From the NCBI GenBank assembly GCA_003597955.1, contig QZJU01000020.1, forward strand, positions 13,459 through 77,458: a stretch of DNA of 64,000 nt. The letters are read 5' to 3'. Positions within the stretch are counted from its first letter, which is position 1. The number at the start of each line of letters is the position of its first letter. The notes below the pieces were generated by a model. That model was not told where the DNA came from. It was given only the letters and a program-made list of their open reading frames with translations, and searched no databases. Source of the DNA: Candidatus Parcubacteria bacterium. Its GTDB lineage: Bacteria; Patescibacteriota; Patescibacteriia; PEXW01. The translations under genes and the position numbers were made by a program. Positions 1 to 64,000 of the stretch are shown one piece after another.

Positions 1-954
1 TACAAAAGCATAACTAGCCGCTCTACGCCGATGCCAAAAGCAAAACCCGAATATCGATTCGGAGCGACTTTCATATTTTTTAACACTTTGGGATGAACCA
101 TGCCCGCACCCAGCATTTCCAACCAGCCGGAATACTTGCACACCGGGCAGCCTTTTCCGTGGCAAAGCAGGCAAGCCATATCCAAATCCAATCCGGGTTC
201 GACGAACGGATAATAGTGCGGTCGGAACCGAATTTTTACATTGCCAAAAAAATGTTGAAAGAAAGCGCTCAAAGTCCCAAGCAGGTCAGTCAGCTTTAAA
301 TTCTTATCAATGGCCAAGGCCTCGATTTGTGTGAAGGTAGTTTCGTGCCCGGCGTCCGTGGCTTCGTGCCGGTAGGTTCGGCCCGGCGCAATGATGAAAA
401 CCGGGGGTCGGTGCTTTTCCATATAACGAATCTGCACGGGCGAGGTTTGAGTCCTTAACAGCATTTGCGGACCGGAATTTTTCAGGTAGTAAGTATCCCA
501 CAAGTCCCGGCTCGGATGATTGGGTGGAATATTCAGCAGATCAAAGTTGTAGCGGCTGTATTCCACTTCTGGACCTTCCGCCACTTCATAACCTAAGCCG
601 GAAAAAAATTTAATGGCGCTCTCGATAAAGGCTGAAATTGGGTGGGTATGTCCGACCTCAGGCAGAATCCCCGGCCAAGTTGGATCAAAATCCGCTGAGT
701 CAGCGGCTTGGGGTTTGAATTTTAATTTCGCTTGGTCAAAGGCTTGCTGCAACTTGTTCCTGGTTTGATTCGCCAAAGTTCCCAAACCGGCTCTTTCGCC
801 GGGTGGTAAATTCGGCAAACGCGAAAGCAGTTGGGCGAATTTTCCTTTCCGGCCCAAAACCGAAAAATACAAAGCTTGCAAATCCGACGAAGTTTTGACT
901 GACTGGATTTGCCTTATGGTTTCCTGAAATAATTTTTCGATTTCGGTTCTCATC
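1..954 (-). CDS. pheS: Phenylalanyl-tRNA synthetase alpha subunit (3' end runs off the window edge)
   Basis: Manual translation of the minus strand from ATG 954 gives MRTEIEKLF...NFDLLNIPPNHPSRDLWDTYYL...GRTYRHE...FRPHYYPFVEPG...GWLEMLGAGMVHPKVL...GFAFGIGVERLVML. These are class II PheS motifs. The ORF is absent from the supplied track because it has no in-window stop. Confidence 0.88.
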
Positions 955-1345
955 GGGTTTGCCTTTCCAGAACGTTATCCTGGGCCAGGAAAAAGCCTTC
1001 AAGCAAAGTGAAAAAAAGGCCCAAGGGCACGACATTCCACCATGCCAGCCAGCGCATGGCTTGCAAGGCCAACAAGGCTTCCATAAAAACCGCGACAATA
1101 ACTCCTTGTCGAGTGGCCACCCGCAGGACGCGAAAAAGCACAGGATCCCGGCCAAACCAAGCCCGGACAGCAAAGCCCAGCAAGGATAAAGTCCCGGCAA
1201 CGGCAAAACCTAAAGACACGGCAAAAGCAGTTACCGAAACCAGACGATTGGTTTCGGGATTTAATTGGGTAAAGACAATCGCCCATGCACCCCAGGAAAT
1301 AAGCGTGGCAGAAGTAAAAATTATTAGATATTTTTTCAGACTCAT
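950..1345 (-). CDS. Small integral membrane protein of unknown function (about 4 TM helices)
   Basis: 131-aa hydrophobic ORF. Its TGA stop overlaps the pheS ATG (ATGA overlap), which suggests an operon. Confidence 0.4.
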   Translation of the reverse strand: MSLKKYLIIFTSATLISWGAWAIVFTQLNPETNRLVSVTAFAVSLGFAVAGTLSLLGFAVRAWFGRDPVLFRVLRVATRQGVIVAVFMEALLALQAMRWLAWWNVVPLGLFFTLLEGFFLAQDNVLERQTR

Positions 1346-1507
1346 AAGCCGCTAAAAAACCAATAAGTAATAAGGACCTTCCTTCATAAAATTTCTGGCG
1401 GGGGAAATAAAAAAATGGGCTTTTTCGCCCTGTAAATATAACACATTTTTCGCGTTTTTGCCAGAGGTTTTTTGATGAAAAAACCGAAGTTTTTCCGGCT
1501 TAAAACC

Positions 1508-1825
1508 CTAGGCCAAGAACCGCAAACGCTCGACTAAATTCGCCTGCATTTTTTCATTGACTGCTTGGACGATTCTTGCTTCTTTCAATTTCAATTCTTG
1601 ACCGATAATTGGGGAAACTACTGAAATGGTCAGGGTCCGGTTTTTCAAATACAAGGCCTTGGCTTTGTCCGCAAAATCTTCGCCAAAAAGGTCTTGGATA
1701 ATCAACGCAAAAAGCTCAATGACTCTGGCGCCATCGACCTGGCTTTGCAGGCCCGAGGATTGGATGTTCCGATTTAAAGTGTATTTTATCGGGGTAAAAC
1801 CCATGAGCCCGTTTCCTCCTTTCAA
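1508..1825 (-). CDS. DUF721/DciA-like small protein
   Basis: 105 aa. The C-terminal region (TLTISVVSPIIGQELKLKEARIVQAVNE) resembles the DUF721 family. Confidence 0.4.
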   Translation of the reverse strand: MKGGNGLMGFTPIKYTLNRNIQSSGLQSQVDGARVIELFALIIQDLFGEDFADKAKALYLKNRTLTISVVSPIIGQELKLKEARIVQAVNEKMQANLVERLRFLA

Positions 1826-1992
1826 CCTTAAAATAGCACGGTGTCGGTTGGGTTGTCGATTGCCGCATTGTTTAAGGGCGAAGGCTTAGGCTTGCGCGAA
1901 ACCGTATTACTACACCGATTCTGTTTCCCCCGCACTACCCTGCACCATTTCGGTACAGGATGGCGCTGGGTTTACCACAACTAAAACTAAAC

Positions 1993-2757
1993 CTAAAACA
2001 ATTTCTGCGCATCTAACCAACCGCTTAATTGGCTTTGGGTGCTGACATAACCTCTGTAATTTATTGAAGCGCCCAAGTGAATGCCCAGATGCAAATGCTT
2101 TCTTTCGCCGTCGGTTTCGGAAGAAAAACCTTTGCCCAAAATCCCGATTTTATCTCCAGCCCTGATTTGCTGACCGACTTTCAAATTTATGCTGGCCAAT
2201 TTCAAATGGCCGTATAAAATGGTCACAGCTTGATTGTTGATGGTCGCGCTTTGGATTAAAACCCCGCCATAACCTGAGACAAATTGCTTAACCAAAACTT
2301 TTCCGTTAGCGATGGCAATTATTGGAACCTCAACATCCGCTTCCGCGGCTAAGGTCTCAAAATCTACACCCGTATGGTAGCCGGAAAATTTTTCGGGCTG
2401 GACGGGCGAATTTTTGGGCGTGATGTAAATGCCAAAAGGTTTTTTGGTTATCCGGGATTTCGCATTTGAAATTGGGAGATTTATTTCAACAAACCCGAAA
2501 TTAACATTTTTATTTTGGTTGATTACGCCTTGATTTGAATTGGAATTTTGGTTTTGATTCGCGATAGACTCGTTGACAATGGTCTGGTTTAAATTGTCGG
2601 CTTGATTGATATTGCTTGTGTTCAAATTCTGAACGGCCTTAGAATTTAGATTATTGTTAACTATGTTGACATTACCAGTGCTCGATTGGTGGGTAAAAAC
2701 TAAAACCAATCCTACTGCTAAAATGATTATTATGATGATTGGCCAAAAAAATTTCAT
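1993..2757 (-). CDS. M23 family (LytM-type) metallopeptidase, membrane anchored
   Basis: Motifs HTGVDF, YGHL, GDKIGILG and HLHLG are present. An N-terminal TM follows MKFFWPIIIII. The start was chosen at the internal Met; the ORF-track start at 2844 overlaps an upstream hairpin. Confidence 0.78.
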   Translation of the reverse strand: MKFFWPIIIIIILAVGLVLVFTHQSSTGNVNIVNNNLNSKAVQNLNTSNINQADNLNQTIVNESIANQNQNSNSNQGVINQNKNVNFGFVEINLPISNAKSRITKKPFGIYITPKNSPVQPEKFSGYHTGVDFETLAAEADVEVPIIAIANGKVLVKQFVSGYGGVLIQSATINNQAVTILYGHLKLASINLKVGQQIRAGDKIGILGKGFSSETDGERKHLHLGIHLGASINYRGYVSTQSQLSGWLDAQKLF

Positions 2758-2818
2758 GTTTTTGTACTTTTTATCTGTCATTGCGAGGAATCCCGCAGCG
2801 CGGGATGACGCGGCAATC

Positions 2819-3124
2819 TCATCTCTTCTTGTCCCGATCCTCACTCAAATCTTGCCATTTAGGATTAAGACTTTCAATTAACTCGATTTTCTTTTTTCTG
2901 GAACCAGCCTTGATTTGTTTCTCTCGGGCAATAGCATCCTGAATATACTGAAATTCTTCATAGTAAACTAGCTTATTAATATTGTATTTTTTGGTAAAGC
3001 CTTCGACTTGCTTATGCTTGTGTTGAAATACCCTACTTTCAAGACCCCCGGTAACGCCCGTATACAGAGTGGTATTGTACTTATTAGTCATAATATAAAC
3101 ATAAAACCGTTTTGGTCTTGGCAT
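2819..3124 (-). CDS. GIY-YIG nuclease family protein (UPF0213-type)
   Basis: YVYIMTN...LYTGVT...QHK...LVYYEEF...AIAREKQIK is a classic GIY-YIG domain. Length is 101 aa. Confidence 0.85.
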   Translation of the reverse strand: MPRPKRFYVYIMTNKYNTTLYTGVTGGLESRVFQHKHKQVEGFTKKYNINKLVYYEEFQYIQDAIAREKQIKAGSRKKKIELIESLNPKWQDLSEDRDKKR

Positions 3125-3183
3125 AGTTGGGTAAATAAGGAGATTGCTTCGCTACGCTCGCAATGACAATATGAATGCAAAAC

Positions 3184-6100
3184 CTACCCTCGCCAACGGT
3201 CTTCACAAATCTCCCGAAAATCGCAGGCTGCGCAAGTGAATTTTGAGGGTGTGGCCGCAAAATCACTTTGTAAAATTTCTGAAATTGTCTCGGAAATTTC
3301 CGCTTTGGTTTTCTCAATGGCCTTTTTATCCACCTTATAGGAAAAAGGCTTCTCCGTAGCCAAGTAAATATAGGTGAGTTTTACCGGATTTAATTTCAAA
3401 GCCTCTCTGGCGGCAATGGCATAGATGTGTAATTGCTTCAGTTCCGCGTCTTTTTCTTCTTCCGGCGGCCTTTCCGAAGTTTTATAATCTATAATTTCAA
3501 TGCCGCCAGCCGTGGGATCAATCCGATCGATTTTACCTTTGATTTTTTGATTCCCGATGCTGATGGTGAATCCTTTTTCCAAATCCAGGGGTCTTGGCCA
3601 AGGCTTTGGTAAGTTTTCATAAAACCGTTTTAAATACTCGATCCCCCGCTTTTTGTAGTCGTTTTTCTGGCGGACATCCTCATACCAGGAGTCAATCCAG
3701 GCAGCCTGGTAAAGCTGCTGCAATTCCGCCCAGGTGACCAGAGGTTCGGAATTTTCGGTTTTTTTGCCAATCGGGTTGCCGAAAAGATCCTGCTGATTGG
3801 CATTGCTCCGCTCCCTGACTAATTTAAAGAAATTCAAAAGCGTAGTGTGGATGGTCTGCCCAAAACTAAATGTCGCCCTGCCTTGAACCGGAATTTTCAA
3901 AAGGTGCGCGTACTTGTACTGCTTGGGACATTTTTCAAATGCCTTTAACTGCGTGAAACTGAAATACGGCGGCAAGGCTTTCTTGAGTAAAGCTAGATTG
4001 TTTTCTTTTTGCAATGGCCCGGTTTCCAATTTTTTTAAAAAGCTGGATTTTAATTTATGAACTCTGGATTTTAAGTCGAGTTCGAGTATAAACCTGGACG
4101 GTTTTTTCTTCCGTGTTCCGCCATAATCTTCAGCGGCGGTGAAAAATATGCCCCGCTTCGCCCGGGTAATGCCCACATACAGCAACCGCCTTTCCTCCTG
4201 CAAATGCCAATCCCCTTCCGGCAATCTTTCTTTTACTAACTCGTCCGGCAATTCGATTGGCTCCCGTCTTTCAATGGTCGGGAACCTTTTGTCGACCAAA
4301 TTAACTATGAAGACATAAGCGAATTCCAAGCCTTTGGCTCCGTGGACAGTCATAATTTTCACGGCTTCCGGACCTTGTTCCCATTCGGGCGGGCGCAAAC
4401 TGCCGCTGTCACCGGCTTCCTGGGCAAAAGCCAACTCTCTTAAAAAATTGCCAACCGTCGGTTCAGCGTGGCGGATTTGAAAATTATGAAAAATCTGAAA
4501 AAGCTGGTTGACATAATTAACCTGTTCCAAATGCTCCGCATCGGTTTTTTTTATTACTTCCTTAAGCAAGCCCGAGTCTTCCAAAAACCTTAAAGTGACC
4601 TCCCCAACTGGGTGGATCCTGGCTAATTGCGTATGCCGGTCTAGCCAGCTCAACAACCTCTCAATCGCAATTACGGTTTCGGGCTTTAACCCGCTTAGGA
4701 CGCGGACATTTCGGAGTATTTCATAAAGCGACTTTGTCTCCCGCCGGGCAATAGACATCAAAGTCATGATATCCGGCAAGGAGATTTTTAAAAGCGGCAA
4801 GGTTAAGATCCGATAAAGGCTCGGGGTCTCGTGGTAATTATCCAGAAGTTTTAAATAATTCAAAATATCCAAAATAATCGGCTGGCGATACAAGCCGGCA
4901 GAAGCCAAAAATTGAAATGGGATTTTCAGGTTTTTTAATTTCTGAATGAAAGGCGCGGCATAGTCGTTGGCCCGGACCAAAATCGCAAAATCGTTGTAGG
5001 AAACCTTGCCCTTGCCGGCTTTTCTGACAGCTAGGATTTTCTCAATGACCGCCAAAACTTCCTGTTCCATCGCCGGCATAAGCCAATACTCGATTTCGCC
5101 ACTGGCTTTGGTTTGGGCGACTAATTTCTTGTTGATGACCGGTTTTTTTGAATTTGGCGCTTGGTTTTGGCCGTTAAGCTGAACCTCCAGTCGATTGGGA
5201 TTGTTGTTTTGTATGAATGTGTAGGCCAGATCCAGGATATTCTGGCAGCTTCGGTAATTTTCCGTCAAAACGACTTCCGTGGTTTCCGGAAAATCTTTTT
5301 TAAAGGCTAAAATGTTCGCCACGGACGCGCCTCGAAATTTATATATGCTTTGATCATCGTCGCCCACAACCGTCAAATTGTTGTTCGGCTTAGCCAAAAG
5401 TTTAACCAGTTCGTATTGGGCCCAGTTGGTGTCTTGAAATTCGTCGACTAAAATATATTCGAATTGCTGACGGAATTTATTTAGGATCTTTGGCCGGTTT
5501 TGGAAAAGATACAAAGTCTGGGTGATCAGATCGCCGAAGTCCAACGCGCCTTTTTCAAAAAGCAACTGCTGGTAGGTGTGATAGGCATTAGCGACCTCGT
5601 TAACGCGCTCGGCTTCAACTATCTGATCGGCTTCGGCTTCGGTTTTTCTTTTTCGACCATGAACTTCATCCAAATCCAATTTTAATTTTTCCGCGTACTG
5701 CAAATATTCTTCCGGCCGAATAGCCTCGTCTTTGCAGCGCGAGAAATGCTTGACCAGGCTGGCGACAAAGCGGGTCGGATTGCCTAAAGGCCGATAATAA
5801 TTCAGATCAAAACGCTCCAAATTCTCCCGCATTAAAATTGCTTGGTCGGTTTCATCCAATAGTTTAAAGTCTGGATTTAAGCCGATGTCTAAAGCATGAT
5901 CCCGCAAAATTCTTTCGCAAAAGGCATGAAATGTGGAAACCCACAAATCCACGTAGCCCATGGGTAGAAGCTTGTCCACCCGCTCTTCCATTTCGCCGGC
6001 GGCTTTGTCCGTAAAAGTTAAGGCCAAAATATGATCCGGTTGAACCTTTCGCTCGGCAATCAGCCAAGCGATGCGCTGAGTGATGACCGTGGTTTTGCCT

Positions 6101-6189
6101 GTACCGGCTCCGGCCACAATCAAGAGCGGCCCACTTTTATGGGTAATCGCCTGCTTTTGGGCAGGGTTTAGAGATGGCATAAGAGTCAT
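3184..6189 (-). CDS. UvrD/PcrA-family ATP-dependent helicase fused to a C-terminal RecB/Cas4-like PD-(D/E)XK nuclease with a Cys cluster
   Basis: Walker A (GAGTGKT) and UvrD motifs (DEFQDT, VGDDDQSIY) are present. The C-terminus shows IIDYKT...YIYL...CAACDFREIC, a nuclease with an Fe-S-like cysteine cluster. Confidence 0.88.
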   Translation of the reverse strand: MTLMPSLNPAQKQAITHKSGPLLIVAGAGTGKTTVITQRIAWLIAERKVQPDHILALTFTDKAAGEMEERVDKLLPMGYVDLWVSTFHAFCERILRDHALDIGLNPDFKLLDETDQAILMRENLERFDLNYYRPLGNPTRFVASLVKHFSRCKDEAIRPEEYLQYAEKLKLDLDEVHGRKRKTEAEADQIVEAERVNEVANAYHTYQQLLFEKGALDFGDLITQTLYLFQNRPKILNKFRQQFEYILVDEFQDTNWAQYELVKLLAKPNNNLTVVGDDDQSIYKFRGASVANILAFKKDFPETTEVVLTENYRSCQNILDLAYTFIQNNNPNRLEVQLNGQNQAPNSKKPVINKKLVAQTKASGEIEYWLMPAMEQEVLAVIEKILAVRKAGKGKVSYNDFAILVRANDYAAPFIQKLKNLKIPFQFLASAGLYRQPIILDILNYLKLLDNYHETPSLYRILTLPLLKISLPDIMTLMSIARRETKSLYEILRNVRVLSGLKPETVIAIERLLSWLDRHTQLARIHPVGEVTLRFLEDSGLLKEVIKKTDAEHLEQVNYVNQLFQIFHNFQIRHAEPTVGNFLRELAFAQEAGDSGSLRPPEWEQGPEAVKIMTVHGAKGLEFAYVFIVNLVDKRFPTIERREPIELPDELVKERLPEGDWHLQEERRLLYVGITRAKRGIFFTAAEDYGGTRKKKPSRFILELDLKSRVHKLKSSFLKKLETGPLQKENNLALLKKALPPYFSFTQLKAFEKCPKQYKYAHLLKIPVQGRATFSFGQTIHTTLLNFFKLVRERSNANQQDLFGNPIGKKTENSEPLVTWAELQQLYQAAWIDSWYEDVRQKNDYKKRGIEYLKRFYENLPKPWPRPLDLEKGFTISIGNQKIKGKIDRIDPTAGGIEIIDYKTSERPPEEEKDAELKQLHIYAIAAREALKLNPVKLTYIYLATEKPFSYKVDKKAIEKTKAEISETISEILQSDFAATPSKFTCAACDFREICEDRWRG

Positions 6190-6322
6190 GAAGGTATTTT
6201 ATAACAGATCAGAAATAAATAAAAAATCGCCACGATTATTTCCGGCTGCGTTTTTTTGCGCTTGCTCCCGCACCACCCTGTACCCGAGTGCAACGAGTGG
6301 TACGGTGCTGGTGTGGAGCTGA

Positions 6323-7066
6323 CTATTTTTCGGCTTTAAACTCGGTTATATTGATTTCGCTGGTGTGCGATACCGTGATGTAGGTCGGAGCGTGTTCGCC
6401 GGTCCAGCACCCGGCGTTGAAATAAACCACGCCATCCTGATTGAAGCTTTCGGCGATGTGCGTATGCCCGCAAAAAACCGCGTCCAAGCGGTAATTCCTC
6501 GACCGAGCGTACCTAACAATGCCTTCGGCCACGGATTTGTTTATCCGCAGCCAAGTCTTGCTTTTGTCTTTTAAAAAACGGCTTAAATGGTGGCGTTTGC
6601 CATCGAATTTTTGAATAAAGTTGTAAATGTTTGAAGGAATCTTGCTGAATTTCGGCCAATTTTGAATCCATTTGTCAAACTGATCACCATGCATGGCCAA
6701 ATACCGCTTTTCTCCGACTTGCCACTGGAATTCCTCATGCACGGCCACACCCACCAGTTGCGACATTAAGTTCACGATGGCGCTATCATGGTTGCCCCGA
6801 ATCCAAACGGCTTTGGCATTACTTTTTCGGTCGTTAATATTGCGAATCAAACCGATTATTTTCCATTCAAATTTCCGAAAACGGGAAAAATTAAGATCGT
6901 CAAAAATGTCGCCTAACAGAATTAGCTGGGTAAATTTGTATCTGAAACGATCCTGCTGCAAACTCTGCAAAAATGCAAAAAATTCTTCGGATCGGCTTAA
7001 GCGCGAGCCCAGGTGTAAGTCCGAGACCAGAATAGTGTGAAAACCATTCGGATTTTGAAAATTCAT
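6323..7066 (-). CDS. Calcineurin-like metallophosphoesterase (LpxH-like)
   Basis: The motifs DLHLG, GDIFD, GNHD, HGD and GHTH are all present. Confidence 0.82.
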   Translation of the reverse strand: MNFQNPNGFHTILVSDLHLGSRLSRSEEFFAFLQSLQQDRFRYKFTQLILLGDIFDDLNFSRFRKFEWKIIGLIRNINDRKSNAKAVWIRGNHDSAIVNLMSQLVGVAVHEEFQWQVGEKRYLAMHGDQFDKWIQNWPKFSKIPSNIYNFIQKFDGKRHHLSRFLKDKSKTWLRINKSVAEGIVRYARSRNYRLDAVFCGHTHIAESFNQDGVVYFNAGCWTGEHAPTYITVSHTSEINITEFKAEK

Positions 7067-7164
7067 ACTCGCCGGAAATTTCTAAAATCCACCCGGGTTT
7101 CTTGAGGGGTGAAAAAGCTGCTTCCAAATTTCATGTTTTAATTTTAACCCAAAAACCTCTGACA

Positions 7165-7200
7165 CGCAAAAAAATCCAGGGACTACAGTATCCCTGGATT
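7165..7200 (-). terminator. Rho-independent terminator for the 7334..7798 gene
   Basis: Hairpin atccaggga/tccctggat (9 bp) with a 7-nt loop, followed on the minus strand by a T7 run. Confidence 0.6.
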
Positions 7201-7333
7201 TGGCCATAGGCCGACTTTCCATCGAACCGTTTAGATCGTCACCTCACGCAATAACTTTTTCAAGTGACTAACCCTGCCTTTCTTTAACAGATCATCTTTT
7301 AGTTTTGCCTCATAAGCACTGGGCTTAGAGGGT

Positions 7334-7798
7334 TTAAGCGGCTGAATAAGCACGAATGGGCTTCAGGGGTAAGCGACCTTTTTCTTGATAATAAGCAAGA
7401 TCTTCACCAGTCAGAATAAGAATTGGGATGCCGTGTCGTTCACAAAGCGCGATGGACTTCCGCATAACCTTGTGTTCAATAACTCGGCGTTTAACTTCAA
7501 TACCGATGATTGCAGAGCCATTGCATGGACGCCGGCCGACCCACCACCAGGGCTGGAAAAAGATAAAATCCGGACACCAAATTTTGGGCTGGCTGAATTC
7601 TTCTTCTTGAAAAACGAACTGAAGATGATGCAGAAATGGAATATCCATCTTAACCAAAAGGTTTGCGATTATTAACTCCTCATGAGTTTCAAATTTCATT
7701 GCGCCGAGTGTATACAACGAGCGTTTGGAATTGCATTTAATCGGCTTACACAGCAAACCATTAATGGTTAAAAAGCCATTTCCGGCTTCGACCTCCAA
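7334..7798 (-). CDS. Hypothetical protein, possible PD-(D/E)XK nuclease fold
   Basis: 154 aa. A D...E-x-K-like pattern (CPDFIF ... IGIEVK) is present. Otherwise unrecognised. Confidence 0.3.
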   Translation of the reverse strand: MEVEAGNGFLTINGLLCKPIKCNSKRSLYTLGAMKFETHEELIIANLLVKMDIPFLHHLQFVFQEEEFSQPKIWCPDFIFFQPWWWVGRRPCNGSAIIGIEVKRRVIEHKVMRKSIALCERHGIPILILTGEDLAYYQEKGRLPLKPIRAYSAA

Positions 7799-7892
7799 TT
7801 GCCTTGAACTTTGATGACCTTCTGAAGGCTGGAAAGTACACCTCCTTATGTTAACAACGATTTAAATGAGCTTTTTCCCGGTTTTTCTAATT

Positions 7893-7920
7893 TTAAAAAG
7901 CCCGCGAGGAGACGCGGGCA
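7893..7920 (-). terminator. Rho-independent terminator after the FtsX-like permease gene
   Basis: Hairpin gcccgcg-aggaga-cgcgggc followed by a T-run on the minus strand. Confidence 0.55.
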
Positions 7921-8118
7921 GACTTAGTGAGGTTTTCTGAATTTCGGAGTGATGACAAGCCTTTGCATATTTTTATTTTATTCCTAAAAAAATCGACAGG
8001 CAACCAGTAAAACTGGTTTTATTTTACTTTTTTTAAAGGCTCTTGCTGAAGAAGAAAAAATTGCTTGTGGAAAACTCTCCCCAAACCGAAATCAGTCTAT
8101 GCCCAACCGTTGCGGAGA

Positions 8119-9321
8119 TTACTTACCCCAAATCGCGTCCAGAATTTTTATGCGCGTAATCATAAAAGCGGGTATCAAGCCGGAAAGCACGGCCACGACA
8201 ATGATGGCGAGTATGCGGATATTTATATCCAAAGCTTCAACCATCAGCACGGAATCGCCTATTGGTAGTTCGAACGGGTGAGCTTTGAAATACGGCGCGA
8301 CTCCACCAAAAAAAATCGCCAGGCCTAAGGCCACACCGGAAACGGAATAAATTAAGGTCTGCAAGACATAGGTGGCCCTGATGAGATAAGGTCGAATACC
8401 GATTGCCCGCAAAATGCCGATTTGCTGGCGTTTACTGGAAATATCGATGTAAATTACAATAAAAATCGTGACTGCGGCAATCAGCACGGCTACAAAAGAC
8501 ATAATAAAATTGATGCTTAAAAAGCTGGTGGTTACGCTGGACATCAGCCCGGCCGCGTCTTCCCAGGTTAGATACTGTCCGGCGATATTTTGAACCTTCA
8601 GCGCCTGGACAATTCCGGCTTCTTCGCCGGTTTTCTGCGCCCGGATGACTACGCTAGTGGCCTTTGATTTCAAGCTGGGCGCTAGCGCTTCCAAGGCTTG
8701 GGCGGTAATGAAAGCTCTTTGGTCCGTATCCAAGAATTTGGTGTAAAAAATCCCCTTTATGGTAAATTCTTTTTGAATACCATCAAAGGCCAAAACCACC
8801 TTTTCGCCAACTTGCGCACCTTTGAAAGAAAAAGCGTTCATCTCCACATCCGGCCCGCCCGCAATTTGGCGGCCGACAATAATTTTATCAAGATCGTCCT
8901 GCGCTAAATATTCGCCCGCCAACATTTTTTCCGAGACATTCGTCACTTGCTTCTCCAATTGCGGGTCGATTGCCAAAATCTGCCAATTGCCTTTTATGTT
9001 TTTGTATTTTAAACTCGCGGAAACCAGCATTTGGGCGCTCGCCGCCTTAACGCCTGGGATATTTTCAATTTGCGGAAGCAAAATGTCAGTATGGTCGAGG
9101 AAGTCCTGGCCTTCAGCCGGGGTTATAAAAACATGGCCAGTGTAGGTGTTGATAATCTGCTTGTTGCTGTTGTCGATTATGCCGTTAAAAAGCGAGGCCA
9201 CAAAAATCAAATTCACGAACGCCACAGCCATCAAGAAAATAATCAGGCCCAAAGTCCATTTATTGCCGTGCAATAAATACCGGGCGGTCAGAAAAAAAGG
9301 AATTTTACCTTCGCCTCTCAT
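8119..9321 (-). CDS. ABC transporter permease, FtsX/MacB/LolE-like
   Basis: 400 aa. An N-terminal TM is followed by a large extracytoplasmic domain and C-terminal FtsX-type TM helices. Its start overlaps the stop of the ATPase gene. Confidence 0.78.
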   Translation of the reverse strand: MRGEGKIPFFLTARYLLHGNKWTLGLIIFLMAVAFVNLIFVASLFNGIIDNSNKQIINTYTGHVFITPAEGQDFLDHTDILLPQIENIPGVKAASAQMLVSASLKYKNIKGNWQILAIDPQLEKQVTNVSEKMLAGEYLAQDDLDKIIVGRQIAGGPDVEMNAFSFKGAQVGEKVVLAFDGIQKEFTIKGIFYTKFLDTDQRAFITAQALEALAPSLKSKATSVVIRAQKTGEEAGIVQALKVQNIAGQYLTWEDAAGLMSSVTTSFLSINFIMSFVAVLIAAVTIFIVIYIDISSKRQQIGILRAIGIRPYLIRATYVLQTLIYSVSGVALGLAIFFGGVAPYFKAHPFELPIGDSVLMVEALDINIRILAIIVVAVLSGLIPAFMITRIKILDAIWGK

Positions 9322-9992
9322 ACGATTTTGCCGTCAGCTAATTTAACAAGACGGTTTGCGTATTTGGTTTCCTCGGGTTCATGAGTAATCATGACGACTG
9401 TGTGCTTTTCGCTATTAAGCTTTTTAAAAATATTCAAAATGTCTTTGGCTGCCACACTGTCAAGATTGGCAGTCGGCTCATCAGCGAACAGAATCATCGG
9501 GTCGTTAATTAAAGCGCGAGCAATGGCGACTTTTTGTTGCTCGCCACCGGAAAGCTGCCTGGGCAGATTCCGGGCTTTCTTTTCCAGTCCAACTTTAGCC
9601 AGAGTTTCTAGAGCACGTTTTTGACAAATTTTGGTTTTTTCCAGCATCATGGCGGGCAACATCACATTTTCCAGGGCAGACAACTCCGCAATCAGCGCGT
9701 ATTCCTGAAAAATATAACCCAATTTCAAGAGACGCAGGCGCGAGCGTTCAAGTTCATTCATTTTCGTGGTAGGCTGGTTTGCCAAAAAAATTTCACCTGT
9801 ATCGGGTTTGTCCAGTAAGCCCAGCTGCCTTAACAGCGTGGACTTGCCGGAGCCGTTGCGGCCGGTAATAACCAAGAAATCGCCCGGGTTTATCACCAGC
9901 GAGACCTCGCGCAAGGCTGGCACCTGGATTTCGCCTAAAGCGTAATTCTTGCAAATGTTTTTTACCTCGATCAAGCGGTTGGCAGCAGACAT
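9318..9992 (-). CDS. ABC transporter ATP-binding protein (MacB/LolD-like)
   Basis: Walker A GRNGSGKST, ABC signature LSGGEQQKVAIARAL and Walker B ILFADEPT are present. Confidence 0.9.
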   Translation of the reverse strand: MSAANRLIEVKNICKNYALGEIQVPALREVSLVINPGDFLVITGRNGSGKSTLLRQLGLLDKPDTGEIFLANQPTTKMNELERSRLRLLKLGYIFQEYALIAELSALENVMLPAMMLEKTKICQKRALETLAKVGLEKKARNLPRQLSGGEQQKVAIARALINDPMILFADEPTANLDSVAAKDILNIFKKLNSEKHTVVMITHEPEETKYANRLVKLADGKIV

Positions 9993-10346
9993 ATTTTGGT
10001 ATTAGTTTAAAAAAAATTCAAAAATTTGTCTATTTTTTCTCGATTGACAAAAACTGAAAATCTGCTAGGCTTTAAGCAAAAGCCAAAGGAGGTTTGGGGC
10101 ATGGATTCTTTTAGTCGTTCGGTTTTGGCCAGCTGCCCAAAAGAAGCTTGGTCGGAAAGGCTCATAACACCTTTCGTTCTCCTGTTCTTATTTATCCTAA
10201 TTGCGGTTGGCTTTTGCTTAAGCCCTTTCCTAACCATACTGGAAAAATTTCATGACGCCCTTTTAGGCAAAAGAGCCTAACTAAAGACTCGGCCGCCAAA
10301 AATCAAAAGCCTGGTTTATTAAAAACCCGGCTTTTTTATTTTAAAT

Positions 10347-10775
10347 TTAACTTAACTCTTCAAAGTCAATCAGATTTTCGCCCCCCTTTTCCTGAATTCT
10401 GGCAATTACTTTCTTTACGTCCAAATTTGGAAACTTTGCCTGAATTAATTCTTTGGCATAGGCCAAATCCCCAGCCTGTTTTTCGCCTTCGGCGGCTAAA
10501 CTATCAAAAGCTTTGTGGCCACCGTAAGCCCCACAATCCAGGTGGTGAATTAGCAGAACTTCCTTTATGCCGTGAAGGTTATGGGAAATATCGATCTGTT
10601 TTAAAATTATTTCCGAGCAGGCTTTATCCCCTTCCACCAGGCCTTTGGTAACGCCGGCGAGGCTGACCAAATCGTAATTATCTTTCAAACTATTGGATAC
10701 CAAAAAATCCCTTATGGCCGAATGGAAACGGAAATCAATGCAAGTAAAAACTATGGCTTGGCAGGAATGGGACAT
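10347..10775 (-). CDS. Hypothetical protein with a beta-carbonic-anhydrase-like Cys-x-Asp-x-Arg and His-x-x-Cys-Gly zinc-site pattern
   Basis: CIDFRF near the N-terminus and HHLDCGAYGG about 75 aa later. 142 aa. The assignment is tentative. Confidence 0.35.
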   Translation of the reverse strand: MSHSCQAIVFTCIDFRFHSAIRDFLVSNSLKDNYDLVSLAGVTKGLVEGDKACSEIILKQIDISHNLHGIKEVLLIHHLDCGAYGGHKAFDSLAAEGEKQAGDLAYAKELIQAKFPNLDVKKVIARIQEKGGENLIDFEELS

Positions 10776-10868
10776 ATTTTTTTCGGTTTAAAGTTAAGGA
10801 TTTAAAAATATCAAAAGTTTTATAAAAAGAAAAGCCGCTAGTCCTTTTAACTAACGGCCAAATTTTAT

Positions 10869-10970
10869 CCCGCACCACTTTCCAGCAAAACGTTGTTATA
10901 CACTTTAAGATATTCATCCGGGCAAATATCTTCAAAATTAATTCGAGATTTAAGTGAAAAGTGGTGCGGG
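10869..10970. repeat. MITE-like palindromic element A (102 bp) with 15-18 bp terminal inverted repeats cccgcaccactttccagc / gaaaagtggtgcggg
   Basis: Perfect inverted termini. It shares its terminal sequence with elements B and C but has a different interior. It lies 4 nt downstream of the stop of the 10974..11516 gene. Confidence 0.7.
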
Positions 10971-10973
10971 ATT

Positions 10974-11516
10974 TCATGGTGAAAGATTGTAGACTTCCTC
11001 CGGGGTTTTGGCGCGGATGAAATAGGTCCGCATTTTTATCTGGTAGTCAACGTGCAAAAGCGGCACAATCCGCTTTCGATCCCAGCCGGTTTTTTCGGCG
11101 ATCAACCTAGCTGTCGTAACCGCGTTGGCCACGACTTGAAAAATATCCATGTGAACTTCGCTGGCCATGCCGCACGGCCAATGAGCCAACAGAAAAATCG
11201 TCGGGATCTTTTTTAGGCCGCGAGTTTTTACCAAACCCGAAAGCAATTGTTCATGGGCCCGAAATTCCCGCGGGATCGGGATCTCCGGGTTCAAACGCAA
11301 GGGTCCGCCATTGTAGGCTTTAAGATGTATTCGAGGGTTTGGTAATTGCCGCCTGACAAAATCAAACATATCACTGGAGCGGTCACAATCACCGCACATA
11401 ACTAAAATTGTTCCGTTGTAAGCCGCCGCCTGAAGCTTGTCTGCTTTCACATTGGCAATGACGCCAGCAGTTTGCCACCAACTAATCGTTGACTTCTCAT
11501 TGTCGGAAATAACCAC
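10974..11516 (-). CDS. Hypothetical protein, second beta-carbonic-anhydrase-like paralog
   Basis: CGDCDRSSDMFDFVRR and LAHWPCGMAS motifs. 180 aa. Flanked by repeat elements A and B. Confidence 0.35.
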   Translation of the reverse strand: MVISDNEKSTISWWQTAGVIANVKADKLQAAAYNGTILVMCGDCDRSSDMFDFVRRQLPNPRIHLKAYNGGPLRLNPEIPIPREFRAHEQLLSGLVKTRGLKKIPTIFLLAHWPCGMASEVHMDIFQVVANAVTTARLIAEKTGWDRKRIVPLLHVDYQIKMRTYFIRAKTPEEVYNLSP

Positions 11517-11597
11517 GCTTTCCTCCGTGAAAAAATGATTTTTAAAAAACGATGTTGATTTTGAAAAACCAGTTTATCAGAAATCCAAAAAAAGTCA

Positions 11598-11702
11598 ACC
11601 CCGAACCACTTTCCAAATAAAACCTTAAGTTTAGTGTAAGGTTATTTGCCTAATGAACATCTTGGTACTAAGTGTTGGCGTTTTGCTGGAAAGTGGTGCG
11701 GG
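11598..11702. repeat. MITE-like element B (105 bp), homologous to element C, TIR ccccgaaccactttccaa / ctggaaagtggtgcgggg
   Basis: About 85% identical to the element at 22292..22396 over its full length (read by eye). It has inverted termini. Confidence 0.75.
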
Positions 11703-11740
11703 GTCAAGGCCAACTAAATCTGACTTGAAAATTCTTTGAC

Positions 11741-12925
11741 TTAATCCCTGAATAAAATCCCCTCTTTGGAATAAATCTTGCTGGCGGCGATTACAGCGAT
11801 GACGGCGTAAATAATCAGCGAGCCAAAAGTTATGAATATGTGAGCAGAATCAAAAGTTTTTATCAGGACTTCTTTCATGACAAAAACTGCATTGACGCCC
11901 GGGATGAAAAACATGCCCAGGCTTGGCTTCAAGCCGGGAAGCTGGGCGAAAATCGCCACCGGTAGTATAGCCAGCAAATAAAAAGGCGTGATGTAATTCT
12001 GCGCTTCTTTGTAGCTTTTGGCGAAAATCGCCACGGATAAAAGCAGGCCCGAGAACATAATGGCCATAATTACCCCAACCAAAAGCATTATGCCAATCGC
12101 GCCCAAAGTTAAATTAATTTCCACGACTTCGGTGCCGAATTTGGGCGGGAAAAACTTAAAAGCGAAATACAGGGAAAACATCGAAAGGATAATGCTGGCA
12201 CTGGCTGTCGCGGCCACGGCGGCAAATTTTCCGGCCACCAATTGTAATCTTGACGCCGGGCTTAACAACAGCGCTTCCAAAGTTTTCCTTTCTTTTTCTC
12301 CGGCGGAAACATCAATAGCGATGTACATTCCGCCGGCAATGGCGAATACCACGATGAACATCGGCAAAAGCAAGCCGATGAAAAATCCACCTCGTTCTTG
12401 AGCTGTGGCAATGTCTACGCTAACGGGCTTGAGTGCGCTCAGGGTTTCTGTAGCCAGGCCTTTTTGGCTTAATCTTATTCTGGCTTGTTCTTGATTAAAA
12501 GCTTGCAATAAATTTATGACTTTTGAATAAGCCGTGCTGGAATCCACATTTGAACTTTTTTGCACGACTCTGACTTCTGTCGGCTTTTGTGTTTTTAAAT
12601 TGGCTTCAAAGTCCGTTTCAACATTCAAATACACATTTATCGTTCCGGCTTCAATGCCCTGATCGAAATTCTCAACCTGCTTAAGCTCAACTTGCTTTTG
12701 CTTATTTAGAAAATCCAATAACGTCGGCGCGGACTGCTGATTTTCCACGGCCAAAAGCACGGGTTTTTCCGCAGCCTTGGTAATTTGCGCCTCCTGAAAT
12801 TTCACGCTGCCGATCATAATGGCCGGCATCAATACGATTGGCATGACCACGGCCGTCAGCAAAGTCCGCCGGTCGCGTAGGCTGTCTAAAATTTCTTTTT
12901 TGAAAACCGTAAAAACTTTATTCAT
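11741..12925 (-). CDS. ABC-2 family transporter permease (NatB-like)
   Basis: 394 aa. An N-terminal TM and periplasmic loop are followed by six C-terminal TM helices. It overlaps the ATPase gene. Confidence 0.7.
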   Translation of the reverse strand: MNKVFTVFKKEILDSLRDRRTLLTAVVMPIVLMPAIMIGSVKFQEAQITKAAEKPVLLAVENQQSAPTLLDFLNKQKQVELKQVENFDQGIEAGTINVYLNVETDFEANLKTQKPTEVRVVQKSSNVDSSTAYSKVINLLQAFNQEQARIRLSQKGLATETLSALKPVSVDIATAQERGGFFIGLLLPMFIVVFAIAGGMYIAIDVSAGEKERKTLEALLLSPASRLQLVAGKFAAVAATASASIILSMFSLYFAFKFFPPKFGTEVVEINLTLGAIGIMLLVGVIMAIMFSGLLLSVAIFAKSYKEAQNYITPFYLLAILPVAIFAQLPGLKPSLGMFFIPGVNAVFVMKEVLIKTFDSAHIFITFGSLIIYAVIAVIAASKIYSKEGILFRD

Positions 12926-13719
12926 AAACCAAAGCGTTTATGCTTTTTTGAAAGCCAACGCAATTCAAATGCTTCTTTGGCTTTTAAGGCAGACTTAGCC
13001 GCGTCCGCGCCGAGGATTTTCAAGAATGCGTCTTCTAAATTATCCGCCTGGGTTTGCTGATAAATCTTGGCTTGCGAATCAACCGCGATTATCTTGCCTT
13101 GGTGCATTATGGCCACGCGGTCGCAAAGTTTCTGTGCGTGCGCCATATCGTGCGTGGATAAAACCACTAATTTGCCTTCTTTTCTGGCGGTCTGCATATA
13201 ATCAATGACGGTTTGCGAGGCTAAAACGTCCAAGCCCGCCGTAGGCTCGTCAAAAATAATGACCTTAGGATCATGGATAATTGAACGGGCAATCGCCACT
13301 TTTTGCTTCATCCCCGTAGAGAATTTACCCGCGCGCCGGTCGGCAAACTTTTGCATATCTAAAATTTCAACCAGATAATCTATGCGGTCTTCCAAAGCCT
13401 GGCCGGCCAAACCGTACAAATTTCCGAAGTACCGCAAATTCTCCCGGGCCGTAAAACGGTCATAAAGGCCGATCTCCGAAGTCAACAAGCCCAGATTTTG
13501 CCTGACTTTCTCTGGCGCTTTTAAAATGTCAAAACTCGCGACTTCAGCCGTGCCACTGGTCGGCGTCAGAACCGTGGCAATAACCCGAATGGTGGTGGTT
13601 TTGCCCGCGCCGTTCGGCCCCAAAAGCCCGAAAATTTCACCGCCATTGGCTTGAAAAGAAACCTCCTTAACCGCGGCAAAACCATTAAAAAATTTCGACA
13701 ATTGCTTAACTCTAAGCAT
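12922..13719 (-). CDS. ABC transporter ATP-binding protein (NatA-like)
   Basis: [27 protein letters not shown] and [11 protein letters not shown] are present. Confidence 0.9.
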
Positions 13720-13768
13720 GCCGTAAGTTTATCAATTATTTTAGGCTAATCAAACTGACTAAATTAAC

Positions 13769-15091
13769 TTAATTGGCTAACAAATCCGTTACCGCTGCCG
13801 GAGGCGTGGTGTCGCCGGTCGGGGGCAGGTTTTCGGGCGCGCCAGGCGAAACGCTGATTCTTTGAGACATTATCGTAAACGGACTGGCGCAATTTACGCT
13901 GGCCGTCCAAACCATTGGAATAAAATCCGCCTGGGCATTAACCACGGCCGGGCCTTGGGGGAAGCGGTTACAAATGCCGTCCGAAGTCAGTGCGATGCGG
14001 TCGCTCCAGGCTTGGGTGTCTTTATTCCATTTTCGGTAATAAATGTTGTTGTTATTTCCGGTTGAGCTCTCTTGCCTGACATAAAACAAATACAAATCAT
14101 TGCCGTGCTTGGATAGCGAAGCGTGCCAGTCCAAAGGATCATAAGGTAAAACTTCGATGTCGGCGTGCTGCCATGTGCCTTGGCCATTATTGTAAGTTTT
14201 CCAGGCGTGACGCAGTTTAGTGCGGTTGTTATAAACCAAATGCAATTCGCCGTTGACATAGGTCATGCTGAATTCTCTTTCGGCGCCAGTGGCTTCATTG
14301 CTGACAGCGATTGAATCGTCATTGGGCACAAAAGCCGAACCGTTCCAAATAAAATAGCGGTAATCCAAATTTTGGCCGGGAGTCGCGGAAATGTAATGAA
14401 TAACCACGGCTGGCTGGTTACCGATCATGAATGAACCGACGCGGACATCTTCAATATTCAACTGGGCAACCCAGCCTTCCTGATCAAACGACGCCCCGCC
14501 ATTCGTGGAGCGAAAATAGCGAACATTGCCGACCGGACTGTTGCTGGTGCGGTAAAAAATCCAGATATTGTTGCTATCTTGCGCCAAGATGTTAGAACGC
14601 GTCCAGATATTTGCAGGAATGAACGAGGAAGTCAAAGTAATCGGGCTGTTTAAATCCGTCGCGGTTTCGCCGGGCGCCCGGATTTTCCTAAACCAGACAA
14701 TGCCTGCGCTGGGACCGGGATCAGTCAAATATAAATTATCTTGGCTGTCACCAGAAATGGAAGCGTGAAAATCCATATAACCTTTTACTGTCAGAGCGTC
14801 AGGCTCGGTGGCGTTCCAGGTCAAACCGCCATCATTAGACTTTTTAAAATCATTGTACCGGCTGTTAGGAAAAGCCAGCCAAAGATCATTCGGATCGTTT
14901 TGTGACATAAACAGTCGGTAGCGCGGTATGGTTAAGGTACAGCTGTAATTTGAACAAGTACTGACCTGCACGGGCGCGCTGACCGCGTCCCAAACAAAAA
15001 CCCCATACAAAAAGAATAAGCCCCCAACTAAAGCTGCTAAGCTTGAGATTTTAGAGACTAATAAAAAATAATTTTTTGTTTTAATTTTCAT
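13769..15091 (-). CDS. Secreted/membrane-anchored BNR (Asp-box) repeat beta-propeller protein, sialidase-like fold
   Basis: N-terminal TM and Asp-box motifs SNDGGLTW and STNGGASF. 440 aa. Confidence 0.5.
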   Translation of the reverse strand: MKIKTKNYFLLVSKISSLAALVGGLFFLYGVFVWDAVSAPVQVSTCSNYSCTLTIPRYRLFMSQNDPNDLWLAFPNSRYNDFKKSNDGGLTWNATEPDALTVKGYMDFHASISGDSQDNLYLTDPGPSAGIVWFRKIRAPGETATDLNSPITLTSSFIPANIWTRSNILAQDSNNIWIFYRTSNSPVGNVRYFRSTNGGASFDQEGWVAQLNIEDVRVGSFMIGNQPAVVIHYISATPGQNLDYRYFIWNGSAFVPNDDSIAVSNEATGAEREFSMTYVNGELHLVYNNRTKLRHAWKTYNNGQGTWQHADIEVLPYDPLDWHASLSKHGNDLYLFYVRQESSTGNNNNIYYRKWNKDTQAWSDRIALTSDGICNRFPQGPAVVNAQADFIPMVWTASVNCASPFTIMSQRISVSPGAPENLPPTGDTTPPAAVTDLLAN

Positions 15092-15178
15092 ACTTATTAT
15101 TATTTTAACACAAAATCACAAAAAAATCAAATCTAAAAAGCTTTTTTCAAGAGTTTTTAGATTTGATTTTTAATTTGC

Positions 15179-16282
15179 TTAAACATCTTCTTTTGGTTTT
15201 TCCAGCTCCAATGGCTCAATTTTTCCGCCCACTTCGGCGATTTTCAAAACATCTTTGTCGACTTTTTTAAATTCCTTGTAGGCCGTGTTGTATGTATTCA
15301 CCGTCGTGCCCAAATGGTTGCCCAATTTCTGCATATAAGCATCGTAATTTCCAATATGCTTGCCTAGCAATTCCACATTTTTCCGGATTTCCTTGGCTGA
15401 TTCTTCAATCTGCATGGCGCGCAAGCCTTCCAGCACGGTTTGTAAATAAGCCAGGAATGAAGTTGGCGAAACGATTATCACATGGTACTTAGAAGCGGCG
15501 CGCTGGATCAAATTCTCCGTATCATCGGTAATCGCCCCGATTTTATTGACCAGTAAATCATAATAAATTGCTTCGGAGGGGATGAACATAAACGCGAAAT
15601 CCATGGTGTCTTCGTTCGGCCGGATGTATTTGGCAGTTTCCTGAATCCGCATTTTTAGATCATTAACAAAAGCTTTCTCTAAAACTTTTCGCTCGCTCTC
15701 CACGCGCGTGGCCGCCAAGCGATTATAATTCTCCAAACTGAACTTAGAATCGACCGGCACCAACTTGCCTTTGATTTTCACCACCGCATCGACTATCTCC
15801 CCGTCTTTGAACTTATATTGCATTTGGTAGGAATTTGGGGGCAAGACATTTTTTAGGACCGTATCCAAAAAATATTCGCCTAAAATACCCCTTTGTTTGG
15901 GGTTTGTCAAAATATCCTGCAAGTTTCTTAGCTGATCGGAAAAATTCAAAACCTGCTTGTTTGTTTCATCCAGCCGGGTCAGGCGCTCGGTCACATCTTT
16001 GACAATCTTAGTCGAATGGCCGAATTGCTCTTGCATGGCCCGAGTGGATTCGCCTAATTTGGAATCCATCACCCGGGTCATTTCCGTATTTTTTTCGTTT
16101 AACTGAGCCAGTCTTTCTTCCAAACGAATCAGTTTTTCGTTACTGCCGCTATCGGTACCGCCGCGGCTTTGACGGAAAATAATAATCCCGATTCCGGTCA
16201 AGACTAAAACTATTAAAACAATCAATAGGATTTCCATAAGCTCCATTTTAAGCCAAAAACCAAGTTTCGTCCAAACCCGCAT
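15179..16282 (-). CDS. rmuC: DNA recombination protein RmuC
   Basis: N-terminal TM, a coiled-coil region and a conserved RmuC C-terminal domain (GILGEYFL...VDSKF...FMFIPSEAIYY). The true start may be an internal Met (MELMEILLI). Confidence 0.72.
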   Translation of the reverse strand: MRVWTKLGFWLKMELMEILLIVLIVLVLTGIGIIIFRQSRGGTDSGSNEKLIRLEERLAQLNEKNTEMTRVMDSKLGESTRAMQEQFGHSTKIVKDVTERLTRLDETNKQVLNFSDQLRNLQDILTNPKQRGILGEYFLDTVLKNVLPPNSYQMQYKFKDGEIVDAVVKIKGKLVPVDSKFSLENYNRLAATRVESERKVLEKAFVNDLKMRIQETAKYIRPNEDTMDFAFMFIPSEAIYYDLLVNKIGAITDDTENLIQRAASKYHVIIVSPTSFLAYLQTVLEGLRAMQIEESAKEIRKNVELLGKHIGNYDAYMQKLGNHLGTTVNTYNTAYKEFKKVDKDVLKIAEVGGKIEPLELEKPKEDV

Positions 16283-16442
16283 TATTTTTTAATAATGACC
16301 ACAACGATACTGATTCCCACAACCAAAACTAACCCTCTTTTTGAAAGTGACGGGGACAAGCTTGATTTTTTTTGGTAAGGGTGTTAATTTGGTTTTACCC
16401 TAAAAATCAATATAAAACCCGTCTTAAACCATGGAGGTTTGA

Positions 16443-16640
16443 ATGCCTGGTCAAAGTGCTTCTGGTTCAAAAACCCTCACCGACCAAAAACCACAAGACC
16501 ATCCCGAGAAGGAGCTCAACCTTGGCCCGCCAAAAAAAGGACGCGGGAAAAAAACTTCTGAAAGACGCAAACAAACCCGGGCTTGGACCACGGGCGGCGG
16601 CACTAAAATTACCCGCCACAGCGGCAATGGCCACCGGTAA
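16443..16640 (+). CDS. Small basic hypothetical protein (65 aa)
   Basis: A GGAGG RBS lies 7 nt upstream of the ATG. The protein is Lys/Arg-rich. The overlapping 94-aa ORF lacks an RBS. Confidence 0.25.
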   Translation: MPGQSASGSKTLTDQKPQDHPEKELNLGPPKKGRGKKTSERRKQTRAWTTGGGTKITRHSGNGHR

Positions 16641-16700
16641 AACCAAATTTTTTTGAACCTTTATTCATCCGCCTGCTTCTTTGGAATAAGCGGGCGCTTT

Positions 16701-17516
16701 TTATTTTGGTTCTGGATGTGACTTAAATGCTTTGACAAAATTATTATGGCACTCAACGCTTAGCTTAAAAAATTTCTCAACTTCAGTCTCATTAAAAGCC
16801 AAGCGATGGTAAGAAAAAAACCCATATTTGTTTTGTTTAAAAATCAACGAATTATACTGGAAATCATTAAACAAACAAATTAATTTTGGATCAAAAATTT
16901 CAGTTAGCATTTTACGCTCACTGCCATTTAGCCTGAATCTTTTATTGAAATATCTCGATTCTAGATCATGATCAAATTTTGATTCAAAGGCTCCTTCAGA
17001 TTCAAGCGAAAACCAATGCCGGGTTGGTTCGACTGGAAAGTGACAAAAAATTACCCCCCTTACCTTGCCGGTTTTATGATTCGAAAAATAGATGGGCAAG
17101 AAAAACACCTTGACTGGCCCCATGGCCGTCAAACCGCTTGCGATCCACGCAAACCTTATTGGCGCGCGATAGTCATCAGAATCGCTGTAGTAATAGATAA
17201 AGGTAGAAGAAAAATCTGGTTGTAAAAGTAAAGTTGATAATGATATCCAATAAATTATTCTGGGTCTTGGCTGAAAATCAACTCTTGGCGAAGATAAATT
17301 TTTAGAAAAATCATTCTTTCCTTTGGGAGTAAATAATTCAAATCTTTCAATGTTTAAATCATTTCTTTTCGCAAAATATAAAACCTGCTGATTTAAAGGC
17401 TCAAACCTCTCAATATAAATTTCAATTTGTTTTTTTCGTTCTTTTTCATAAAATTTAACGCCAAACCAAATTGCTACTGAGCCGATTAATAAAATAATCA
17501 AAACAAAAATAATCAT
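16701..17516 (-). CDS. Hypothetical membrane-anchored protein
   Basis: 271 aa with an N-terminal TM. No recognisable domain. Its stop overlaps the start of tatD. Confidence 0.4.
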   Translation of the reverse strand: MIIFVLIILLIGSVAIWFGVKFYEKERKKQIEIYIERFEPLNQQVLYFAKRNDLNIERFELFTPKGKNDFSKNLSSPRVDFQPRPRIIYWISLSTLLLQPDFSSTFIYYYSDSDDYRAPIRFAWIASGLTAMGPVKVFFLPIYFSNHKTGKVRGVIFCHFPVEPTRHWFSLESEGAFESKFDHDLESRYFNKRFRLNGSERKMLTEIFDPKLICLFNDFQYNSLIFKQNKYGFFSYHRLAFNETEVEKFFKLSVECHNNFVKAFKSHPEPK

Positions 17517-18355
17517 ATTGTTAATTTAAAAAGTTTAACGGCGTTCTCCGTCGTCTGTCTTTCCACTTCCTCGTAAGACAAATCCTTAATTATTGCAATC
17601 CGCTCCGCCACATACTTAACATTTATAGGCTCATTTCGCTGGCCCCTGACCGCCTGGGGCGCCAAATACGGGGCATCAGTCTCCACCATTAATTTATCCA
17701 AAGGGACGGATTTCACGACTTCAGCCAAGCTTTTGGTATTGGGAAAAGTTATAATGCCGGTAAAAGAAATGAAAAAACCCGCCTCTAGAAATTTTTTGGC
17801 GACTCCCAAACTGGCACTGAAACAATGGACCACTCCCCGGTTAAAATTTTCGTGTTTTAAAATTTCCAGCATCTCCAAGTAAGCGCGATCGGGTTCGGCT
17901 CTGGTCGAGCGGCAATGTAAAATTATTGGCAAATTTAATTTTTTTGCTAGGGTAATATGCTCCTCAAAAACTTCTTTCTGTTTTTTTATAAAGTCAAGCT
18001 CGGAAACGCTGGCAGGTAAATGAAAATAATCCAGGCCGCACTCCCCGATAGCCACCACGCCTTTTTCTTTGGCTAAGGCTTCGTACTTTGCGGCCGCAAA
18101 ATCCTCAGCCCGGCTTTTAAACGGAATCTCCACTTCGTCCACAAAAGTTTCGTGCAAATGAATGGGGTGTAAGCCTATGGCCGCGAACATTTGCCCAGGA
18201 TATGCCTGGGCGATTTTAACCGCCCTAAGGCTGGTGGAAAATTGCGAGCCGACATTAATTACCTTCATGCTTTCAGCCAAAGTCCGCTTAATAACCGGCT
18301 CAAGGTCGTCTTTATAAGCGTTAAAATTTAGGTGGGCATGGGTGTCTATCAACAT
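17513..18355 (-). CDS. tatD: TatD family metal-dependent DNase/hydrolase
   Basis: IDTHAHL N-terminus, GECGLDY, and the HCRS and HCFS histidine motifs. Confidence 0.9.
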   Translation of the reverse strand: MLIDTHAHLNFNAYKDDLEPVIKRTLAESMKVINVGSQFSTSLRAVKIAQAYPGQMFAAIGLHPIHLHETFVDEVEIPFKSRAEDFAAAKYEALAKEKGVVAIGECGLDYFHLPASVSELDFIKKQKEVFEEHITLAKKLNLPIILHCRSTRAEPDRAYLEMLEILKHENFNRGVVHCFSASLGVAKKFLEAGFFISFTGIITFPNTKSLAEVVKSVPLDKLMVETDAPYLAPQAVRGQRNEPINVKYVAERIAIIKDLSYEEVERQTTENAVKLFKLTI

Positions 18356-18417
18356 AAAATTTTTGGATTTGGCCTTATGCTGTTATAATACACTTAATTA
18401 ACTCGGCTTCCAAAATT

Positions 18418-18900
18418 ATGGCAAACAAGAAATTGCGCATTGGTTGGTTCACCTTCTCCTGCTGCGAAGACAGCACGATTATTTTTACGGAACTGCTGAA
18501 CGACCATTGGCAGGAATGGAAAAAACTCTTGGACATCCGCCACGCACGGGTTTTGCAGGACAAAAATGTTCTGGACGAGCTGGATGTGGCTTTCATTGAG
18601 GGCGCTTTAAATTCCCAAAAACAAGTGGACATGGCCAAGGAAATCCGTTCTAATGCCAAAAAGGTGGTGGCGATCGGCGCTTGTGCCTGCACCGGCCTGC
18701 CTTCGGTCCAAAGGAACACTTTTCCAGAAAAGGAAGCCAAAGAAATCAAACCCTTAGTGAAAAAATTCAATTTCCTGCCCAAAGGCCTGAAATTAGCCGA
18801 GGCGATCAAGGTTGATGTGAATGTCCCGGGCTGTCCCATGGACGAAAAAGTCTTTTTAAACGCCTTGGATAGTCTTCTGAAAGAATTCAAAATAATTTAA
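18418..18900 (+). CDS. [NiFe] hydrogenase small subunit (minimal, NuoB-like, proximal cluster only)
   Basis: FSCCEDS ... GACACTG ... GCP cysteine motifs. It is only 160 aa and sits immediately upstream of the large subunit. Confidence 0.72.
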   Translation: MANKKLRIGWFTFSCCEDSTIIFTELLNDHWQEWKKLLDIRHARVLQDKNVLDELDVAFIEGALNSQKQVDMAKEIRSNAKKVVAIGACACTGLPSVQRNTFPEKEAKEIKPLVKKFNFLPKGLKLAEAIKVDVNVPGCPMDEKVFLNALDSLLKEFKII

Positions 18901-18903
18901 TTT

Positions 18904-20205
18904 ATGCATACCGTTGATTTATCCCTAACCAAAGAAATCACTAAAGTCGAAGGCTCAGCCACCCTGGACGTAAAAATCAAGGGCGGGCAAGTGGAATATT
19001 GCCGATTTGGCATTACCGAATACAAGCGTTTTTACACCCAAGCTATGCGCGGTAAGCCTTATCGCGGTTTGCCTGCCTTGTTGGCGCGAATTTGCGGCAC
19101 CTGCTCAAATGCCCACCTACTCTGCAGTATTGAGGCTTGCGAGCACGCTTTAAGCGTCCAGCCCAGTAAACAGACGCAAATTCTGAAACACTTAACCATG
19201 TATGGCCTGAATCTTCGCGACCATGCTTTGCACCTATACCTTTTCGCTTTGCCAGACATGTACGGAAAAGATTCTTTTCTTTCTTTTGACGAAAATGATT
19301 CGGAGCAACATCAAATTTTACACGACGCTTTTGATATTAAAGCGGCTGGCAATTATCTTTCCATTATCGTTGCCGGACGGAGCGTGCACGCGGTGAATCC
19401 CAGCATCGGCGGTTTTTTAAAAGTTCCCTCCGAGTCCGAAGTTCAAGAAGCTATCCACAAACTCGAGCATGTTAGACCGGCTATCTTGCGCACTGTGGAA
19501 AGGTTTGAAAGGTCCGAGTTTAAGTTTGACCGCAAAACCCACTTTATGGCCTTGATAAACAATCCCTTTTCTTTTCTCGATGGCGAAATTGCCAGTGACT
19601 TGACCCCTGAACGCATCCCGGAAACAGATTTTCGGAACCATTTGGAGCGCGTCGTTATACCCTATTCCCAAGCTTCAGGCTATGAATTTAAAGCGGAAAC
19701 TTACATGGTCGGCGCTTTAGCCAGAATCAATTTAGCCAAAGACTCCTTGCACCCCAAAACCAAAGCTGCTTTGGAATCAACTTTAAGAAAATTCCCATCA
19801 ACCAACATCTTCCATAACAATCTCGCCCAAGCCGTTGAATTGCTCCATTGTGTTGACCAATCTTTGGACTATCTACAAAATACTAAGTTCACCAAAGAGC
19901 CTTTGGCTTTACCCCGGCGCAAGTCGGGCGTGGGCGTCGGTGTGATTGAGGCGCCGCGCGGGACTTTGTACCACAAAGTAGAAATTGGCGAAAACGGGCT
20001 GGTTATCAAGGGTGAAATTGTGGTACCGACCGGCCAAAACCAGATAAATATCGAGCAGGATATGGCCAGGCGCTTGCAAGAAATGCTGCCCGCCGATCCA
20101 GACAAAGAAGCCATCCAGCTGGAATTGGAAAAAATCATCCGGGCTTATGACCCGTGCATGAGTTGCGCTTCGCATTTCCTGAAAATCAAATTGCAGACAG
20201 CTTAA
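18904..20205 (+). CDS. [NiFe] hydrogenase large subunit (group 3-like)
   Basis: N-terminal RICGTCSNAH (L1) and C-terminal DPCMSCASH (L2) Ni-Fe ligand motifs. Confidence 0.9.
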   Translation: MHTVDLSLTKEITKVEGSATLDVKIKGGQVEYCRFGITEYKRFYTQAMRGKPYRGLPALLARICGTCSNAHLLCSIEACEHALSVQPSKQTQILKHLTMYGLNLRDHALHLYLFALPDMYGKDSFLSFDENDSEQHQILHDAFDIKAAGNYLSIIVAGRSVHAVNPSIGGFLKVPSESEVQEAIHKLEHVRPAILRTVERFERSEFKFDRKTHFMALINNPFSFLDGEIASDLTPERIPETDFRNHLERVVIPYSQASGYEFKAETYMVGALARINLAKDSLHPKTKAALESTLRKFPSTNIFHNNLAQAVELLHCVDQSLDYLQNTKFTKEPLALPRRKSGVGVGVIEAPRGTLYHKVEIGENGLVIKGEIVVPTGQNQINIEQDMARRLQEMLPADPDKEAIQLELEKIIRAYDPCMSCASHFLKIKLQTA

Positions 20206-20557
20206 GTTGGAGTTCGGTTAAGGCCTGGTTTAAATCCATCTCCGGCGGAACGCCGAAAATTTTGAATTTTGGCAGTTTTTTTAATTTCTGCAAAAAAGCC
20301 AGATTGGAAAATAAATCATAATCGTGCATGGTCACCCTGGGCGAGTTTTCGAATTGACCCAATGAATCAAAGACCTCGACTTTTCCCAAACCCTTGATCG
20401 TATCAATGATCAATAATTCTTTGGGCATTTCCCATTCGTCCAAAGGGTCCTTGATTAAAAACTGGTGTTGGGGAAATCTTCTTTGCAAAACCGGCAGAAG
20501 TTTTATGGGCAAACTGTCTTCCGGCAAATCCGGGTTGCCGAATATCCAAATTTCCAT
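20186..20557 (-). CDS. Hydrogenase maturation endopeptidase (HycI/HybD-like)
   Basis: 123 aa with IFGNPDLPEDS and HDYD motifs. It lies adjacent to the hydrogenase genes. Confidence 0.5.
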   Translation of the reverse strand: MEIWIFGNPDLPEDSLPIKLLPVLQRRFPQHQFLIKDPLDEWEMPKELLIIDTIKGLGKVEVFDSLGQFENSPRVTMHDYDLFSNLAFLQKLKKLPKFKIFGVPPEMDLNQALTELQLKLSAI

Positions 20558-20561
20558 AGGT

Positions 20562-21401
20562 TTATAAAGTTCGGTTGGCTAATTCAAGATGCTTGTGCGT
20601 GTAAAATTCCAGCCATTTTATGTTTTCCGGCTGCACTATTTCGCAAGCTTGGTACCAATGCAGGGTCACTAGATCCCCGGCTTTCAACTCGTCAAAAGTA
20701 TTGTCGGCCTCCAAACGCCGGTGCAGCGTAAAAGCTTCGGGTTCGGCCAAAACTAACTTTTGGTTTAGTAATTTCAGAGGCTTTCTTTTTAAAATTACTT
20801 TCGGCCCGTCAATCTTTTCCACCCTGCCCCAACTGACGCGGCAGGCGTCCATGCTTTCTAAAGTGTGCAGAACCTCAAGATGGCCCGTGCGCTTGTAGAC
20901 ATTAAAGACATGGAACGAGTGGTGCATACGGGCGCCCTGAGGTAATTTTTGGATTAGCTCATCAAAATTTTTCGGGTTGCTTTTCTTTTTCAATTCCAAA
21001 TTATCACGCAAGTGCTTATAAAAATCTTGGTTTGGCACGCTCTCCAAAAGCGAATTGCCCAACCAATAGGCTTCCACCACCCGATCATCAAAAGGATCGC
21101 GGATGTGGTTGGCCCTGGCAATCGAACGCAAATACGGAAAAAGTGTCTGGAATTTCTGCAAGATATGGGTGAGGCCCGCATCGGTCGTGCCTTCTTTAAG
21201 GTAGGCAAAAACTTCGCGGTTCGCTTCGGGTCCGCACATATGAAGCTTGTTTGGGCCAAATGCGTATTTCGCGCAACGCGCCACACCATCACGCCATGTC
21301 GGCATGACATGGGCCTGCCCAGTTTTCAAGTCAGGCTCACGCCCAGGGCTGGGTTTGGCTGACATTGACTTTGGAGAACTTGGATTTTCGATGGTTGACA
21401 A
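20562..21401 (-). CDS. Hypothetical protein (hydrogenase-neighbouring)
   Basis: 279 aa, unrecognised. The true start may be an internal Met, because the ORF overlaps the 3' end of the EamA gene by 65 nt. Confidence 0.4.
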   Translation of the reverse strand: MSTIENPSSPKSMSAKPSPGREPDLKTGQAHVMPTWRDGVARCAKYAFGPNKLHMCGPEANREVFAYLKEGTTDAGLTHILQKFQTLFPYLRSIARANHIRDPFDDRVVEAYWLGNSLLESVPNQDFYKHLRDNLELKKKSNPKNFDELIQKLPQGARMHHSFHVFNVYKRTGHLEVLHTLESMDACRVSWGRVEKIDGPKVILKRKPLKLLNQKLVLAEPEAFTLHRRLEADNTFDELKAGDLVTLHWYQACEIVQPENIKWLEFYTHKHLELANRTL

Positions 21402-22263
21402 TCAGCAAGATTATCCCGGCCGCAAATAATACTCCGCTCAAATTATTCAGATTGGTTAGGGGTGATTTTAAGAAAATCGTTGATAAGATCGTTGTCACAA
21501 ATGTCGCCGGCACCAACAAACTAGCCACTACCGAAGCGGGCGCATGTTTTAAGGCCGTGTACCATGTTAAAACATATGCCAAAAGCAGCATCGAGGGAAT
21601 CAGAGTCCAAAGCCATTGCTGGCCTGAAAGCCCGGCGACTAAACCGACATTCCCCTGCCAGGCAACGACCGCGAATAAAATTATTGAACCAAAAACCATC
21701 CGCGCCGAAGCCACGGCGACGCTGGAAACCTCCCGTAAAACTTTTTTGGCGATTATATTCTCCGCAGCCCAAAGCAGGGTCGCGGCTAAAATCATAATTT
21801 CGCCTTTGCCAAAATGAAAATTCTGAAAACCGCCCAGCAAGAAAGTGCCACCTAAAAATAAACCTAAAGCGCCGATTTGCAGCTTGGTTATTTTCTCCTT
21901 TAAAAACCAAACCGCCAAGATTGCCACCCAGATAAACAAGGTTTTATGGATAAAGCTGGCGGCCAAGGCTGAAGTCAAAGACAGGCCGGTAAAAAACAAG
22001 ATAAAAGGCGCACTCCCGCCGATTACGCCAACGGTTAAAAGTTTAAGCCAAGTTTTTCTGTTTAGGGATTTAAATTCTTTCATTTTGCCCAAAAAAAGCA
22101 CCAGGCCGATTAAGAAGACGGCGACAAGCGAATTTTTAAGGGTGGTAAAGACAACTGGATTTTTTACGGCCGTCACGCCGATTTTGGTGATGAAGTTTGC
22201 GATACCGGAAATCAAGGCGGTGGTTAAAGCCAGGCTCATGCCTAATTTTAAATTTTTATTCAT
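21337..22263 (-). CDS. EamA/DMT family transporter
   Basis: 10 TM helices in a duplicated EamA-like arrangement. 308 aa. Confidence 0.7.
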   Translation of the reverse strand: MNKNLKLGMSLALTTALISGIANFITKIGVTAVKNPVVFTTLKNSLVAVFLIGLVLFLGKMKEFKSLNRKTWLKLLTVGVIGGSAPFILFFTGLSLTSALAASFIHKTLFIWVAILAVWFLKEKITKLQIGALGLFLGGTFLLGGFQNFHFGKGEIMILAATLLWAAENIIAKKVLREVSSVAVASARMVFGSIILFAVVAWQGNVGLVAGLSGQQWLWTLIPSMLLLAYVLTWYTALKHAPASVVASLLVPATFVTTILSTIFLKSPLTNLNNLSGVLFAAGIILLIVNHRKSKFSKVNVSQTQPWA

Positions 22264-22291
22264 AATGCTGATATTTTAGCATAGACCTTGA

Positions 22292-22396
22292 CCCCGCACC
22301 ACTTTCCAAAATAAACTTTAAGTTTTTTGTAAGGCTATTTACCTAATAAACATATTAGTGATAAGTGTTGGCGTTTTGCTGGAAAGTGGTGCGGGG
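22292..22396. repeat. MITE-like element C (105 bp), homolog of element B
   Basis: TIR ccccgcaccactttccaaa / tttgctggaaagtggtgcgggg. The interior is near-identical to B. It sits in the divergent promoter region between the EamA and NUDIX genes. Confidence 0.75.
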
Positions 22397-22507
22397 TTGA
22401 CAAAAACCAAAAAATCCTTTAATATCATCAGCTAAGTCTGCTCAAAAATTCTTTTAAAATTTGAGCCTAATAAACCGATCATTACATAAACCACTGGAGG
22501 TTTTCGA

Positions 22508-23194
22508 ATGGATGTTGAGACAAAATGGGGTTTCCCAGTAGTCAATGCGGAAAACATTTTCCAATATTTGGAAAGTGTTAACATTAAGCCTTGGCCTCAA
22601 ATCGAGCCAACGGTCTCACTCGATGAATACCTAAAGCGAGACTTGACAGATGATCAAAAAGGCGAGCTCCGCTTCGCGCCCAAAGCAGAAGTAATGTTCT
22701 TAGAACAGCCGAATGGCCAACCTTACACGGCCTTTCGTTCCACCCAAAAACCTTGGGCCACGACCTTCTGCCTATTGCCCGGCGACCTAATCCCGATCGT
22801 GGCTGAATGGAAGCACGGCGCCGAATGCATCTCTTTGGCTCCGCCTTCAGGCTCGCTTGGCAAAGCAGACAATGGCTCCATGAAAAATTGCGCCAAACGG
22901 GAATTTGAAGAAGAAACCGGTATTGAGCTATCGGGGATTATTCCTTTAAGCCAGGCTGGGATCGCTGTCAACTGTCGAAGCTCCGGCCAGAGATTCTTCC
23001 CCCACCTTGGCATCGCAGCCACGCCAATTTCCCCAGGCCCAACTAAACTTGACCAAACCGAAAACATCAGCTTAGTTTTAATACCCCTGAAGGATTGGCT
23101 AATGCTGATTGAAGAGGGCGGAGTGGTTGAAAATTGCTCAATCTCAACGACCCTTATGGCTCTTCAGTACTTACAGCGCCTCGAGCTGAAGTAA
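22508..23194 (+). CDS. NUDIX hydrolase with an N-terminal extension
   Basis: Nudix box G...AKREFEEETGIEL. 228 aa. Confidence 0.6.
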   Translation: MDVETKWGFPVVNAENIFQYLESVNIKPWPQIEPTVSLDEYLKRDLTDDQKGELRFAPKAEVMFLEQPNGQPYTAFRSTQKPWATTFCLLPGDLIPIVAEWKHGAECISLAPPSGSLGKADNGSMKNCAKREFEEETGIELSGIIPLSQAGIAVNCRSSGQRFFPHLGIAATPISPGPTKLDQTENISLVLIPLKDWLMLIEEGGVVENCSISTTLMALQYLQRLELK

Positions 23195-23206
23195 TTGCTA
23201 TTTTTA

Positions 23207-23240
23207 AAAACCCTGTTCATGATACAGGGTTTTTTATTTT
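23207..23240 (+). terminator. Rho-independent terminator after the NUDIX gene
   Basis: Hairpin aaccctgt-tcatga-tacagggtt followed by a T6 run. Confidence 0.6.
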
Positions 23241-23863
23241 AACATCTTATAAACAATGGTGTTTAAATATTGATATGGAGCCCTTGAAAATTTTTCATTT
23301 AAATCAGTTGCCAGTGGGTTATTTTGAACATATTTAATGGCCATTTTCACAGATTCATCAGAATTTAAGATTTTAGCGTGAAATCGCGCTTGCCATGAAA
23401 AATTATCTATTTTATAAATAACCCTTAATTGTCTCACAAAATAGGATTTAATGCCGTGCATCAGGTCAGAAATTGTAAAAACCTTCGAGTTTATTAAATT
23501 GTCTAACCTGCTCTTCTGGAACCCAGCGCGGGCGGCTCTGCCCGCGCCTGGATGCAACAAAATTTTTCCAATCGCAGGCACAGCGGCCTGCGCTCGAGAC
23601 AAATTAATATTTGATAATTTCGTGGCCGCCCGCGCTGGGTTAGTTTTTAATGATCTTAGATCTTGCCAAACAATCAAATGAACATGATCCGGCATTATGC
23701 AATAAGCAATTAACAAGAATCCTTTTTTCATGCTAGTGCCAATAATAATTTTGCTCAATAAATCCGCATATTTATCATGAATAAAAAACGCTTTATCGCC
23801 TTTAATATTTGTGGTGATAAAGTAAGGAAATTCTCCCTGGTGGATTCGCCGTTGAGTCATCAA
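23234..23863 (-). mobile_element. REP-associated tyrosine transposase (RAYT; IS200/IS605 TnpA-like HUH enzyme) gene
   Basis: FPYFITTNIKGDKAFF, the HUH motif CIMPDHVHLIV, and a C-terminal SWQARFHAKILNSDESVKMAIKYVQNNPL that matches the RAYT WQ..YYEHII...NP signature. The ORF contains a 42-aa insertion that is GC-rich and flanked by inverted repeats. Confidence 0.72.
23520..23641. repeat. GC-rich palindromic insertion inside the RAYT ORF (17-bp perfect inverted repeats aacccagcgcgggcggc / gccgcccgcgctgggtt)
   Basis: Seen directly in the sequence. It keeps the reading frame and encodes NPARAATK...GAGRAARAGF. Confidence 0.7.
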
Positions 23864-23866
23864 TAA

Positions 23867-25213
23867 TCACTCCGTAAGTTTTTCGTCCAGATATTCCATT
23901 AAATCCCCTATTTCCACCCGGTCTTGTCCCATAGTGTCCCTATCCCTGACTGTAACTTTCTTGTCTTCCAGACTTTCAAAGTCCACGGTCACGCAATACG
24001 GCGTGCCGATTTCGTCTTGACGGCGGTAACGGCGGCCAATCGAGGAAATTTCATCATAAGCAGTCATAAAGTGCTTCTGCAGATTTTGATAGATCTCCAA
24101 AGCAGGCTTGCTTAACTGTTCTTTTTTGGACAAAGGCAGAACCGCCACTTTATATGGCGCCAAAGACTTGTGCAAGCGCAAAACAACTTCCACTTCTTTA
24201 TTACTTTCCGTCGTGGTTGTCCGGCCGCCTTTAATTTCTTCGTAAGCGTCCAGCAGGATTGCCAACATGGCTCGATCCACGCCGGCCGAAGGTTCGATGA
24301 CATATGGCACGAATTCCTGGTTATTTTCGTCTTTGTAAATAAAGTCGTGGGCTTTTAAATCAAAATCCGTACGGTTGGCAATGCCCATCAATTCCGCCCA
24401 GCCCTTTTCGCCGCCTTTGGCCGAGAAAGGAAAATTATATTCAATGTCCGTGGTGGCCTTGGAATAATGCGCCAATTCTGATTTGGGCTGTTTGTAAAGA
24501 CGCAAGTTCTCTTTTTTAATGCCCAGATCAATAAACCACTGATGACTTTCAACAACCCACTTTTCAAACCACCTTTCGTCATTTTTTGGTTCCACGAAGT
24601 ATTCAATTTCCATCTGCTCAAATTCCCGCGAGCGGAAAATGAAATTGCCGGGCGTGATTTCGTTGCGGAAAGCCTTGCCGATCTGGGCGATGCCAAAAGG
24701 CACTTTTAATCTGGTGGCTTGTCTGATATTTTCAAAATTTACAAAGATGTTTTGAGCGGTTTCGGGACGCAAATACGCCGTGGCCGAAGAATCTTCCACT
24801 GGACCGACAAAAGTCTTAAACATGGTATTAAAATCTTTTGCCTTCGTTATTTTCTCACTATGACAATACGGGCATTTCAAGGGCCCTGGTTCACTGCCGT
24901 CTAAATCGGCATCTTTAAATCTACGATTACAGTCTTTACACTCAATTAATTTATCCGAAAATCCCTGCACATGTCCACTTTTTTCCCACACTGTGGGATT
25001 GGTAATAATACTGGAATCCAAACCGACAATGTCATTCCTTTCCTGCACGAACCTTTGCCACCAGGACTTTTTTAAATTATTTTTGAGCTCCACGCCCAAA
25101 GGCCCAAAATCCCAAAAACCCTGCAAGCCGCCGTATTTTTCGGCGGATTGAAAAATAAAACCGCGCCTTTTGCACAAAGAAACCAACTTTTCCATTTTTG
25201 AATTCTGATTCAT
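23867..25213 (-). CDS. glyQS: Glycyl-tRNA synthetase (dimeric glyQS type)
   Basis: 448 aa with class II motifs and an insertion domain. It ends 3 nt upstream of the RAYT start. Confidence 0.9.
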   Translation of the reverse strand: MNQNSKMEKLVSLCKRRGFIFQSAEKYGGLQGFWDFGPLGVELKNNLKKSWWQRFVQERNDIVGLDSSIITNPTVWEKSGHVQGFSDKLIECKDCNRRFKDADLDGSEPGPLKCPYCHSEKITKAKDFNTMFKTFVGPVEDSSATAYLRPETAQNIFVNFENIRQATRLKVPFGIAQIGKAFRNEITPGNFIFRSREFEQMEIEYFVEPKNDERWFEKWVVESHQWFIDLGIKKENLRLYKQPKSELAHYSKATTDIEYNFPFSAKGGEKGWAELMGIANRTDFDLKAHDFIYKDENNQEFVPYVIEPSAGVDRAMLAILLDAYEEIKGGRTTTTESNKEVEVVLRLHKSLAPYKVAVLPLSKKEQLSKPALEIYQNLQKHFMTAYDEISSIGRRYRRQDEIGTPYCVTVDFESLEDKKVTVRDRDTMGQDRVEIGDLMEYLDEKLTE

Positions 25214-25302
25214 GGTGCTTTTAGCTTACGATTTTTTGCTCAAAAACACAAGAAAAAAGCGGACCTTAATTGATCCGCTTTTAAAAACTAAAGAACGCTT
25301 TA

Positions 25303-25376
25303 TGCGGGCAGGTGGAATTGCACCACCGACGTTCGGGTTAATAATCCCCGACATTCTACTCCTGAGTTATACCCGC
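25303..25376 (-). pseudogene. tRNA-like element (possible degenerate tRNA)
   Basis: It has a 7-bp acceptor stem GCGGGTA/TGCCCGC, a perfect T-arm GGTGG-TGCAATT-CCACC, and U8, A14, G15 and G18. The D-stem cannot pair canonically and the anticodon stem has a mismatch. The putative anticodon would be UAU. Confidence 0.25.
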
Positions 25377-25606
25377 AATTTTTATAGCCCCGGGCTGGAT
25401 TTGTCCCGCCATAGAGGCGGGATGCCGCCGACTTTTGTTGACTTCAATAGATGGCGGCAAACCAGCAACCTTCGGTAAATTCCTGCACATGCCCATTAAT
25501 ACTGAGGCTCCCTGCCTGTCGCCAGGCAGGTACCGACTAAGCTACCGGGGTGACTTTTTTGCGAATTTTCACCTTAGCATACGCGCCGTTTTCAAGTCAA
25601 AAAACT

Positions 25607-26800
25607 CTAAATCAACTTGATGGTATTGCTAAAAGTGCCGTGCGCTTTTTGGATGTCAAAAATCTCCAAACAAATGATCACCTGACGCAGGCCCGCAGTA
25701 ATCACGATTTTGTCGAAGTCCCGCATCTGGGAGGTGTCCCAGCTGTTCAAAATGGCGATATTGATTTCCAGCCTGCTTATGGTTTCTGAAAAATCAAAAT
25801 CGGTTTTGGGAAAGCGCCTTTTTCGGCTGACCGCGAACATCAGCTTTTCTAGTTCAATGCGCAAATCCCGCAATTGAAAACCGGCGTAAGTGGTTTTTAG
25901 AAGCGCATGCGCTTCGGCCACCTTGTTGGTTTTCAAAAACTCTGCCGCGTGTTTGAATTCGTCCGTCGAATACAAAAATGTCGGGCGGAAAGGCTGAATA
26001 TCAATGCCTTCAAAAACTCGCGCGTAAATTTCCAGCTGCTCCGCGACTCGAATACGGCGCAGAATCGAAACTTCATGCCAGTTGTCCAAAACTTGCTTCA
26101 AGTAATCCGCCGCGGCTTTGACTTGGAATTCTAAAATTTCTAAACACATTGAAACCACTCGTCGGCGCAAGGCCCAAACCGCATTTATGTCAACAGCATC
26201 AGCTTCCCGACGCATAGTTCTTTCTCTAATCGCCACCAGCCGTGCCAGCAAAGCCCCGTTGTTCACCCGCCCCAGACTGTCTTCGATATTACCGATGGCG
26301 GTAAACTGATTAAGAATTTCTTTTTTTAAACTATTGGTCGCGTTTGGGTTCACGTCCAATATAGCCTTTTCCACCATGCCCACGATGATCACGATTAATT
26401 CATCGACATTTCCTTTTCGCAAGCCTAAAAGCACGCCGTTTAAACGATGGCAGACTTCCAATACCTGGTTCAATCTGGGAATCTCGCCGCTTTCCTCCTG
26501 AAGGTAAAAGCTGTCGCCATGTTTTAGGGCCCGATTTAAAAAATACAAATCAGCAAAAACAATGTAACGCAAAACTTTTGCCACTCGCTTGCGATTGAAA
26601 AATCTCAAGTCTTTTTCAGTTGGTACATTTGACCAGCGCGGCACGGCTAAGCACCCCAACAGTCGTCTTTCCGGCGCCTGGGTTATGACATAAATTCGAC
26701 TTTTAAATAATGCCCGTGCCCTGACTGAATAGCAGACATCCCCTTCCCAAACGGCTAGATCTTCTTCTTGACTTCCACCAATTTTTTCCAAAACTGGCAT
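25607..26800 (-). CDS. Putative Pol-beta-superfamily nucleotidyltransferase with a long helical C-terminal domain (GlnE/GlnD-like architecture)
   Basis: N-terminal GGSQEEDLAVWEGDV fits the hG[GS]x9[DE]x[DE]h NTase motif. 397 aa. Confidence 0.35.
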   Translation of the reverse strand: MPVLEKIGGSQEEDLAVWEGDVCYSVRARALFKSRIYVITQAPERRLLGCLAVPRWSNVPTEKDLRFFNRKRVAKVLRYIVFADLYFLNRALKHGDSFYLQEESGEIPRLNQVLEVCHRLNGVLLGLRKGNVDELIVIIVGMVEKAILDVNPNATNSLKKEILNQFTAIGNIEDSLGRVNNGALLARLVAIRERTMRREADAVDINAVWALRRRVVSMCLEILEFQVKAAADYLKQVLDNWHEVSILRRIRVAEQLEIYARVFEGIDIQPFRPTFLYSTDEFKHAAEFLKTNKVAEAHALLKTTYAGFQLRDLRIELEKLMFAVSRKRRFPKTDFDFSETISRLEINIAILNSWDTSQMRDFDKIVITAGLRQVIICLEIFDIQKAHGTFSNTIKLI

Positions 26801-26956
26801 TTTACCTCCTGTTTCATTTCATTTTCAAATGGCAATTTTACTTTTCCCCTAACCCTAAATGCTTTTTTAGAAAAAGTCAACTCCGCCCTGCCGCTCGTGA
26901 CGGGTCAAGCCCCAAAAAGCCAGGGCTTACCTGGCTTTTATTTACTGTTTTGATTT

Positions 26957-27355
26957 TTACTCCGTTGTCACGCCGTCAAATTCTTCAGCATCGGCTTCGG
27001 CTTGGGCTTTGGTGGCGTGCCGAACCTTATCGCGATGGTGTGCCGGCGAATAAATCGTGTACATTTTCAAGGATTCGTTATTTGAACTGTTAATGACATT
27101 ATGCCGAGTTCCGGCCGGAATTATGACAGCCATTCCGTCACCGACTTCATGCTCAATTCCGGCAATCACGACTTTGCCCTGGCCAGCCTCAAAGCGGAAA
27201 AACTGATCGTTTTCTTCATGGACCTCTTCGCCGATCTCCTCCCTCGGCCTTAGGGCCATAAGCACTAATTGGCTGTGCGGGGCCGTGTAAAGCACCTGAC
27301 GAAAGTCTTCGTTGGCTAAGGTTAACTTTTCGATATTTTGTACAAAACCTTTCAT
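26957..27355 (-). CDS. Cupin domain protein
   Basis: 132 aa with a conserved cupin beta-barrel core (GIEHEVGDGMAVIIPAGTRH). Confidence 0.65.
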   Translation of the reverse strand: MKGFVQNIEKLTLANEDFRQVLYTAPHSQLVLMALRPREEIGEEVHEENDQFFRFEAGQGKVVIAGIEHEVGDGMAVIIPAGTRHNVINSSNNESLKMYTIYSPAHHRDKVRHATKAQAEADAEEFDGVTTE

Positions 27356-27516
27356 AAATTTAATAGTTTAAGAATGAAGCTTGCTTAGTATAGCAAACCC
27401 GTACTAAGTTTTGCGAGTTTTCGTAAAATCAGAACTGAAGCTTAGGTAAATGCGGCCGAATTGACAAATTCTGGTCGAGTGCTAGTCTGATCAGAAAATC
27501 AAAACCTAGGAGGCAA

Positions 27517-28092
27517 ATGGATAGACCTTTAATAATTCAACCCCGCGCCTTTAGTTTGGGGGGGCGAATGTATGAGTTGGGCGCAACTCCTCGTTATGAC
27601 TTTGATAGCGCTGTGCCAACGGCTCTGGTCTGCCGAAATCTGGCCGCGTGTATTTTTACTATCACTGAAGTTATTGCCAAAAATTCTGTGACACCCTATG
27701 TAAATATTGATTTTGAGGAAACCAATCCCCACATTACCCTGCTTTTGGATATTTCCCGATCTGAAGGCTGGTCATTTAATCTAGAAACCTTGGATCAGCA
27801 TTTCACAGTCGGGTGGCGGCCGAAAGATTTTCAAGAAATACAAAAACTAGATTGGCTGATCTTTGGAGGCACCCTGCCGGTGAGCCCAGAAAAATGCGAC
27901 CGATTTTTAAAACATTTCGCGTTTGCAAAGAAATTTTGTCTGACCATCGGCTATCCAGCACCAAATAACGCTGGCACCATGCTGCCCGCCCCAGATTTGG
28001 TCAAACCGATTTTGGCCGAAACCTACACCACATTAAAAACCGAGGCAATGCTCCCCTATGTAATTGCCATTCACCAAGCCGGTCAAAATTAA
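27517..28092 (+). CDS. Hypothetical protein
   Basis: 191 aa. An AGGAGG RBS precedes the ATG. No recognised domain. Confidence 0.4.
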   Translation: MDRPLIIQPRAFSLGGRMYELGATPRYDFDSAVPTALVCRNLAACIFTITEVIAKNSVTPYVNIDFEETNPHITLLLDISRSEGWSFNLETLDQHFTVGWRPKDFQEIQKLDWLIFGGTLPVSPEKCDRFLKHFAFAKKFCLTIGYPAPNNAGTMLPAPDLVKPILAETYTTLKTEAMLPYVIAIHQAGQN

Positions 28093-28105
28093 CCGGCTTT
28101 TTTAT

Positions 28106-30838
28106 TTAAATTTTCCTGGCTTTTTCCACCCGGACTATACCTCCCGGCTCAAGGATTGCCACATCCCTTCTGGCCAATTTGCCGGTCAACAAAGCGTTTG
28201 CCAGCGCATTATCAACATGCTCCTGCAAAGCTCGGCGCAAGGGCCGGGCACCAAACTGCGGATCAAAACCTTTTTCCGCCAATTCCACGATTGCTGGCTC
28301 CGTCACTCGCAAAAACACACCTTTTTCCTTTAAAATCTCACTTAGCTGTTTTAGCATCAGCTTGGCAATCGCGATAACCTGTTCAAATGTCAGAGGCTTA
28401 AAAACGATTATGGCGTCGAACCGATTTAAAAATTCTGGGCGATAGTATTGAGCCAGCTCTTTTTCAATCAATCTCTGCTTGATGTTTTCCAATGACTCTT
28501 TCGCCTGAATCCCGGCCTGAATAATTGCCGTACCGGCATTGGAGGTGGCAATCATAATGATGTTCGTAAAATCGATTGTCCGGCCAGTGCTGTCTGTCAG
28601 GCGGCCGTCATCCATAACTTGCAAGAACACGTTTAAAATATCTGGGTGGGCTTTTTCCAATTCGTCCAAAAGCAAAAGCGTAAAAGGGTTCTTCCGAATA
28701 GCTTCGGTTAAAAATCCGCTCTCCCCGGATTCGGGATTGCCGATTAGCCTGGCTAAGCTCGATTGAACTTGGTATTCGGACATATCCAAACGAATCATGC
28801 TTTTTTCGTCTCCAAAATAGACTTCGGCAACGGCTTTAGCCAATTCGGTTTTGCCCACGCCCGTGGGGCCCAAGAACAGGAAGTTGGCTATCGGCCGACG
28901 GGCGTCTCGCAATTCTGCGCGCGCCCGGCGCAAGGCCGCGGCTACGGCTTTGACGGCTTCTTCCTGGCCAATAACGCGTTCATGAATTTTTTCTTCCAGA
29001 TGCAGTAATTTTTCCGTTTCGGCTTCGGTCACTTGGGTGACGGGTATGCTGGTGCGTTCGGCTACGATCGCTGCCACATCCTCGGCCGTCACAATGCTGC
29101 CTTTGCCGTGGGTTTTGTGAACATAAACGGCGGCTTCTTCAGCCAGGCTCACGGCCTTTTCCGGCAAATAGCGATCATGGATGTAGCGCTGAGCCAAAAC
29201 CACGGCTTTTTCTAAGGCGCCATAGCTGAATAAAACCTGCTGTTTATGCTCGATGGCATTGGCTTTGCCTTCCAAAATCTGGATGCCGCCATTGGTATCG
29301 ACTTCATTCACCGGCACGCGCTGAAAAACCGAAACCAGTCCGGATTTTTCCAAATACCGATGTTCGTCAACCGGGTTGGTCGTGGCAATGGCCAAGAACG
29401 CGTGACGACCTAGGGCTTGGGCCAACATTTCCGCCAAATCCATTTTTACCGAACCTTCGGTGGAGAGACCCATCAAATTTTGAATGTTATCAATGAATAG
29501 GGCAATGTTGCCTGACCGCGCGATTTCGTTAAGGATGATATTAAAACGCTCCTCCAATTCGCCTTGGCGGCCCGAAGCACCGACCAAAGAAGCCACTGAC
29601 AGACTAACCAGTCTTTTGTCTTGCAGGACCGGCGGCACTTCGTCCGCGACCATCCGATGCGCCAAACCTTCAACAATTGCGGTCTTGCCCACGCCGGGCA
29701 AACCCACCAAAACCGGATGCTGCCGACCGCTTTCAAAAACCCGGAAAACTTCTTCAAACTCTTTTTCCCGGTCTAGACATAAATTCAAAAGCCCAGCCCG
29801 GGCTAACTGGGTCAGATCATGACTAAATTGATCGAGCATAGGCGTGGCTATGGCGGTAAAAGCCCGGTTCATGACGCCTTTAGAACGATATTTGGCTTTA
29901 CTTCGCCAATTCTGGTAGCTGCGGGAAAGTCTTTTAGTAATATGAATCCAAGCCACGACATTCCGCAATTTAATCTCATCAATCGCCAAATCCGCCAGAA
30001 TTTCATTCACCGTTTCGTCGTGTCCGACCGCGACAATAAGCTCGGTCACATCCACCACGGGCCGACTGGCAAATACCGCTTCCAAATAGGCGCGCAAAAG
30101 TGTCTCCACCGAGGCATGACTTAAAGCCGGCGGCTGCGCTTCAGTCGGTAATTTTGACAAAGCCCGGTTTACCCTTTGGCTTAAAGCCTGGCTGCTTATA
30201 CCCAGCCGGCCGAAAACCACCTGCGTATCGTTAAACGCAAAAAGCGCGGCGAATAAGTGCAGCGGTTCGACCTTGGGATTTTTTAAACGCTCGGCTAACG
30301 CCCAAGCGCCCTCCACGGCTTTTTGCGCTGATTCTAAAAACGCCGGGGCGATGTTTTCAAATCGCCCGGCCTCCCGAATGACATCTGGCCAGGCTAATTC
30401 AGGCGCGGGCACGGCTAGCAATTCGCTATCCCGATGTGCTACCAAAAGCCTTTCCTGCCGGGCTTTTAAGATTCTAGATATTACTATCAGATCGCCGACA
30501 AAAGAAATTGAGACCAATGCGTTCCAAAAATTTCTAGCGCCCAAAAATTCCAAAATGGAATTTAAGTCCAACAAGACTTTAGTCGTCAGCGCCTGCCAAA
30601 CTAAAATTGCAAGGCCGGCTAGGCCAAAAATAATCAAAAGCGCGTTAAAGCCTTTGTGTAGACCGCGCTGCAATTTTTCTTCAGCGATTTGCCAACGATC
30701 AACTTTTTTGTCCCAGACAAAATAACGGCCCATTAGCCACATGGCCGCGCGCCGATCCTGGCAAGCCGGACAAACACCTTCGGTCTGGAAGCACGCCGGG
30801 CAAACAATTATGGAAAATGGCGGTTGGGCTTTGAGCAT
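28106..30838 (-). CDS. ClpA/ClpC-family AAA+ chaperone ATPase with an N-terminal Cys4 zinc ribbon and a transmembrane anchor
   Basis: Two AAA modules (GLPGVGKTAIVEGLA and GPTGVGKTELAKAVA), with sensor and arginine-finger regions and a short middle region. The N-terminus is CPAC...CPAC followed by a TM helix. Confidence 0.85.
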   Translation of the reverse strand: MLKAQPPFSIIVCPACFQTEGVCPACQDRRAAMWLMGRYFVWDKKVDRWQIAEEKLQRGLHKGFNALLIIFGLAGLAILVWQALTTKVLLDLNSILEFLGARNFWNALVSISFVGDLIVISRILKARQERLLVAHRDSELLAVPAPELAWPDVIREAGRFENIAPAFLESAQKAVEGAWALAERLKNPKVEPLHLFAALFAFNDTQVVFGRLGISSQALSQRVNRALSKLPTEAQPPALSHASVETLLRAYLEAVFASRPVVDVTELIVAVGHDETVNEILADLAIDEIKLRNVVAWIHITKRLSRSYQNWRSKAKYRSKGVMNRAFTAIATPMLDQFSHDLTQLARAGLLNLCLDREKEFEEVFRVFESGRQHPVLVGLPGVGKTAIVEGLAHRMVADEVPPVLQDKRLVSLSVASLVGASGRQGELEERFNIILNEIARSGNIALFIDNIQNLMGLSTEGSVKMDLAEMLAQALGRHAFLAIATTNPVDEHRYLEKSGLVSVFQRVPVNEVDTNGGIQILEGKANAIEHKQQVLFSYGALEKAVVLAQRYIHDRYLPEKAVSLAEEAAVYVHKTHGKGSIVTAEDVAAIVAERTSIPVTQVTEAETEKLLHLEEKIHERVIGQEEAVKAVAAALRRARAELRDARRPIANFLFLGPTGVGKTELAKAVAEVYFGDEKSMIRLDMSEYQVQSSLARLIGNPESGESGFLTEAIRKNPFTLLLLDELEKAHPDILNVFLQVMDDGRLTDSTGRTIDFTNIIMIATSNAGTAIIQAGIQAKESLENIKQRLIEKELAQYYRPEFLNRFDAIIVFKPLTFEQVIAIAKLMLKQLSEILKEKGVFLRVTEPAIVELAEKGFDPQFGARPLRRALQEHVDNALANALLTGKLARRDVAILEPGGIVRVEKARKI

Positions 30839-30841
30839 GAA

Positions 30842-31234
30842 TTAAAAATTAGGCCACGGCAGATTAAATACTTGGTGGAGAAAATAGTACACCACGGCGA
30901 TAGGCAAAGCTAAATACCCTCCAAAGAAAATTAGAAAGCCAAACAGATACAGAATAAAGACGACTGACAAGACTAAAGCAACCACCAATCTGACAAAGAA
31001 GCTGATGGCACGGCCGCTCCGGCTGTAATCGCCGTACATGGGCACGAACAAATTTTGAAACCAGACTTTGGGGCTTAACCGACTCCGGTTGGTAAACTCA
31101 CCCACTTTGTTCAAACAAAAAGTGCTGAATCTGGCCAGGCCTTTCAGGTACCACCAAAACGGAAACAGTAAAATGTCGCCAAGGAATTCGCGTAAGATGA
31201 ATTTAGTCGCATTTTTGGTCAGACTTTCAGCCAT
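30842..31234 (-). CDS. Hypothetical membrane protein, possibly co-transcribed with the Clp ATPase
   Basis: 130 aa with two or three TM helices. Confidence 0.35.
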   Translation of the reverse strand: MAESLTKNATKFILREFLGDILLFPFWWYLKGLARFSTFCLNKVGEFTNRSRLSPKVWFQNLFVPMYGDYSRSGRAISFFVRLVVALVLSVVFILYLFGFLIFFGGYLALPIAVVYYFLHQVFNLPWPNF

Positions 31235-31290
31235 GCTTAAAGTATATCATCTGATTATTAAAAAATCCCGCCTTTTTTGAAAAGCCGGGA

Positions 31291-31530
31291 TTAGTCGTTT
31301 AAAAAATTCTCCTGGTGATTAAGTTTTAAAATTTCAATCACCTGCTCGGGCGTTAGGTGGTTACCATTGCGGTTGTCGTAAGGAAAACGCAACTCCCGCG
31401 TGGAAGCATGCACCAAGCGGTTGACCAGGCCGCCAAAAGGGTGGGCACTGATATCATAAGCCGCGCGGTAAATGCCGATCATCCCCTCCTCTTCGTAAAT
31501 ACAGCAGCCAATAACCCTGTGCATTTTCAA
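31291..31530 (-). CDS. Small hypothetical protein
   Basis: 79 aa, no recognised domain. Confidence 0.3.
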   Translation of the reverse strand: MKMHRVIGCCIYEEEGMIGIYRAAYDISAHPFGGLVNRLVHASTRELRFPYDNRNGNHLTPEQVIEILKLNHQENFLND

Positions 31531-31780
31531 AACCTCCTGTTTTAAAAAGTGCGGAATTTTTTGCTTTACTGACTTAATTTTAAAACAAGTCGGGTATAAA
31601 AAAACCGTTTGTCAACCCCGCATGCCTTTTTAGAGCGGGGTGGTTTTAGGTGTAGCGCTCAGTATTGTTGTGGTTATTGGTGGTGGTTTAAAGCTTAATT
31701 TAAAAACCACATCCCCAAAAACGATACCGATATCTATACCCAAAGCCTCTAACTACAACCATTTATCCGCTGGCAAGCCT

Positions 31781-33859
31781 TCATTGCGCTGGCGCCACCA
31801 GACCTTTGCCTTGGCCGGCAACATCATTGGTTAAATCGGTGGTTAAAATTGGTTTTTCGATGCGCAAATCCTGACTGGTGAATTCATCGCGGGCCGTTAC
31901 TGAAGTCTGATTCAATAGAACCAGCAATTTTCCCAGATCCGCCGCCGTGGGGGTTATGGAAACTTCAAACTTGGCTTCCAGACTGGCAAACAGACTGCCA
32001 GTGCCCGGCGGCACGCGGTTAATGCGCCAAACCACTTCCCGAGTTTCAGCGTTAAATACAACGGTCTGACCCGCAGTTACGCTCTGCTTGCCGGTCCAAG
32101 TGACGCCGTCAGGTAAAGTGGCGCTGACCACTATCTGTGAGGCTTCGTTGGTTGGATTGGTCAAATTCCAGCTTAGTTGGTAAAAAGTGGTCTGACCGAC
32201 CTGCGGCGGCAATGGCCCTGAACCAACTGGCAGCTGCTCTTCGCTGTAATAACGGGCTTCGGGTTCGACATTCAATTTCGTTGTGATGTTGGTCTGCAGA
32301 TTCTGCGCCTGGGTTTCAAAATTCTTGCCCTCCACATCTGCGATGCTGGCCACCGATGCCCGGGCCGAAGTGATAATGACGAAATTCCGGTCCTCTTGAG
32401 TCTTTATTTCGGGTCCGGATTTCAAAGCCACTCGCAACAAAATATCGCCGCTTTCGCCAGGTTTGACTTTGGCTAATTTCGGCACTTCCTGTTTAGTCCA
32501 AGTTATGGTCCGGCCATCCAACTTACCGGGCGTGGCGCCCGAACGGTTATCCAGATCCAAAATGCTGACATCCTGATTGCCAGCGTTCTTTTGGATAAAT
32601 TCCACGGTCAGGCTAATATCTTGCATTTCACCATCACTCTCATTTTTATAAGTCAGCATATAGTTCAAGGTTTCGCCCCAAGCCGCAACCGTGCCTTTGC
32701 CGGGATTGGTGATGGCGGCCCCCAAAGTTAAACCGGCTTTAACAATCGTGCCAATACCGCTGGCTTCGGCCTGGACCTCAAATTCTTTAAGGCCTTCGCG
32801 GCCGGCGCGGAATTTAAATTCCGGCGTTTCGCCCGGCGAACCGCCAAGGCTCCCGCTAATGACCACTTTTATTTTGCCGCCGGCCGCAAGCTCGGGAAAA
32901 AGCCAAATGTTCTCTTTTTCAGCGGGCTTGGGATCAGCCGAGGTGTATTTAAAGACTTCGGGATAATCAACAATCAACTTCACCTCGGTCAATTTATCCG
33001 CACCGGTATTCTCCAAAGTCACGGTGAATTCCGTGGGCGTGCCGGCAATGATGCGCAAAGGCACCTCAGGAGTGACTTTGAGCACCGAGCTGGAAATCTT
33101 TATTTTCAGCTCCGTGGTTTTCTGAAAATCATAGTTAAAATTCGCGGGGCGGTAACCCAAGGTGAAATTGAAAATCTTTTCTTCGTCCTGGTTGCCAACC
33201 AGCCGGCCCACAATAGTCACGGTCGCACCGGAATTTTTGTTAAGCGTGCCCAAATCCCAGGCGTTGTTAAATTCATTACTGGGCGCCGGTGTGGAAGATT
33301 TGAAAGTAAAGCCTTCGGGCGGCGTAAAAGTCAGTTCAGAATTCCGGATGGCAATTTTTTCGTTGTTTTTGATGGTAATGGCAATGTTGACTTCGTCCCC
33401 GGCCGCCGTTGCCGCGGGCGCCACTAAATTTAGATCAATCCGTTCGTTGAATTGATTGTTTTTTCGGCTAAAAACCAAAAAACCGGCAGCGCTAGCTACG
33501 GCCAGTAACAATAAGACGCCCAAAGCCCAAAAAAGTTTTTTGGTTTTGCGGTTCTTTTTAACGATCTTCTTCACGTCCTGAATCTTTGACTCTGGGCTTT
33601 CCGGATTGTAAATGGCGTCTAAAACTTCTTCCCTTAATAATTTTACCTTTTTAGACTTGAACGCCGGCTGGTTTTCGGATTTTTGGGTTGCGTTGAATTT
33701 GTCCCCCGCCTCCGCCGGGGTTTCCGCTAAATCTCCGTCCTGCTTAACCTCGGCATCAGCTTCTGGTTGCTGAACTTCTTCGGTCTCTGGCTCCGGTTCA
33801 GTTTTCCTTATGTAAATTTTTTTTGATTTTTCGTGACCGGAAGGTCTTGCTTTGGGCAT
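31781..33859 (-). CDS. Large membrane-anchored surface protein with a Lys-rich disordered N-terminus and repeated beta-sandwich (DUF11-like) domains
   Basis: 692 aa. A TM helix lies around residue 120. The extracellular portion is repetitive and T/G/S-rich. Confidence 0.5.
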   Translation of the reverse strand: MPKARPSGHEKSKKIYIRKTEPEPETEEVQQPEADAEVKQDGDLAETPAEAGDKFNATQKSENQPAFKSKKVKLLREEVLDAIYNPESPESKIQDVKKIVKKNRKTKKLFWALGVLLLLAVASAAGFLVFSRKNNQFNERIDLNLVAPAATAAGDEVNIAITIKNNEKIAIRNSELTFTPPEGFTFKSSTPAPSNEFNNAWDLGTLNKNSGATVTIVGRLVGNQDEEKIFNFTLGYRPANFNYDFQKTTELKIKISSSVLKVTPEVPLRIIAGTPTEFTVTLENTGADKLTEVKLIVDYPEVFKYTSADPKPAEKENIWLFPELAAGGKIKVVISGSLGGSPGETPEFKFRAGREGLKEFEVQAEASGIGTIVKAGLTLGAAITNPGKGTVAAWGETLNYMLTYKNESDGEMQDISLTVEFIQKNAGNQDVSILDLDNRSGATPGKLDGRTITWTKQEVPKLAKVKPGESGDILLRVALKSGPEIKTQEDRNFVIITSARASVASIADVEGKNFETQAQNLQTNITTKLNVEPEARYYSEEQLPVGSGPLPPQVGQTTFYQLSWNLTNPTNEASQIVVSATLPDGVTWTGKQSVTAGQTVVFNAETREVVWRINRVPPGTGSLFASLEAKFEVSITPTAADLGKLLVLLNQTSVTARDEFTSQDLRIEKPILTTDLTNDVAGQGKGLVAPAQ

Positions 33860-33915
33860 AAGTTATTTTAGTATACGAACTTTTCCTGATTTGGGAAAGC
33901 CTGAAATCTGTAAAC

Positions 33916-34677
33916 TTAAGCCGTTCGAATGAAATTTACGAATTTTTCCGCGGGCAACGGTCTTTCCAAAATTTGATGAAGTTGGGCCTGGGTAATACGG
34001 GCGACAACGGTTTCCGTCGCCACATCAATCTCAAAACTTTCTAGTTCCTCCCAAGTTAAGCGGTTAAGAGCGTGGATAAAACTTCGGGCTTGGGTATTAA
34101 CAATCGGCGCTTGGGCGTCAAAAGCCTGGCATTCCAAGCCCAACCATCCGCCTAAAATCGCGGAAAACCTCACGCCGCTTTCGGTTAAGGCTTTCCGACA
34201 ATGCACGCAGGTGTCCAATTCCGGACCCAGACCCAGCAGCCGAAAAATTCGCCAAGCGAACCATAGTCGAAAACGCGCCAGATTGGTTTTTCTTGCTTGC
34301 AAAATTTCCAAGCGATCAATAACTTCCTGCAAAAAAGAAGCCAGCATAGGGTCGGGCGCTTCAGTCTTGGTGGCCGAATCGATTAAGTTTAAAACAAAAC
34401 CCAGGCTGGCTAATTTCTCCAAACTTTGCATGATGTCGTTTGGGTAATGCCGGCGCTCCACAGCCGTAAGGGTTTCGCCCATTTTGCCCCGCACCAAAGT
34501 CAGTTTAACGGTTGCGCCCGGTTCCATATGACCGCCCAATTTTGCTTTTGGCTTCTTAATGCCGCGGGCAAAAACTTCCAATTTCCCGCGTTCGTGCGTA
34601 AAGACGCTGTAGATCCGGCTGTCTTCCCGCACATCACGGCGATTTAATATCACGCCAGTGACTTCATGCAAACTCAT
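33916..34677 (-). CDS. recO: DNA repair protein RecO
   Basis: N-terminal OB fold and a C-terminal zinc finger (CVHCRK). Its start overlaps the stop of ileS. Confidence 0.78.
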   Translation of the reverse strand: MSLHEVTGVILNRRDVREDSRIYSVFTHERGKLEVFARGIKKPKAKLGGHMEPGATVKLTLVRGKMGETLTAVERRHYPNDIMQSLEKLASLGFVLNLIDSATKTEAPDPMLASFLQEVIDRLEILQARKTNLARFRLWFAWRIFRLLGLGPELDTCVHCRKALTESGVRFSAILGGWLGLECQAFDAQAPIVNTQARSFIHALNRLTWEELESFEIDVATETVVARITQAQLHQILERPLPAEKFVNFIRTA

Positions 34678-37600
34678 CTTTTCACGCCAATTAACACCCG
34701 CGCCTTACCAATGATTAGATCCTTTTTGAAATCCACTTCTTCCACTCTCCCCTTTTTTATACTGCGGCACCGAGTTAAATCACGCAGAACAGGCGCGTGC
34801 TCGGTGAAAACATGATTCAGGGTTTCGTCCGCCGTCTGCCATTCGATCTCAACCAAATCTTTTATGGTCAAGCCCGCGGCTTTTCGCAGGTCGTTCACCT
34901 GTCTGGCCATTTCCCGCACCAAACCTTTATGTCTCAATTCCTCGGTAATTTCCTTGGTTAAACCAACCTTCAAACCCGTATTGTCGGTTTCCTCGCTCCA
35001 TTGAACATCCGCACCCGCCTTGGCAATTTCCTGTTCACCCGATCTGACCGTTTCGACATTCAACTCTTCGGCAATAATTTTTTCGTATTCCAAGGATAGT
35101 TTGGTTGAGACCAATGCCATTAAGAGCGGTTGTCTAACTTTTATATCCAGTAATCGCCTGAGGGCATGGCCTTTTTCAACCGCTCTTCTGACCACGGCCA
35201 TCTCGCTTAAGGATTTTTCGTTGAAACTAAAATCAGTCGGCCAGGCAGCCAAATGCACGCTCATTTCAGCGCTGGTTTCTTTGATCTCTTGATAAATTTT
35301 CTCGGCCAAAAACGGCGCGAACGGCGCCAGCAAGACGCAGGTTTTTTGCAAAACTGACTTGAGCACCGAGGCGGTGATTGGATCAAAATTTTCGCCCGGC
35401 CGTAATTTTTCACGGCTGCGGCGCAAATACCAGGTGGAAAGCTCGGTTATAAAATTTTGAAGTTCGCGAACAGCGGAAGTCGGATCAAAGGCTTCCATTT
35501 TTGCCGTGACTGATTGGGTAGCTTGCGCCAGCCTGGCCAGAATCCACTTATCCATCAAGTTCTCCGGCTGCAAATCTCTGGCGGCCGGTTTAGCCTCGGC
35601 CACATAGGTCTGATAAAAAATGAAAATGTTCCAAAAAATCAATATGGTTTTTTTAACGGTTTCCTCCACGCCCTTCAGATCAAAAAGCTTAGGTTCGCCC
35701 GGCTGGCTCATGGCGAACAAATGCAAACGTAAGGCATCCGCGCCAAATTCGTCAATCACGGCTTTGGGTTCCACGACATTGCCCTTGGACTTGGACATTT
35801 TTTGGCCAGATTTATCTAAAATCAAACCCAGAGAAATGACATTCTTGAATGGCGCGCCCTTGCCTAAAAGCGTGGAAATTGCCAACAGGGTGTAAAACCA
35901 GCCTCGAGTTTGATCAATGCCTTCGGAAATGTAATCCGCTGGAAAATTTTTGTGCTTATCAATTCGGTCGGCATTTTCAAAAGGATAATGCCACTGGGCA
36001 AACGGCATAGCGCCGGAATCAAACCAAACATCCAGAACTTCAGGCACGCGACGCATCTCGCCTGAACATTTTTCGCAAGTCAATTTAATTTCGTCCACGA
36101 AAGGACGGTGCGGATCAAACTGAATCGGCACGGTTAACTCTTCAAATTCGCCTTTTTTTGGATATGGGGTTTCAAAATAGTTTTCTTCGGGCAAACCGGA
36201 ATACGACCATTTTAAAATCCAGAGAGGATCTCCGTGGGAAACGATCAAAATGCGTTTATTTGTAAAATTCCGGATTGCGTTTTGCACTGCCCTTTGCATT
36301 CGGGTTTTAACTTGATAATAATTCTCTCCGCCGCCCAAATTTAAATCCAGGGGTGGGTATTTGGTTTTAAGCTGCGATTCCAATTCCGCCTGCACCTCTT
36401 TCACCGGCCGGCCTTCGTAATCTGGTTCGTAAATTTCCCTTAAATCCCGATCATAAACGATCTTGGCGCCCGTAATTTGACTCACAATTTCCGCCGTTTC
36501 CCGGGTCCGCTGAAAGTCAGAGCTGATAATAATATCAATTTCCCCTTTTAATTTTTCGGCTGTTTCTTTGACATTTTTTTTCCCCTCCTTGGTTAAAATA
36601 TGTTTGTGATTATCCTCAATCCGGCTTTGGACGATGGAAGGAAAATTCTTGGTTGAAACGCCGTGCCGCATTATTAAAATCTGCGCTGACCGCTTTTCCG
36701 CTTTTGAACCCCTGGCTTCTTGCAGGTCCTTAAAACTTCCAACGACTTTGACGGCTTTGCATTTTTCACAAACCCAAATGGGCAAAGGCGTCCCCCAATA
36801 TCTTTCTCTGGAAATAGCCCAATCCTTTACCTCCTTCAGCCACTCGCCAAATCGACCGGTTTTTAAATATGCCGGCACCCAATTGATATTTTGATTATTC
36901 GCTAATAATTCCGAACGCAAACTTGACATCCGAATAAACCAGCTGTCTTTGGCATAATATAGCAAGGGCGTTTCGCAACGCCAGCAAAACGGGTATTCGT
37001 GGGTGTAATTTTCCAGTTTCAGCAAAAGCCCGCGATCCTGCAAATCTTGGATTATCCCCGCTTCCACATCCTTGGCTTTCACGAATTGGCCTGCCCATTT
37101 TTTCACGCTTGGTAAAAATCTTCCAGTTTGATCAACTGTATGTTGAGTTGGCAGGCCTGCGGTTTTGCCAAGCTGATAATCTTCTTCGCCGTACATAACC
37201 GCGGTGTGAACCACGCCCGTGCCGTCAGCCGTGGTGACAAAACCCGCAGGCAAAACCGTCCAAGCGGTTTGGGAATTTCCCCGGTTAACCGCCCCGGCAA
37301 ACAACGGCTCATAGCTTAAGCCGATTAAAGCTTTGCCCGAAATCTCGCCTAAAACCTTATAATCTTCCAAGATGCTCAAACGATCTTTGGCCAAAATATA
37401 ATATTCATCTGCTTTTTTAACGACGGCGTAGTTTATGTCTTCGCCTATTGCCAGCGCCACATTGCCCGGCAAGGTCCAGGGCGTGGTCGTCCAGGACAAA
37501 ACATATACCGGCTCATCGGTTTTAATAAACTTTTTCAAAGCTGAAGAACCCTCCAGTGAGGCTTTTTCTATTTTAAATTTCAAGTAGACCGAGGTTTCGG

Positions 37601-38267
37601 TCACGGTCTTGTAGCCCTGCGCAACCTCGTGGGAAGACAGCGCGGTCTCGCAACGCGGGCAGTGCTGAACGACTTTATGGCCTTGAAACAACAAAGGCTG
37701 GCCCTGACTGTCGACATTTTGCGAAATTTGTTTTATTATCCACCAAACGCTTTCAATATATTCGGGTGTGTAAGTAATGTAAGGGTTTTCCAAATCCAGC
37801 CAAAACCCGATCCGGCTGGTTATCTGCTCCCAATCCTGGCGGTAACGCATTACGCTGGTTTTGCATTCCGAATTGAATTTGATTATGCTGGCCTTTTTGT
37901 CGCCGGAAATCAAACTCTCAATCTCTTGTTTGCCGGAAATTTTTAAAGCTTTTTCAACCTGCAATTCTACGGGCAGGCCATGCGTGTCCCAGCCGGCCTT
38001 TCTTTCCACAAAAAAACCCTGCATGGTCTTAAAACGCACGATTGCGTCTTTATAAATTCGGGCGAGGACATGGTGGATGCCGGGCTGGCCATTGGCAGTG
38101 GGCGGGCCTTCAAAAAACACAAAAGGCTTTCCGGCTTTGGTCTGCTCAAGCGTTTTTTTAAAAACTCCGGCTTTATTCCAAAAATCCAAAATTTCCTCTT
38201 CCATTCTTGGAAAGGGATTTGGTAATGTTTCTTCTGATTTTAACTTCCTGGGTTTTTTGGCACGCAT
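34674..38267 (-). CDS. ileS: Isoleucyl-tRNA synthetase with an inserted histidine-phosphatase (PGM-like) domain
   Basis: HIGH region PPTANGQPGIHHVL, WDTHGLPVE, KMSKSKGN and an IleRS C-terminal domain. An extra insert of about 190 aa carries RHG...SSDFQRTRETA...IVSHGDP. It lies between PLPIWVCEKCKAVKVVGS and DPHRPFVDEIKLTCEKCSGEMRR. Confidence 0.9.
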   Translation of the reverse strand: MRAKKPRKLKSEETLPNPFPRMEEEILDFWNKAGVFKKTLEQTKAGKPFVFFEGPPTANGQPGIHHVLARIYKDAIVRFKTMQGFFVERKAGWDTHGLPVELQVEKALKISGKQEIESLISGDKKASIIKFNSECKTSVMRYRQDWEQITSRIGFWLDLENPYITYTPEYIESVWWIIKQISQNVDSQGQPLLFQGHKVVQHCPRCETALSSHEVAQGYKTVTETSVYLKFKIEKASLEGSSALKKFIKTDEPVYVLSWTTTPWTLPGNVALAIGEDINYAVVKKADEYYILAKDRLSILEDYKVLGEISGKALIGLSYEPLFAGAVNRGNSQTAWTVLPAGFVTTADGTGVVHTAVMYGEEDYQLGKTAGLPTQHTVDQTGRFLPSVKKWAGQFVKAKDVEAGIIQDLQDRGLLLKLENYTHEYPFCWRCETPLLYYAKDSWFIRMSSLRSELLANNQNINWVPAYLKTGRFGEWLKEVKDWAISRERYWGTPLPIWVCEKCKAVKVVGSFKDLQEARGSKAEKRSAQILIMRHGVSTKNFPSIVQSRIEDNHKHILTKEGKKNVKETAEKLKGEIDIIISSDFQRTRETAEIVSQITGAKIVYDRDLREIYEPDYEGRPVKEVQAELESQLKTKYPPLDLNLGGGENYYQVKTRMQRAVQNAIRNFTNKRILIVSHGDPLWILKWSYSGLPEENYFETPYPKKGEFEELTVPIQFDPHRPFVDEIKLTCEKCSGEMRRVPEVLDVWFDSGAMPFAQWHYPFENADRIDKHKNFPADYISEGIDQTRGWFYTLLAISTLLGKGAPFKNVISLGLILDKSGQKMSKSKGNVVEPKAVIDEFGADALRLHLFAMSQPGEPKLFDLKGVEETVKKTILIFWNIFIFYQTYVAEAKPAARDLQPENLMDKWILARLAQATQSVTAKMEAFDPTSAVRELQNFITELSTWYLRRSREKLRPGENFDPITASVLKSVLQKTCVLLAPFAPFLAEKIYQEIKETSAEMSVHLAAWPTDFSFNEKSLSEMAVVRRAVEKGHALRRLLDIKVRQPLLMALVSTKLSLEYEKIIAEELNVETVRSGEQEIAKAGADVQWSEETDNTGLKVGLTKEITEELRHKGLVREMARQVNDLRKAAGLTIKDLVEIEWQTADETLNHVFTEHAPVLRDLTRCRSIKKGRVEEVDFKKDLIIGKARVLIGVKR

Positions 38268-38367
38268 AAAAAGCCTGGCATGAATGCAACCCCTACTTTA
38301 ATGTAAAATCCGATTTTTGGCAAGACTTAAGGCTTACAAAAAAATCCAAAAATTAAAATGTTATCCT

Positions 38368-39510
38368 TTATTTATTGGCGACTGTCTTTCGATAAACCTT
38401 CATGGTCTCCCGGGCGCAGACCTCCCAAGAAAAATTCTTGGCTTGCGCCTGGCCGGCGGTGGAAAGTTTTTTGGCTAAACCGGGTTTTTCCAAAATATCC
38501 CGCATGGCTTTAGCCAGGGCCTCCAGATTCAGAGGGTCCACAAAAATGGCGGCCCGACCGGCGATCTCCGGCATGGAAGAAACCGGGCTGGTAATCGTGG
38601 GCGCACCCAGGGCTAAGGCTTCTAAAACCGGCAAACCAAAACCTTCGTATAAAGAAGGAAAAACAAAAGCGGAACAATTTTTGAGCAATTCGACCTTTTC
38701 ATTATGGGAGACATAGCCTAAATACCGAATGTTACGTTTTAAGCCCAAGTCCAGAATTTTCTGCATCACCTCTTCCGAATGATAACCGACCTGGCCGGCA
38801 ATCACTAAAATTGCATCGCGGCATTCTGGATTCTTGTCTAACAACATTTTAAATGCCCGCATCAGGCTGATCACATTTTTCCGCGGTTCTAGCGTGCCAA
38901 CAAAAAGCACGTACCGTTTGGGCAATTTAAATTTGGCCAAGGTTTCCTGGTTGCTACGCTTCAATGGAATCTTCTCCACATCATAGCCGTTGTACACCAC
39001 ATCCACTTTTTGGCTTTTAATATTAAAAAGTTTTTTTAAGTCTTTGGCCGTGCTGCGGGAAACCGCAATGATCCGATCGGCTTTGCGCAAGCTTTGCGGT
39101 ACCAAAATTGAACGCGAAATGAATGACGAAGGGAACCATTCAGGATTCCGATAAATGGCCAGGTCATGAACCGTATAAACGACTTTCTTAGGGTAAGTCA
39201 GCGGTATCACGCCAGCCGGAACGTGCAAAATATCCAAGCCCTCTTTTAAAAGGTACGCGGAAATAAGCATATGCGAATAGCCAAAAGACAAAAACCGGCC
39301 GTATTGGGAGAAGGGAAAATGTTTCAGTCTGACATTTGGCTTTTTATACACATTGACATCTCGGTTTCGGTAATCGAAATACAAAACAAACTCTTCTTTA
39401 GGGTATTGCTCAAGCAAGGCCATGACCAGGCCTTCCACATAATGACCGACCCCGGCGCGTTCGCCTGATTCCGGGTTTAGAATGGTTCGGCAGTCTATGC
39501 CAATCTTCAT
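38368..39510 (-). CDS. Glycosyltransferase family 4 (GT-B fold)
   Basis: EPRKN...FVFPSLYEGFGLPVLEALALGAP signature. Confidence 0.85.
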   Translation of the reverse strand: MKIGIDCRTILNPESGERAGVGHYVEGLVMALLEQYPKEEFVLYFDYRNRDVNVYKKPNVRLKHFPFSQYGRFLSFGYSHMLISAYLLKEGLDILHVPAGVIPLTYPKKVVYTVHDLAIYRNPEWFPSSFISRSILVPQSLRKADRIIAVSRSTAKDLKKLFNIKSQKVDVVYNGYDVEKIPLKRSNQETLAKFKLPKRYVLFVGTLEPRKNVISLMRAFKMLLDKNPECRDAILVIAGQVGYHSEEVMQKILDLGLKRNIRYLGYVSHNEKVELLKNCSAFVFPSLYEGFGLPVLEALALGAPTITSPVSSMPEIAGRAAIFVDPLNLEALAKAMRDILEKPGLAKKLSTAGQAQAKNFSWEVCARETMKVYRKTVANK

Positions 39511-39644
39511 AAAGCTTTTTAGTTTATCTAACCGTCTGGTTTATTATACCTTCATTTCATTGTGCCGAGGACATTTATTGTTGCTGCGGGATGAAACTCT
39601 GCAACCAGCCAAGTCTTTATTTTAACGATAATACCAGCAGAGTT

Positions 39645-41270
39645 TCACATTTTTTCGGGTGCGGAAATTCCAAGGACATTCAGTATATCAGCTAAAACTT
39701 GTTTTGTCGCTTTAATCAATTTCAAGGGCAGTTCTTGCGTCTGATCCTCAGAAATTACCCGGACCAGAGTGTAAAATTCATGAAATGTCCGGGCCAGGCT
39801 CAAAGCATATTGCGGAATGCGATGCGCGCCGCAGTCCTGACTGACATCGGCCAAAACCTCCGGCCACTGGATCAATTTCAAAAGAAGTTTTCTTTCCGGG
39901 TCAACCAATTTCGACGATTGAATTTTCTGAATTTTCAAACCCTGCGCCTTTTTTAAAATGCTGCATATCCGAGCGTGGGCGTATTGCACATAGTAAACAG
40001 GGTTTTTCTCGTTCTGGGCTTTAGCCAGATCCAAATCAAAATCCAAGTGCGTGTCTGCGGCTCGCAAAAGAAAGAAAAACCTGGCCGCATCCAAGCCAAC
40101 TTCTTTGATGACTTCTTCGGCTTCCACATAAGTTCCGCGGCGTTTTGACATCTTTATTTCCTCGCCGGCTTTTAGCAGGCGGACAAATTGAATTAAAATC
40201 ACTTCTAAGCTGCCTTTGACCGCCAAGGACTTTAAAGCGGCCTGCAACCTGGCGACATAACCATGGTGATCGGCGCCTAATATGTTAATTGCCAAATTGG
40301 CTTTGTGTTTGGAAAATTTCAGCCAATGGTAAGCGATGTCCGGCAAGAAATATGTCATCTCCCCGTCGGCTTTAATCAGCACGCGGTCTTTGTCGTCCCC
40401 ATACCGTGTGGTGGCCAGCCAGGTTGCGCCGTCCTTTTCGTAAATCGCCTGCTGGGCTTTTAATTGAGCCAGGACTTGCGTGACAATTTTGGAATCTTCC
40501 ACCAAGGCTTTTTCCGAAAACCAATTGTCAAAATGAATTTGCATCACATTCTCAACTACTCTCTGGATTTCCTTCAACATTTTCGCCACAATTTTATCTT
40601 TTAGTTTGTCCCTAATTTCGGCAATTTTGTTGAGGTCAGAAAGCTTATAATTCGGCAAATGCAGCTTGCCGGCCAGCTCGTCAATATAAGCGCCCTGGTA
40701 GCATGTTTCGGGAAAATCAATGGTAATGCCTTGGCGTTGCCAATAGCGCCTTAAAACCGATTCGGCCAGAATCGCCACTTGGTTGCCGCGATCATTTACG
40801 TAATACTCGGAAAAAACCTTATAACCAGCGCTTTTAAAAACTCTGGCCAAAACATCACCCAAAAATCCGCCGCGGGCATTGGCCAAGGTCAAAGGCCCGG
40901 TCGGGTTGGCAGAAATGAATTCCAAATGGATTTTCTGCCCCTTACCGAAATCCGATTTTGCAAAATTTCTGGCCGAATGGCTTAATTGCTCAAGTTGTGC
41001 CAGCAGCCATTCGTCATTCAAAGTGAAATTCAAAAAACCCGGGCCAGCTAATCGGGCGCTGGCGATTATTTTGGATTGCGTTTGGGACAGGTGCGCAATC
41101 AGGCCCTCGGCGAGCTTTTTTGGATTTTGGTTGGTGGCTTTGGCTAACTTTAAAACTAAATTAGTGGAATAATCGCCAAAATTAAGATTTTCCGGTATTT
41201 CAACCTGGAAATCGATTTTGGCATCTTGGAATTTCTGCAGTAAAGCCCGAATTTCGTTTTTGACATTCAT
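39645..41270 (-). CDS. argS: Arginyl-tRNA synthetase
   Basis: EFISANPTGPLTLANARGG and a C-terminal YVQYAHARICSIL (DALR domain). Confidence 0.9.
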   Translation of the reverse strand: MNVKNEIRALLQKFQDAKIDFQVEIPENLNFGDYSTNLVLKLAKATNQNPKKLAEGLIAHLSQTQSKIIASARLAGPGFLNFTLNDEWLLAQLEQLSHSARNFAKSDFGKGQKIHLEFISANPTGPLTLANARGGFLGDVLARVFKSAGYKVFSEYYVNDRGNQVAILAESVLRRYWQRQGITIDFPETCYQGAYIDELAGKLHLPNYKLSDLNKIAEIRDKLKDKIVAKMLKEIQRVVENVMQIHFDNWFSEKALVEDSKIVTQVLAQLKAQQAIYEKDGATWLATTRYGDDKDRVLIKADGEMTYFLPDIAYHWLKFSKHKANLAINILGADHHGYVARLQAALKSLAVKGSLEVILIQFVRLLKAGEEIKMSKRRGTYVEAEEVIKEVGLDAARFFFLLRAADTHLDFDLDLAKAQNEKNPVYYVQYAHARICSILKKAQGLKIQKIQSSKLVDPERKLLLKLIQWPEVLADVSQDCGAHRIPQYALSLARTFHEFYTLVRVISEDQTQELPLKLIKATKQVLADILNVLGISAPEKM

Positions 41271-41518
41271 GGCATTAGTATATCACTTCGGCCTTTTGGA
41301 AATTTCTTGAAATCTTCAGTACTTAAAAACATTTTTATGCCTCGATGCTGGAGATGCGATGGAAAGGTCATGGCCCCACCCACGCGCCCATTGACATTTC
41401 CTCCCAAATACATTATTCTGACTTATTCTTTGACAATATCCCGAGTAATAACCTCGGGCCGAAATCTCGCCGGGACGCGAGAAAACAAACAGTAATCCTG
41501 AAAAGGAGGATGAAGACG

Positions 41519-42421
41519 ATGTCACAGAAGACATTGATCCCGTCCAGAGTCACCCGTGATTCCAAGAAGGGCCAGAGAATTCTGGACCTCGTGGGTGCCG
41601 TCATCAACAAGCTTGGCCTTGATGAAGACCAGGCCCAGCGGGTAATCGAGAATCCCGAATTCCCGCCAGCTGTCGAAGCCGTATTGCGAACCTACGCGAT
41701 TCCGAATGAGTACGCCGATGAAGAGGTCTCCTCGAATTATGGCTACTTGTCCGGCTATCGCGAGGCAGCACCGATCGCTGACCAGATGCGCATCTTGCGC
41801 GAATACTTCCCGAACCTTGGTGATCCGGATGAAAGCTTCGCCAAGCAGGAACGTCCGGCAAACAGCGAAGGGTACTTCTGTATCCCGCGCTGGAAGCTGA
41901 TCGCCCCGACCTACAACGAGGCTGTCGAGAGGGTGCTCGAAGCGCTCAACAAACAACGCAAGGGCAAGTTCGTCAACTACCACAAAGGTGAACTCGGCCC
42001 GGATCGTTTGAGGCAGGGCGAACGGAAGCGTCTCGCTTTCGAGCGGCTCACCGTAGAGCAGGGACGTGACGTCCTTGTGGTGGCTGCCCAGTTCGGCTTC
42101 CAGCATCACGGACGTTCGGTTCGCAGAGCTCGTGCAGTCATGCCTGGCATCGAGTTCGGCCTTGGTGCCTTCGAGATCGGCATCATGCTGCTGACGCATG
42201 CGATCCGTCTCCAGCATCTCGACGACCTCTGGATCGACTGCCCTGGTGATGAGTACTCACCTGACGCTGGTGGCCGCTTCGGCGACGCCCCGTACTTCTA
42301 CTTCGGCAATGGCAAGCTCGAGTTCGGCACGGACCTCGTCGGCAATGCCAGCGGCCGCTGTGGGTCGGCGTCCGGGTTTTTACCCGCCGAAGCAACTGCG
42401 AAGGCGGGCTCTCCGCAGTAG
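41519..42421 (+). CDS. Hypothetical protein encoded by a GC-rich (about 60%) foreign-looking segment
   Basis: The ORF is open from 41345. The start was chosen at the ATG 9 nt after an AGGAGG RBS. Codon third positions are G/C-rich, unlike the rest of the window. No recognised domain. Confidence 0.5.
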   Translation: MSQKTLIPSRVTRDSKKGQRILDLVGAVINKLGLDEDQAQRVIENPEFPPAVEAVLRTYAIPNEYADEEVSSNYGYLSGYREAAPIADQMRILREYFPNLGDPDESFAKQERPANSEGYFCIPRWKLIAPTYNEAVERVLEALNKQRKGKFVNYHKGELGPDRLRQGERKRLAFERLTVEQGRDVLVVAAQFGFQHHGRSVRRARAVMPGIEFGLGAFEIGIMLLTHAIRLQHLDDLWIDCPGDEYSPDAGGRFGDAPYFYFGNGKLEFGTDLVGNASGRCGSASGFLPAEATAKAGSPQ

Positions 42422-42444
42422 AGTTGAGAATTGAACATTGGTTC

Positions 42445-42473
42445 CCCGCACCAGAACGAAGTTCGGTGCGGGG
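42445..42473. repeat. REP-like hairpin ccccgcaccagaacgaagttcggtgcgggg
   Basis: Perfect 10-bp stem. It belongs to the 'ccccgcacca' palindrome family and lies right after the GC-rich gene. Confidence 0.65.
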
Positions 42474-42518
42474 CAAGCTTGAATCTCTTGATCTATTGAT
42501 TCTTGAGTTAGTTTTTTG

Positions 42519-42552
42519 GGGTTATCCTTACATGGATAACCCTCTTTTTTAT
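42519..42552 (+). terminator. Rho-independent terminator
   Basis: Hairpin ggttatcc-ttacat-ggataacc followed by a T6 run. Confidence 0.6.
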
Positions 42553-42627
42553 TAACGGCCTTGACAATGACCTAAATTTACGGTAAGCTACCGGGTAAAA
42601 ATCAAACACCAAAAAAGGAGTCTTTTT

Positions 42628-43032
42628 ATGCAGATCAACTACTTCTTTCAGGCTGTCTGGAATAATATCCGGCTCTTGACTAATGTCGTTCCGAGCACAG
42701 ATTCGGTTCCGGAAAGAATTTACAAATTGACTGACGAGGTCGATCCGATCCGGGTGGAAGAAGCCCTACTTTGGATAGCAGACGCGACCATCGGCCGGGA
42801 GGGCTTGTACATACATGACGGCGGCGATCCTGCTCAGGTCGTCGGCCAGCTAAATTTGATCGCCCAGCAATTTCGAGTTCTTTATCCCAGCAAACTTGAA
42901 TGCACTGACCTAAGGCTCTGGAGCGATCTTCTCGCCGGTCTGGCGCTGGCCTACCTGGCACCGAAAAGTTCGGTTTTTCTTGACACCGTTGCCAAAAAAC
43001 CGAATTCCATCTATGAGCTTGTGGCTGCCTAA
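42628..43032 (+). CDS. Hypothetical protein (moderately GC-elevated)
   Basis: 134 aa. An AAGGAG RBS is upstream and a terminator hairpin follows at 43038..43080. Confidence 0.4.
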   Translation: MQINYFFQAVWNNIRLLTNVVPSTDSVPERIYKLTDEVDPIRVEEALLWIADATIGREGLYIHDGGDPAQVVGQLNLIAQQFRVLYPSKLECTDLRLWSDLLAGLALAYLAPKSSVFLDTVAKKPNSIYELVAA

Positions 43033-43095
43033 GACTTTGCCCGCGTCGAATTGAATTAACGACGCGGGTTTACTTTTTCTATATACTGACTGTAT

Positions 43096-43548
43096 ATGCC
43101 GCAATTGACCAAAAACCGCAAAGCCAATTTTAATTACGATGTCCTGGAAAAGTACGAAGCCGGCATTGTTTTAACCGGACCTGAAGTCAAATCGGTAAAA
43201 GCCGGAAATTTAAGCCTCCAAGGCGCTTATGTTAGTTTGCGGGAAAATTCCTTGTGGCTGGTGCACGCCTTTATCGCGCCTTACAAGCCTGCTAGGACTT
43301 TTCAAACCAATTACAATCCCGAAAGGGAAAGAAGGCTTCTGCTAACGAAAAATGAAATTTCCGGACTGGTCGGCAAAATGCACAGCGCCGGGTTGACTTT
43401 AATCCCTCTAAGCTTCTATACTCAGCGGGGTTTGGTGAAAGTTGCTTTAGGCTTAGCCCGGGGCAAAAAAGCCCACGATAAAAGAGCCAGCATTAAAAAA
43501 CGCGAAATTGCCCGGGATATTGGGAGAGCCTTAAGAAATAAGATTTAG
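43096..43548 (+). CDS. smpB: SsrA-binding protein SmpB
   Basis: GIVLTGPEVKS and a C-terminal basic tail. 150 aa. Confidence 0.9.
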   Translation: MPQLTKNRKANFNYDVLEKYEAGIVLTGPEVKSVKAGNLSLQGAYVSLRENSLWLVHAFIAPYKPARTFQTNYNPERERRLLLTKNEISGLVGKMHSAGLTLIPLSFYTQRGLVKVALGLARGKKAHDKRASIKKREIARDIGRALRNKI

Positions 43549-43662
43549 CTGTAGTTGATTGCAATAGCGTGATTATTAGTTTTGTTTCCAAGCCCAAAGC
43601 CACAAAAACTTTTTAAATCCTAAAGAACGTCAACATAAGAAAATTTCAAACACTTTTCTCAT

Positions 43663-44069
43663 GGGGATGTTCATAAGTTGATAGTTTGCTTTGACAATTA
43701 GCCTGCGGACCGCCTTTTTCGGGAATGGCGTAAAACTTTCTGAAAATTAGACAAATGCCAATTCATTTGTCAGCAAAGTGAAGACTGCATTGGCCAAAAC
43801 CTTTGCCGTCCCAGCTTTCGCTCCGGTTGTTGCTTAAAAACCAATAACCCATTCGCCCCGCAGCCTGATGCGGGATTCGCGAGTGTTAAATTTCAGGCTG
43901 GATATTTTTCACCGCGCGCTGAAAAATATTGAGAAACTTGCGCGCTTTGGCGTTTTGCGATCTTGGTTGTTCCCTGCGCAAAATGTCGAAAACCCTTGAA
44001 CAACCTATGTCCGAAGAAAGTTAATTGCCGGTAAACTAGACAGGGGTGCAAGACCCCTCATCTCCACCA
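43663..44069 (+). ncRNA. ssrA: tmRNA (ssrA)
   Basis: The 5' GGGGATG pairs with the 3' CATCTCC-A-CCA, giving a 7-bp acceptor stem with a G3·U70 wobble (the alanine identity element). A T-arm AGGGG-TGCAAGA-CCCCT directly precedes it. A D-analog UUCAUAAGUUGAUA follows the 5' strand. It sits immediately downstream of smpB. A candidate tag ORF ends ...FAPVVA-TAA. Confidence 0.72.
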
Positions 44070-44156
44070 TGAACCATTCGCTTCGCTCATGTTCATGGCA
44101 AGCCATAAATATGTCAGATTGAAAAAGTATTTGTCGTAGAGTCAAGTCTTGCGAAT

Positions 44157-44200
44157 GGTTCATGCCCTGTACCCGAGCTTCGCGGGTGGTACAGGGAAAG
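44157..44200. repeat. Palindromic hairpin ccctgtacccgagcttcgcgggtggtacaggg (family 2, related to 6270..6312)
   Basis: Seen directly. It has nested inverted repeats. It lies between the tmRNA 3' end and the GIY-YIG gene. Confidence 0.6.
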
Positions 44201-44218
44201 AGTAAAAAGGGACAAACT

Positions 44219-44485
44219 ATGAACTTCAAATTTGTTTACATTTTGCAAAGCTTAAAAGACCACCGGCTCTATATTGGATTTACCGAAAAGCTCAAAACTC
44301 GGATGAAGGCACATGCAGCCGGTCAAAATCAATCTACCAAAAACCGAAGACCATTGAAATTAATTTATTTCGAAGGCTTTTTATCCGAAATTGATGCTCG
44401 AAGACGAGAAAAGTACTTCAAGTCCACCAAGGGGAAAACCACTCTCAAAATAATGCTTAAAGATCATTTTAGAACCCAAGAGTAA
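44219..44485 (+). CDS. GIY-YIG nuclease family protein (second copy)
   Basis: FKFVYILQS...RLYIGFTEKLKTRMKAHAAG...LIYFEGF...ARRREKYFKS. An AAGGGA RBS precedes the ATG at 44219. Confidence 0.8.
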   Translation: MNFKFVYILQSLKDHRLYIGFTEKLKTRMKAHAAGQNQSTKNRRPLKLIYFEGFLSEIDARRREKYFKSTKGKTTLKIMLKDHFRTQE

Positions 44486-44577
44486 AACATCTGATTTAAA
44501 AAACATTAATGCTTTTGCATTCAACTTTACTTGGCTACTCAATATTTAAGAATAAACGAATTTTTCCGGGTAGGTTT

Positions 44578-44600
44578 TTGATGTGATATAATATCCCTAT
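44578..44600 (+). promoter_or_regulatory. Candidate sigma70 promoter with extended -10 (TGaTATAAT) for infC-rpmI-rplT
   Basis: tttttgatgtgatataat, with TGnTATAAT about 25 nt upstream of the infC start. Confidence 0.4.
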
Positions 44601-44623
44601 CTCGCCCTTAAAAACTCAAGATC

Positions 44624-45136
44624 ATTAGCACAAAAAGATTCCGCATAAATGAGCAAATCCGGCTGCCGGAAGTTCAAGTTATTGGCCCGGACGGCAAGTT
44701 CCTGGGGCAGATGCCCACTTCGCACGCCCTGGACCTGGCCCGAGACCAGGAATTAGACCTGGTGGAAGTGAATCCTGTCGCCCGCCCCCCGATCTGTAAA
44801 ATCATCAATTGGGGTTCCTACCTGTACCAGCAGGAAAAGGCCGAGCGCAAACAAAAAGCCAAACAAAAGAGCGCTGAAGTAAAGGGTTTAAGACTTTCGC
44901 TTAAAATCGGGACGCACGATTTGGAATTGCGTAAAAATCAGGCTTTAAAATTTTTCGAACAGGGTGACCGGGTCAAAGTGGAAATGATTTTGCGAGGTCG
45001 GGAAAGAGCGAGAATGGATCTAGCGAAAAAAATCATCAGCGATTTTATCGCGAGTTTAGGCGACGGCGTTATGGTCGACTCCCCGATCAGCGCCATGGGC
45101 GGCCGCTTGACCGTTCTGCTAAGGCAGAAAAAGTGA
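44624..45136 (+). CDS. infC: Translation initiation factor IF-3, non-ATG (ATT or ATC) start
   Basis: In-frame N-terminus ...IISTKRFRINEQIRLPEVQVIGPDGKFLG precedes the first ATG. The C-terminal domain is ELRKNQALKFFEQGDRVKVEMILRGRE. No ATG lies upstream in frame, as in the canonical AUU-start infC. Confidence 0.82.
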   Translation: MSTKRFRINEQIRLPEVQVIGPDGKFLGQMPTSHALDLARDQELDLVEVNPVARPPICKIINWGSYLYQQEKAERKQKAKQKSAEVKGLRLSLKIGTHDLELRKNQALKFFEQGDRVKVEMILRGRERARMDLAKKIISDFIASLGDGVMVDSPISAMGGRLTVLLRQKK

Positions 45137-45196
45137 AGCGCTCCCCGGGCTAACTATCTGGAGTTTCAACTCTTGTCGGCTTTCGGGGCGCGGAAC

Positions 45197-45234
45197 CCCG
45201 CACCATCACACAAAATTCGGGACTGGTGCGTGGG
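45197..45234. repeat. REP-like hairpin ccccgcaccatcacacaaaattcgggactggtgcgtggg
   Basis: 'ccccgcacca' family. It lies between infC and rpmI. Confidence 0.55.
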
Positions 45235-45308
45235 TAAGCCCAACCTTATCCAGACACTTGACGCATCGGCAAAAAGCCGATAGAGTTTAACTCACCTTTA
45301 ACGATTTT

Positions 45309-45506
45309 ATGCCAAAACTCAAGACCCACAAAGCCACTCTTAAGCGCTTTCGCCGTTCAGGCAAAGGCAAAATTTTGCGGCGGAGGGCCGGGCAGGATCA
45401 CTTTAACGCGCGGGAATCAGGCAAAATCACCCGCAATAAAAGACGGGATGTTTTAGCGCACGAAACCAATTTAAAAGCCATCCGAAAACTTACTCCTTAT
45501 TCCTAA
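45309..45506 (+). CDS. rpmI: 50S ribosomal protein L35
   Basis: MPKLKTHKATLKRF..., 65 aa. Confidence 0.9.
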   Translation: MPKLKTHKATLKRFRRSGKGKILRRRAGQDHFNARESGKITRNKRRDVLAHETNLKAIRKLTPYS

Positions 45507-45519
45507 TTCCTAAAAAACC

Positions 45520-45861
45520 ATGCGGGTCAAGCGCGGCACCAGCCACATCAAGCATCGGAAGAATTTGCTTCAAAGAGCCAAGGGTTTTCGTTGGAAAAGA
45601 AAGTCCAGCGTTAAACTGGCCAAAGTCGCTGTGCGGAAGGCCGGCCGCTATGCCTACATCCACCGGCGTTTGAAAAAGCGAGAGAATCGCCGGCTTTGGC
45701 AAATCAAAATCAACGCGGCCGCTCGGGCAAATGACCTGAACTACAGCAAATTAATAAGCAACCTCAAAAAAGCCAAGATTGATCTTGACCGAAAAATCCT
45801 AGCCCAATTGGCTGAATTTCATCCGGAAGCTTTCCAAAAAATCCTGAACCAGGCTAAATAA
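45520..45861 (+). CDS. rplT: 50S ribosomal protein L20
   Basis: MRVKRGTSHIKHRKNLLQRAKGF..., 113 aa. Confidence 0.9.
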   Translation: MRVKRGTSHIKHRKNLLQRAKGFRWKRKSSVKLAKVAVRKAGRYAYIHRRLKKRENRRLWQIKINAAARANDLNYSKLISNLKKAKIDLDRKILAQLAEFHPEAFQKILNQAK

Positions 45862-45942
45862 ACAACCGAATTCCGAATGCAAACACCCGGGCGGAAAAAC
45901 CGCCCCGCTTTTTTAATGCCGAAATTCTGTTAAAATTATTTT

Positions 45943-47538
45943 ATGCCCGAATCAAAAAAACTGCTTTTTAGCTTCTTGGCCGTTGGGCTTTTGGCCGGCG
46001 GTTTCTTCTTTTGGCAGCTAGGCAAAAACCCTCTGGAAAAATGGGATGAGGCCATACACGCCCAAGTCACACACGAAATGCTGACTTCGGGTAACTGGCT
46101 GGAGCTGACCTGGAATCACGAGCCGTATTACCGAAAACCGCCTTTAAGATTCTGGCTGCAAGGCGCGGTTTCCGGACTTGTTGGTGAAAATGAATTTACC
46201 ATCCGCTTTTGGTCGGCAACGGCTGGAGTCTTAACAACTTTGCTGATTGCCCTCTGGGCCTGGCAGGCACTTAGAAAATTGCCCGCAGTCTGGTTTTCGG
46301 TTTTGGGATTTTTATCGGGCAAATACCTTTTCTACCACGCTTTCCGTACGGGTGAGACTGACGGCCTCTTGGCTTTTTTTACGCTTTTGGCTTTGTGGCT
46401 GTATTGGCAAAGCTGGAAAAAGCCTAAATATATTTACTGGCTAGCGCTGATTTTGGGTCTGACTTTTTTAACCAAATTTTCCGCGGCGGCTTTTGCCGGC
46501 CTGGCCATTCTGCTCCATCTGATTTTTACAAAAAAATTCAAAAGTTATTCTGGAAGAAATTGGCTCATCGCTGCCGGCGTTGGCCTATTATCAATTGCGC
46601 CGTGGGTAATCATCCAGCTGATTTTCCGAGGCCAGGCTTTTATCCAGGAATACTTCCAGGCCGACATTATTGAAAGAGCCACGACGAATTTGTACGGTTT
46701 TGTGGCTGGACCGGATTTTTACTGGGAAGTGTTTATTAAAAGATTCTTTCCGCTCGCCTGCTTTGCTGTGCCGGCGATACTATGGTCGGCTTGGCGTGGT
46801 TGGAAAGAAAAAAATCAACTACTGTTTTTATGGCTGATTTTTTTGGTCACCACCGCCGCGATTCTAACGCTCAATGCCAGCAAGACAAATTGGTATCTTT
46901 TGCCGCTTTATCCGATCATTGCCCTCGTGCTTGGAAACTGGCTGTCCAGTTGGCCCAGCTTGACCAAGCGGGCTTGGGAACTGCTGTTAATCGCACTGGG
47001 CTTAAGTTTTTTTGCCTATCGCCTACCCAGCATGATTGATGCCACCAGCTCGCTAAGATATTTTGTTCCGCAAAATTATCTGCCACAATTTCTTCCCAAG
47101 CCGGGCCGGTGGCTCTGGGCGATTTTCTTGGCTGGGTTATTTTTGGCGATTTACTGGCTGGCCAAAAAACACCATTTTAAAAAACTCTGGCAAGCCGCAA
47201 TCGCTCTTGTTCTGCTTTGGCTTTTTGGCTTGGGTTTAGGCGGCCAAATCGCCGAACTTAGGCTGAAACGCAGTGAAACGCTTTTGCCGGAAATCCGCGC
47301 TTACCTTCGACACAACAATGTTTCCGAGCTTTATTTTTACAATATTTACTTACCGCACGAGCCCAGTGTTGTTTACTACTTGGGCAATGAAAAAAATTCG
47401 CGACTTATTCCCCTCGATGCCCCGGCTTCAGCCAAGCCTGACAGCCTGGTTTTGGAAAAAATCCTGAATAAAGAAAAAATTATTGCGGGAAAAGCCGTTA
47501 TGGAGTCGCCGGATTTCCAGTTGGTGGAAATAAAGTGA
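45943..47538 (+). CDS. GT-C family glycosyltransferase (ArnT/PMT-like, GT39/GT83)
   Basis: An N-terminal DE-containing loop (WDEAIHAQVTHEM), about 12 TM helices and a C-terminal periplasmic domain. Confidence 0.72.
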   Translation: MPESKKLLFSFLAVGLLAGGFFFWQLGKNPLEKWDEAIHAQVTHEMLTSGNWLELTWNHEPYYRKPPLRFWLQGAVSGLVGENEFTIRFWSATAGVLTTLLIALWAWQALRKLPAVWFSVLGFLSGKYLFYHAFRTGETDGLLAFFTLLALWLYWQSWKKPKYIYWLALILGLTFLTKFSAAAFAGLAILLHLIFTKKFKSYSGRNWLIAAGVGLLSIAPWVIIQLIFRGQAFIQEYFQADIIERATTNLYGFVAGPDFYWEVFIKRFFPLACFAVPAILWSAWRGWKEKNQLLFLWLIFLVTTAAILTLNASKTNWYLLPLYPIIALVLGNWLSSWPSLTKRAWELLLIALGLSFFAYRLPSMIDATSSLRYFVPQNYLPQFLPKPGRWLWAIFLAGLFLAIYWLAKKHHFKKLWQAAIALVLLWLFGLGLGGQIAELRLKRSETLLPEIRAYLRHNNVSELYFYNIYLPHEPSVVYYLGNEKNSRLIPLDAPASAKPDSLVLEKILNKEKIIAGKAVMESPDFQLVEIK

Positions 47539-47651
47539 GCTTGGCATAAAATAAAACCCGTGATACAATCGCCTGTGCATTTAACAAATGGACCCGTAGT
47601 GCCTGCCCGCCACTACTAATTATTAGGCGATGGCAGGCGGGTAGCGGTTAA

Positions 47652-47690
47652 CCCCGCACCATTCCTCGCTAACGCTCGGATGGTACGGGG
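47652..47690. repeat. REP-like imperfect hairpin ccccgcaccattcc...ggatggtacgggg
   Basis: 'ccccgcacca' family. It lies just upstream of tRNA-Asp. Confidence 0.5.
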
Positions 47691-47708
47691 CAAGCACGCC
47701 AAGTTTTT

Positions 47709-47787
47709 GGGCTCGTGGTGTAGCCCGGTCTAACACGTCTCCCTGTCACGGAGAAGATCGCCGGTTCAAATCCGGTCGAGCCCGCCA
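47709..47787 (+). tRNA. tRNA-Asp (anticodon GUC), CCA encoded
   Basis: Acceptor GGGCTCG/CGAGCCC, D-stem GTGT/ACAC, anticodon stem TCTCC/GGAGA with loop CTGTCAC, T-arm GCCGG-TTCAAAT-CCGGT, discriminator G, then CCA. Confidence 0.9.
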
Positions 47788-47841
47788 GAAGTAAGCCTTC
47801 CTGCCTGCCCCGCAAACACGAACGAAGTGAGTGTTGTGTGG

Positions 47842-47888
47842 GGTCACGGAGAAGATCGTCCCGCCGAATGGCGGGGTCAGGTCCGCCA
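47842..47888 (+). repeat. Degenerate direct repeat of the tRNA-Asp 3' half (att-like scar)
   Basis: ggtcacggagaagatcg matches 16 of 17 nt of the tRNA anticodon-arm 3' side. It ends ...ccgcca like the tRNA 3' end. It lies 55 nt downstream of the tRNA. Confidence 0.55.
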
Positions 47889-48025
47889 AGAAAATTAAGT
47901 ATCAAATAGACTCGATAGCCTTAACATAACTCAAGTGTAGAATATGGTTAGATAATAGCCAATATTCGTATAAAAACGAGTTGTGCGAAATTTGGCCTCA
48001 AACTTAACGATTAAACCTTTAAAAT

Positions 48026-48202
48026 ATGAGCAATGATAACAACAATTCTTTGGAAGTGTTTTGTACTAACTGTGATTTCAAAGGGGCTATTACCCTTCTG
48101 GAACTTATGCTACTAGAGGACTTCGAGTGCCCAAAATGTAGACACAAAGAACTTAGAAAAAGGTCGAGGGCGGGAAGAATACTTCCTGGTTCCGGAGAAT
48201 AA
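48026..48202 (+). CDS. Zinc-ribbon miniprotein (58 aa, CxxC-x17-CxxC)
   Basis: MSNDNNNSLEVFCTNCDFKGAITLLELMLLEDFECPKCRHKELRKRSRAGRILPGSGE. Absent from the ORF track, presumably because it falls below the length cut-off. It lies in the AT-rich islet. Confidence 0.4.
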   Translation: MSNDNNNSLEVFCTNCDFKGAITLLELMLLEDFECPKCRHKELRKRSRAGRILPGSGE

Positions 48203-48276
48203 TCACATTTGAGATGTTCGGCCAAAAATCGCACAACACGGGCTAGCCGGTTCGTAAAGTTACTAATAATATTTTT

Positions 48277-48471
48277 ATGAAAAAATATCTTCACATTATT
48301 GTGATTTTTATACTCCTGATCGTAACAATAGTATTCTGGGAAGAATACTCTTTTCGTAAAAAAATTCAGGCAATAAACTACGAAAAGTGTCTTGCTAGTG
48401 TCCCAGATGACGCTAACTGGTCGATGTTACAAGAGGTTACCTTTCCACACTGTCTTCAAATTACAAAGTAA
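48277..48471 (+). CDS. Small membrane protein (64 aa, one TM)
   Basis: MKKYLHIIVIFILLIVTIVFW.... No clear RBS. Confidence 0.3.
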   Translation: MKKYLHIIVIFILLIVTIVFWEEYSFRKKIQAINYEKCLASVPDDANWSMLQEVTFPHCLQITK

Positions 48472-48652
48472 CTCACCCAAATTGCTCGCTCTCTTACGCG
48501 GTCGGCTCCGCCGCAATGATACCGCGACGTTCGCTCGCAACTTCGGCTAGCCCGAAACGTTAACGAACCGCAGTTCCTCAACTTTGTTCAATTCTCATTT
48601 CCCAACCCCTACCCACCTGCCTCAAGTCCCACAAAAAATTTTTATACACTAA

Positions 48653-48683
48653 AACTCCCATCTGCGAAGATGGGAGTTTTTTA
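48653..48683 (+). terminator. Rho-independent terminator
   Basis: Hairpin ctcccatc-tgcgaa-gatgggag followed by a T6 run. Confidence 0.65.
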
Positions 48684-48880
48684 AATAAACTTTAGAAATA
48701 CTTTCTGGGTTTACCCGCAACTAATTGCTTATCCGGAAATAGGTTTTGGGGATATTGCCTTTGCTGTCAGTGATGGCAAAATTCCAATATCATTTATAGA
48801 AATTTGCTTGACTTATACAAGAATTTAACCTAAGGTCAAGAAAATCAAAAAATAAAGTACTTTAAAAAGAAGGAGATAAA

Positions 48881-49813
48881 ATGCTAAATAGTCAAATCGC
48901 TTTAGGTAGCGTAATTCATACAAGCGATGATGCGTTTTGGTATTGTGCTGGGCACTGGAAAATTAACAATATCCAAGATGCATGCCCTTGTATTTTGGCA
49001 TACATTCCATTAGAAGAGGCAAGAAGCAATTCTCTTAAGGTAGAGAAAACTCTCGAATTTAATGGCCGTATATATGTTAAAGTTTTTGGCCGCTATGGGC
49101 AAACTCTTGAAATATATAGAAAGGTATTAATTGCCACACGGCATAAGCTTATTTGGCCTTTACACCTAGGAAGATCGGCATTTGTAAAATATTCAGCAAT
49201 AGTGGAAGTCCGCGATCCAAGGAGTTTTCTCCACGTCTTTACGGCAAATTTGGATGATGCAGAAGAAATATTTTCAGAGTTATCAAAAATATTACAAGTC
49301 CCTTTAAATCAAATGGGACTCAGTGGAAGCAACTTAGTCATTAATGTGCCTATGTGGAGACATGAGAATGATTTTGTTATTTACGGTACCTCTACGAGTC
49401 GAAACGCTTTTAATCTAATTGAAGCCAACCGTGATGAAAAAACATTTTCTCGAAGTGCATTACCGCCATTCCACACCCAATTTAAATTTAAAAACATGTG
49501 GTTTGACCCAATATTTAGCCCAGAAGTAGAAACTAGGCATTTCTTTGATGGATGTTTATTGGAAGTTGGGGAATCAATCGGAGAAGTGACCTCCATTATA
49601 AGTGAGGATAAAGATGGAATTTTCTTTCCGGCGGTATATACATTACAAAACGGGATTAGGCTATTTTCTTTTCGAATTAGCCATAGAGGATTATTTACAA
49701 AAAATAGGCCGGTCTCCTTTTCTTCTTTATCACGAATAATACTGACATACCCCGACGGTCACAAAGAAGACGCTTATGGTATACTTGACGATGAATGGGC
49801 CACACCCGGATAA
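48881..49813 (+). CDS. Hypothetical protein (310 aa) of the AT-rich islet, co-transcribed with a NUDIX hydrolase
   Basis: A strong AAGGAGA RBS is upstream. Codon usage is AT-rich. No recognisable domain. Its 3' end overlaps the NUDIX start by 19 nt. Confidence 0.5.
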   Translation: MLNSQIALGSVIHTSDDAFWYCAGHWKINNIQDACPCILAYIPLEEARSNSLKVEKTLEFNGRIYVKVFGRYGQTLEIYRKVLIATRHKLIWPLHLGRSAFVKYSAIVEVRDPRSFLHVFTANLDDAEEIFSELSKILQVPLNQMGLSGSNLVINVPMWRHENDFVIYGTSTSRNAFNLIEANRDEKTFSRSALPPFHTQFKFKNMWFDPIFSPEVETRHFFDGCLLEVGESIGEVTSIISEDKDGIFFPAVYTLQNGIRLFSFRISHRGLFTKNRPVSFSSLSRIILTYPDGHKEDAYGILDDEWATPG

Positions 49814-50301
49814 GTCCACAAGTTGTCGTACTTCGTCATAACCAACAAGGCTATGAAGAGGTATTGTTAATCCAACGAGCTGATACGGGAATTTGGACAA
49901 TACCCGGCGGCACTGTTGAAACTGGAGAATCTTTGGAACAAGCTGCGATTCGGGAGACCAAAGAAGAAACTGGGTATGATGTAAGTTTAATTCACCAAGT
50001 CGGAAAATATAGCCTCCCCCATATGCAATTCTTGGGAGAGGCTATTGTTTTTGTTGGAAAAATTAACGGCGGCGAATCTAAAATTGGCCTTGAATCCACT
50101 CAGGTTGTTTGGTTCAATGTTAACCGCTTGCCATATAAATTACTGCCTTTCCAAAAACCAAAAATTAAAGACGCCCTGGCGGGTAAAACCAAAATAAACA
50201 AAGAATTACCAACCACGACTTGGCAGGTTTTAAGGCATTACCTTATTTTCCCGCGAATTTTCTTCAGGCTCTTAAAGTTTTACCGGAAATACAAAAAGTA
50301 A
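49795..50301 (+). CDS. NUDIX hydrolase
   Basis: Nudix box GGTVETGESLEQAAIRETKEETG. 168 aa. Confidence 0.75.
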   Translation: MGHTRISPQVVVLRHNQQGYEEVLLIQRADTGIWTIPGGTVETGESLEQAAIRETKEETGYDVSLIHQVGKYSLPHMQFLGEAIVFVGKINGGESKIGLESTQVVWFNVNRLPYKLLPFQKPKIKDALAGKTKINKELPTTTWQVLRHYLIFPRIFFRLLKFYRKYKK

Positions 50302-50318
50302 AACTTGTGAATGCTGAA

Positions 50319-52679
50319 TTACTCACTAATCCGGAAAAATTTTCGGGGTATGTTTCCCTTGCTATCGGTAATGGCAAACGCGCCTTTTTTGATTACTTGC
50401 TGGGTGTCGCGATTGACGATTTTCACATCATAAAGACCCGGCTGCATTTTGCCGTATGGGATCAACATATTTATGTTCGTGCTGCTTTTAACAAAAGTTT
50501 TCAAACGGTAAGGTCCAATTGTTACTTGGGTGCCGTTTCGGAAATTTTTGCCAAAAATATCCAGATACGCTTTTTGCGTGGCAGAACTTACCTGCTTTAG
50601 CCGCGCCACCAAGAAGCGGGAATAAACCGGGCCAGGCTGGCCGAATTTCGGGCCGCCCACCAAATCCACAGTTCGAATCAAGTCGTTGGTACTATCCGCA
50701 ACATATAAAGTGTTGCCGTCGCGGCTGACGGCCAGGCTGGCCAGACCGTTAAACTTGGCTTGGAAGCGCGTGCCATTCCGATAGCCGGTTTCGCCGGCGC
50801 CGGAAACCAAGGTCATTATGCCGGTTTGGGTATTAACCACGGTAATCCGGCTCGAACCAGCATTACTAATATACAAAAGGTTATTCTGGCCCATGGCCAA
50901 GCCGACTGGCACAGAAAGGGCCGCGTTTACGCCTTTGCCTTCGGCGTAGCCGACGCGGTTACCCACCAAGGTGGTTACGGTTTGAGTTGCCAGGTCGATC
51001 ACCCGGATCCGATGGCTGCCTTGCTCGGCAACATACAAAGTCAGGCCGTCTTCGGAAATCGCCAAACGCCTGGGTTGATTAAAGCTGGCCAAATCCCCAA
51101 CGCCGTTTGTCGAGCCAGCTGCACCCGAGCCCGCGATTAAAGTAGTCAGGCCGTCGGAAATCCTGACGCTACGAATCCGGTTATTGCCCGTGTCGGCTAT
51201 GTATAAAATTTGGCCGTCAGGCGAAATTTCAATGCCTTGGGGTCCGCGGAAATAAGCACAACCCGCAACGCTAAGATCTTGGGTTTCGCATTTCGTACCT
51301 TCTTGGTAGCCGTTATTCATCGCGCCCGTGGAATTTATCAGACCCGCTCCGGTAATCAGCGAGGATGTTGGCGTGCCGGCCAAGGTGACTTTGCGAACTC
51401 TATTGTTCCAACGATCGACTAAATACAAAGTGGCGTCATCAGAACTTAGTACAATCGAGGAGATGGTGCTAAATCTCACCCGAGTAGTTTCTTGATTTGC
51501 CGGCCCTTCCCCGTAATCGTCGACCATGTCGCCAATAACCGTGGTGGTTTCGCCGGTGGCTAAAATAATTTTCTTAATCTGGTTATTAACCGCGGCGTAC
51601 ATAATTGAACCGTCTGTAGTCATGGCAAAGGCCGCGGGTCGGCCGAGTAAAACCCCGCCTTTGATGTCGTCTACATTCCCAAACCGAGTTGAGCCAATGA
51701 AACCTTCTTCATCCGTAGGTAAAGATTTGCTGTAACGGTGAATTGTGCCTATGCCGGAATTCGCCACATAGACATTGTTGCCATAAACCCTTAAGCCGCA
51801 AGGAAAATTCAAATCTTGCATGCGAAAATCTGTGGCAAATAACGAAGTTTGTTTGGTGGTTAAATCAATGGCCCGCACATAATCAGTCAGGCCATTGCCG
51901 TCGCTGACATACAAAGTGTTGCCGTCGCGGGTAATGCCCCAGACATTCTGGAATATTGCCTCTTCACCCACTCCTTCCCAATACCCTGAAATGCCTGAGC
52001 CAGCAATAACACTTGCTTGGCCAGTGGCAATGTTAACGCTTAAAACTCGGTGTGAGCCGCTGTCGGCCACATATAATTCAAGCCCATCAGCTGACAAGGC
52101 CAGTTTTTTCGGCGCCTTAACCTGCGTGGAAACCGTTAGTAGCCGACCGCCGGTTATGCTGATTTTCCGAATGGCATTATTGTCTGTATCCGCTATGAAT
52201 AGGGTTGACCCATTAACTAAAACGCCCTGGGGGTTCTTTAGGCCAGTTCTAACCAAGGTTGAAACTGTACCATTGGTTTTAACGACCCGAATGCGATTAT
52301 TGGCTGAATCCGCTACATATAAATTGCCATTTGTGTCTCTGGCCAAACCCCGCGGCAAGGCAAAATTTGCACCACGCGCCACGCCGTCACGGTTTCCGTA
52401 CCCACCGTTTCCGGCATAAGTTGAAACTGTGCCATCCGGTGAAACTTTTCTAATGACATTGTTGTATGTGTCGGCGATAAAAAAAGTGCCGTCAGCCGTT
52501 ATTTCCAAATCTTCGGGAAAATCTAAAAGCGCTTGGGTTCGACCCAAACCGTCACCCGCGTAGATCTTCCCCAAAAATGTCGTGGTGTCGCCATAGGCCG
52601 CTAATGACATTTTTGGCAAAACCAAAGCTCCCGCGCTTAAAACCAGAGCGGAAATCAGAAGTTTTAAATAAAGCTTCAT
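50319..52679 (-). CDS. Secreted NHL-repeat beta-propeller protein with a C-terminal IPT/TIG-like domain
   Basis: Signal peptide, many NHL-like repeats (YVAD/YIAD...NNRI motifs) and a C-terminal Ig-like domain. 786 aa. Confidence 0.68.
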   Translation of the reverse strand: MKLYLKLLISALVLSAGALVLPKMSLAAYGDTTTFLGKIYAGDGLGRTQALLDFPEDLEITADGTFFIADTYNNVIRKVSPDGTVSTYAGNGGYGNRDGVARGANFALPRGLARDTNGNLYVADSANNRIRVVKTNGTVSTLVRTGLKNPQGVLVNGSTLFIADTDNNAIRKISITGGRLLTVSTQVKAPKKLALSADGLELYVADSGSHRVLSVNIATGQASVIAGSGISGYWEGVGEEAIFQNVWGITRDGNTLYVSDGNGLTDYVRAIDLTTKQTSLFATDFRMQDLNFPCGLRVYGNNVYVANSGIGTIHRYSKSLPTDEEGFIGSTRFGNVDDIKGGVLLGRPAAFAMTTDGSIMYAAVNNQIKKIILATGETTTVIGDMVDDYGEGPANQETTRVRFSTISSIVLSSDDATLYLVDRWNNRVRKVTLAGTPTSSLITGAGLINSTGAMNNGYQEGTKCETQDLSVAGCAYFRGPQGIEISPDGQILYIADTGNNRIRSVRISDGLTTLIAGSGAAGSTNGVGDLASFNQPRRLAISEDGLTLYVAEQGSHRIRVIDLATQTVTTLVGNRVGYAEGKGVNAALSVPVGLAMGQNNLLYISNAGSSRITVVNTQTGIMTLVSGAGETGYRNGTRFQAKFNGLASLAVSRDGNTLYVADSTNDLIRTVDLVGGPKFGQPGPVYSRFLVARLKQVSSATQKAYLDIFGKNFRNGTQVTIGPYRLKTFVKSSTNINMLIPYGKMQPGLYDVKIVNRDTQQVIKKGAFAITDSKGNIPRKFFRISE

Positions 52680-52788
52680 AAATTTTTAATAGTTTAAATT
52701 TTTATTTTTTTGCTAATATTATTATAGCATATTTTAAATAAAAAATAAAGGGGCGAACTTTTAAGTTCGTCCCTTTGAAAAAACAATG

Positions 52789-53808
52789 TTATTTTAACGC
52801 TAAATCCGGAATAAACCGGATCTCGCGCTTAATGCGAACCACGCCCTGATTCCCGTCAAAGCCGTTCTGAACATCATTGATGGTCAGTTCGACTTCTTTG
52901 GGATTAGGACTGTCGTTCACCACGGCAACATTGGCGCCCATTCTTAAAGGCTGCCAATCGCCGTCGAATTCCCGATAAATCAAAGCGTACCGATTCAGGT
53001 TAGCCGCGATATAATCCCCAACCCTATTCGATTCAGTGAATTTGGCACTGGCTTCCAGGCCGTTGCCGTCGCACCAGAATTCCTGACTCGTGCCATACGT
53101 AAAGCTCAAAAAGACATCGGGCATATACCAGGCTGAATCGATTTCTAAGGTTAGTATTGAACTTGGCGGAACCGTTATTGTCTCCGGGTTGTTATTCGTG
53201 ACATCAAGCTCAATAACCACGGTATCCTGGGTTTGCGCTTGAGCTTGCCTGGTTTTGCCTGGCAGTGTAATGCCAGCGCTATCCATAACAGCCTCAATAC
53301 TTCTTTTGGCTTTCTGAATATCGGTGCCGACTTTAAGAAAGTCAGCTTCAACCACCGAATCCATGACAATGGAATCAGCCGATTGCTTGACCAATGCCGC
53401 TCGCACGCGTTTCTCGGTGGCTTGGGCGGATTTTTGGACAAAAACCTGTAATCCGCCGATAACCACGCTCTGTTGAGCCGCGACCGGATTAAATAATTTG
53501 GCGGCTTCGGTGTTTTGATCAGACAATACATCAAGCATTTTGGAATACTCAATGGTCGGCTGCAAAGATCGGTACCATTTAACGCCTTGATAGACAATCA
53601 CTATGGCGCAGAAAGCCGCCACGACCACGCCCGCCCAGCGATGAATGGTAAAGCCAATGGCCAGTAAGGAAACAATCACGATTGCTTCCAATGCCTTACT
53701 GTTATACTCACCAATAAAAAATTTAGTGAGTATGGCCAAGATAAGCATAACTGCTAAAAAGGCCGAGAGCTTGGGATACCGTTTAATATATTCCCTCAAG
53801 GTTTTCAT
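52789..53808 (-). CDS. Hypothetical membrane protein (3 TM helices plus an extracytoplasmic beta-rich domain)
   Basis: 339 aa. It is the last gene of a three-gene minus-strand operon. Confidence 0.45.
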   Translation of the reverse strand: MKTLREYIKRYPKLSAFLAVMLILAILTKFFIGEYNSKALEAIVIVSLLAIGFTIHRWAGVVVAAFCAIVIVYQGVKWYRSLQPTIEYSKMLDVLSDQNTEAAKLFNPVAAQQSVVIGGLQVFVQKSAQATEKRVRAALVKQSADSIVMDSVVEADFLKVGTDIQKAKRSIEAVMDSAGITLPGKTRQAQAQTQDTVVIELDVTNNNPETITVPPSSILTLEIDSAWYMPDVFLSFTYGTSQEFWCDGNGLEASAKFTESNRVGDYIAANLNRYALIYREFDGDWQPLRMGANVAVVNDSPNPKEVELTINDVQNGFDGNQGVVRIKREIRFIPDLALK

Positions 53809-53817
53809 GTTTTTCTC

Positions 53818-54663
53818 CTATGCTTGCCCTTTCTTGCTTTTTCGAAGCTCAAATATCTCATCAATTACAAACAGTGAGGCAATGATTTCCCCCGCGTTCT
53901 TCTTAATGAATTTTAAAAACTTAATCCAGGGAATTGGTTTTTCGGCCTCTGTGGCTGCGGCAGTTTGTCCACCTGAGCCGGCCACAACGAAAGTAGGTGC
54001 TGGCCAATTAATCACGCTAGTTGTGCCAGAGCTCTCCTTGCCCTCGGTTTTACCCCGTTCCGCAAAATTGCTAATGCCTTCGCGGATTGAAGCAAACATA
54101 TTCTGGATAAATTCCCAGCTTTCCTCCCTTAAAGAAATCAAGCCGTAGGCCAAGGTAATTAGCCAACCTAAAGGCAGAGCAACAAACCACCAAACTAACC
54201 AGAAAATTATCCAACCCCAGGAAGTTTGCCGATTAGCCACATCTTGGGTGTCGGCAGAATCCTGTTTAGCCTGTGCATAGCCGAAAAATTTCTCCGCATC
54301 GGGTAAATACCCAGTGTGGATTACTGATCGGTCCATGGAAGGAATTGGGTCATTGGCCTGGATCGGCGGAGAATCATGGGTTATAACCAGCGCGGCAACC
54401 GTAATGACTGAAGCCAAAGTCAGGACAAACATGAAAATCAATAAAACACGAGCGCGGGCATTGTTAGTGCTCATTTGCCTGGCAAACCATCGACCTAACC
54501 AGGTCGAAAAACTTTCTTTGGGCGTTTCGATTGGCGTCCCCATATCGCCTTCTCTAACTCGACTTGCAACTCGCATGGCAGACTTAAATATTAGTTTTAA
54601 TATTGCTATTAAAACGATTATTGCTGCCAAGATTAAACCTAAAAACAATAATACATATCCCAT
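53818..54663 (-). CDS. Hypothetical polytopic membrane protein
   Basis: 281 aa with four TM helices, including a Trp-rich segment WGWIIFWLVWWFVALPLGWLI. Confidence 0.45.
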   Translation of the reverse strand: MGYVLLFLGLILAAIIVLIAILKLIFKSAMRVASRVREGDMGTPIETPKESFSTWLGRWFARQMSTNNARARVLLIFMFVLTLASVITVAALVITHDSPPIQANDPIPSMDRSVIHTGYLPDAEKFFGYAQAKQDSADTQDVANRQTSWGWIIFWLVWWFVALPLGWLITLAYGLISLREESWEFIQNMFASIREGISNFAERGKTEGKESSGTTSVINWPAPTFVVAGSGGQTAAATEAEKPIPWIKFLKFIKKNAGEIIASLFVIDEIFELRKSKKGQA

Positions 54664-54664
54664 A

Positions 54665-55639
54665 TCAACCTCTTATTCTATTCCGTTCATCCTGAAAGCC
54701 AGCCCAAAAACCTTGAACCGGTTTTTTTGCCGAGCTTTCAGTTACGGCTTTGGCCGCAGCGGGTTTTTTGATGTTTCCGACTTTCGGCGCAAAACCTTCC
54801 ACATACATTGTGTATTTGGTCAACCTGCCCTTTGGCTCAAAGTTGAAGGGTCCCAGAGAAACTTGGCCAGTTGCATCAGTTTTGTCCTCTTTTGGTTTTT
54901 GTGAACCGCAGCGGACAACCACTTTACAATTTGGCACTGGCTCACCGGTTTTAGTTTGCCAGACCGTGCAGGTAACTCGGAAGGTGCCCTCGTCAATAAC
55001 CGAATCCAGAATTTTAAATTCCCTCGCCGGCCAAGACTTAGACACTCGAATCACCTGACGTCGTTCGCCAGTCTGCAAAGTGGACGCGACAATTTCGTAA
55101 TCTCTATCCTCTTCAATCGGGCCAAAATACGCTTCACACCGACCATTGGCATCCGTCAGCAAATTTTGTTCAGCAAAACCTTTTACCCGCAGTTTTACTG
55201 AACAACCCACAACCGGCCGGCTTGCGCTGGTAACCTGCGTCCCTACCGCTAATTTCTTGACTTTCATGTCATCGATCTTAGCGTCAAAAACATTTGTTAC
55301 TAAAGTAAGCGCAACCGCATTTGTCGGCGCGGTAAACGGGACATCTCGGGTAAGTTCCCAAGTCTCCCCGCCAATCTCCAAAGTTGCCTGAACGCGGGGC
55401 TGTTGGCTTAAATCCGAAATCGGAACCGAAACAACGGTCTGGCCTTCTTTGGCCAAATCCGCCTCAAAAGTCTGGCCATAAGCCGTGCCTTTGATGGTCC
55501 CGCTTTCGCCCTTCAGGTGATTGGGAATTTTCGGGCTGAACTTAAGAACTAAAGCAAGGTTGCCCCCGCGCATTTCCCAAGTCTGCCCAACCAAAGCCAA
55601 TGACAACTTATTCGCGTTGTCTTTGTCTGGTTTTGCCAT
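54665..55639 (-). CDS. Hypothetical protein with carboxypeptidase-regulatory-like (Cna-B type) beta-sandwich domains
   Basis: VVGCSVKLRVKG...TDANGRCEAYFGP and a second TDATGQVSLGPF repeat. 324 aa. No signal peptide is evident. Confidence 0.45.
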   Translation of the reverse strand: MAKPDKDNANKLSLALVGQTWEMRGGNLALVLKFSPKIPNHLKGESGTIKGTAYGQTFEADLAKEGQTVVSVPISDLSQQPRVQATLEIGGETWELTRDVPFTAPTNAVALTLVTNVFDAKIDDMKVKKLAVGTQVTSASRPVVGCSVKLRVKGFAEQNLLTDANGRCEAYFGPIEEDRDYEIVASTLQTGERRQVIRVSKSWPAREFKILDSVIDEGTFRVTCTVWQTKTGEPVPNCKVVVRCGSQKPKEDKTDATGQVSLGPFNFEPKGRLTKYTMYVEGFAPKVGNIKKPAAAKAVTESSAKKPVQGFWAGFQDERNRIRG

Positions 55640-55848
55640 GACTAACTCCTTTCGTTTATAGTATTGTTTATGTTCTTAATTGTTGATTAAATTTTCAACG
55701 AACTTCCAACCTCATCGGCTGGAGCTATAACCTGGAAAGCCATGGCTATAACAATCCAAGCTAACATTTATTTGCGAATTTGTCAAGGTTTTTTGGAGGG
55801 GTAAATATTTTACACATTCACTTGATTAAAAACACAGTCTACACTCTT

Positions 55849-55967
55849 CTTATTTGTATTTCGTATATTCCCGCCCGTTTCGCCTTGTGAAGCGACCCGC
55901 CCGACTGAACGACTTCAGTCGTTCGGGCGGGTGGCGAGCAGACGTACTTTTATTTGTAATTCGTAGA
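55849..55967. repeat. Small GC-rich palindromic insertion (about 80 bp core) flanked by about 18-bp imperfect direct repeats ttatttgta(t/a)ttcgta
   Basis: The core contains cccgcccg three times and a long hairpin cccgcccgactgaacgac/gtcgttcgggcggg. The flanks are ttatttgtatttcgtata and tttatttgtaattcgtaga. It lies in the AT-rich divergent promoter region. Confidence 0.6.
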
Positions 55968-56042
55968 CAATTCCATAACCGGTAACTTGACATTTATACA
56001 ATTTCCTGCTAGTCTCACGAGAATAAATCAAAAACAAAACGC

Positions 56043-56990
56043 ATGAATTCAAAGGAGGAAATCATGCCGCTAATACTGTTCTTACTATTTGGATTGCTCG
56101 TGGCTTGGGGCATAAGGTTCGTGCCCAGTCAAAAACAGTGGCTGCCTATCTTTTTGGGCAAAAGATTGCATATTCGTCTGCTTGAAGGACCGGTTTGGCT
56201 GCCAAGATGGCTTTATACATACACGGAAGTTCCCATAACCGAAAACGAACTCGTAGTTTTGCGTGACGATCAAGAACCCGGGCGACAGTCGGAAACTATT
56301 ATGACTACGAATGGCGTAATGGTGGAAATCAGGAATGTTTCGGTTTTTTGGAGCATCAAGCGCCAAGACGATCAGCCTTTTAAAGGCTGGCGAAAAATTT
56401 TGAGCTTGCTCGGTTGGCATCCAGGTAACCAACTCTTTGATTTTACCCAGATTGGGGACAAAATCTTCACTGAACGGATAAAAACGATAACCCTGCAAGA
56501 GCAGCGAAAGCATGTCCAAGTTTATTCTTTCCAAGAACTGCTGGGTATAACTTTGGAAGGTTTGGATATGCCGGCGGCTGACCGTGATAAAGTCATTGCC
56601 ACTCGCAGCGAGTTGCATTTAAAAATCGCGGTGGCTGTTAACCAGGAAACGAACCGCTGGGGCGCCGAGATCTATCGGGTTAGTATCGGCGATATTGATC
56701 CGGATCCGGTGATTAAAAAAGCCTTGGAAGAAAAAACGCAGGCGCTGGGGCATAAAATGCAGGTTATGGTCCGCTTGAGCGCTGACCTGGAACGGGTAAA
56801 ACAGTTACTCGAACTTGCCAATCAGCCAGCCACGTCTGAAAACATCATGAAAGCCTATGAGCTTATCCGGTCTTTGGATAACAACCGCATAGGCAACGAA
56901 CAGCTCGGACTGCTCGCGGATGTCTTCAAGCGCTTGGCAGGCCGACCTGTAGCCGAGATTATTCCCAAAATTGCCGAGGCTATGAGCTGA
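56043..56990 (+). CDS. SPFH/Band-7 (stomatin/prohibitin-like) domain protein
   Basis: N-terminal TM followed by an SPFH-like core (VVLRDDQ...TTNGVMVEIRNVSVFWSI) and a C-terminal coiled-coil. Confidence 0.55.
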   Translation: MNSKEEIMPLILFLLFGLLVAWGIRFVPSQKQWLPIFLGKRLHIRLLEGPVWLPRWLYTYTEVPITENELVVLRDDQEPGRQSETIMTTNGVMVEIRNVSVFWSIKRQDDQPFKGWRKILSLLGWHPGNQLFDFTQIGDKIFTERIKTITLQEQRKHVQVYSFQELLGITLEGLDMPAADRDKVIATRSELHLKIAVAVNQETNRWGAEIYRVSIGDIDPDPVIKKALEEKTQALGHKMQVMVRLSADLERVKQLLELANQPATSENIMKAYELIRSLDNNRIGNEQLGLLADVFKRLAGRPVAEIIPKIAEAMS

Positions 56991-57025
56991 TCCACAAGCC
57001 TTTGTCTTTATAGACAAAGGCTTTT

Positions 57026-57892
57026 TTATTTATGAGAAATAATTATTAAACGCTCCTTCGTGCTTTGCGCCAGTATCTCGCCCTCCAAATCCGTCCGGTG
57101 GATTTCTGCATTGCTTTTCTGTAAACGCTCTAAAACGCTTGGCGCCGGATGGCCATATCGGTTTTTGGCGCCAACTGAAAGAATCGTATATTGCGGCTTG
57201 GTTGCATTTAGGAATTCTTCACTGGTTGAGGATTTACTGCCGTGATGTCCGACTTTTAACACTTCAACTGGGCGAAGCTGATTGGCGTCAACCAGCCGAC
57301 TTTCGACTTTGTCTGGCGCGTCTCCGGTAAATAAAAAATCTACTTCGCCATACGAAAGCTCCAAAACAATCGAGCCGAGATTCAAATTCTTAGGGTCAAA
57401 AGAAAAATCTTTCGGCGGCCAGAGAATCTTCGCCCGGACCTGGCCGAAAAAAATTTCCAGGCCTTGCGCGCCGTTAATTACCGGCAGGTTTTTCGCGGCG
57501 ATTTCAGCCAAAAAATTTTTTGACAATGCAGAATCGCTAAACGCTTCAGTCATCAACACGCGTTTAACCCGGCCAGTTTTTAAAAGCGCCAGCAAGCCCG
57601 TAATATGATCAGCGTCCAAGTGCGTGGCAACCAGCAAATCAACATTCCGGTCAGTCAAGGGCAATTTCGCGTCGACTTGCTCCACGAATTTCTGGCTTGG
57701 GCCACCGTCAATAATAATGGTTTCCTGGCTGGGCGTGCGGATAATTATGCCGTCACCTTGGCCGACATCGGCAAACCAAACTCTTAAAGTCTGGTCTGCA
57801 CGGCTTTGCCAAAACCAAATTCCAAGGCTCAAAACCAAGAAACCAATCAGGCTTAAGGCGAATTTTTTACTAATCAAAAAGCGGTTTGACAT
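57026..57892 (-). CDS. comEC: ComEC C-terminal metallo-beta-lactamase domain (separate ORF)
   Basis: DVGQGD, ATHLDADH and VGHHGS motifs. It overlaps the upstream membrane ORF by 23 nt in a different frame. Confidence 0.8.
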   Translation of the reverse strand: MSNRFLISKKFALSLIGFLVLSLGIWFWQSRADQTLRVWFADVGQGDGIIIRTPSQETIIIDGGPSQKFVEQVDAKLPLTDRNVDLLVATHLDADHITGLLALLKTGRVKRVLMTEAFSDSALSKNFLAEIAAKNLPVINGAQGLEIFFGQVRAKILWPPKDFSFDPKNLNLGSIVLELSYGEVDFLFTGDAPDKVESRLVDANQLRPVEVLKVGHHGSKSSTSEEFLNATKPQYTILSVGAKNRYGHPAPSVLERLQKSNAEIHRTDLEGEILAQSTKERLIIISHK

Positions 57893-59318
57893 ATTTACCG
57901 AATAAAATTCGCAAAACCAAGACGATTGCGAAAACCAAAGTGACTGCCAGCCAGAGCGGCATTATCAAGCTAGCACCGGGCAAACGCGATCCGAAGACCG
58001 AAACCAGCTCGACAAATTTTAAAAAACCCCAAGTCGCTAGACCGACCAATTGGGCTGTGGGCGGCCAAACCAAATTTGCCAGGCCGACAAAGCTTACCAA
58101 GCCCATAATCCATGGCACCAGCGGTACGACAATTAGGTTGGTAATGGGACTGATGATGGAAATTTGCTGAAAATTTATCAAAACCACTGGCAGGGTTCCG
58201 CAAGTCGCGGCCAAAGTCGCGCTTAAAACTTCACGCACAAATTTCGGCAACCTGGCCAACCAAATTTGAAACGGCTGGCTAAAAGCAATTAGCCCGAAAG
58301 TCGCGCCAAAGGAAAGCTGGAAGCCGAGATTATCCCAAAGCAAAGTTGGGTTTATTATCAACAAAACCGCGGCCGCGGCGAATAAAACATTCAGGCCGGA
58401 AACCGGCCGGCCGATATTCTGTATCGCTAAAGCCAAAATCGCCATTACCGCCGCGCGTAAAATTGAAGCTTCACCCCCGGTCAGGATTACAAAACTAAAA
58501 GCCAGAACCGAGATTAGGCCGATTCTGATAATTTTTGGAAAGTATTTGTTGAAAACAAAAATAAACAAAATCAATATCAGGGAAAGGTTTTGGCCAGAAA
58601 CCGCAATTAAATGACTAAGCCCGGTCCGTCTGAATTCGTCAAGGCTGGTCTGGGAAAAAAATGACGTTTCACCGATGGTCATGCCCGCAGCCAGACTGGC
58701 CTCTTGGAACGGTAAAACCTTTTGCAGGCTTTTAATAAATTTCATCCGACCTTGCCAGATAAGATCCCGGTAATTAAAACTGGCCGCCGCAATTACTTTT
58801 ACGCGCGGGTTTGCGCAAAATCCGGAAATTCGCTCACGCCGGATCTGCGCAGGGGTTAATTTTGGTTCGGAAATCTCCCGGCAAAAAACTTCAAGCGTAT
58901 CATTAATTTTTATCTCCCGATCTTGAATTGTCGCCAAAACCCGGAATCCTTTTTCCAGTTCAATGATGAGTTGCTGCCGGTTTGTGCTTTTTAAAGTGAT
59001 GTTTTTAACCGACCCCCGGCCGGTAAAATCGCTTTTTACCAGCTTAGGAAAATTTAAAGCCTGCTGGGTTCGCAAAAAAATTAAACCTATCAAAAGTAGG
59101 CTGCAAAATATGCCGCGCAAACCCGCGCGCCAGATAATAACCCAAACTAGTAAAAAAATCAGCCAAGCCGCTTTTAACCAAATCGAAACCCCCGGATACC
59201 CAAGAGTGATTCCGGCGCAGACGGCGAAGGTTGAAATAAAAAGCCAGCGAGAGGGCGTCATATTGCCTGCTCGTCCGCTTGTCTTTTTTAATTTAATAGA
59301 AACATTTAAAGATGTCAA
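57870..59318 (-). CDS. comEC: ComEC/Rec2 membrane channel portion (DUF4131 plus Competence domain)
   Basis: 482 aa, polytopic, with the conserved GLSHLIAVSGQNLS region. It was either split from the MBL domain by a frameshift or is genuinely bipartite. Confidence 0.8.
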   Translation of the reverse strand: MTSLNVSIKLKKTSGRAGNMTPSRWLFISTFAVCAGITLGYPGVSIWLKAAWLIFLLVWVIIWRAGLRGIFCSLLLIGLIFLRTQQALNFPKLVKSDFTGRGSVKNITLKSTNRQQLIIELEKGFRVLATIQDREIKINDTLEVFCREISEPKLTPAQIRRERISGFCANPRVKVIAAASFNYRDLIWQGRMKFIKSLQKVLPFQEASLAAGMTIGETSFFSQTSLDEFRRTGLSHLIAVSGQNLSLILILFIFVFNKYFPKIIRIGLISVLAFSFVILTGGEASILRAAVMAILALAIQNIGRPVSGLNVLFAAAAVLLIINPTLLWDNLGFQLSFGATFGLIAFSQPFQIWLARLPKFVREVLSATLAATCGTLPVVLINFQQISIISPITNLIVVPLVPWIMGLVSFVGLANLVWPPTAQLVGLATWGFLKFVELVSVFGSRLPGASLIMPLWLAVTLVFAIVLVLRILFGKYVKPLFD

Positions 59319-59361
59319 AACACCCTAACTTCTTTAAGTTAGGGTGTAATAAATGTTCAAA

Positions 59362-61215
59362 TCACTTAACCGTCACGCTCTTAGCCAGGTTGCGCGGTTT
59401 ATCCGGGTTCAGGCCGCGGAGCCGGGCAATGTGGTAGGCAAAGAGCTGCAGAGGCACGACCGCAAGGATCGGCGTTAGGTAATAATCAATCTGCGGAATC
59501 CAGATAACATCATCCACGCAATTTTTAATTTCATCGTCGCCATCGGTGGCCACGGCGATGATCCTGCCTCGGCGGGAACGAATCTGCTGGATGTTTGTGG
59601 TTATCTGGGAATAATAATCGTCTTGTTTTGGTGCGATGACCAAAGTCGGAAAACCGCCGTCGATCAAAGCGATCGGCCCGTGTTTCATTTCGCCGGCGGA
59701 ATAACCAATGGCATTCACATAGGCAATCTCTTTGAGTTTTAAAGCGCCTTCCAAGGCCACGGGATAATTCACGCCCCGGCCTAAATACAGAAAATTGGGA
59801 TAACCGGCATACCGCTTGGCCGCGTCTATTATTTCGTTTTCACGATTTAAGACTTCGGTCACCAGCAAAGGCAGTTTGCGCAAATCGGCGAGAAGCCGAT
59901 CATGCCAATTGATTTTTGGCAAACCGCGAATTTGGCGCAAATACATCGCAATAAGGAAGAGTGTCACGAGCTGATTGGTAAACGCCTTAGTGGAGGCCAC
60001 GGCGATTTCCATGCCAGCGTGAATGTAAACGCCTTTACCGGTAAGCCTGGCGATTTCACTGCCGACCTTGTTGACAATGCCAAAGCAAGGCAGATCCTGC
60101 TGCTTGAGGGTTTTTAGCGCGTCCAGCAGGTCTTTAGTTTCACCAGACTGGCTAATCGCCCAAAACGCGGTTTGGACAGGGAATATCGGTCGCTTTTGGT
60201 TGGCCAATTCCGAAGCGCTTTCCCAATCGGCCGACAACTCGGCAAGCTCTTGGAAAAAAATCTTCGATATCATACCGGCGTTTAAGGAAGTTCCGGCGCC
60301 CACAAAGACATGGTTTTGCATCATACGTAAAAGTTCTTGGTGCGAGTCTAGTCCGCCGAGTTTAACTGTACCGTCATCCAACAGTCGACCGCGCAGAGCT
60401 TGCGTAAGCACTTGAGGCTGCTCCTTAATCTCCTTGCTCATAAAATGGTCATGTTCGCCTTTTTCCGCGGTTTCTAATGACCAAGGAATTGTTTCGACCT
60501 CGTTTTCCACTTTATCGGCGTTCATATTCACCACTTGATAGTCTGAACCTGAAATCCAGCCTAAGTTCCCATCTTCCAGATTGACCATGCGGTCAGTGTA
60601 GAACCGAAACGCCAACGGATCCGAGGCGATAAAATTACCCTTGAGGCTCAAGCCTAATGCCAGGGGCGCGCCATTTCGCGCAAAAAAAATCCTATCGGAA
60701 AAACCCGCCATCAGCACGGCCAGGCCAAAAGTGCCTTGCACTTGCTGCAGCGCGGTCCGCAGAGCCAGCACAGGATCATCTTTGTAAACTTCAGCGATCA
60801 GGTGAACCAGCAATTCCGTGTCCGTTTCGGAACGCAGAACGTGTCCGCGCTTGAGAACGAGGCTTTTTAAAGTCTCAAAATTATCCAGAGTACCGTTGTG
60901 AACCAGCGCTATCTGGATTTTACACGCTTGGCCGTTTCCACACCCCCGGTGCGGGTGCGCGTTTGTTTCATTCGGCTCGCCGTGCGTCGCCCAACGGGTG
61001 TGGGCAATGCCGGCGGTAATGTTTGGACGGCATAATTTTTGCGTGGTGGTTTCTAAACCGTTAACCGATCCAGCCTGCTTGATTACGCAAAGCTCTTTGT
61101 CGTCAAAGACGGCAAGGCCGGCTGAATCATAACCTCGATATTCCAGCTTTTTCAGCCCAGAAATCAATCTGGGGAGGGCTGGCTCTTTGCCGACATAACC
61201 AACAATTCCACACAT
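59362..61215 (-). CDS. glmS: Glutamine--fructose-6-phosphate aminotransferase
   Basis: N-terminal MCGIVGY (Ntn amidotransferase) and two SIS domains. 617 aa. Confidence 0.95.
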   Translation of the reverse strand: MCGIVGYVGKEPALPRLISGLKKLEYRGYDSAGLAVFDDKELCVIKQAGSVNGLETTTQKLCRPNITAGIAHTRWATHGEPNETNAHPHRGCGNGQACKIQIALVHNGTLDNFETLKSLVLKRGHVLRSETDTELLVHLIAEVYKDDPVLALRTALQQVQGTFGLAVLMAGFSDRIFFARNGAPLALGLSLKGNFIASDPLAFRFYTDRMVNLEDGNLGWISGSDYQVVNMNADKVENEVETIPWSLETAEKGEHDHFMSKEIKEQPQVLTQALRGRLLDDGTVKLGGLDSHQELLRMMQNHVFVGAGTSLNAGMISKIFFQELAELSADWESASELANQKRPIFPVQTAFWAISQSGETKDLLDALKTLKQQDLPCFGIVNKVGSEIARLTGKGVYIHAGMEIAVASTKAFTNQLVTLFLIAMYLRQIRGLPKINWHDRLLADLRKLPLLVTEVLNRENEIIDAAKRYAGYPNFLYLGRGVNYPVALEGALKLKEIAYVNAIGYSAGEMKHGPIALIDGGFPTLVIAPKQDDYYSQITTNIQQIRSRRGRIIAVATDGDDEIKNCVDDVIWIPQIDYYLTPILAVVPLQLFAYHIARLRGLNPDKPRNLAKSVTVK

Positions 61216-61273
61216 AAGCGTTTCCGCCTTTCTTATTTAGTTGTCAAAGCAATTCTCTATTTTTTGGTTTAAG

Positions 61274-61307
61274 TCAAAAACACCTTAGCGCATTCCCCTG
61301 CTAAGGT
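61274..61307 (-). terminator. Rho-independent terminator after prfB
   Basis: Hairpin ccttagc-aggggaatgcg-ctaagg followed by a T-run on the minus strand. Confidence 0.55.
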
Positions 61308-61319
61308 CAAAAATATGGT

Positions 61320-62415
61320 TTATTTTTTGCCGGCTGACCAACGCAGATACCCTTCAATAAACTTGTCCAAATCCCCGTTTAAAACCTCGTCGGGCTGGTG
61401 GCTTTCAACCTCGGTTCGATGATCTTTGACTAATTTGTACGGCTGTAAAACATAGCTTCGGATTTGGTTGCCCCAGGCGGCTTCACTGTATGCTCCGCGC
61501 AATTCTTGTTTTTCAGCTTGCTGTTTGTTAAAGGAAATTCGGTGAAGCTTGGCCCTCAAGATTTTCATAGCCGTTTCCTTGTTTTGTTTTTGCGACCTTT
61601 CGTTCTGGCAGGTTACGACGATATTCGTTGGAATATGCACAATTCTCACGGCCGAGTAAGTCGTCTGTACGCTTTGACCGCCGTGGCCTGATGACAAAAA
61701 AGTGTCTATCCGCAAATCTTTTTCCTCAATAGGAATCTCTTCCACTTCATTAAATTCCGGCAAAACCTCCACTAAAGCAAATGAAGTATGCCGCATTTTT
61801 TCCGCATCATAAGGAGAAATCCTGACCAAGCGGTGAACGCCGGCTTCTGATTTTAAATAGCCATAAGCATATCGACCTTCCACGATCACGGTAGCGCTTT
61901 TTATGCCGGCTTCCTGGCCGCGGGATTCATCGACAATCTTTGCAGCCCAGCCCTTCTTTTCGCAAAACCTGATCAGCATGCGCAAAAGCATTTCGGCCCA
62001 ATCCTGGGCGTCAACGCCGCCAGTGCCCGCATGTATCGCAAAAATCGCATTTTTTTCATCATGCTGGCCAGCCAGTAAAACTTGGAATTCCAATTTTTCA
62101 TATTGGTTCTTCAGCTCAAAATATTTTTTTTCAATCTCCGCTTGTAAATCCGCCTCCGCTTTCGCTTCTTCCGAAAATTTTAGCAATTCATCCAGATTTT
62201 TACGCAGATCCGTCCAGGCTTTTATTTCCTGACGCATTTCTTCCGCATGGCGGCTGACGGCTTTAGCATTAACCGTGTCCGCCCAAAAATCCGGCTGACT
62301 CATTTGGTCATCCAGTTCTTGAATTTTTTGTTTTCTTTGGTCTAAGTCAAAGCAACCTCCAAGTCGAAGTCAGCTTCGCCTGGAGGTCTTGAATCTGATT
62401 AAGAATTGCGGGCAT
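61320..62415 (-). CDS. prfB: Peptide chain release factor 2 with a programmed +1 ribosomal frameshift
   Basis: The downstream frame carries SPY (the RF2 SPF-variant) and GGQ (SGHGGQSVQTT). A short upstream ORF, MPAILNQIQDLQAKLTSTWRLL, ends at CTT TGA C. That site is preceded by GGAGG at the canonical spacing. A +1 shift continues ...DLDQRKQKIQELDDQMSQPDFW into the main ORF. Confidence 0.88.
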
Positions 62416-62438
62416 ACTTAAATCTTAACAATTCTGCG

Positions 62439-63707
62439 CTACTGCTTCAATTCCGCCAAAGTGACTTCGATTGTTTTTTCTTTACCGCCGCTTAAAATTT
62501 TCAGGGTGACCGAATCGCCTGGGGCGTGTTTTTGGATTTCCGAAGCCAAAGAATGGTCGTCGTCAATCTTCACACCATCAAGTTCCAAAATAATGTCGTC
62601 GGCCTGCAGACCGGCTTTTTCTGCTGGGCTGCCTGGCACGATTGCGGGCTCATTGACCCCGGAACCTTTCTGAATCAAGGCCCCGTAGTCCACGCTTAAT
62701 TTTTCTTGTGCTTGAATTTCTTGGGTGACTTGGACGTACCTAACTCCCAAATACGGCCTAACTACCTTGCCGGTTTTTCTTACGCTTTCAAACACCTTGC
62801 TGGCTTCGTTGGAAGGTATGGCAAACCCAATCAGCTGGCCTTCCTGGCTGACTGCCGTATTCACTCCGATCACGGCACCGCTTAAATCCACCAAAGGTCC
62901 GCCTGAATTTCCCGGGTTTATAGCGGCATCAGTTTGGATGACATCCGAAAGGTTTTCCGAGCTATTGCCGTCACCGGCCGTCACTTCCCGCGCTAAACCC
63001 GAAACAATGCCTTTAGTGACTGTATTTTCATACTGACCTAAAGCGTTCCCAATAGCAATGACCGTCTGGCCGATCTGCAAGGCATCGGAATTTCCCAATT
63101 GCAAAGACTTGAGGTTGTTTGCCTCGATCTTAACCACGGCCAGATCATTAAATGGATCTGTGGCTACGACTTTGGCCGCGTAAGTTTTACCGTCATTGGT
63201 GACTACGGAATATTCAGCTTGATCATCGTTAACCACATGCTTGTTGGTCATGATGTAACCATCGGCCGTCAAAATAAAACCTGACCCACCGCCAACTTGT
63301 TGCAAGCCTTGCCTTGGTTGGGGACCAAAAAAGAAACTGTAGGGGCCGGACTGGCTGTAAATTTTACTTAAATCTTTGCTGATGATGATGCTGACGACAG
63401 ATGGCTGGACTTTTTTTACTACTTCCACGGTTTCCGACTCTTCTTTCACGCTTAGGGTCTGCGTCGTGTCAGACGGGGCACTGGTCTTATTGGAAAAAGT
63501 TTTATTAAACCATTTGTCGAATTGCCCCGTGGCAAAAAGCCCGGCTACGGCCCCGCCGAGCGTGCCTAAAACCAAACTCAAAATCACGGCCACGACCAAG
63601 GTTTGATATGTGATCGCAGGCTGGCGCGGGGACTTTTGCGTTTTAGCCAAGTCAGCTGGCCGATTTTCCGGATTCCCCGGTTCGGGATTTGGGTTTTGGA
63701 TAAACAT
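62439..63707 (-). CDS. htrA: HtrA/DegP family serine protease with a PDZ domain
   Basis: The catalytic triad context is HVV...D...GNSGGPL. A C-terminal PDZ domain and an N-terminal TM anchor are present. Confidence 0.9.
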   Translation of the reverse strand: MFIQNPNPEPGNPENRPADLAKTQKSPRQPAITYQTLVVAVILSLVLGTLGGAVAGLFATGQFDKWFNKTFSNKTSAPSDTTQTLSVKEESETVEVVKKVQPSVVSIIISKDLSKIYSQSGPYSFFFGPQPRQGLQQVGGGSGFILTADGYIMTNKHVVNDDQAEYSVVTNDGKTYAAKVVATDPFNDLAVVKIEANNLKSLQLGNSDALQIGQTVIAIGNALGQYENTVTKGIVSGLAREVTAGDGNSSENLSDVIQTDAAINPGNSGGPLVDLSGAVIGVNTAVSQEGQLIGFAIPSNEASKVFESVRKTGKVVRPYLGVRYVQVTQEIQAQEKLSVDYGALIQKGSGVNEPAIVPGSPAEKAGLQADDIILELDGVKIDDDHSLASEIQKHAPGDSVTLKILSGGKEKTIEVTLAELKQ

Positions 63708-63735
63708 AATTTAAGGGTAATTTATTAAGCTTAGA

Positions 63736-63765
63736 AAAACCTGAAAAAACGGGGATAAAGAAAAG
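63736..63765 (-). promoter_or_regulatory. Candidate promoter with an extended -10 (TGtGGTATAAT) for htrA
   Basis: The minus strand reads ctgtggtataatatcc about 40-60 nt upstream of the htrA ATG. Confidence 0.4.
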
Positions 63766-63808
63766 CCTGGATATTATACCACAGCCCGTAGTAAGGGCTT
63801 AAAAAAAT

Positions 63809-64000
63809 TTAGGCTGGCAAAATCTTTTCGGGGGCAACTTGAGTCGGACTTTGGTTTAGATTTTGATTTGTTTCCTGGGAATTCACATTAGCCGGAGTAT
63901 TTACATTACTGCTGGTATTGTTTATTTTTGCCAGGTTGAATAATTCAGTCAAGCTGACAAAACGATAGCCCATAGCTTGCAAATCGCTGACGATTTTAGG
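63809..64000 (-). CDS. Polysaccharide deacetylase family protein, C-terminal fragment (5' part lies beyond the window)
   Basis: Translation ...PKIVSDLQAMGYRFVSLTELFNLAKINNTSSN...* has a typical NodB-domain C-terminus. Confidence 0.5.
   Translation of the reverse strand, partial: PKIVSDLQAMGYRFVSLTELFNLAKINNTSSNVNTPANVNSQETNQNLNQSPTQVAPEKILPA

Follow-up and report, generated by a model that had tools for sequence, protein, structure and literature searches.

A complete histidine-phosphatase domain nested within a type 2 isoleucyl-tRNA synthetase of Patescibacteria

The ileS gene of the 64-kb window (the whole stretch of DNA analysed) encodes a type 2 isoleucyl-tRNA synthetase (IleRS) with a complete domain of the histidine-phosphatase superfamily nested between the two halves of a zinc knuckle (1,197 amino acids plus stop; 34674..38267, minus strand). 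Such a domain had been proposed from sequence alone, and the original prediction held by profile matching, catalytic residues, predicted fold and a survey of relatives. The match is far beyond chance, as the domain reaches E=2e-30 and the same architecture occurs in more than 100 independent protein clusters. We found no description of an IleRS-nested phosphatase in the literature searched.

A phosphatase at the tip of the CP3 zinc hairpin

The host protein is a type 2 IleRS. The TIGR00392 ileS model scored 869 bits on it against a cutoff of 621, and Pfam placed tRNA-synt_1 in two stretches with His_Phos_1 between them, followed by Anticodon_1 and DUF5915. A whole-protein AF2 model (pLDDT 91.2, pTM 0.84) had IleRS2 (8C8W/8C8V) and 1ILE as its top structural matches, and its entire backbone resembles the solved type 2 enzymes (Thermus thermophilus 1ILE; Priestia megaterium IleRS2 8C8U/8C8V/8C8W) with 33–37% identity and target-normalised TM-scores of 0.82–0.92, including the Rossmann fold, the CP core with its zinc, the CP1 editing domain, CP2, the zinc-containing CP3, KMSKS, and the anticodon-binding and C-terminal domains.

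The N-terminal part (residues 1–515; 36723..38267; all features given here lie on the minus strand) comprises the first Rossmann half, the CP core with a zinc site formed by C203/C206/C428/C431, the CP1 editing domain, CP2 and the first half of CP3. At the class I HIGH signature it reads GIHH (residues 63–66; 38070..38081), which is of the non-canonical G/AXHH type described for IleRS2 (PMC10485003). The CP3 zinc knuckle is split into C500-E-K-C503 (36759..36770), equivalent to a CxxC in CP3 of T. thermophilus IleRS (PMC7191050), and C731-E-K-C734 (36066..36077). The C-terminal part (residues 718–1197; 34677..36116) holds the rest of CP3, the second Rossmann half, KMSKS (residues 823–827; 35787..35801), the SC-fold, the anticodon-binding domain and the C-terminal DUF5915 domains. 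With its motifs intact, we infer, without experiment, that this IleRS is fully functional. The gene lies within the conserved CPR argS ... ileS-recO synteny, with argS upstream (541 amino acids; 39645..41270) and recO (253 amino acids; 33916..34677) overlapping the ileS stop codon by 4 nt; neither a second ileS nor a second phosphatase copy was found in the 64-kb window.

Alignment with insert-free relatives delimited the nested domain and its linkers to residues 516–717 (202 amino acids; 36117..36722), flanked by VGSFKDL and DPHRPF. Insert-free relatives have only 5–22 residues there and solved type 2 enzymes 2–10 (T. thermophilus 481 to 484; P. megaterium 476 to 486). The Pfam match to His_Phos_1 (PF00300) covers residues 530–701 (36165–36680; E=2.2e-30; profile positions 1–170 of 194). 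The protein had been judged roughly 200 residues longer than usual, which is borne out by insert-free relatives of 955–1030 residues. On T. thermophilus IleRS the insertion point falls between residues 481 and 484. Structurally, this places the insert on the tip of the Zn(Cys)4 hairpin of CP3, a peripheral subdomain with a topology that differs among IleRS types (PMC7191050). The earlier placement in the 'catalytic core' is thus correct in sequence only.

The catalytic set of the superfamily is complete. The RHG motif (R534, nucleophile H535 and G536; 36660..36668) has its arginine and histidine invariant in 78 of 78 insert-bearing relatives, and also in each of the 19 additional nested copies examined. 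The second catalytic arginine, R587 in SSDFQRTRETA (36507..36509), and the second catalytic histidine, H678 in VSHGD (36234..36236), are likewise present in 78 of 78; the general acid E648 in GGEN (36324..36326) is kept in 77 and the phosphate-pocket N541 (36645..36647) in 69. The RHG motif, R587 and H678 had all been named in the original prediction; N541 and E648 add to them. This conservation holds despite overall identity of only about 35% among the 78 inserts. By analogy with the His_Phos mechanism, we infer that the nested phosphatase is catalytically competent.

The insert is predicted to fold confidently both within the full-length model (pLDDT 91) and alone (core pLDDT 92–99), matching GpgP, PhoE, PspA and CobC with TM-scores of 0.71–0.78. 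The compact branch-1 phosphatases compared were PhoE (1EBB/1H2E; sequence E-value 4e-9), glucosyl-3-phosphoglycerate phosphatase Rv2419c (4PZ9/4QIH), phosphoserine phosphatase PspA (4IJ5) and alpha-ribazole phosphatase CobC (6E4B). The insert shares with them its fold, a size of about 200 residues and the complete catalytic set, whereas they are free-standing, have known small-molecule substrates and are only 20–25% identical to it. All phosphoglycerate mutase (dPGM) models scored far under their cutoffs (65.7 versus 225; 61.9 versus 261). In sequence and predicted fold, then, the insert is closest to compact phosphomonoesterases (GpgP, PhoE, PspA) and not to true phosphoglycerate mutases, and its earlier assignment to the phosphoglycerate-mutase family holds at superfamily level only.

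Other synthetases and nucleic-acid enzymes offer partial parallels. An IleRS with an extra enzymatic domain has a precedent in NCBIfam NF040702 (ileS_w_GNAT, 'isoleucine--tRNA ligase, N-acetyltransferase domain-containing'), but the window protein lacks a GNAT domain (321 bits versus a cutoff of 1999) and carries a different enzyme family. The bifunctional RNase H / acid phosphatase (PRK07238, Rv2228c type), its best NCBIfam phosphatase-type match (72 bits versus a cutoff of 326), also joins His_Phos_1 to a nucleic-acid enzyme, although end to end and with another partner rather than by nesting. Class Ia modules such as the CP1 editing domain, the LeuRS leucine-specific domain and the IleRS2 INS subdomain are likewise inserted in loops of the catalytic body or anticodon-binding part, and some have been gained and lost in evolution (PMC13114784; bioRxiv 10.64898/2026.02.03.703510). 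Those modules act on aminoacylation or tRNA binding, whereas the insert belongs to an unrelated, widespread superfamily and has its own active site.

Distribution, copy number and exchange of the module

The nested architecture recurs widely in Patescibacteria, being present in 78 of the 121 closest IleRS; among the top 150 cluster representatives (clustered at 50% identity), about 110 matched flank, insert and flank continuously. The phosphatase is nested at no fewer than four backbone positions (about 515, 550, 575–590 and 705–715 in P0006 coordinates). Two sites are occupied at once in some proteins, a form present in six assemblies with contigs of up to 1 Mb, and a single IleRS may hold up to four copies, which are 22–51% identical to one another. 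Every complete nested copy examined retains the catalytic set. The same region also accommodates unassigned inserts and, together with a His_Phos domain, GNAT domains (P0237, P0269).

The module is both accessory and exchangeable. At least 15 presence/absence changes fall on the backbone tree; pairs with 89–93% identical backbones differ by the entire domain, syntenic orthologs with 77–93% identical backbones lack it, and insert-bearing and insert-free ileS alleles share the recO-containing synteny, making them syntenic orthologs. In one close relative, no phosphatase copy lies within 10 kb of ileS; IleRS function as such therefore does not depend on the module. Two loci (L005 and L004) share 92–94% DNA identity outside a stretch of about 600 bp that corresponds to the insert, with only 38% amino-acid identity between the inserts, which is a cassette swap. 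In all loci examined, GC3 was lower in the insert than in the remaining gene.

A gene-neighbourhood link to IleRS also exists outside the nested form. In insert-free CPR lineages, all six sampled contigs (cases that are not phylogenetically independent) have a close free-standing homolog in the argS–ileS interval, on the same strand, with gaps of 1–18 bp or overlapping genes at two of the loci (L051 and L017). A free-standing homolog from a Spirochaetes-labelled MAG is not located between argS and ileS. The argS-ileS-recO order is general in CPR, and at many CPR loci a phosphatase is absent both from IleRS and from its neighbourhood, so the position of the free-standing gene may be inherited rather than selected. 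At one locus, the phosphatase adjoins a NUDIX gene, and a Zeta-toxin/AAA_33-like kinase gene overlaps ileS at its stop codon.

Proposed role and rival explanations

Architecture, intact catalytic sets, fold, distribution, exchangeability and gene-neighbourhood link are shown; functional coupling of the phosphatase to IleRS is inferred, with neither experiment nor geometry behind it, and we favour it by a modest margin. We propose that a compact histidine phosphatase of about 195 residues was grafted onto the Zn(Cys)4-stapled CP3 hairpin tip of a working type 2 IleRS. By the established His_Phos mechanism, H535 would be transiently phosphorylated, with R534, R587, N541 and H678 holding the phosphate and E648 acting as general acid, such that the nested domain would hydrolyse a phosphomonoester and leave aminoacylation chemistry unchanged. 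Selection in Patescibacteria would repeatedly have brought this accessory module into physical or operonic association with IleRS, either as a separate gene between argS and ileS or as one to four copies nested in surface loops, of which at least four can host it, and the module would be lost, or swapped through homologous recombination, between close relatives.

Tethered in this way, the enzyme would clear a phosphorylated ligand encountered at the IleRS–tRNA complex. The leading candidate, which is no more than possible, is a tRNA acceptor end blocked by a 3'- or 2'-phosphate or by pyrophosphate. It rests on a functional analogy: the HD domain of the E. coli CCA-adding enzyme reportedly has phosphatase and 2',3'-cyclic phosphodiesterase activity (Yakunin et al. 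2004), giving a tRNA 3'-end enzyme a phosphoesterase able to unblock tRNA ends. This likeness is a lead only, as that domain has a different fold, is not nested and belongs to another host enzyme. Behind this candidate we would rank a phosphorylated nucleotide or amino-acid antimetabolite and, third, phosphorylated IleRS itself. Because the nearest relatives in sequence and structure are small-molecule phosphatases, a metabolite is favoured over tRNA or protein, and a repair activity confined to tRNA-Ile is hard to rationalise. Functions suggested earlier (editing chemistry, ppGpp or Ap4A metabolism, moonlighting) are neither supported nor excluded.

The most serious rival, which we consider less likely, is that the module is a passenger: an ordinary PhoE/PspA/GpgP-like metabolic phosphatase with no mechanistic tie to aminoacylation, whose gene lay by chance in the ancestral CPR argS–ileS interval and entered permissive IleRS loops through local rearrangements, with fusion guaranteeing co-expression in a streamlined genome. 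In its favour, the closest solved relatives are all small-molecule phosphatases, CP3 is structurally variable and peripheral (PMC7191050) in a region that also accepts GNAT domains and unassigned inserts, argS–ileS synteny is general in CPR, and close relatives dispense with the module. Against it, nesting requires two in-frame non-homologous junctions and yet has occurred at four or more loops and up to four times per protein, always with intact catalytic residues, which is hard to explain without selection for tethering. Identities of 22–51% within one protein suggest diversified specificities rather than dosage, and a cassette swap between strains with 92–94% identical DNA would be unusual for a housekeeping metabolic enzyme.

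A sub-case of functional coupling, which we regard as unlikely, is a counter-toxin or immunity module that reverses a phosphorylation-type attack on isoleucine charging, whether by a HipA-like kinase acting on the synthetase, toxSAS-type pyrophosphorylation of tRNA CCA ends or a phosphorylated antimetabolite; variability of the module would then reflect an arms race. Several observations fit this reading: the module is present in some and absent from other near-identical backbones, a cassette has been swapped, copies in arrays have diverged while staying intact, and some lineages co-nest a GNAT domain, GNATs being a classic detoxifying or toxin family. Also in line with it are the mupirocin hyper-resistance GXHH motif of the backbone, which points to inhibitor selection on IleRS, and the single locus with the kinase and NUDIX genes. 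However, the insert matches no known defence family in PADLOC, the locus has no consistent toxin partner, and high recombination in CPR populations could alone yield swaps. The named toxins have been described as acting on other synthetases or on tRNAs at large and are not known to act on IleRS.

It is very unlikely that the insert is a pseudo-enzyme whose phosphatase chemistry is irrelevant and whose only role is that of a scaffold, such as one offering additional tRNA-binding surface or regulating the KMSKS loop. Class Ia synthetases do employ idiosyncratic insertions as tRNA-binding or regulatory modules, as in the LeuRS leucine-specific domain and the IleRS2 INS subdomain (bioRxiv 10.64898/2026.02.03.703510), but R534, H535, R587 and H678 are invariant, and E648 nearly so, across divergent inserts and likewise in every additional nested copy, and such residues are normally lost in pseudo-enzymes.

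A selfish mobile insertion or an assembly or gene-calling artefact can be all but excluded: patchy distribution, clean junctions and low insert GC3 would suit a mobile element, but the insert lacks intein splice-junction residues (it begins QEARG and ends PIQF, before D), has PF00300 as its sole domain with no homing endonuclease, and has no flanking target-site repeats that we could find, while the reading frame is continuous, the architecture recurs in many independent assemblies, and the window offers no other ileS or phosphatase copy.

Whichever reading prevails, an essential translation enzyme of an ultra-small Patescibacteria/CPR bacterium hosts, in a surface loop, a complete phosphatase that is, by inference, apparently active.

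A histidine phosphatase in the CP3 hairpin of a type 2 IleRS

The ileS gene (window 34674–38267, minus strand) encodes an isoleucyl-tRNA synthetase (IleRS) of 1197 amino acids. Searching the whole protein against NCBIfam HMMs returned the ileS equivalog TIGR00392 at 869.4 bits (cutoff 621.4), notwithstanding the insertion, with the mupirocin-resistant type 2 models MupA and MupB as the next-best matches (749 and 741 bits, respectively). In Pfam, tRNA-synt_1 matches in two stretches with His_Phos_1 between them, followed by Anticodon_1 and DUF5915 (aa 1096–1178). Both class I signatures are present: KMSKS (aa 823–827) and, at the HIGH position, GIHH (aa 63–66; window 38070–38081, minus strand). 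The latter is a non-canonical G/AXHH variant, which is functional in IleRS2 and confers mupirocin hyper-resistance (PMC10485003); it is common to essentially all 121 close relatives, insert-bearing or insert-free, as GIHH, AIHH, GLHH, ALHH or GVHH. The CP1 editing motifs, Thr-rich WTTTPWTLPGN (aa 259–269) and GTGVVHTAVMYGEEDY (aa 349–364; GTG..H...D), are intact and conserved across relatives. The protein also meets the criterion for type 2 organisation, with an ARD/DUF5915 C terminus, no treble-clef ZBD and IleRS2 enzymes as its nearest structures. Thermus thermophilus IleRS (1ILE) was the best match to the backbone in both sequence and fold (37% identity, target-normalised TM 0.92), Priestia megaterium IleRS2 (PmIleRS2; 8C8U–W) gave a TM of 0.82–0.83, and the type 1 enzymes 1FFY and 8C9E fell well behind both. 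The backbone is a complete type 2 IleRS; its activation of isoleucine and charging of tRNA-Ile are inferred, without an enzyme assay.

Alignment with insert-free relatives delimited the insert to aa 516–717 (window 36117–36722, minus strand), between VGSFKDL and DPHRPF, where insert-free proteins have only 5–22 residues. The insert is flanked by the zinc-knuckle halves C500-E-K-C503 and C731-E-K-C734. Its insertion point corresponds to the gap between T. thermophilus IleRS residues 481 and 484 and to that between PmIleRS2 residues 476 and 486, at the tip of a hairpin that the second Zn(Cys)4 site holds together. This region belongs to the CP3 subdomain, whose topology varies by IleRS type and whose T. 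thermophilus version has a zinc motif (PMC7191050). The original prediction had placed the domain in the catalytic core, which is right for the sequence, although structurally the insertion lies at a peripheral, variable loop. The CP3 hairpin tip is a naturally permissive site for whole-domain insertion in a class I synthetase. All four CP3 cysteines are kept in 92% of insert-bearing versus 72% of insert-free proteins, a difference that might hint at a stapling role but is too weak to lean on. The CEKC-coding knuckle halves (36067–36078 and 36760–36771) form a 12-nt direct repeat, 11/12 identical, on either side of the insert; this most likely reflects the shared peptide motif rather than a recombination event. 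Apart from these two halves, flanking direct and inverted repeats at the insert were chance matches only, and there were no target-site repeats.

The insert matches His_Phos_1 (PF00300) at 106.2 bits (gathering threshold 21.7; E=2.2e-30) over aa 530–701, covering profile positions 1–170 of 194. The predicted RHG motif (534–536, comprising R534 and the nucleophile H535), downstream Arg (R587) and second His (H678) are all there, and N541 and the general acid E648 complete the catalytic set. R534, H535, R587 and H678 are invariant in the 78 insert-bearing relatives, with E648 found in 77 and N541 in 69. As the inserts of these relatives average only around 35% identity, such strict conservation points to selection for catalysis. 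AlphaFold2 confidently folded the insert as an α/β domain both within the full-length protein (mean pLDDT 91.2, pTM 0.84) and alone (pLDDT 89.7 overall, 92–99 in the core). The best Foldseek superpositions (TM 0.71–0.78, probability 1.00) were with compact phosphomonoesterases of around 200 amino acids, namely the mycobacterial glucosyl-3-phosphoglycerate phosphatase Rv2419c (GpgP), PhoE, the phosphoserine phosphatase PspA and the α-ribazole phosphatase CobC; PhoE (E=4e-9) and PspA are also the closest solved relatives by sequence. True phosphoglycerate mutases fitted less well (target-normalised TM 0.57–0.63), and all dPGM equivalogs scored far below their cutoffs (dPGM_arch 65.7 against 225, GpmB 61.9 against 261), so that a dPGM identity was rejected. 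Together, these matches and sub-cutoff scores identify the domain as a phosphatase-type member of the histidine phosphatases and not as a mutase. The claim of a complete histidine-phosphatase domain nested in IleRS therefore held on the Pfam match, the fold, the catalytic conservation and the relatives, whereas its phosphoglycerate-mutase-family label is right for the superfamily alone. The insert is a member of branch 1 of the histidine phosphatase superfamily with an intact fold and catalytic set; phosphomonoesterase activity is inferred, as no assay was done.

Several other identities were considered and rejected. An assembly chimera was ruled out, and the finding is not an artefact. An intein or homing element is excluded by the ends of the insert, which starts QEARG and ends PIQF followed by D without splice-junction residues, by PF00300 being the sole domain in the segment (no Hint or endonuclease domain) and by the lack of flanking repeats. 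The protein is not the IleRS-with-GNAT family NF040702 (321 bits against a cutoff of 1999), and Pfam found no acetyltransferase domain in it. No PADLOC-DB defence family matched the insert at E<=0.01; there was a match to one PHROG of unknown function.

An accessory and exchangeable module

A survey of the 121 closest IleRS sequences found the same insertion, 181–213 amino acids long, in 78 and its absence in 43. Source names in this set include Komeilibacteria, Uhrbacteria, Doudnabacteria, Yanofskybacteria, Pacebacteria, Jorgensenbacteria and Parcubacteria, and the nested domain also occurs in GTDB representatives including Giovannonibacteria, Paceibacterota and Gracilibacteria. Querying 1.84 billion cluster representatives exhaustively by phmmer with aa 490–745 gave 50 matches at E<=1e-30 and 463 at E<=1e-10; among the best 150, around 110 run continuously from flank through insert to flank and around 20 more are fragments with one flank. 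A few proteins with the insert carry the labels Acidobacteriaceae, Verrucomicrobiae, Binatia or Baltobacteraceae, perhaps as a result of mis-binned CPR contigs. A separate cluster (P0274), an IleRS of 1561 amino acids with the phosphatase at the CP3 site and further insertions without assignment, is represented in 13 assemblies on contigs of up to 2.1 Mb, which exceed the typical CPR genome size and suggest that the architecture may also occur outside Patescibacteria.

On a neighbour-joining tree of the backbone (884 columns), presence and absence of the insert are interleaved and require at least 15 parsimony changes. In some pairs of related proteins (P0003/P0014, P0004/P0015 and P0007/P0013), backbones that are 89–93% identical differ by presence versus absence of the whole domain, with clean junctions. 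Insert-bearing genes (the window and loci L001, L004 and L005) and insert-free ones (loci L003 and L052) share the same ileS–recO–CLIPPER-like–...–ClpB neighbourhood. No second copy of ileS or of the phosphatase was found in the window. For this reason, and because both kinds of allele sit at one syntenic locus, gene conversion between two paralogous ileS copies was rejected. The closest insert-free relative, P0006, has 77% backbone identity to the window protein and the same argS–GT4–ileS–recO context, with no phosphatase gene within 10 kb of its locus.

The relatives P0005 and P0009 represent a clear swap of the insert: their backbones are 95% identical and their inserts 38% identical, and their contigs are 92–94% identical in DNA throughout except for around 600 bp without detectable similarity, which is the insert. 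At locus L005, GC3 is 0.51 in the insert and 0.65 in the backbone, consistent with import. Our results show that the phosphatase module is an accessory one, open to exchange, and that its association with ileS has recurred.

The architecture is present in public databases yet is probably undescribed, at least within the literature we searched. Searches on IleRS, aminoacyl-tRNA synthetases, CPR/Patescibacteria and histidine-phosphatase insertion did not return it, and neither specialised papers on IleRS evolution nor a 2026 domain-insertion survey mentions a phosphatase insert; nothing relevant on GNAT-bearing IleRS was found in the same literature. A synthetase with a nested accessory domain is itself a known kind of arrangement; what is unusual here is its evolutionary behaviour. 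In NCBI annotation, proteins with the insert are called 'class I tRNA ligase family protein' and those without it 'isoleucine--tRNA ligase' (for example, P0004, P0027 and P0036 versus P0006 and P0015), probably because the insertion drops the former below the specific naming rule, and the practical effect is that the pipeline downgrades the annotation of these essential genes.

Nesting at several sites and free-standing homologues

In P0006 coordinates, nesting in other lineages occurs at around 515 (the CP3 site of the window protein), around 550, around 575–590 (after WFDSG) and around 705–715 (after KMSKS, just before the anticodon-binding domain). The last site is used in the Gracilibacteria locus L008 (1352–5014), where a further, free-standing copy follows 0.9 kb downstream. 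Some proteins (P0240, P0226 and P0242) carry the phosphatase at two sites at once, and P0249 has an array of up to four domains; the double-site form is found in six assemblies, on contigs of up to 1 Mb. Proteins with two to four His_Phos domains also include P0207 and P0248. Copies within one protein are only 22–51% identical, yet the catalytic set is preserved in all 19 complete extra copies apart from a single E-to-Q substitution. Some proteins have GNAT and phosphatase domains nested together, such as P0237 (GNAT aa 606–690, His_Phos aa 723–891) and the 1859-aa P0269 (GNAT aa 557–669, His_Phos aa 1027–1211, with around 350 residues between them that lack a Pfam assignment); NCBIfam already models GNAT-containing IleRS (NF040702).

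Free-standing homologues of the insert also exist, at 29–41% identity. In all six CPR contigs inspected, argS and a type 2 ileS without the insert bracket the free-standing phosphatase (HP) gene, all in the same orientation. The order is argS–HP–ileS with a 4-nt overlap and an 18-bp gap at locus L017 and argS–HP–ileS–recO with gaps of 1–11 bp at L051, and a few variable genes intervene at L044, L046, L048 and L049. A homologue in a Spirochaetes-labelled MAG has an unrelated gene context. The six cases are not independent of each other. The argS–ileS–recO order is common to CPR in general, and at many CPR loci the phosphatase is neither nested in IleRS nor found next to it, so that the free-standing gene could owe its position to inheritance. 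On a neighbour-joining tree of inserts and free-standing homologues, free-standing clades intersperse with nested ones; the sequences are short and very divergent, and the number and direction of transitions are unresolved.

Other features of these neighbourhoods were also recorded. Directly upstream of the free-standing gene in four loci is a conserved, predicted single-pass membrane peptide of 51–63 amino acids (K[RK]G[KE]DEQ..FA.K.V......I.A..D; L044 4790–4960, L046 4841–4996, L048 4650–4841, L049 5791–5976), which tblastn did not find in the window or at L001, L003–L006, L008, L017, L051 or L052. On the Moranbacteria contig L044, a NUDIX hydrolase gene (5630–6121) directly follows the free-standing phosphatase, and a gene for a Zeta-toxin/AAA_33-type P-loop kinase (10415–10612) overlaps the ileS stop codon by 4 nt. 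The order IF3–L35–L20/SmpB/argS/ileS/recO/CLIPPER-like/ClpB is conserved across the CPR contigs examined. The window has a tmRNA gene (43663–44069, plus strand; Rfam 81.8 bits) preceded by a 150-aa ORF (43096–43548, plus strand) that may be SmpB, a possibility resting only on synteny with L044, L048, L049 and L052, where SmpB lies by argS. ARAGORN also called a tRNA-Ile gene with anticodon UAU (25302–25377, minus strand), which Rfam supported as a tRNA at only 38.9 bits. In most bacteria AUA is read by a CAU tRNA carrying lysidine, and the UAU anticodon in place of the usual CAU suggests TilS-independent AUA decoding read by this type 2 IleRS, with no link to the insert shown.

Proposed coupling to isoleucine charging

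By superfamily chemistry, H535 would attack a phosphomonoester to form a phospho-histidine intermediate, with R534, R587, N541 and H678 predicted to hold the phosphate and E648 to protonate the leaving group. On balance, we favour the reading that this reaction is functionally coupled to isoleucine charging. The coupling is inferred, and the orientation of the pocket relative to the IleRS sites and the tRNA path is unknown. As a specific proposal, again inferred, the substrate could be a phosphate-blocked tRNA acceptor end; a phosphorylated nucleotide or antimetabolite, or phospho-IleRS, are also conceivable.

The main rival, to which we give rather less weight, is that the domain is a passenger, an ordinary metabolic phosphatase with no mechanistic tie to aminoacylation. 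In its favour, the nearest relatives of the insert are metabolite phosphatases. Against it, in-frame nesting has recurred at different loops, unlike a simple read-through fusion of neighbours, which argues that tethering to IleRS itself has been selected. Were the passenger reading true, the family would still be a clear example of nested multidomain proteins arising from neighbouring genes.

A bolder form of the coupling reading, which we raise only tentatively, is that the phosphatase serves IleRS as an on-board device for repair or counter-attack, positioned next to the acceptor-end path; both the tethering geometry and the activity are inferred. Such a device would remove phosphate or pyrophosphate groups from tRNA 3′ ends that have been damaged or modified by toxins, or from a phosphorylated synthetase, so that charging could resume, and would belong to an arms race between episymbiotic bacteria and toxins or antibiotics aimed at isoleucine charging. 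The cassette swaps, arrays of divergent copies and co-nested GNAT domains prompt this reading. If true, it would amount to a built-in immunity layer inside an aminoacyl-tRNA synthetase; to our knowledge, no synthetase has been reported to possess one.

Few enzymes are as conserved as aminoacyl-tRNA synthetases, and idiosyncratic insertions have brought them editing, tRNA discrimination and signalling. Here an enzyme of another superfamily, catalytically intact in appearance and with its activity inferred, has been grafted into IleRS many times. Patescibacteria make up a large share of bacterial diversity, and their biochemistry is almost wholly untested; the coupling hypothesis is a concrete biochemical proposal that one recombinant protein would make directly testable. 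The repeated nesting, together with a free copy kept just upstream of ileS, provides a natural Rosetta-stone argument that the phosphatase reaction may be tied to isoleucine charging in Patescibacteria.

Follow-up and report, generated by a model that had tools for sequence, protein, structure and literature searches.

The GC-rich gene between argS and smpB, here called ORF1 (41519..42421, + strand, 300 aa), is identified by its sequence as a DGR variable (target) protein, on the basis of homology to VR/TR-paired proteins with adenine-specific mismatches. Positions are those of the window, the whole 64,000-nt stretch of DNA that was analyzed. We consider it highly probable that ORF1 is a variable protein of the Patescibacteria DGR clade, that its cassette has been lost, and that its GC content is a trait of its family. 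The original prediction had left the function of the gene unknown; its homology to DGR variable proteins replaces that statement, and the "hypothetical protein" RJO59018.1 now has a concrete identity.

DGR linkage and variable repeat

Homologs of ORF1 were found across Patescibacteria (2,027 matches at about 50% identity; 1,598 clusters at 50% identity). The family has no Pfam model and is nearly all cellular: a set of 2.9 million viral contigs contained 3 of its loci. A reverse transcriptase (RT) was present in 39 of 84 related loci, and 35 of these 39 had a VR/TR pair of approximately 130 nt. Over all 42 repeat pairs detected, a few of which are tandem paralog copies and not true TRs, 716 of 848 mismatches were at TR adenines. 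An Avd gene and the DGR reverse transcriptase adjoined the repeat in most of the RT-bearing loci. In approximately half of the related loci, the TR lies approximately 0.5 kb from the target gene and is followed by divergent Avd and RT genes. A homolog 89% identical to ORF1 is found at locus L009, where a VR (6290-6427) and a TR (6846-6977) adjoin bAvd and RVT_1. Decayed cassettes also occur in the family, such as that of L005, which consists of the TR and a 52-aa Avd remnant with no RT. Stand-alone copies were common: when the 42 family loci flanked on each side by at least 5 kb were considered, 16 had no local RT and TR. Both kinds of loci bear on how often DGR diversification stops and a binding variant becomes fixed.

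The structure predicted for ORF1 (pLDDT 93) is a C-type-lectin/FGE-like fold, as in TvpA and Mtd, with the VR placed in the lectin-like domain. A profile search of ORF1 against PDB sequences gave no match, and Foldseek gave no significant match in PDB and BFVD. According to the model, the protein would combine an N-terminus made of helices with a ligand-binding domain of the C-type-lectin/FGE-like type, the last 40 or so codons of which would be the VR. No obvious signal peptide was seen in the N-terminus when the sequence was read by eye. The adenine-specific VR/TR pairs and adjoining Avd and RT genes of the homologs, taken together with the lectin-like predicted fold, point to ORF1 as a DGR variable protein. 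Patescibacteria possess their own DGR clade, the targets of which are without recognisable domains (PMC8144416, PMC5758913); ORF1 adds a member to this known kind of protein.

The VR equivalent of ORF1 (42259..42379, +), covering roughly the final 40 codons of the conserved protein, aligned to the VR and TR of L009, L008, and L005. It differed at 28 positions from the TR of L009, which belongs to another genome and is the closest reference available, and 19 of these mismatches were at TR adenines. Thus, 59% of the A sites differed, compared with 10% of the non-A sites and a gene-body divergence of 12.5%. Close relatives of ORF1 varied chiefly at residues 253-285. Judged by this alignment, the VR of ORF1 carries an adenine-mutagenesis signature. 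In TR-bearing loci the VR is rewritten by mutagenic retrohoming, in which a transcript of the TR serves as the source and random bases are put in at its adenines, and the signature suggests that the VR of ORF1 was itself written in this way.

A GC-rich IMH-like core, GGGTCGGCGTCCGG (42362..42375, +), is located at the 3′ end of the VR. In alignment A4 it does not vary among the VR and TR rows, and 65 of the examined loci carry it at the same position. Behind the core, the same alignment places an in-frame 30-nt insertion (42385..42414, ± approximately 5 nt, +) containing a weak palindrome, CCCGCC...GGCGGG. The insertion folds weakly (z −1.3), appends the tail PAEATAKAGS to the protein, and parts the core from the usual family ending, ...CCGCAG-stop; the distance from core to stop is 46 nt in ORF1 vs. 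16-19 nt in most loci. Another 30-nt palindrome was found at the same site in the orphan copy L003. Farther downstream, a remnant of the CTTGA-repeat element of the family 3′-UTR (42478..42510, +) was recognized by DNA similarity to L010, L072, L058, L036, and L023 (alignment A5). At ORF1 this element retains helix 2, has a broken helix 1, and folds weakly on its own. The two helices were named by hand and then tested for covariation: 80.5% of cells in the family were paired vs. approximately 40% in slid controls, and 70 cells were compensatory vs. 34.6 in shuffles. RNAalifold returned no consensus structure for the family 3′-UTR.

Gene boundaries, neighbors, and local cassette search

The GC-rich block predicted at approximately 41500..42440 is real, with 55-64% GC in 200-nt windows and approximately 45% around it. 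ORF1 (GC 0.591, GC3 0.711; remainder of the window, GC 0.456) has the highest GC3 among the approximately 60 genes of the window (z = +2.9). As predicted, this plus-strand frame has a good ribosome-binding site, GGAGG (41505-41509), ahead of its likely start, the ATG at 41519; a second in-frame ATG at 41510 would yield 303 aa. The predicted long frame on the other strand is also present (231 aa, without family match), as is expected in GC-rich DNA. Pfam, PHROG, PADLOC, and NCBIfam gave no match for ORF1, ORF2, or the antisense ORF, which agrees with the earlier statement that ORF1 has no recognisable domain; Rfam gave no match within 41.2-43.1 kb.

Upstream of ORF1, a block at 41384..41437 (+) is kept across the family, with approximately 79% DNA identity to the upstream region of the homologs in L009, L008, and L010. 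Within this block, the promoter scan found a promoter-like site, TTGACA-17 nt-TATTCT (41391-41419, +). Transcription would end at an intrinsic terminator (42518..42553, +), a GGGGTTATCC...GGATAACCC stem (42518-42543) followed by a T-run, and its motif GGGTTATCC was seen at the same position throughout the family. The compositionally anomalous DNA amounts to approximately 0.9 kb of coding sequence, or approximately 1.27 kb when promoter and terminator are counted, and not to the 1.8 kb first proposed.

Both the terminator and the REP-like hairpin preceding it had been predicted, and both were found. The hairpin is a GC-rich structure in the 3′-UTR (42444..42473, +) with 13 bp, one bulge, and a GAA loop (dG −14.8 kcal/mol, z −5.5). 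Compared with the closest homologs it is an insertion, being absent from that point in L009 and L008. Its arm CCCCGCACC occurred in 8 copies in the window vs. 0.48 expected (0 of 100 shuffles reached 8), and the form CCCCGCACC(A) recurred at at least six further window sites. Two CCCCGCACC sites form a palindromic element of approximately 105 nt, and one 107-nt direct-repeat pair was also observed. The survey covered the 64-kb window, and the copy at 34487 may or may not be intergenic. The hairpin is a genome-specific REP-like palindrome.

ORF2 was confirmed at 42628..43032, with its own terminator. Its composition (GC 0.51, GC3 0.58) does not stand out from that of normal genes, infC and rplT among them, and syntenic relatives have a homolog of it in the corresponding place, upstream of smpB. 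ORF2 is thus an ancestral gene, and the proposal of a foreign segment with two ORFs does not hold. ORF2 was also considered as an Avd or TR remnant and rejected, since it has no similarity to any family locus and resembles the syntenic gene before smpB. Its single-sequence AlphaFold2 model was uninformative (pLDDT 44).

No TR-like repeat for the ORF1 VR was found in the 64-kb window or in approximately 17 kb beyond it. Neither tblastn with the 68 RT and Avd proteins of the family nor an HMM search of the six-frame translation for RT and Avd gave a match in the window, L090, or L092. ORF1 is an orphan copy, with no TR, Avd, or RT inside the approximately 81 kb examined. In the two closest syntenic relatives obtained, the argS-smpB interval is without ORF1. 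Consequently, ORF1 at this site is a lineage-specific insertion, or it was lost in these two relatives; the predicted insertion between argS and smpB stands to this extent for ORF1, but not for the ancestral ORF2. A genomic island was not indicated: the whole family shares the GC excess, which does not extend past the coding sequence, no integrase or transposase was found within 41.2-43.1 kb, and no direct repeats or target-site duplications flank ORF1. A tmRNA gene is located 1.2 kb away, beyond smpB. The missing cassette and the two relatives without ORF1 suggest that ORF1 would be a target gene that moved by transposition or transfer and lost its cassette.

Base composition and alternative readings

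The high GC content of ORF1 is a family trait and not the signature of a donor. Family genes had 58.2 ± 4.2% GC and their flanks 42.6 ± 7.1%; the gene exceeded the flank in 68 of 69 loci, with a mean excess of 15.6 points (69 genomes). In contrast to the target genes (58.5%), the RT and Avd genes (39.4%) were close to the flanks (41.9%; n = 29, P = 1e-16), and the slope on host GC was 0.92 for RT and 0.44 for targets. The excess was flat along the coding sequence and gone 100 nt outside. At the codon level, C3 and G3 were raised, and A3 and T3 were both halved, such that GC3 of DGR targets was approximately 0.73 vs. approximately 0.43 on average for host genes.

Three causes of this excess were rejected: adenine avoidance, since A3 and T3 were both approximately halved (the adenine share of A+T was 0.40 in targets vs. 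0.47 in host genes, and 0.42 in RT genes); a regional or VR-centered mutational bias, for example biased gene conversion from retrohoming, since GC3 was flat and flanks were at host level within 100 nt; and transfer of the whole cassette, since RT and Avd were at host GC. The simplest candidate cause is strong selection acting on the target gene at the level of translation or mRNA. We tentatively suggest that the excess may reflect a constraint of being a DGR target that was not recognised before, for example extreme expression or selection on the scaffold mRNA or DNA duplex. If so, the GC3 signature could help to pick out DGR targets that are orphan or remote when Patescibacteria genomes are scanned. 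Should a target-specific GC3 excess hold in other DGR families, it would provide a cheap target finder and raise a question of mechanism. An island of odd GC content is not always foreign DNA; at ORF1, composition marks the gene family.

The original prediction had attributed the GC-rich block to recent horizontal gain from a high-GC donor or to a chimeric assembly. In the first case, the composition would be that of the donor and would not yet have drifted to that of the host; in the second, a fragment of another organism would have been joined into the contig. Checking presence and absence in relatives, as had been proposed, showed the site without ORF1 in two of them, which fits a recent gain, as do the GC3 outlier status of ORF1 and the higher identity of its best homolog (89%) than of the best ArgRS homolog (72%). 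We nevertheless regard a high-GC donor as very unlikely. All relatives are Patescibacteria, with host GC ranging from 26 to 61%, and the gene is GC-rich in nearly all of them; the excess ends at the borders of the coding sequence, RT and Avd of the same cassettes have host-like GC, and the promoter and 3′-UTR elements of the family are AT-rich. Moreover, family proteins are approximately 45-66% identical, at which synonymous sites should be saturated, so that high GC3 would be an equilibrium state and not what is left of a donor. The abrupt shift in composition and the coinciding promoter and terminator boundaries would also fit a chimera, an explanation to which we give almost no weight. The argS-ORF1-ORF2-smpB layout was identical in three JGI contigs (121, 126, and 7.3 kb) from two samples, the same ORF1 protein was found in an NCBI MAG, and the non-coding elements on the 5′ and 3′ sides of ORF1 belong to the family and are continuous into host sequence.

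At present, ORF1 would most probably be a binding variant that has become fixed and is not actively diversified. The protein is identical in the three contigs, two samples, and the MAG, although identical assembly consensus sequences are compatible with VR heterogeneity within the population; the 30-nt insertion behind the IMH core and the broken helix 1 of the 3′ element point in the same direction. A less probable but still plausible reading is that ORF1 remains active as a remote target, its VR being diversified by cDNA from a cassette elsewhere in the genome (>30-48 kb away). The cassette search covered approximately 81 kb of the genome and found none, and a DGR beyond that range could act on ORF1. 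The intact IMH core, the retained part of the 3′ element, the GC-rich hairpins downstream, and the frequency of stand-alone copies are all consistent with such activity, and other DGR lineages do have remote targets (PMC5758913). However, CPR DGRs are reported to be mostly single-target, with remote targets (>100 kb from RT) only around DGR lineage 4 (PMC5758913), and cassettes that have decayed, such as that of L005, do exist. We consider it improbable that ORF1 is mainly an enzyme or another non-variable protein, with its invariant polar residues forming an active site and its DGR link being incidental. Residues Q184, Q194, R233, H199, S203, R205, R206, E215, and H230 show little or no variation, the protein body is more conserved than RT (mean identity 66% vs. 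59%), and FGE-like folds include the enzymes FGE, EgtB, and OvoA. Against this, ORF1 has no FGE-sulfatase Pfam match, approximately half of the loci are linked to a DGR, and the VR is within the predicted lectin-like domain. TvpA is likewise FGE-like and is not known to be catalytic.

Comparison with known systems

The hairpin at 42444-42473 resembles REP/MITE-like palindromic repeats in sharing its arm with other window sites; it differs in that the window copies vary in loop sequence and length, and no transposase was identified. For ORF1 itself, the closest known system is the Patescibacteria (CPR) DGR clade, which Roux et al. 2021 (PMC8144416) termed "clade 2" and which Wu et al. 2018 (PMC5758913) termed the "CPR set," containing unclassified VR groups. 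Like the ORF1 family, this clade belongs to the same phylum and has a single target gene without recognisable domains or transmembrane segment, a C-terminal VR, a cassette of TR, Avd, and RT, and adenine-specific mismatches. The ORF1 copy differs from it in having no cassette within approximately 81 kb and in carrying inserted DNA behind the IMH core and in the 3′-UTR.

TvpA (Treponema denticola, PDB 2Y3C) and Mtd (Bordetella phage BPP-1, PDB 1YU0), which share the predicted fold, have <10% sequence identity to ORF1, and their N-terminal parts are unlike that of ORF1. In BPP-1, a hairpin/cruciform with a GC stem of 7-10 bp and a GRNA tetraloop is located just downstream of the VR (PMC3240598). 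The loops of the GC hairpins past the VR in the window measure 3 and 14 nt and are not GRNA, and the ORF1 family has AT-rich two-helix CTTGA repeats instead.

Composition and extent of ORF1

A sliding-window GC and codon-position profile, which had been proposed as a check of the original prediction, set one gene apart. GC content was 55-64% at ~41500-42440 and ~45% in the surroundings. ORF1, the GC-rich gene between argS and the ORF2-smpB pair (41510/41519-42421, +, with two in-frame ATGs as candidate starts), had a GC content of 0.591 (GC1 0.635, GC2 0.428, GC3 0.711), compared with 0.456 for the rest of the window. Its GC3 was the highest among the ~60 window genes (z = +2.9; a rough gene call, used for GC3 ranking), as expected from the predicted G/C-rich third positions, followed by infC and rplT (0.58-0.59), with ORF2 (0.578) alongside. 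Because ORF1 was the sole GC3 outlier and ORF2 was level with infC and rplT, the anomalous composition is that of a single coding sequence of ~0.9 kb. The predicted 1.8-kb GC-rich block of two ORFs was thus reduced to ~41500-42440, the GC3 of ORF2 being unremarkable. A 231-aa antisense ORF had no match in the family libraries searched, and we attribute it to the high GC.

The good ribosome-binding site claimed for ORF1 was found: GGAGG (41505-41509) abuts the ATG at 41510 and lies 9 nt ahead of the ATG at 41519. Since close homologs begin at the second ATG (with MSQKTLIPS), the protein, predicted at ~300 aa, is most likely 300 aa long.

A family of DGR variable proteins with orphan copies

ORF1 matched no Pfam, PHROG, PADLOC or NCBIfam model, and no solved structure was related to it by sequence. 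Among 5.8 billion proteins, 2,027 homologs were found (1,598 clusters at 50% identity), in varied gene neighbourhoods; those with names were labelled "hypothetical protein" of Patescibacteria, Parcubacteria or Paceibacterota. Viral occurrences amounted to just three loci among 2.9 million IMG/VR contigs, and the family is essentially cellular. Some members are ~480 aa long (P0006 and P0010, 478-482 aa; match spans in L026, L031 and L071), matching in two stretches or extended at the N-terminus.

In contig L009, an ORF1 homolog (89% identical) is followed by a bAvd accessory gene (Avd) and an RVT_1 reverse transcriptase (RT). The 3′ end of the homolog (6290-6427) recurs 550 nt downstream (6846-6977), and all mismatches in the main 99-nt block fall on A in the downstream copy, which we read as the variable repeat (VR) and template repeat (TR) signature of a diversity-generating retroelement (DGR). 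RT and Avd of L009 served as queries against 80 loci from species-representative genomes, and every locus was also scanned for repeats of its own gene 3′ end. RT was present in 39 of 84 non-redundant loci (L003-L089 and the window), 35 of which had a VR/TR pair of ~130 nt. In all 42 repeat pairs found, the TR base was A at 716 of 848 mismatches (100% in most individual loci). Longer repeats lacking A-specificity in L010, L018 and L040 were tandem paralogs, not TRs. The predicted absence of a recognisable domain stood, but "function unknown" gave way to a family of DGR variable proteins.

ORF1 differed from relatives 82-89% identical to it mainly at residues 253-285, and alignment placed its VR equivalent at 42259-42379 (+). 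Compared with the TR of L009, the closest DGR-linked relative, this VR had 28 mismatches, 19 of them at TR adenines; 59% of A sites and 10% of non-A sites differed (gene body divergence, 12.5%). From this concentration at adenines, the window VR appears to have arisen by adenine mutagenesis, as judged indirectly by another genome's TR. The GC-rich IMH-like core at the VR 3′ end (GGGTCGGCGTCCGG, 42362-42375), invariant in the aligned VR and TR rows, lies 46 nt from the stop codon instead of the usual 16-19 nt, with an in-frame 30-nt insertion, a GC-rich palindrome, at 42385-42414. The orphan copy in L003 (protein 67% identical) also has a 30-nt in-frame GC-rich palindrome just past the IMH core (~7596-7625), differing in sequence, and at the same point of the 3′ UTR both copies have a GC-rich hairpin, again differing. 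These pairs may reflect coincidence or a conserved structure.

No TR-like repeat was found in the window, and neither tblastn with 68 RT and Avd sequences of the family nor HMM searches of its six-frame translation revealed RT or Avd there; none of the three was found in ~10 kb past its end (contig L090) or ~6.8 kb before its start (L092). Over at least ~81 kb, therefore, ORF1 stands alone as an orphan. Such copies are frequent in the family: where 5 kb or more of flank was available on each side (42 loci), RT was present in 23, and both RT and TR were lacking in 16. L005/L013 is a decaying intermediate, with an intact VR/TR pair (8735-8865 and 9274-9404; mismatches at TR adenines, 17/17), an Avd remnant of the C-terminal 52 aa alone (9454-9609) and no RT within 8 kb.

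Insertion site and origin of the GC excess

Presence of the segment in related genomes, also proposed as a check, was assessed in the two closest syntenic relatives fetched (ArgRS 71% and 62% identical). Both kept the gene order ileS-GT4-argS, ..., smpB-infC-rplT, and both lacked any ORF1 homolog in the argS-smpB interval. Immediately upstream of smpB, both have a 142-aa gene (L096 5771-6199, -; L097 6023-6451, -) that aligned with ORF2 (42628-43032, +) over its full length at 25% identity (pairwise E-values 2e-14 and 8e-7). ORF2 had no match in a word-indexed search of 5.8 billion proteins, and it carries its own terminator. It was predicted to belong to a foreign segment; its homologs at the same position indicate an ancestral, fast-evolving syntenic gene. 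ORF2 and the 142-aa genes form an all-helical, syntenic, smpB-linked family, with an apparent tandem paralog (147 aa) in L097.

The lineage-specific part is probably the ORF1 unit only, from promoter to terminator (~41.29-42.56 kb), inserted between argS and the ancestral ORF2-smpB pair. No flanking direct repeats or mobility gene were found around it. Other family members have homologous counterparts of its upstream block (41384-41437, which includes TTGACA-17-TATTCT) and of its 3′ UTR, which indicates that the unit came with regulatory regions of its own. Directly past smpB lie a tmRNA gene (43663-44069, +; Rfam 81.8 bits) and a small GIY-YIG-domain ORF (44162-44485, +); a second GIY-YIG ORF adjoins a UvrD-like helicase near the window start (seen in L092). 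Just past the window end (L090 2242-5550), eight same-strand ORFs of 65-137 aa follow in succession, with no Pfam match.

The GC-richness of ORF1 is a property of its family. In 69 loci with usable flanks, GC content was 58.2 ± 4.2% in the target (the DGR variable-protein gene) and 42.6 ± 7.1% in the flanks; the target was richer in 68 of 69, by about 16 points (mean GC3 0.73). Averages for 29 intact cassettes were 39.4% GC (RT and Avd), 41.9% (flank) and 58.5% (target; paired t-test, p = 1e-16). Regressed on host GC, RT had a slope of 0.92 and an intercept near 0, and the target a slope of 0.44 and an intercept of 0.40. The excess was +15.1 points in orphan and in DGR-linked copies alike. A high-GC donor was excluded because the excess runs through the whole family and does not extend to its cassette partners RT and Avd, which are host-like in GC; the overall reading as foreign DNA or an assembly chimera was not supported, and the original prediction survives in part, with ORF1 as a probable orphan DGR variable protein. 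Regional mutational bias was excluded because the excess ends at the CDS borders: GC3 was flat along the gene (0.67-0.80 per 90-nt bin), and the 100 nt on each side were at host level. Avoidance of adenine specifically was excluded because T was depleted too; at third positions, A (0.12 vs. 0.27 in host genes) and T (0.17 vs. 0.30) were approximately halved, and C was doubled (0.41 vs. 0.22).

Protein identity among family members is only ~45-66%. Synonymous sites should be saturated across the family and, if that holds, the target GC3 level must be actively maintained. Window translation genes were shifted likewise, though by less (GC3 0.58-0.59 vs. a mean of 0.50), which makes strong codon-usage selection, that is, very high expression, the simplest hypothesis and a candidate cause. 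No description of a target-specific GC excess was found in a literature search; Wu et al. compare whole-DGR GC with host GC only (PMC5758913).

The 3′ UTR and comparison with known DGRs

The predicted REP-like hairpin (42444-42473) folds strongly (dG -14.8 kcal/mol, z -5.5) and is missing at that point in the closest homologs. Its arm, CCCCGCACC (also as CCCCGCACC(A)), occurs 8 times in the window (0.48 expected), and GC-rich palindromes sharing it lie at 11655-11744, 22252-22437, 34487, 42444-42473, 45196-45235 and 47652-47690, and also at 10867-10972. A ~105-nt palindromic element (22291-22397) has a direct copy at 11598-11704 (88% identical). Absence from close homologs and repetition in the window point to a REP- or MITE-like element specific to this genome rather than to a DGR feature. 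The predicted terminator is present at 42518-42543, its stem having the family's recurrent GGGTTATCC.

After the target stop codon, the family 3′ UTR has a conserved CTTGA-repeat element (e.g., L033 10895-10955, L081 1596-1650; window 42478-42510). A two-helix structure was proposed by hand and then tested for covariation: 80.5% of cells were paired, compared with ~40% with one strand slid; 10 of 12 pairs changed on both sides; and compensatory cells numbered 70, compared with 34.6 in shuffles (0/500 reached 70). The many G-U pairs suggest that the element acts as RNA or as a single strand. The window element retains helix 2, and its helix 1 is disrupted beside the REP-like insertion. The ORF1 protein recurs without change in three JGI contigs (two samples) and as NCBI RJO59018.1. 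This identity, the 30-nt insertion after the IMH core and the broken helix 1 suggest that the window copy may no longer be diversified.

The modest leads are the target-specific GC3 excess, how often orphan copies occur, and the covarying 3′-UTR element. The last may serve target recognition in this DGR clade, as a counterpart of the BPP-1 target hairpin, or be an mRNA element; unlike the BPP-1 hairpin (PMC3240598), it is AT-rich and has no GRNA tetraloop. By its homologs, ORF1 appears to be an orphan member of the Patescibacteria DGR variable proteins, a class already known, to which it adds a member. Roux et al. 2021 described Patescibacteria-restricted "clade 2" DGRs with targets lacking recognisable domains (PMC8144416); the ORF1 family fits this clade, and also the "CPR set" of Wu et al. 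2018 (PMC5758913).

Follow-up and report, generated by a model that had tools for sequence, protein, structure and literature searches.

A palindrome-led minimal GIY-YIG nuclease gene behind ssrA as a candidate mobile cassette of tRNA-like gene ends

Introduction

The 3' ends of tmRNA genes (ssrA) are well known as attachment sites of integrases. Nucleases of the GIY-YIG superfamily have also been described at tRNA genes: SegB of phage T4 is a free-standing GIY-YIG homing endonuclease of a tRNA gene cluster, and the TpsiC stem-loop motif is part of the site it recognises (PMC2330249). Within the superfamily, the Slx1-like or UPF0213 type has been characterised as the 'minimal variant', and Dunin-Horkawicz et al. 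described an Slx1-like domain fused to a TrmH-type tRNA methyltransferase, for which a role in RNA metabolism was suggested (PMC1564403). In the searched literature, UPF0213 proteins are housekeeping proteins of unknown function, and no attachment to tRNA/tmRNA ends, palindromic leaders, terminal inverted repeats or presence/absence variation was found for them there; a literature search likewise returned nothing on minimal GIY-YIG elements that are bounded by inverted repeats or associated with tRNA/tmRNA genes.

The 64-kb stretch of DNA analysed here (hereafter the window) carries such a gene between ssrA and infC. An initial annotation had noted the gene and a palindrome preceding it, and had proposed that they may form a small mobile or selfish module. 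This observation as a whole was confirmed and its interpretation was partly supported. The features of the locus, together with related junctions in other contigs, are collected in Table 1.

Table 1. Features of the window and CCA junctions of homologous leaders
Feature	Coordinates	Strand	Evidence or sequence
Second GIY-YIG unit	2775..3169	-	ORF 2819-3124, 101 aa; inverted repeats TTGTCATTGCGAG (3169-3157) and CTCGCAATGACAG (2787-2775)
Solo copy of hairpin H	6276..6306	+	CCCTGTACCCGAG-TGCAA-CGAGTGGTACGG, inside a longer imperfect hairpin (6264-6319); DNA fold z -2.2
smpB (SsrA-binding protein), 150 aa	43096..43548	+	Pfam PF01668, 1.1e-50
ssrA (tmRNA), one-piece	43663..44069	+	G3.U acceptor stem, T-arm GGGGUGCAAGACCCC, encoded CCA; Rfam RF00023
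tmRNA tag reading frame	43757..43837	+	Resume codon GCC, 26 codons, then UAA; tag (A)NSFVSKVKTALAKTFAVPAFAPVVA
Leader, first part	44068..44164	+	Perfect 14-bp inverted repeat CATGAACCATTCGC / GCGAATGGTTCATG
Leader hairpin H	44165..44196	+	CCCTGTACC-CGAGCTTCGCGGGT-GGTACAGGG
Minimal GIY-YIG nuclease gene, 88 aa, Slx1/UPF0213-like (probable start)	44219..44485	+	PF01541, 4e-15
Cassette 3' tail	44486..44555	+	Interval comparison of window, L170, L173, L175 and L171; right boundary approximate
infC (IF-3), ATT start	44624..45136	+	Translation; Pfam IF3_N and IF3_C; conserved neighbour bounding the insertion site
CCA junction, window tmRNA			CCA/TGAACCATTCG
CCA junction, L085 tRNA-Ser copy			CCA/TAAACCATTCG
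CCA junction, L212 tRNA			CCA/TGTACCACTCA
CCA junction, L004 tRNA-Leu			CCA/CGAACCACTCG

The smpB-ssrA pair

The core of the locus is an ordinary smpB-ssrA pair, and the tmRNA itself is routine. The Rfam model RF00023 was matched at full length (model positions 1-374; 81.8 bits versus a gathering score of 47, E = 3.5e-30), with precisely the limits that the initial annotation had given for ssrA. The acceptor stem (GGGGAUG/CAUCUCC) contains the G3.U pair and is followed by a discriminator A and the encoded CCA, and the T-arm (GGGG-UGCAAGA-CCCC) has a non-canonical loop. ARAGORN made no call for a tmRNA over this span, for which the non-canonical T-loop may be the reason; the miss was set aside as an argument against ssrA, as Rfam detects the gene. 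The GCC resume codon is aligned to the GCA of the RF00023 model, and the tag frame, which had previously been left to be defined, translates to ANSFVSKVKTALAKTFAVPAFAPVVA before its stop codon, with a tag end of ...PVVA. The adjacency of smpB also holds, as this gene lies 115 nt upstream of ssrA (Pfam SmpB, 1e-50) and a protein identical to its product has been deposited as SmpB from a Candidatus Parcubacteria bacterium. A promoter and terminator scan of 43000-45300 yielded nothing exceeding shuffled expectation.

A minimal GIY-YIG nuclease

A longer open reading frame (44162-44485) covers the GIY-YIG gene, and its first 19 codons are nothing but translated palindrome. The true start is probably the ATG at 44219, because both the alignment of homologs and an 88-aa database entry place it there. 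The protein would therefore have 88 aa rather than the 107 aa first annotated, whereas the annotated distance of 150 nt from the tmRNA is essentially correct (149 nt).

PF01541 covers residues 4-74 of the 88-aa protein (56.3 bits versus a gathering score of 22.6) and no other domain was found. In an alignment of 38 sequences, Y7, Y18, G20, R28, H32 and E64 are invariant or nearly so, and the catalytic residues of the window protein are, judged from its sequence, intact. The predicted fold is Slx1-like, i.e., like that of a structure-selective nuclease: the AlphaFold2 model (pLDDT 91) matched 1zg2 (8e-5) and Slx1 7cq2 (3e-4) in Foldseek, with E values of ~1.2 for the UvrC and I-TevI branches (1yd6 and 1ln0), and a profile search of the PDB returned 1zg2 (9e-13) and 1ywl (2e-10). 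The identity of a classical homing endonuclease was rejected in view of the 88-aa length, the single PF01541 domain, the lack of a DNA-binding module and NCBIfam matches that were all below threshold (grpIintron_endo, 18.5 bits versus a cut-off of 56). The earlier statement that proteins of such size are typically homing-endonuclease-like did not hold for this family, which instead consists of minimal Slx1/UPF0213-type domains without a DNA-binding module.

Leader and limits of the cassette

The nuclease gene and its ~150-nt palindrome-rich leader form an accessory cassette of ~485 bp (~44070-44555), which is placed directly against the CCA end of the tmRNA. The inverted repeat in the first part of the leader (arms at 44068-81 and 44151-64) begins at the CA of the CCA and encloses ~69 nt, including a small hairpin (ATGGC-AA-GCCAT) at 44095-44106. 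This repeat was absent from the initial annotation. The following hairpin H has 9-bp arms (44165-44173 and 44188-44196) and a DNA fold z-score of -3.5, and the region 44066-44225 as a whole folds with -53.6 kcal/mol (z -4.46). Alignments of six and then four leaders by MAFFT and RNAalifold were poor and contained no compensatory pairs for the long-range stem; the stems are taken directly from each individual sequence, and a claim of covariation is withheld because RNAalifold gave no compensatory support. In a sister lineage, the GGAGG ribosome-binding site is buried by the last hairpin of the leader. On the right-hand side, similarity to close relatives restarts ~30 nt before the -10 box of infC (gatataat, ~44583). 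The best inverted repeat flanking the gene in the window is 9 nt long, which equals the control median and represents background.

The initial annotation had pointed to tmRNA as a classic integration site, a description that refers to integrase-borne islands. The cassette might be the decayed remnant of such an island or of a prophage integrated at the 3' end of ssrA, in line with the known use of these ends as attachment sites and with att-like repeats of a tRNA 3' end around a homologous copy in contig L085 (see below). However, the ssrA-to-infC interval measures ~550 nt in total and the GIY-YIG gene is its sole ORF, no integrase is present, and neither a search with the ssrA 3' 18-mer allowing 3 mismatches nor a repeat search detected a second copy in the window. 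The small unit is found in ~10 independent genomes and never with an integrase, the window protein has no family match in PHROGs, and hardly any member of the family is found in IMG/VR. We consider an island or prophage origin highly improbable.

Comparison of the ssrA-infC site between genomes

Related genomes differ at exactly the 3' site of ssrA, where the cassette is found, missing or exchanged for another GIY-YIG lineage. Loci L171 and L175 share SmpB proteins that are 90% identical and tmRNA sequences that are nearly identical up to ...CATCTCCACC; the sequences diverge precisely where the tmRNA ends, L175 continuing with ~480 nt of leader and GIY-YIG gene and L171 with a terminator of ~45 nt, and homology is regained ~20 nt before the infC promoter. 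Either a gain or a loss may have produced this difference. The terminator hairpin of the empty allele in L171 also starts at the tmRNA 3' end.

The closest relatives (L170, L173 and L175) were found by exact-protein look-ups and are absent from the metagenome SmpB matches listed. Compared with the window, their conserved proteins are 73-80% (SmpB), 79-87% (IF3) and 81-87% (L20) identical, whereas GIY-YIG identity is only 34-38%. In the distant Patescibacteria L010, L012, L044 and L072, whose GIY-YIG genes likewise lie between ssrA and infC, the corresponding values are 47-49% for SmpB, 38-49% for IF3 and 51-62% for GIY-YIG. On these identities, the site is taken by another GIY-YIG lineage in the closest relatives. 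Among the metagenome matches listed, 10 of 12 smpB-to-infC loci have room for a tmRNA only. The initial reading of the gene as an accessory of insertion type next to the 3' end of the tmRNA is borne out by this presence/absence and lineage replacement among close relatives, in which the interval is empty in L171, occupied in L175 and filled by other lineages in L170 and L173.

It is possible that the gene is a resident and vertically inherited accessory, i.e., a nuclease either of DNA repair (Slx1-like) or of RNA metabolism whose co-transcription with tRNA/tmRNA genes would follow from a functional link to them, and that the variation reflects loss and fast divergence. The gene order smpB-ssrA-GIY-YIG-infC in at least nine diverged Patescibacteria would agree with this, as would the conserved catalytic residues, which imply purifying selection, the tight same-strand adjacency to tRNA genes, which fits co-expression, and the fusion of an Slx1-like domain to a TrmH-type enzyme with a suggested role in RNA metabolism (PMC1564403). 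Vertical inheritance is, however, difficult to reconcile with an identity that is lower to the copies of the closest relatives than to those in distant or unrelated contigs (34-38% versus 51-67%), with the occurrence of the leader and gene unit behind various tRNA genes in unrelated neighbourhoods, with the target repeats that flank the L085 unit, and with inverted-repeat-bounded family members that interrupt host ORFs or occur as identical copies twice on one contig. A resident gene is regarded as unlikely, although it keeps an appreciable share of the probability.

Homologous units at tRNA genes and the recurring hairpin

The unit of leader and gene is also present behind the CCA of unrelated tRNA genes. 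In three other contigs (L085, L212 and L004), a homologous leader is joined directly to the CCA of a tRNA gene; the tRNA genes differ from one another and the gene neighbourhoods are unrelated. The window protein has 51-67% identity to its counterparts from distant or unrelated contigs. The hairpin ATGCCCTGTACCCGA...GAGTGGTAC is located upstream of the ATG in the window, L085 and L212, and a more diverged inverted repeat, CCATGAACC...GGAATGGTTCAT, occupies the same position in L004. Hairpin H and the arm preceding it are identical to L085 (2990-3017) at 26 of 28 nt. On either side of the L085 unit, repeats of the tRNA-Ser 3' end (35 nt, 74-91% identity) were detected, as was a 63-nt repeat that takes in the terminator. 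That the palindrome belongs to a GIY-YIG module, as proposed at the outset, is supported by the same hairpin preceding homologs in L085 and L212.

Within the 64-kb window, exact copies of the 13-mer CCCTGTACCCGAG occur only at 6276 and 44165 and both are accompanied by the 3' arm GTGGTAC, in agreement with the recurrence near 6270 that had been annotated. A lone 13-mer is expected by chance in 64 kb, but the recurrence gains meaning because GIY-YIG homologs in other contigs are preceded by this hairpin as well. The solo copy is situated between the stop of the gene at 6323-7066 (minus strand) and the start of the helicase gene at 3184-6189 (minus strand), i.e., upstream of the helicase gene and not downstream of it as previously described. 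No REP-like spread of the leader palindrome was seen in a scan of the 64 kb, in which only the leader and the 6276-6306 copy carry it.

The second GIY-YIG paralog of the initial annotation was also recovered (2819-3124, minus strand; PF01541, 1.4e-12, 48.2 bits) and is 33% identical to the first gene. Its pairing with the palindrome had to be abandoned, as the two are 3.1 kb apart and the paralog represents another subfamily with a different flanking inverted repeat. This repeat matches at 12 of 13 nt, a length that ~7% of control intervals also reach, and is only suggestive of the ends of a unit. The proposal of a small mobile or selfish module is supported by presence/absence, lineage replacement and recurrence of the leader, but not by the association of the recurring palindrome with the second gene.

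The palindromes could also be generic terminators, RNA-processing hairpins or host REP-like repeats, with no link to GIY-YIG genes and a merely coincidental recurrence. Such hairpins would be consistent with the terminator at the tmRNA 3' end of the empty L171 allele, with the location of the 6270 copy just past the stop codon of a gene, with the estimate that two exact copies of a 13-mer may well arise by chance in 64 kb, and with other hairpin families at CCA ends in many Patescibacteria loci. However, the hairpin sequence itself is kept before GIY-YIG homologs in two unrelated contigs (L085, with the 26 of 28 nt given above, and L212), neither hairpin is followed by a T-run, and the motif is confined to these sites in the window, which makes a coincidental recurrence improbable.

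Family-wide survey of small GIY-YIG genes

The wider GIY-YIG family behaves like mobile DNA. Twenty-one of 79 family genes have a tRNA or tmRNA gene no more than 250 nt away, and the density of such genes is ~9 times higher near a family gene than far from it (0.62 versus 0.068 per kb, p = 3e-12). Flanking inverted repeats of at least 14 nt were detected around 39 of 85 family genes, compared with 5 of 423 control intervals; the 26 units with exactly located end motifs span 270-301 bp, and the stop codon generally lies inside the right repeat in this class. Certain units interrupt recognisable host ORFs, and the insertion point of inverted-repeat units, as derived from restored host frames, is ambiguous by 1-2 nt. 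On one contig, an identical 86-aa copy is present twice, each inside a PF05635 gene at the same codon.

The stand-alone Slx1/UPF0213-type family of 85-100 aa comprises ~28,600 clusters at 50% identity. One distant member, L019, adjoins a group I intron. Other hairpin families abut CCA ends in numerous loci of Patescibacteria. A protein-profile scan of 2.9 million viral contigs (IMG/VR) revealed only one related locus, and a vector is not evident because the family is almost absent from viral contigs. The same contigs were scanned with the 15-mer ATGCCCTGTACCCGA, whose 24 matches are all non-palindromic and were dismissed as chance matches.

A proposed selfish cassette of tRNA-like gene ends

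These observations suggest that the cassette is a selfish, horizontally moving unit specific to the 3' ends of tRNA-like genes, with a probability of roughly 0.6. By analogy with T4 SegB, the nuclease would cleave alleles that lack the cassette, within the conserved tRNA-like 3' domain or next to it; alternatively, it might cut DNA hairpins or cruciforms that palindromes form at this place, as expected of a structure-selective Slx1-like enzyme. An occupied copy could then serve as the repair template, so that recombinational repair would install the cassette. The promoter-less gene might be expressed by read-through from the strongly transcribed RNA gene directly upstream, and the leader hairpins may limit translation or mark processing sites.

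Several observations count against a mobile cassette. The 88-aa domain has no evident sequence-reading module; to our knowledge, every characterised homing endonuclease has one. The window copy is without terminal inverted repeats or a repeat of the ssrA 3' end and its right boundary is approximate, the shared gene order in diverged Patescibacteria could mean a long-resident useful gene, and hairpin H has only two copies in 64 kb. RNAalifold gave no compensatory support for the leaders, and the near absence of the family from viral contigs leaves no evident vector.

A broader and more tentative proposal, which we hold to be possible but rather doubtful, is that many stand-alone Slx1/UPF0213-type proteins are each the only gene product of ultra-compact mobile elements, which would make up a so far unrecognised class with two forms. 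The first would comprise ~290-bp units with 15-19-bp terminal inverted repeats (TTCACCCYGTTAAAT...ATTTAACAGGGTRAA) and the stop codon in the right repeat, which would insert precisely, mostly between TT and AA, into PF05635 genes, tyrosine recombinases and AlbA_2-type genes. The second would comprise ~0.5-kb palindromic-leader cassettes that dock on the CCA end of tRNA/tmRNA genes, as in the window.

The large bacterial UPF0213/Slx1-like family would thereby receive a proposed role, as selfish cassettes at the ends of tRNA-like genes and as ~290-bp inverted-repeat units. If this is true, SegB-type homing at tRNA genes would extend from phages to cellular chromosomes across phyla, a minimal nuclease domain without a DNA-reading module would suffice for mobility, and odd features that recur in Patescibacteria genomes would be accounted for, such as hairpins joined to CCA ends, pseudo-tRNA fragments and called genes with spurious N-terminal extensions. 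If the units are self-mobile, the combination of a structure-selective nuclease and host repair acting on hairpins or cruciforms would be a new kind of homing or transposition, and no smaller protein-coding mobile DNA would be known from bacteria. For annotation, caution is advised, as ORF calls of such genes are often over-extended through the palindromes.

Comparison with known systems

T4 SegB resembles the window cassette in its GIY-YIG catalytic domain, in the position of its gene among or behind tRNA-type genes and in its presence/absence between related genomes, and the conserved TpsiC stem-loop motif in its recognition site is the kind of target that the position of the cassette implies. 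SegB is, however, larger, phage-borne and of the I-TevI-like branch, whereas the window protein is a predicted nuclease of the Slx1/UPF0213 branch that has no PHROG match and is encoded on the chromosomes of Patescibacteria and many other phyla. Seg/I-TevI-type homing endonucleases in general share with it the presence/absence at a fixed site (L171/L175), but not the phage or intron context. Integrase-borne islands and prophages are likewise targeted to 3' ends of tRNA-like genes, and tRNA 3'-end repeats are found in L085; unlike them, the window cassette has no integrase, measures ~0.5 kb, carries a single 88-aa gene as its cargo and lacks a repeat of the ssrA end.

REP/RAYT systems (REPtrons) and hairpin-dependent elements of the IS200/IS605 type also combine a small nuclease gene with short palindromes and solo copies elsewhere, as in the window, but their enzyme is of the HUH/Y1 rather than the GIY-YIG type, and the two hairpin copies in 64 kb do not amount to proliferation. 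Terminal inverted repeats, which are expected of an insertion sequence or MITE, reach only 9 nt around the main window copy, whereas 39 of 85 homologs have at least 14 nt. Family (by sequence profile and predicted fold), size and minimal domain are features that the window protein shares with the stand-alone prokaryotic Slx1-like/UPF0213 proteins YhbQ of E. coli, YazA of B. subtilis, BH0048 (1ZG2) and EF2693 (1YWL).

The tmRNA Gene and the Adjoining GIY-YIG Nuclease

The Rfam tmRNA covariance model returned exactly the interval that the initial annotation had assigned to ssrA, and the smpB gene upstream was likewise confirmed. A G3.U pair is present in the acceptor stem (GGGGAUG/CAUCUCC), CCA is encoded, and the tag frame opens at GCC, aligned with the resume codon of the model, giving the tag ANSFVSKVKTALAKTFAVPAFAPVVA and then a stop. 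ARAGORN made no call for this tmRNA, probably because its T-loop (UGCAAGA) is unusual. The two ORFs 5' of smpB had no Pfam match; in all close relatives, an ORF of 134-154 aa without a Pfam record lies directly 5' of smpB (on the opposite strand in the relative L171).

Features of the window and the evidence for them
Feature	Position	Strand	Evidence or remark
Second GIY-YIG paralog	unit 2775-3169, ORF 2819-3124	-	33% identical to the first gene
MITE-like element, three copies	10864-10972, 11591-11709, 22284-22401		~110 nt, all intergenic
tRNA-Ile, anticodon TAT	25302-25377	-	ARAGORN call; Rfam just 38.9 bits
ORF, 358 aa	41345-42421
ORF, 134 aa	42628-43032
smpB	43096-43548		Pfam 1e-50
ssrA (tmRNA)	43663-44069	+	Rfam, full length, 81.8 bits (gathering score 47), E 3.5e-30
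Perfect 14-bp inverted repeat	44068-81 / 44151-64		CATGAACCATTCGC/GCGAATGGTTCATG; 5' arm opens at CA of CCA
Hairpin H	44165-44196		CCCTGTACC...GGTACAGGG; directly 3' of the 14-bp inverted repeat
ORF with GIY-YIG gene	44162-44485		107 codons; gene start 44219
infC	from ~44624		ATT start
tRNA-Asp	47709-47787
Partial tRNA-Asp 3'-half copy	47845-47880		CACGGAGAAGATCG...TCAGGTCCGCCA

The GIY-YIG gene, initially annotated as encoding 107 aa about 150 nt behind the tmRNA, exists at that spacing but encodes 88 aa: codons 1-19 merely translate a palindrome, and alignment with 37 homologs and an 88-aa database entry places the start 149 nt past the tmRNA. The protein is one PF01541 domain (4e-15), and the catalytic Tyr, Tyr-x-Gly, Arg, His and Glu are kept in the family alignment; it has no DNA-binding module and no PHROG match, and its NCBIfam match is sub-threshold only. 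Among solved structures, the family profile matched the UPF0213 proteins BH0048 (9e-13) and EF2693, and the confident AlphaFold2 model (pLDDT 91) resembles Slx1 nuclease domains and 1zg2, its match to the domains of I-TevI and UvrC being weak (E ~1.2). Because of the single domain and these profile and fold matches, it is predicted to be a minimal Slx1/UPF0213-type nuclease and not a classical homing endonuclease, contrary to what its size had first suggested. The family comprises 28,623 clusters (50% identity, E up to 1e-3), nearly all of 85-130 aa; a 2006 superfamily survey counted the free-standing Slx1-like proteins of prokaryotes as the minimal domain form, with no function assigned (PMC1564403).

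Palindromes and Other Elements of the Window

The 149-nt spacer between tmRNA and nuclease gene (the leader, which together with the gene forms the cassette) is highly structured (RNA fold z -4.46). The 13-mer CCCTGTACCCGAG of hairpin H occurs again exactly at 6276, and the 3' arm GTGGTAC is common to both copies. The recurrence noted in the initial annotation stands, but the second copy lies upstream of a minus-strand helicase gene, 3.1 kb from the second paralog and not next to it. A scan of the 64-kb window for the leader palindrome found none beyond these two. The second paralog lies within an inverted repeat of its own (TTGTCATTGCGAG/CTCGCAATGACAG, 12/13 nt matched), with a GC hairpin (ATCCCGCGCTGCGGGAT) 3' of its stop codon; a member of a related subfamily stands directly after smpB on another contig (L089).

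A tmRNA-internal segment just past the tag stop (43844-43861, ATAACCCATTCGCCCCGC) resembles the leader start (44069-44086, ATGAACCATTCGCTTCGC) at 14/18 nt and is 85% complementary to the leader 3' arm, which may reflect chance or alternative pairing. The MITE-like element has terminal inverted repeats of ~24 nt, (GTCAA)CCCCGCACCACTTTCCAGCAAAACG, around a variable centre. In the partial tRNA-Asp copy, just past the intact gene, a GC hairpin (CCCGCCGAATGGCGGG) takes the place of the T-arm, and similar hairpin-substituted pseudo-tRNA fragments were seen beside GIY-YIG genes and tRNAs on six other contigs (L024, L028, L041, L050, L063, L066). Isoleucine tRNAs with a UAU anticodon, as called here, are uncommon in bacteria.

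Occupied, Empty and Exchanged ssrA Sites

Close relatives were fetched by exact SmpB look-ups and share the order argS, hypothetical gene, smpB, ssrA, variable position, infC, rpmI, rplT, PMT_2. The smpB-infC interval of L171 holds the tmRNA alone, whereas L175, whose SmpB is 90% identical, carries a leader and GIY-YIG gene behind ssrA. Their alignment shows hardly any differences across the tmRNA up to ...CATCTCCACC; past it, ~480 nt in L175 stand against a terminator of ~45 nt in L171, and homology returns ~20 nt before the infC promoter. Comparison of the ssrA-infC interval, proposed in the initial annotation, thus yielded relatives with and without the gene, and the lineage of the gene differed as well: in L170/L169 (SmpB 80% identical to that of the window) and L173/L174 (76%), the site holds a GIY-YIG gene of another lineage.

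Identities to the window are discordant. The close relatives L170, L173 and L175 reach 73-80% in SmpB, 79-87% in IF3 and 81-87% in L20 and 34-38% in the GIY-YIG protein, whereas four distant Patescibacteria (L010, L012, L044, L072), in which the gene likewise lies between an Rfam-confirmed tmRNA and infC, show 47-49%, 38-49%, 50-55% and 51-62%, respectively. In a SmpB-centred metagenome sample, 12 loci among the matches listed keep the smpB-infC synteny: in 10 of them the interval fits no more than the tmRNA, in L113 a further GIY-YIG type follows the tmRNA, and in one the gap is larger for no evident reason. From the L171/L175 contrast, the discordant identities and this sample, it follows that the ssrA 3' flank is a variable site, empty or held by different GIY-YIG lineages.

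In the main rival reading, the nuclease is resident and of use to its host, perhaps in RNA metabolism, a role suggested for an Slx1-like/TrmH fusion (PMC1564403). Recurrent synteny fits such an enzyme, but the discordant identities do not, and we consider it less likely. A decayed integrase island at ssrA was ruled out, as neither an integrase nor ssrA repeats were found in the window.

The Leader at Other CCA Ends

Related leaders were found directly behind different tRNA genes, which does not fit a resident nuclease either. In L085 (protein 65% identical to that of the window; neighbours HD-GYP and PAS-kinase genes), the CCA of a tRNA-Ser 3'-end copy is followed by TAAACCATTCG...GTTCATGGCGCAGCCAT...GAATGGTTTATGCCCTGTACCCGA...GAGTGGTACGGGG and then ATG, with 26/28 nt of the hairpin region matching the window; three such 3'-end copies flank the unit, and a 63-nt repeat takes in the terminator. 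In L212 (55% identical), the leader abuts a tRNA CCA (TGTACCACTCA...), with a 17-bp closing stem and, in two tandem units, the hairpins of L085 and the window, and L004 (60% identical) has a related leader behind tRNA-Leu (CCA, then CGAACCACTCG...). The sister-lineage leaders (L170, L173, L175) follow an equal plan in different sequences: a stem from the CCA (GCCTTCGC...GCGAAGGC), an inner hairpin, and a last hairpin that has the GGAGG ribosome-binding site as its 3' arm. On direct reading of the sequences, these leaders appear to share one architecture and to move together with the GIY-YIG gene; MAFFT and RNAalifold alignments of them were too poor for counting compensatory changes.

Other tRNA/tmRNA 3' flanks (L009, L011, L012, L013, L034, L044, L051, L072, L087) bear hairpins that take the terminal (A)CCA into their 5' arm, often occurring in pairs and often followed by a GIY-YIG gene; stems vary by genome around a constant palindromic centre, GCTNAGC.

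Signs of Mobility in the Wider Family

The family was sampled at 80 loci (48-62% identity) from one-genome-per-species contigs of Patescibacteria, Bacteroidota, KSB1, Omnitrophota, Nitrospirota and others. A tRNA or tmRNA lies <=250 nt from 21 of 79 GIY-YIG genes, nearly always on the same strand, and the density falls from 0.62 per kb close to the GIY-YIG gene to 0.068 per kb in far flanks (p = 3e-12); several stop codons abut or overlap a tRNA 5' end, with a partial pseudo-tRNA upstream. Flanking inverted repeats of at least 14 nt (consensus left TTCACCCYGTTAAAT, right ATTTAACAGGGTRAA, the stop codon within the right repeat) accompany 39/85 genes versus 5/423 control intervals, and the 26 units with exactly located end motifs span 270-301 bp, 22-24 of them TT/AA-bounded. 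Such units split a tyrosine recombinase at LLGHKNV|KTTMIYTHV (L007), AlbA_2-type genes at LNAV|NKDY (L027, L031, L055) and PF05635 genes after ...LTDQI (L056, L058, L071 and others); an identical 86-aa gene occurs twice on one contig, in two distinct PF05635 genes and at the same codon of both, and ORF-less pairs of the repeats also exist. Through tRNA proximity, inverted repeats, split ORFs and duplicate copies, the family shows properties of mobile DNA, and the insertions into ORFs again do not fit a resident nuclease.

Beyond the seven contigs just named (L007, L027, L031, L055, L056, L058, L071), units of this kind, ~290 bp long and with terminal inverted repeats of 15-19 bp (TTCACCCYGTTAAAT), were seen in L177/L181 and ~30 other loci. 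Genes of the family often form tandem pairs 100-1000 nt apart, usually of different sublineages (L003, L047, L063, L068, L071, L084, L178-L186), which suggests that insertions recur at or next to a copy already in place. In the 2900-3900 stretch of the Omnitrophota chromosome L019, a GIY-YIG homolog (2995-3333) has the 5' half of a tRNA-like sequence on one side and a group I intron (Rfam 3690-3899, 80.7 bits) on the other, and may be an intron-associated family member.

A Probable Selfish Element at tRNA-Like 3' Ends and Its Known Counterparts

Taken together, the cassette is probably (about 0.6) a selfish element specific to the 3' ends of tRNA-like genes. Nuclease cleavage and gene conversion would spread it, the gene would be expressed by read-through from ssrA, and the leader hairpins would control translation. 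Characterised Slx1 enzymes choose DNA structures, not sequences, so that plausible substrates are the neighbouring palindromes or the tRNA-like gene, which can form a cloverleaf.

In the full text searched, whose coverage was incomplete, minimal GIY-YIG proteins were not described as tRNA/tmRNA-end cassettes or as units bounded by inverted repeats. The cassette is best likened to known homing-type GIY-YIG elements; a tentative, broader reading places it in an ultra-compact class of mobile elements that would be new. The closest precedent is SegB of phage T4, a GIY-YIG homing endonuclease in a tRNA gene cluster that recognises a TpsiC stem-loop motif (PMC2330249) and, like the cassette, sits at tRNA-type genes, whereas the window enzyme is a minimal Slx1-like domain.
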